NCBI RefSeq assembly: GCF_003334255.1
Contig: NZ_QOWU01000278.1
Strand: one strand, 5' to 3'
Length of the DNA stretch: 231 nt
Source: Escherichia coli
Lineage (GTDB): Bacteria; Pseudomonadota; Gammaproteobacteria; Enterobacterales; Enterobacteriaceae
Part shown: piece after piece, positions 1 to 231 of the stretch
How the letters are laid out: each line of letters begins with the position of its first letter
How positions within the stretch are numbered: the stretch's first letter is position 1
Notes under the pieces: model-generated
Seen by the model: the letters and a program-made list of their open reading frames with translations, nothing else
What the model was told of the DNA's origin: nothing
Databases searched by the model: none
Translations under genes and position numbers: made by a program

Positions 1-231
1 TTTCCTCTTCTTATTTTGCAGTCGTCTTCATTCATTACCACGTCCAGACGCCAGTGCAGCTTATTCTCCACGTGCCAGTGATTTCGGATCGCTGTGGCGA
101 ATTTCTCAGCGGTTAAATCAGCAGAACTGATATAATATCTGACCGTCATTTCTGGCTCTTTCTTTTGTTCTGCTATTATGGACCGAAAGGAGACTGCCAC
201 GCATAATTTCTTCAGCCCTTTCCATTCAAAC
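1..231 (-). CDS. ISAs1-family (H-repeat-associated) DDE transposase, internal fragment; partial at both ends, with start and stop codons outside the window
   Basis: Seen in sequence: the reverse-complement frame with codons at plus-strand 230..3 is open for all 76 codons and translates to [76 protein letters not shown]. The other two minus frames have stops at plus 226-228 (TGA) and 212-214 (TGA). The plus frames have stops at 79-81 (tga), 128-130 (tga) and 114-116 (taa). Established knowledge: the HW-x-EN-x-LHW-x-LD-x(3)-EDD block is the hallmark C-terminal motif of ISAs1-family transposases, and the peptide matches from memory the E. coli H-rpt proteins (YhhI/YdcC/YbfD-like paralogs). No gene symbol is given because the paralogs are near-identical and 231 bp cannot tell them apart. 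Confidence 0.93.
1..231 (-). mobile_element. Interior of an ISAs1-family insertion sequence (H-repeat / ISEc1-like); terminal inverted repeats and boundaries are not in the window
   Basis: Inferred from the transposase CDS call. ISAs1-family elements are single-ORF insertion sequences, so a transposase-internal window lies inside the element. No inverted repeats or target-site duplications are visible, so the element boundaries and whether the copy is complete are unknown. Confidence 0.8.

Follow-up and report, generated by a model that had tools for sequence, protein, structure and literature searches.

The window, that is, the whole 231-nt stretch of Escherichia coli DNA that was analysed (44% G+C), is almost certainly (probability approximately 0.97) derived from the interior of the transposase gene of ISEc1, which is the E. 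coli H-repeat (H-rpt) and belongs to the ISAs1 family; features of the whole element were read from database copies. An ISEc1/H-rpt fragment of this kind is already known, and nothing in the window is unusual. The features to which we refer are given here in window coordinates, A1 being the protein alignment described below.

1..231, minus strand: interior part of the ISAs1-family transposase gene of ISEc1 (H-rpt) (translation, NF033564, 100% identity to K-12 yhhI)
24..86, minus strand: R300–D320 block, the most conserved of the family, within the DDE_Tnp_1 match (alignment A1)
66..68, minus strand: GAG codon of E306, the probable third DDE residue (conservation in A1)
123..140, minus strand: R282–S287 (RYYISS), a family-typical motif in which S287 is invariant (alignment A1)
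179..207, plus strand (antisense to the transposase): weak sigma-70-like hexamer pair, TGGACC-17-CATAAT, 9 of 12 (scan)

Coding content of the window

Six-frame translation showed that frame 2 of the minus strand is the only open frame of the window, with 76 codons throughout, and the other five frames contain 2, 2, 2, 5 and 8 stops, in agreement with a sequence-only reading made earlier, which had described an uninterrupted 76-codon minus-strand frame with the other frames closed. As 2264 of 20000 mononucleotide shuffles of the window (11%) also contain at least one fully open frame, the open frame by itself is weak evidence, within chance, and it is homology that settles the coding identity. 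In a profile search, the 76-amino-acid translation matched the NCBIfam equivalog NF033564 (transpos_ISAs1) with E=1e-25 and 90.6 bits, the curated whole-protein cut-off being 70 bits, and this match covers positions 227–296 of the 314 in the profile. The same fragment matched the Pfam domain DDE_Tnp_1 (PF01609) with E=8.6e-6. Both matches confirm the ISAs1 transposase signature recognized in the earlier reading, and the HMM search of the minus-strand translation that it had proposed thus returned the ISAs1 family.

The window is 100% identical over 231 nt to yhhI (b3484) of E. coli K-12 MG1655 (positions 8001–8231 of the yhhI region, L001). The yhhI CDS (L001 7249–8385, 378 codons) is annotated as 'ISAs1-like element ISEc1 family transposase', and its length of 378 amino acids in this identical database copy falls within the 370–380 predicted for the extended frame. 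Codons 252–327 of the yhhI-type ORF occupy window positions 3–230 on the minus strand, with base 231 closing codon 251 and bases 2–1 opening codon 328, and the window as a whole corresponds to nucleotides 897–1127 of the 1291-bp element.

The window was also searched for other features. Rfam, applied to both of its strands with permissive settings, gave no match up to E=1, and a promoter/terminator scan revealed no terminator-like site in the window. The same scan yielded one promoter-like site, against 0.3±0.7 expected in shuffles; this antisense 9-of-12 hexamer pair is within the shuffle expectation and was taken as chance. Internal inverted-repeat pairs of the element, among them I4, one arm of which falls in the window, are imperfect as well as short and were likewise regarded as chance. 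With Rfam blank, no terminator and a single promoter-like site at chance level, the statement that the window holds the transposase only stands.

Conserved residues of the YhhI transposase

In the full YhhI protein (378 amino acids, K-12 copy), the DDE_Tnp_1-associated domain PF13808 covers residues 8–94 (E=1.9e-33) and DDE_Tnp_1 (PF01609) covers residues 102–343 (E=1.7e-29), and the part encoded by the window, residues 252–327, is the C-terminal portion of this catalytic domain. A tblastn search against plasmids gave matches to relatives from many genera in 868 records. Alignment A1 comprises 12 proteins with 25–98% identity, namely YhhI, YdcC and ten annotated ISAs1-family transposases (25–51% identity) from Salinivibrio, Aeromonas, Klebsiella, Nostoc, Fukatsuia, Sinorhizobium, Azospirillum and Streptomyces. 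It covers Gamma- and Alphaproteobacteria as well as Nostoc and Streptomyces and has 25 invariant columns, eight of which lie within the window (S287, R300, H302, W303, E306, H310, D314 and D320), and the R300–D320 block has the pattern R300-x-HW-x-x-E306...H310...D314...D320.

The invariant acidic residues in A1 include D109 (in AIDGK), D172 (in DAMG) and E306 (in W-x-[IV]-E-N), which together are the probable DDE catalytic triad, as judged from their conservation, their position in the domain and what is known of IS4/IS5-type DDE transposases, in which the glutamate of the triad lies within a conserved basic/aromatic motif. As a PDB sequence search with the full 378-amino-acid protein gave no match up to E=1, it is conservation, and not a solved structure, on which this catalytic assignment rests. 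The window holds E306 alone of the predicted triad, and D109 and D172 lie outside it, as do the start and stop codons of the ORF and the ends of the element.

Limits of the element and traces of transposition

BLAST comparison of the K-12 yhhI region with the RhsE and RhsC regions of the same genome, in which homology stops sharply, placed the limits of ISEc1 at L001 7105–8395, giving an element of 1291 bp, and the same limits were found again in four further copies. The terminal inverted repeat is imperfect, with 14 of 19 positions matching between CAGGGAAAGATCATCAAAAG and the reverse complement CAGGGCAAGATTACGAAAG. Its exact runs of 5+5 nt are below the seed of the repeat finder, and the ends were compared directly after delimitation by BLAST. 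The terminal inverted repeats to be sought by extending the sequence were therefore present, as an imperfect pair bounding the 1291-bp element in identical database copies. Just past the right end of the element, between yhhI and yhhJ, we also noted REP-like palindromes (GCCTTATCCGGCCTA...) at L001 8466–8550, including a 21-nt inverted repeat (8496–8516 and 8530–8550).

The yafV-side copy of the element in E2865 has GCGTTAAACA, a perfect 10-bp target duplication, on both sides (L014 6096–6105 and 7396–7405), and this duplication records a real transposition event. Flank comparison detected no target duplication at K-12 yhhI, ydcC or ybfL or at the copy in the O15 cluster of M160133, which is consistent with later rearrangement at these sites. 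K-12 ydcC has the left flank of the E2865 copy, GCGTTAAACA included (L002 7663–7672), but an unrelated right flank, an arrangement that points to a deletion or rearrangement in the K-12 lineage that began at the element's right end.

By analogy with other DDE transposases, the imperfect terminal inverted repeats (CAGGGAAAGAT...) would be where a YhhI-type transposase binds, DNA cleavage and joining would use two metal ions held by the triad, and insertion would yield a 10-bp target duplication. The description of this DNA as 'mobile' in the sequence-only reading is to be taken in a historical sense, since according to the E. coli W genome paper H-rpt transposition has not been observed (PMC3032704). 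In a study of the K-12 mobilome, elevated circular-DNA coverage was described for five other IS groups, and ISAs1 circles, if any, were suggested to be rarer (bioRxiv 10.1101/2024.07.17.603846).

Genomic surroundings of H-rpt copies

Of the six regions with ISEc1 that were inspected, five were linked to Rhs, the flanks of the window itself being outside this comparison. H-rpt lies at the distal end of the Rhs element, past the rhs core gene and small ORFs. In K-12 the order is rhsB-yhhH-(truncated HEAT-repeat pseudogene)-yhhI, followed by yhhJ, at RhsB, rhsE-ydcD-yncI-ydcC at RhsE and rhsC...ybfQ-ybfL-ybfD at RhsC, and a distal Rhs position is also found at the RHS remnant of E2865 and at the RHS genes of NZ_AP023206.1. 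The exception is the O15-cluster copy of E. coli M160133, a full-length ISEc1 (L017 2830–4120) whose transposase gene is annotated as intact and which is flanked by galF and wzx in the head part of the O15 O-antigen cluster. In the literature, H-rpt figures as a component that accompanies Rhs C-terminal tips (PMC3032704), and for Salmonella an H-repeat remnant, compared with K-12 yhhI, has been reported at the recombination junction in the group D2 O-antigen cluster (PMC3715488). The earlier remark that places H-repeats in or next to Rhs elements and O-antigen clusters is thus in line with K-12, E2865, NZ_AP023206.1, the galF–wzx copy and published work alike.

At the left boundary of ISEc1 in K-12 (L001 7105), the HEAT-repeat ('lyase') pseudogene (6758–7108) comes to an end, and sequence homologous to yibA, which encodes a HEAT-repeat protein, in other genomes matches up to the left junction only. 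As the yibA homology stops at this junction, insertion of ISEc1 seems to have cut short a yibA-like gene located downstream of rhsB-yhhH.

Copies of the window in E. coli genomes

By megablast, which also detects related copies, the window was matched in 5234 of 5426 complete E. coli genomes (96%), at a median of three and a maximum of nine places per genome. Nearly all of the 17107 window matches are chromosomal, and as only 13 of them are on plasmids, the occurrence of Rhs and H-rpt on a plasmid-annotated replicon is unusual. NZ_AP023206.1 (L016), a plasmid-labelled record of 404 kb, carries RHS core genes together with four H-rpt transposase matches.

The window most probably derives from the rhsB-linked yhhI copy on an E. 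coli chromosome, although its source may also be a different copy carrying these 231 bases. In 1853 records the best match reaches at least 99% identity, a number close to the counts of genomes with the junctions of the rhsB-linked insertion (right, 1841; left, 1808; both of 5426, i.e. approximately a third and not universal). Among the 30 matches of 100% identity that were listed, 25 are the yhhI copy, annotated as intact. Both of these observations argue against the alternative that the window comes from a decayed ISEc1 pseudogene copy with its disabling mutation outside the 231 bases, which we consider unlikely, while giving it some weight. The same 231 bases are present with 100% identity in the yafV-side copy of E2865 (L014 7001–7231, in the ORF at 6249–7385), which adjoins a T6SS/RHS remnant and has a stop at codon 18, and the remaining five of the 30 listed matches are annotated only as 'ISAs1 family transposase' and have an E2865-like position. 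The rhsB-linked copy of E2865 (L015 5017–5247), which is 97.8% identical in the window with five mismatches, also carries an internal stop, and ybfL of K-12, which encodes the same residues as the window, is a pseudogene as well. As a pseudogene copy in E2865 is identical to the window, the 231 bases do not decide which copy was the source or whether its ORF was intact, and we dropped the assignment of the window to one chromosomal locus, the 100% variant of E2865 being in its yafV-side copy and not in its rhsB-linked copy.

Relationships between copies and a possible role in the host

The window differs from ydcC and from ybfL by seven nucleotides each (97.0% identity), and one codon in it is amino-acid-changing, P277L in ydcC, all other differences from ydcC and ybfL being synonymous. 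Over the whole ORF, yhhI and ydcC differ by 12 synonymous and 9 non-synonymous changes, giving a dN/dS of 0.19. As regards exchange between copies, the exact 231-nt variant of K-12 yhhI occurs in E2865 in the yafV-side copy and not in the orthologous rhsB-linked one, a mosaic pattern that suggests gene conversion or sequence exchange between H-rpt copies.

Several regions contain more than one ISAs1-family sequence. The RhsC region of K-12 has a run of H-rpt pieces (L003 9303–11926; ybfQ, ybfL and ybfD) in the order element nucleotides 1–381, the full 1291-bp ybfL copy, with its stop at codon 18, nucleotides 25–913 and the last 67 nt. A similar run is seen in NZ_AP023206.1 (L016 2656–4147), where a 201-nt left-end fragment is followed directly by a full copy. 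In addition, both K-12 (yncI, L002 6594–7218) and E2865 (L014 5027–5651) have, directly upstream of an ISEc1 copy, a second and divergent ISAs1-family pseudogene that is approximately 67% identical to ISEc1 at the nucleotide level.

A very different explanation of these data would be that the H-rpt transposase has been domesticated, the host retaining it as a recombinase that shuffles Rhs toxin/immunity 'tips' and O-antigen clusters, for instance through rearrangement of the C-terminal tips. If true, this would account for the near-universal presence of the element (96% of complete genomes), the purifying selection between its copies (dN/dS 0.19) and the fact that classical transposition has not been observed (PMC3032704), and the Rhs linkage of five of the six regions would also be in keeping with it. 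However, the perfect 10-bp duplication, the nested copies and the copy inserted into an O-antigen cluster are what characterizes an ordinary IS that transposes, the many pseudogenes among the copies argue against selection at the level of the host, and the rhsB-linked insertion is found in only approximately a third of genomes. Purifying selection, moreover, is equally expected for any IS that is still spreading. We therefore regard both a domesticated transposase kept for an Rhs toxin/immunity function and a retained recombinase acting on tips and O-antigen clusters as highly improbable, and retain the reading of the window as part of an ordinary IS transposase gene.

In itself, an H-rpt fragment matters little, as this is a textbook repeat of E. 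coli, annotated in thousands of genomes. A copy is useful mainly as a flag, as it usually marks the vicinity of an Rhs toxin/immunity locus and in some cases that of a surface-polysaccharide cluster, and H-rpt copies are repeats that are able to recombine with one another and to confuse read mapping.

Comparison with known systems

The system with which the window is identical, at 231 of 231 positions and in the same frame (residues 252–327), is ISEc1/H-rpt B (yhhI, b3484) of the RhsB element of K-12. The RhsE-linked ydcC and the RhsC-linked ybfL of K-12 are the same 1291-bp element, 96–98% identical overall; across the window, the ybfL protein is identical and that of ydcC is one residue off (P277L). 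In contrast with these full-length copies, ybfD is truncated (element nucleotides 25–913, then 1225–1291) and overlaps the first 17 bases of the window only.

The ISAs1 family is named for an element of Aeromonas salmonicida, and its members are elements of approximately 1.2–1.5 kb with short terminal inverted repeats (ISfinder family description). In the case of ISEc1 we found the family profile match, PF13808 and PF01609 in a single ORF of 378 amino acids (approximately 350–400 in the family), an element size and terminal repeats in keeping with this description, a conserved acidic triad (predicted) and, at the E2865 copy, a 10-bp duplication within the range of approximately 8–10 bp. The ISAs1 members ISAeme1, ISKpn31, ISPa60 and ISRm21 match the same profile, NF033564, with proteins of 348–396 amino acids, and members of the family have D109, D172, E306 and R300/H302/W303/H310/D314/D320 in common with YhhI. 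These relatives differ from it in having only 25–51% amino acid identity, and most are carried by plasmids in other genera, with no linkage to Rhs. Transposases of the IS4/IS5 type with a DDE_Tnp_1 domain, such as the Tn5 transposase, have the same Pfam domain, PF01609, but belong to different IS families, from which the ISAs1 family is distinguished by an N-terminal domain of its own, PF13808.

Follow-up and report, generated by a model that had tools for sequence, protein, structure and literature searches.

Insertion sequences of the ISAs1 family, in the ISfinder description, are about 1.2-1.5 kb long and carry a single open reading frame (ORF) between terminal inverted repeats that start with CAGGG. 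The prototype is ISAs1 from Aeromonas salmonicida, and ISKpn31, ISArsp11, ISPmar4, and IS1358 also belong to the family. ISArsp11 is 1306 bp long, with a CAGGG terminus and a 10-bp duplication (PMC6305408), and ISPmar4 is among identified mobile elements (PMC3281130). In Escherichia coli, ISEc1, or H-rpt, is the "H-repeat" of the Rhs loci, with copies that include yhhI (H-rptB), ydcC, and ybfL/ybfD. According to the literature, transposition of H-rpt has not been observed (PMC3032704). Our search for literature that treats the ISAs1 family, IS1358, and the H-repeat together found none, and the apparent matches to "ISEc1" were prefix matches to other IS names and were discarded.

Here we analyze a 231-nucleotide stretch of E. 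coli DNA, referred to below as the window. The window is very probably an internal, undamaged piece of an ISEc1 transposase gene whose protein is a Tn5-like RNase-H-fold DDE transposase with the triad D109/D172/E306 (YhhI numbering). The feature is already annotated and curated as a member of the ISAs1 family, specifically ISEc1/H-rpt.

Results

The window is a part of yhhI

The original prediction had placed a conserved 27-residue transposase motif at positions 3-83, with the strand unstated. Translation of 83..3 on the minus strand gives exactly this peptide; the plus strand at 3-83 encodes an unrelated peptide, and the plus-strand reading was therefore dropped. The frame that holds the motif is open on the minus strand from 230 to 1 (76 codons, no stop), in agreement with the claim that the block has neither a frameshift nor a stop, and each of the remaining two minus-strand frames of the window contains stops. 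Two features are assigned here.

1..230, minus strand: interior part of the ISEc1 transposase gene (codons 252-327 of the 378-codon yhhI-type ORF), which encodes the last part of the beta-insertion subdomain together with the catalytic helix (open frame, K-12 yhhI identity, NF033564)
3..83, minus strand: the reported 27-residue motif, residues 301-327 (translation, conservation)

On its own, the 76-residue translation of the window aligns with positions 227-296 of the 314-position NCBIfam model NF033564 ("ISAs1 family transposase") and scores 90.6 bits (E = 1e-25), over the curated cutoff of 70 bits, and the ISAs1-family reading put forward for this DNA is thereby supported from the fragment alone. 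The same translation matches Pfam DDE_Tnp_1 with E = 8.6e-6, and an Rfam scan of both strands of the window matched no family. At the nucleotide level, the window and E. coli K-12 yhhI (L001:4001-4231) are 100% identical, and residue mapping assigns the window to residues 252-327 of YhhI. The window's identity to the K-12 paralogs ydcC and ybfL is 97%; with 7 mismatches in 231 positions to each of them and none to yhhI, the window carries the yhhI-type allele. Of 5426 complete E. coli genomes, 5234 contain a 100%-identical chromosomal segment, at a median of 3 places per genome, and this segment is annotated as "yhhI: ISAs1-like element ISEc1 family transposase."

The complete gene and the ISEc1 element

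At the identical K-12 locus, yhhI is an uninterrupted ORF of 378 amino acids, and the full gene is free of stops and frameshifts. It directly follows rhsB-yhhH and a truncated "lyase/HEAT-repeat" pseudogene, and yhhJ lies downstream of it. Comparison of the K-12 copies defines ISEc1 as a 1291-bp element (L001:3105-4395) with one ORF. Its left end (IRL) is CAGGGAAAGAT and its right end (IRR) is CAGGGCAAGAT, both with CAGGG termini; as it reads in the element, the right terminus is ...ATCTTGCCCTG. These ends, which lie outside the window at the identical K-12 locus, form an imperfect terminal inverted repeat in which 10 of 11 and 14 of 18 positions match.

The full YhhI protein consists of DDE_Tnp_1_assoc (PF13808; residues 8-94, E = 1.9e-33) and DDE_Tnp_1 (PF01609; residues 102-343, E = 1.7e-29), and only a portion of PF01609 is encoded inside the window. 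The HMM match, the PF13808-PF01609 architecture, the D/D/E residues, and the size and ends of the element all agree with membership in the ISAs1 family, as does every protein-level property tested.

At its left end (position 3105), the element abuts a "lyase / HEAT repeat domain" pseudogene (L001:2758-3108) that lacks its C terminus. The element, or an Rhs-tip rearrangement that brought it there, may have cut this gene.

Conservation of the block

As a word-indexed search gave close relatives only (best 120 matches), we used 50%-clustered representatives. A set of 1.84 billion proteins clustered at this level yielded 29,902 relatives, and YhhI was aligned with 124 full-length representatives at 35-54% identity (125 sequences; alignment A1). 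The invariant columns of A1 are R17, G110, K111, E151, K196, R232, R236, H302, W303, E306, H310, and D314, and D109 and D172 are each 99% conserved. These residues are also unchanged in a protein classed by PGAP as the ISAs1 prototype type (31% identity) and in ISKpn31 (46%). Substitution at the conserved E/K positions was named in the original prediction as a result that would speak for a decayed remnant. The D/D/E residues are unsubstituted in YhhI, the ISAs1 type, and ISKpn31, and across the 125 sequences of A1 they are conserved at 99% (D109 and D172) and 100% (E306).

When information content was scanned in segments of 27 residues, two peaks appeared, one at 148-174 (3.17 bits/column), surrounding the second Asp (KSNEITAIP...TIDAM), and the other at 299-325 (3.07 bits/column). 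The exact block 301-327 reaches 2.94 bits/column, compared with an average of 2.19 for the protein, and takes 28th place among 352 overlapping segments. The block had been described as the most conserved in ISAs1 transposases; it is one of the two most conserved, but it does not hold this position alone, since 148-174 scores slightly higher. Conservation reaches 85% or more in 14 of the 27 columns of the block, and YhhI has the usual residue at 13 of these 14. The exception, M317 in place of the usual F, is a tolerated variant present in 14 of the 125 sequences. The conserved codons within the block are the following.

24..29, minus strand: E319 and D320 codons, a near-invariant acidic pair (E+13/14) at the C-terminal end of the catalytic helix (98-99% conserved)
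42..56, minus strand: codons for H310 to D314 (H-W-R-L-D), with H310 (E+4) and D314 (E+8) invariant and L313 at E+7 (column counts)
75..80, minus strand: H302 and W303 codons, invariant in 125/125 at E-4 and E-3 (column counts)

Assignment of the catalytic glutamate

Of the triad, only E306 is encoded inside the window, D109 and D172 being outside. E306 is invariant in 125 of 125 sequences down to 35% identity, as well as in the ISAs1 and ISKpn31 types. Three further features are assigned with the help of a structural model.

36..110, minus strand: predicted long catalytic alpha-helix, residues 292-316 (DSSP on the AlphaFold2 model)
66..68, minus strand: GAG codon for E306, assigned as the putative catalytic Glu of the D109/D172/E306 triad (conservation, model helix, Pfam column)
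126..209, minus strand: last two beta-strands (259-269 and 278-286) of the predicted four-strand insertion subdomain (model secondary structure)

An AlphaFold2 model based on A1 (pLDDT 95.2, pTM 0.92) displays the canonical DDE-transposase topology. In this model, D109 lies in the strand 105-113 and D172 immediately after the strand 168-171, a four-strand insertion (221-286) separates the second Asp from the Glu, and E306 is located in the middle of the helix 292-316. Family gap columns mark IAEQ 270-273 (window 165-176, minus strand) as a 4-residue insertion specific to the ISEc1 lineage, located in a hairpin loop of the beta-insertion subdomain; this loop coincides with the lowest internal confidence of the model (block pLDDT 85).

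A Foldseek search of the PDB with the model placed five Tn5 transposase entries at the top (E about 1e-9, TM 0.50-0.56), followed by piggyBac. At the sequence level, PDB searches (phmmer with YhhI, and the A1 profile) gave chance-level matches only (E about 1). One of these was CheY, obtained with the YhhI query and rejected; another was YenC2, an Rhs-type protein obtained with the A1 profile, whose non-significant match was not accepted as a link to the neighboring Rhs genes. Alignment of the family profile with the single Tn5 sequence by hhalign gave a probability of 0.06; the Tn5 sequence used here had first been verified against PDB chains.

The catalytic residues of Tn5 transposase are D97, D188, and E326. 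Tn5 matches PF01609, a 60-residue fragment of it puts E326 at model position 164, and the corresponding fragment of YhhI puts E306 at position 163 or 164. The local register is identical, with R-W-R-I-E in Tn5 and H-W-H-V-E in YhhI. As sequence-level comparison fails, the equivalence of E306 and E326 rests on fold, topology, and the Pfam model common to both proteins, and is uncertain by one column. We assign E306 as the DDE glutamate, with D109 and D172 as its partners. The proposal that the block contains the glutamate of the DDE triad agrees with the invariance of E306, its position in the middle of a helix in a Tn5-like model, and its placement on the Pfam column of Tn5 E326.

The family has no downstream basic residue at the canonical position

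A basic residue downstream of the glutamate had also been anticipated, with a note that the residue assignment was inference. This part of the original prediction does not apply to the family. In A1, K/R occupancy is 27% at E+2 (K308), 8% at E+6 (R312), and 0% at the canonical E+7; K308 and R312 stand in variable columns, and E+7 is Leu in 98% of the sequences. Conserved basic positions are found elsewhere, at R300 (E-6; 100% K/R), K/R323 (E+17; 90%), and R325 (E+19; 90%). E-7 is Ile or Val, and E-4 is His in 100%. The signature of the ISAs1 family can be written as R-x-H-W-x-[IV]-E-N-x-L-H-W-x-L-D...F-x-E-D. Since the family lacks the canonical Lys/Arg seven residues past the Glu, it would be mislabeled by annotation rules based on "E plus downstream K/R."

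Copies of ISEc1 and their surroundings

ISEc1 occurs at 1 to 17 places per genome, and a few of the copies are on plasmids. Six full-length 1291-bp copies were inspected: K-12 yhhI (L001:3105-4395), ydcC (L002:7673-8963), and ybfL (L003:8683-9972), a copy at the ybfA-ybgA site (L006:1501-2791), one on a plasmid beside an RHS core gene (L007:1357-2647), and one beside an Rhs-type toxin gene (L008:1501-2791). All six adjoin Rhs-type genes or sit at the rhsC locus, and no flanking direct repeat, such as a target-site duplication of 8-10 bp would leave, was found at any of them. A target duplication is a property of individual insertion events, and its absence therefore bears on mobility and history rather than on family membership. 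An empty yhhI site with contiguous flanks was found in none of the 5426 E. coli genomes.

Several arrangements at these loci were observed in addition. The RhsC locus (L003:8303-10926; ybfQ, ybfL, ybfD) is a head-to-tail array of a 380-bp 5' fragment, a full-length pseudogenized copy, an 889-bp copy with an internal deletion, and 67 bp of a 3' end. In the RhsE region, the yncI pseudogene (L002:6594-7218), immediately upstream of the ydcC copy, is a second ISAs1-family relic, far more diverged, with 67% nucleotide identity and an IRL-like CAGGG end at L002:6471. In strain Ec-U14-2, the rhsC region between ybfA and ybgA (L006:1501-3038) has shrunk as a whole to a single copy of ISEc1, a fragment of symE, and an additional solo IRR-like end, which suggests a deletion by recombination between H-rpt copies.

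Between yhhI and ydcC, dN/dS is 0.19 over the whole gene (12 synonymous and 9 nonsynonymous substitutions) and 0.04 within the window (6 and 1), estimates based on 21 substitutions only. K-12 YhhI carries T198 in the "KGNQ" motif, right after the invariant K196 (L001:3840-3842, outside the window), where 124 of 124 relatives and YdcC have Asn; the T198 allele was found in only 4 of 71 close-relative clusters. Judged from these sequences, T198 may lower or abolish the function of the yhhI copy. With no duplications, no empty site, no observed transposition, and T198, the present-day activity of ISEc1 is doubtful.

Discussion

Our results place the window within the ISEc1 transposase gene and assign to the block that it encodes a role in a DDE active site. 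In the modeled fold, D109 is located on core strand one, D172 immediately follows strand four, and E306 is on the long helix past the beta-sheet insertion. By homology, D109, D172, and E306 would bind two Mg2+ ions, and the triad would catalyze hydrolysis at the CAGGG-terminated ends of the element and strand transfer into target DNA. The 27-residue block corresponds to the catalytic helix and the following loop, with H302, W303, E306, H310, and D314 as the ISAs1 family's own version of the IS4/Tn5 "YREK" region.

An open frame by itself is weak evidence for a gene in a sequence of this length, because 11% of composition-matched shuffles of the window contain some fully open frame. The frame and the motif could thus be a chance resemblance in non-coding or otherwise-coding DNA, were it not that the window matches NF033564 at E = 1e-25, over the curated cutoff, is identical to an annotated gene, and retains the family residue at 13 of the block's 14 highly conserved columns. 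The NF033564 match and the identity to annotated yhhI refute a chance origin, to which we give practically no credence. A more serious question is whether the window belongs to a decayed or truncated ISEc1 copy and is intact only by chance over 231 bases. Partial copies are numerous in E. coli, as illustrated by the three tandem defective genes ybfQ, ybfL, and ybfD at the K-12 RhsC locus, and a copy covering 80% or more of the element occurs in only 4937 of the 5343 genomes that have a match. The window, however, matches the intact yhhI allele at every position and has 7 mismatches to the K-12 pseudogene ybfL, and 6 of its 7 differences from ydcC are synonymous. Among the perfect matches listed, moreover, the annotation in 25 of 25 names an ISAs1-family or ISEc1 transposase and shows no mention of a pseudogene. 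These observations make a pseudogene remnant unlikely, and an undamaged piece of the gene remains the reading that we prefer.

A different view of ISEc1 would be that it is no longer a mobile element at all but a domesticated, immobile host gene at Rhs toxin loci, with a host role such as rearrangement of the Rhs C-terminal tip. Its near-universal presence (5234 of 5426 genomes), the purifying selection implied by an omega of 0.19, the location of all six copies at Rhs-type genes or the rhsC site without target duplications, the lack of an empty site in 5426 genomes, and the report that transposition has not been observed (PMC3032704) are all consistent with this view. On the other hand, both CAGGG terminal inverted repeats are kept, and the copy number varies from 1 to 17 with some copies on plasmids, as expected of a mobile or recombining repeat. 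Other members of the family are mobile (ISArsp11, PMC6305408; ISPmar4, PMC3281130), the dN/dS estimate comes from just 21 substitutions, and no host function is known. We consider domestication very unlikely, and interpret ISEc1 as an insertion sequence of the ISAs1 family. The absent target duplications and empty sites serve as a mild reminder that ISEc1 has never been shown to move.

The overall importance of the locus is small, as annotations of this gene already exist for thousands of E. coli genomes and its IS family is curated. What the analysis contributes is a description of the family at the level of residues, with the triad D109/D172/E306 in YhhI numbering and a Tn5-like fold.

Comparison with known systems

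Among the structurally related enzymes, the piggyBac and piggyBat transposases have a DDD triad, are eukaryotic and much larger, and have no sequence similarity to YhhI. The Tn5 (IS50) transposase of the IS4 family (PDB 1MUH, 1MM8, and 3ECP) is closer in fold, although its identity to YhhI is about 10% and no sequence-profile match is detectable. YhhI shares with IS4-type enzymes the RNase-H-fold DDE core and the beta-strand insertion but not the YREK signature, and for this reason it is not a member of the IS4 family. Whereas Tn5 and other IS4-type enzymes have Y-(2)-R-(3)-E-(6)-K, ISAs1 members have His at E-4, His at E+4, and Leu at E+7. The invariant His residues at E-4 and E+4 occupy the positions of Tn5 R322 and K330; comparison of the register would place H302 at the position of R322 and match W303 with Tn5 W323. 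The ISAs1 family retains Trp at E-3 and has, in addition, an Asp at E+8 that is invariant and an E-D pair at E+13/14. The N-terminal domain also differs, being PF13808 in YhhI and Tnp_DNA_bind in Tn5, and YhhI lacks the Tn5 dimerization domain. Judging from the model, YhhI is like Tn5 transposase in fold and probably in chemistry. It is a remote possibility that the replacement of Arg/Lys by His in this version of the YREK region, with H302 and H310 invariant and Leu at E+7, reflects a handling of the DNA end that is mechanistically distinct from that in Tn5.

Within the ISAs1 family, YhhI is only 31% identical to the ISAs1 type and 46% identical to ISKpn31, and nevertheless the PF13808-PF01609 architecture, the invariant D/D/E, and the signature are the same, and the element size of 1.2-1.5 kb and the CAGGG ends are common to ISEc1 and the family. 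The examined ISEc1 copies differ from other ISAs1 members in having no 8-10 bp target duplications. The ISEc1 clade is further distinguished by the 4-residue loop insertion at 270-273 and by Leu in place of Asn at residue 332 (L001:4242-4244, 15 nucleotides past the 5' edge of the window on the minus strand), where 96% of the family has Asn. This Leu is found throughout the clade (AAELFSGIR in about 90 close relatives) and is therefore a lineage trait rather than a sign of decay. The closest known system is ISEc1/H-rpt itself, represented by yhhI (H-rptB), ydcC, and ybfL/ybfD. The window belongs to this same element, with no detectable difference from K-12 yhhI, and the 1291-bp length, the CAGGG termini, and the position downstream of rhsB-yhhH are the same.

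Follow-up and report, generated by a model that had tools for sequence, protein, structure and literature searches.

The yhhI locus and its antisense motif

The window, by which we mean the whole 231-nucleotide stretch of Escherichia coli DNA analysed here, is 100% identical to the reverse complement of positions 3625130-3625360 of the K-12 chromosome (NC_000913.3). It falls within yhhI (b3484, 3624378-3625514), annotated as an ISAs1-like element ISEc1 family transposase (ISEc1 / H-repeat) and located directly downstream of rhsB-yhhH. On the minus strand, one frame is open across the entire window and encodes a 76-residue fragment that matched the curated ISAs1 transposase model (NCBIfam NF033564, transpos_ISAs1; profile positions 227-296 of 314) with a score of 90.6 bits, above the cut-off of 70 (E=1e-25), and also matched Pfam DDE_Tnp_1 (E=8.6e-6). 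The sequence is widespread in the species: 5,234 of the 5,426 complete E. coli genomes carry a match to the window, with a median copy number of 3. The gene is AT-rich (41.5% GC), as is the yhhI-yhhH-rhsB tip block to which it belongs (30-43% GC vs 50-60% in the flanks), and yhhI shares with the class of H-NS-silenced promoters the context of AT-rich, horizontally acquired DNA. Silencing of the Rhs-tip/H-repeat block by H-NS in vivo is plausible from its base composition alone; our literature search for H-NS data on rhsB or yhhI found none. A genomic SELEX study reported a weak peak for RNA polymerase sigma-S in the yhhH-yhhI spacer, upstream of the window (U00096.2 ~3621930; PMC5493296). This peak is a candidate sense promoter of yhhI, unrelated to the antisense motif described below.

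A pattern search of both strands returned a single match to the extended -10 consensus TGNTATAAT in the window, the plus-strand sequence TGATATAAT, which is perfect at 9/9 specified positions (Table 1). Its TG occupies positions 128-129 and its -10 hexamer, TATAAT, positions 131-136, in the plus-strand context ...gcagaacTGATATAATatctgacc.... An earlier note had described a perfect TGnTATAAT at this site, antisense to a transposase, overlying codons for Y-Y-I-S and lacking a -35 element. The pattern search, the translation and the upstream sequence (positions 105-113 read ctcagcggt) bear out this description, and the transposase belongs to the ISAs1 family. Dinucleotide-preserving shuffles of the window contained a mean of 0.01 TGNTATAAT matches, with at least one match in 1/200 shuffles. 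On the sense (minus) strand, positions 132-137 read TATTAT, which by eye agrees with the -10 consensus at 5/6 positions, including the A at position 2 and the T at position 6, and is not preceded by a TG. The AT-rich, palindrome-like core at these positions could be usable as a -10 in both directions.

Table 1. Coordinates of the motif, its coding context and associated predicted elements (window positions unless another reference is named).
Feature	Position	Strand	Basis
Internal part of yhhI coding sequence, C-terminal DDE region	1..231	-	K-12 match, NF033564, DDE_Tnp_1
Extended -10-like motif TGATATAAT	128..136	+	Pattern search, sequence, genome mapping
K-12 equivalent of TGATATAAT	NC_000913.3 3625233 to 3625225	minus	Genome mapping
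R-Y-Y-I-S-S codons, conserved ISAs1-family peptide	123..140	-	Translation, 80 related loci
-35 position at 17-bp spacing, AGCGGT (0/6 vs TTGACA)	108..113	+	Sequence, two-hexamer promoter scan
Predicted start site, 6-9 nt past the -10 hexamer	142..145	+	Predicted from sigma-70 spacing only
TGCTATAAT (yncI)	L084 5899-5907; NC_000913.3 ~1530898-1530906	-	Over codons I-I-A of EIIAIDGK

Promoter elements and predicted transcript

We found no -35 element upstream of the motif. By eye, the hexamers located 16-18 bp from the -10 (AGCGGT, GCGGTT and CAGCGG) agree with TTGACA at 0-1 of 6 positions, and a two-hexamer promoter scan did not report the site. No UP element is present either: the stretch in which one would be expected (about window 84-105) is not rich in A/T. 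A separate two-hexamer promoter-like site, TGGACC-17 nt-CATAAT, is present at window 179-207 (+), also antisense to yhhI, with 9/12 matches. Sites of this type number 1 in the window vs 0.3 expected in shuffles and 4 in the wider region vs 5.7 expected.

Sigma-70 promoters initiate transcription 6-9 nt after the -10 hexamer. Initiation at this distance from the motif would place the start at approximately 3625216-3625219 on the minus strand of NC_000913.3, with the predicted RNA heading toward the 5' end of yhhI; the equivalent positions would be ~737663-737666 at ybfL and ~1532654-1532657 at ydcC. Measured from the yhhI start codon (L001 3983), the motif (L001 3128-3136) is about 890 nt downstream in the gene and the predicted start (L001 3143) ~840 nt. 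An antisense RNA from this site would have to extend for ~840 nt or more to overlap the translation-initiation region of yhhI. Folding of the predicted transcript revealed nothing unusual compared to shuffled sequences (z = +0.81 for 148 nt and -0.10 for 350 nt), and an Rfam search of the region returned no family at E<=1; on these two grounds we rejected a structured antisense RNA or a member of a known RNA family. A terminator-like hairpin, CATCGCATCAGTTGTGATG followed by ATTTTTCCTT, is present on the antisense strand of yhhI at L001 3462-3480 (+), ~320 nt past the predicted start, and such hairpins occur at chance frequency in the region (2 found, 1.4 expected). We also dismissed an antisense open reading frame of 31 aa downstream of the predicted start (L001 3178-3273), which by eye has no Shine-Dalgarno sequence.

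Coding origin of the motif

The minus-strand codons under the motif, AGA TAT TAT ATC AGT TCT, encode R-Y-Y-I-S-S of YhhI, and TGATATAAT is what the Y-Y-I-S codons (T)AT TAT ATC A(GT) read on the opposite strand. Only three positions beneath the motif are synonymous sites: window 129 (the G of TG), 132 (the A at -11) and 135 (the A at -8). We permuted synonymous codons within yhhI 20,000 times, keeping the protein and the codon usage of the gene exactly. The motif reappeared at the R-Y-Y-I-S-S site in 6.0% of the permutations, and 15.0% of them had at least one antisense TGNTATAAT somewhere in yhhI. Thus, the match is striking against the nucleotide null, yet unremarkable against the coding null. 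The practical outcome is a negative one: a conserved peptide and AT-rich codon usage can fully explain a perfect intragenic extended -10, and the correct null for intragenic promoter motifs is the permutation of synonymous codons (6-15% here) rather than nucleotide shuffling (about 1%).

A second, independent, perfect antisense extended -10, TGCTATAAT, is present in yncI, a K-12 pseudogene of the ISAs1 family, at a position in the protein that differs from that of TGATATAAT. In the 36 kb of K-12 sequence that we examined, 4/4 matches to TGNTATAAT were antisense to ISAs1-family reading frames. To judge from these sequences, such motifs would evidently arise readily in AT-rich ISAs1 genes.

Conservation among close copies

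The motif and its flanks are identical in the K-12 paralogs ybfL and ydcC, which are 97% identical to the window, and all three K-12 paralogs tested retain the motif. Copies of ISEc1 in E. coli have diverged by about 3-8%. Among the ~17,107 E. coli copies in complete genomes, a 30-mer centred on the motif was kept in at least 14,047 (counts required an exact match of at least 28 bases), and two control 30-mers were found in 10,524 and 2,423. We rejected this excess as a measure of constraint, because conservation is average in unique sequences and the controls hold paralog-specific fixed differences. Indeed, in a set of 12 unique sequences from the Escherichia clade (identity of 90% or more), the motif-centred 30-mer ranked at the 41st percentile for conservation among all 30-mers of the window. 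At the three synonymous sites beneath the motif, the minor allele was counted 0, 1 and 2 times, and equally low variation is found in 19% of three-codon runs. A TAC variant within the same flanks was found in 3 E. coli copies only. Close relatives in which the motif is broken or reduced carry TAC (L035), TGT (L011) or ATG, with the TG lost (L009).

The earlier note had proposed that loss of the motif at synonymous positions across paralogous copies would refute a promoter. The motif is kept in the ISEc1 copies of E. coli, but in deeper ISAs1 lineages with the same peptide its synonymous sites vary freely. As conservation around the motif does not exceed that of the remaining window and broken copies occur among relatives, this comparison is underpowered within E. 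coli and goes against the promoter at greater depth.

Comparison across the ISAs1 family

We scanned one genome per species and recovered 80 loci encoding relatives of YhhI (42-98% identity), of which 60 unique near-full-length open reading frames clustered into 36 lineages at 85% nucleotide identity. The peptide is kept in nearly all of the 80 loci as R/H/K-Y/H/F/W-Y/F-I-S-S, and this near-universal retention indicates strong protein-level constraint on its amino acids. In the deeper lineages, however, its codons vary freely at synonymous sites and the -11 position is usually G (TAC). The full motif is present in 3/36 lineages, namely the ISEc1 cluster of Escherichia and two clusters of the Photorhabdus/Xenorhabdus type (~50% protein identity) in which TAT makes up 61-93% of the Tyr codons. 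The antisense hexamer TATAAT by itself is present in 6/36.

Motif upkeep beyond coding constraint, the mark of antisense control, was not evident. The 18 lineages that have Y-Y-I-S with an AGY serine include 3 with the full motif, and 2.37 are expected from the codon usage of each gene. Furthermore, TAT at the second Tyr, the source of the -11 A, is depleted (10/28 vs 17.2 expected, P=0.003) and ATC at the Ile, the source of the G in TG, is enriched (18/34 vs 11.1 expected, P=0.009); both P values assume independent lineages, which holds only approximately. The -11 A is the most critical base of a -10 element. A preference for C-ending codons at both residues would fit translational (accuracy) selection or the avoidance of spurious -10 elements, and this preference at two conserved residues is the reverse of what a maintained promoter would predict.

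Some copies from the scan were in contigs assigned to unrelated taxa. YhhI shares 96-98% identity with the copies in L010 ('Proteobacteria bacterium') and L035 ('Candidatus Scatousia excrementigallinarum'), and those of L068-L072 ('Sporosarcina psychrophila', 'Bacillota bacterium', 'Planococcaceae bacterium' and 'Flavobacterium psychrophilum') are 57-58% identical to YhhI and share the codons of the R-Y-Y-I-S-S site with the K-12 yncI copy. Either the mis-binning of enterobacterial contigs or a recent transfer would account for these assignments.

Antisense transcription at the K-12 paralogs

Unstable antisense RNAs leave little steady-state signal. We used the ydcC and ybfL rows of a published strand-specific total RNA-seq table covering the wild type and two rnc mutants (PMC7373196, Table S1c). 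The sense/antisense values in these rows were 1.764/0.168, 1.886/0.164 and 0.744/0 RPM for ydcC, and 1.428/0.084, 0.615/0.082 and 0.124/0.372 RPM for ybfL (PMC7373196). Hence, antisense signal over two genes carrying the same motif was 0-0.37 RPM, with the handling of multi-copy reads unstated in the main text of the source. Double-stranded RNA captured with p19 gave 0.06-0.79 RPM for ydcC and ybfL vs 16-170 RPM for the nearby ybgA (PMC7373196). As far as these rows go, the two paralogs had no appreciable steady-state antisense RNA. This is weak negative evidence, because yhhI is outside the rows used and multi-copy read handling is unstated. Neither antisense transcription of yhhI nor antisense control of ISAs1 elements was the subject of any paper that our literature search identified.

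A probable by-product of the coding sequence

We interpret the motif as a by-product of the coding sequence, arising where R-Y-Y-I-S-S is spelled in the AT-rich codons of yhhI, and assign this reading a probability of roughly 0.8. On this reading the motif follows from the spelling of a conserved peptide and is an ordinary feature. The ISAs1-family transposase needs the peptide; the AT-rich yhhI gene (41% GC) spells it AGA TAT TAT ATC AGT, and the reverse complement happens to read TGATATAAT. Perfect extended -10 elements recruit sigma-70 RNA polymerase in the absence of a -35 and are strong determinants of promoter activity. Given that the match to TGNTATAAT is perfect and that such elements are strong determinants, some real initiation could still take place. 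RNA polymerase may bind and fire weakly, independently of a -35, from a start near window 142-145 toward the 5' end of yhhI. Any antisense RNA so produced would be untranslated, probably terminated by Rho and short-lived, and silencing by H-NS of the block that contains the site is plausible in vivo. The motif is most likely a by-product sigma-70 site and would act, at most, as a weak, probably silenced, spurious antisense promoter, itself putative. It presumably has no function at this locus and matters little. Among the sequence comparisons, those that would speak against a by-product are the retention of the motif in the K-12 paralogs, its presence in at least 14,047 E. coli copies and the two Photorhabdus/Xenorhabdus-type carriers.

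These same observations would be expected of a functional ISEc1 antisense promoter whose RNA pairs with the transposase mRNA and lowers its expression, like RNA-OUT (IS10) or RNA-C (IS30): a perfect extended -10 lies antisense to the transposase gene, every K-12 paralog tested and most E. coli copies retain it, and two distant Photorhabdus/Xenorhabdus-type lineages carry it. We nevertheless regard such a promoter as very improbable. The motif is not enriched in the family (3 vs 2.37 expected), the codon that supplies the -11 A is depleted, and the site is ~890 nt past the yhhI start codon, so that an RNA of at least ~840 nt would be needed. Moreover, the predicted transcript has neither a stable structure nor an Rfam family, antisense reads are near zero in the published rows for the paralogs, and the literature search found no paper on antisense control of ISAs1 elements. 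A functional antisense promoter in the insertion sequence, an idea raised in the earlier note, is unsupported, and the note's caution that the match 'may well be coincidental' agrees with the codon permutations, the family comparison and the missing -35. Extremely improbable, in our view, is a more restricted version in which a genuine antisense RNA made from the motif dampens expression of the ISEc1/H-repeat transposase, this control having arisen only in AT-rich enterobacterial lineages with TAT TAT ATC. If true, antisense control would thereby be described for the first time in the ISAs1 family.

The remaining alternatives concern how much RNA polymerase uses the site. It is well established that extended -10 elements work without a -35 and that a perfect TGnTATAAT is usually sufficient for some open-complex formation. 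The latter argues against an inert site, one that RNA polymerase never uses in vitro or in vivo and that is purely a coincidence of sequence. The absence of a -35 and of detectable antisense RNA in the paralog rows, as well as the ease with which the motif arises by chance under coding constraints, are all consistent with inertness, which we consider unlikely. At the other end, the motif could be an active but functionless spurious promoter with appreciable initiation in vivo, contributing to pervasive antisense transcription when, for example, H-NS or Rho function is impaired. In AT-rich E. coli genes, promoters of the intragenic and antisense kind have been measured by the hundreds (10.1101/2020.01.04.894907), and H-NS is reported to suppress such initiation (PMC3923964) in regions that, like this one, are AT-rich. 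The lack of a -35 and of an UP element, and paralog antisense reads at the floor in the wild type and rnc mutant columns used, make appreciable activity distinctly improbable.

Comparison with known antisense promoters

In IS10, RNA-OUT is initiated close to where the transposase gene begins, covers the ribosome-binding site and folds into a stable stem-loop. The motif resembles the IS10 pOUT promoter in that it is a promoter-like element antisense to the transposase gene of an insertion sequence, but it lies ~890 nt into yhhI, its predicted RNA is unstructured and it is not conserved in the family. In IS30, an internal antisense promoter within the transposase reading frame makes RNA-C. The motif is likewise inside the reading frame rather than at its 5' end; in contrast to RNA-C, the transcript at the yhhI motif is a predicted one, and the comparative data show no selective maintenance. 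Within the ISAs1 family itself, IS1548 of Streptococcus agalactiae is reported to affect the expression of nearby genes (PMC7096684). Those effects are on adjacent genes, whereas the yhhI motif is mid-gene and points inward toward the transposase 5' end, not at a host gene next to the element.

The feature is of an already known kind. It has the perfect nine-base consensus and the missing -35 of the -35-independent sigma-70 promoters of E. coli that carry an extended -10 (TGnTATAAT), yet it differs from them in being intragenic, explained by codon choice, without a downstream gene and, as a promoter, putative. Closer still are the spurious intragenic promoters. A genome-wide reporter assay in E. 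coli identified 944 promoters inside genes, of which 300 were antisense; the set was enriched for AT-rich codons and for rare ones, AGA among them, and was associated with genes acquired horizontally (10.1101/2020.01.04.894907). Initiation within AT-rich genes of foreign origin is reportedly suppressed by H-NS (PMC3923964). The yhhI motif shares with the promoters of these reports its antisense orientation, its location in a mobile-element gene of 41% GC and its AT-rich or rare codons (AGA, TAT), and it has no apparent conserved function. Unlike them, for which activity was measured, the motif is a putative promoter, and H-NS binding is suggested here by base composition. If active, it would be one more among the hundreds of intragenic antisense promoters catalogued in E. 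coli, in an insertion-sequence gene of low expression.
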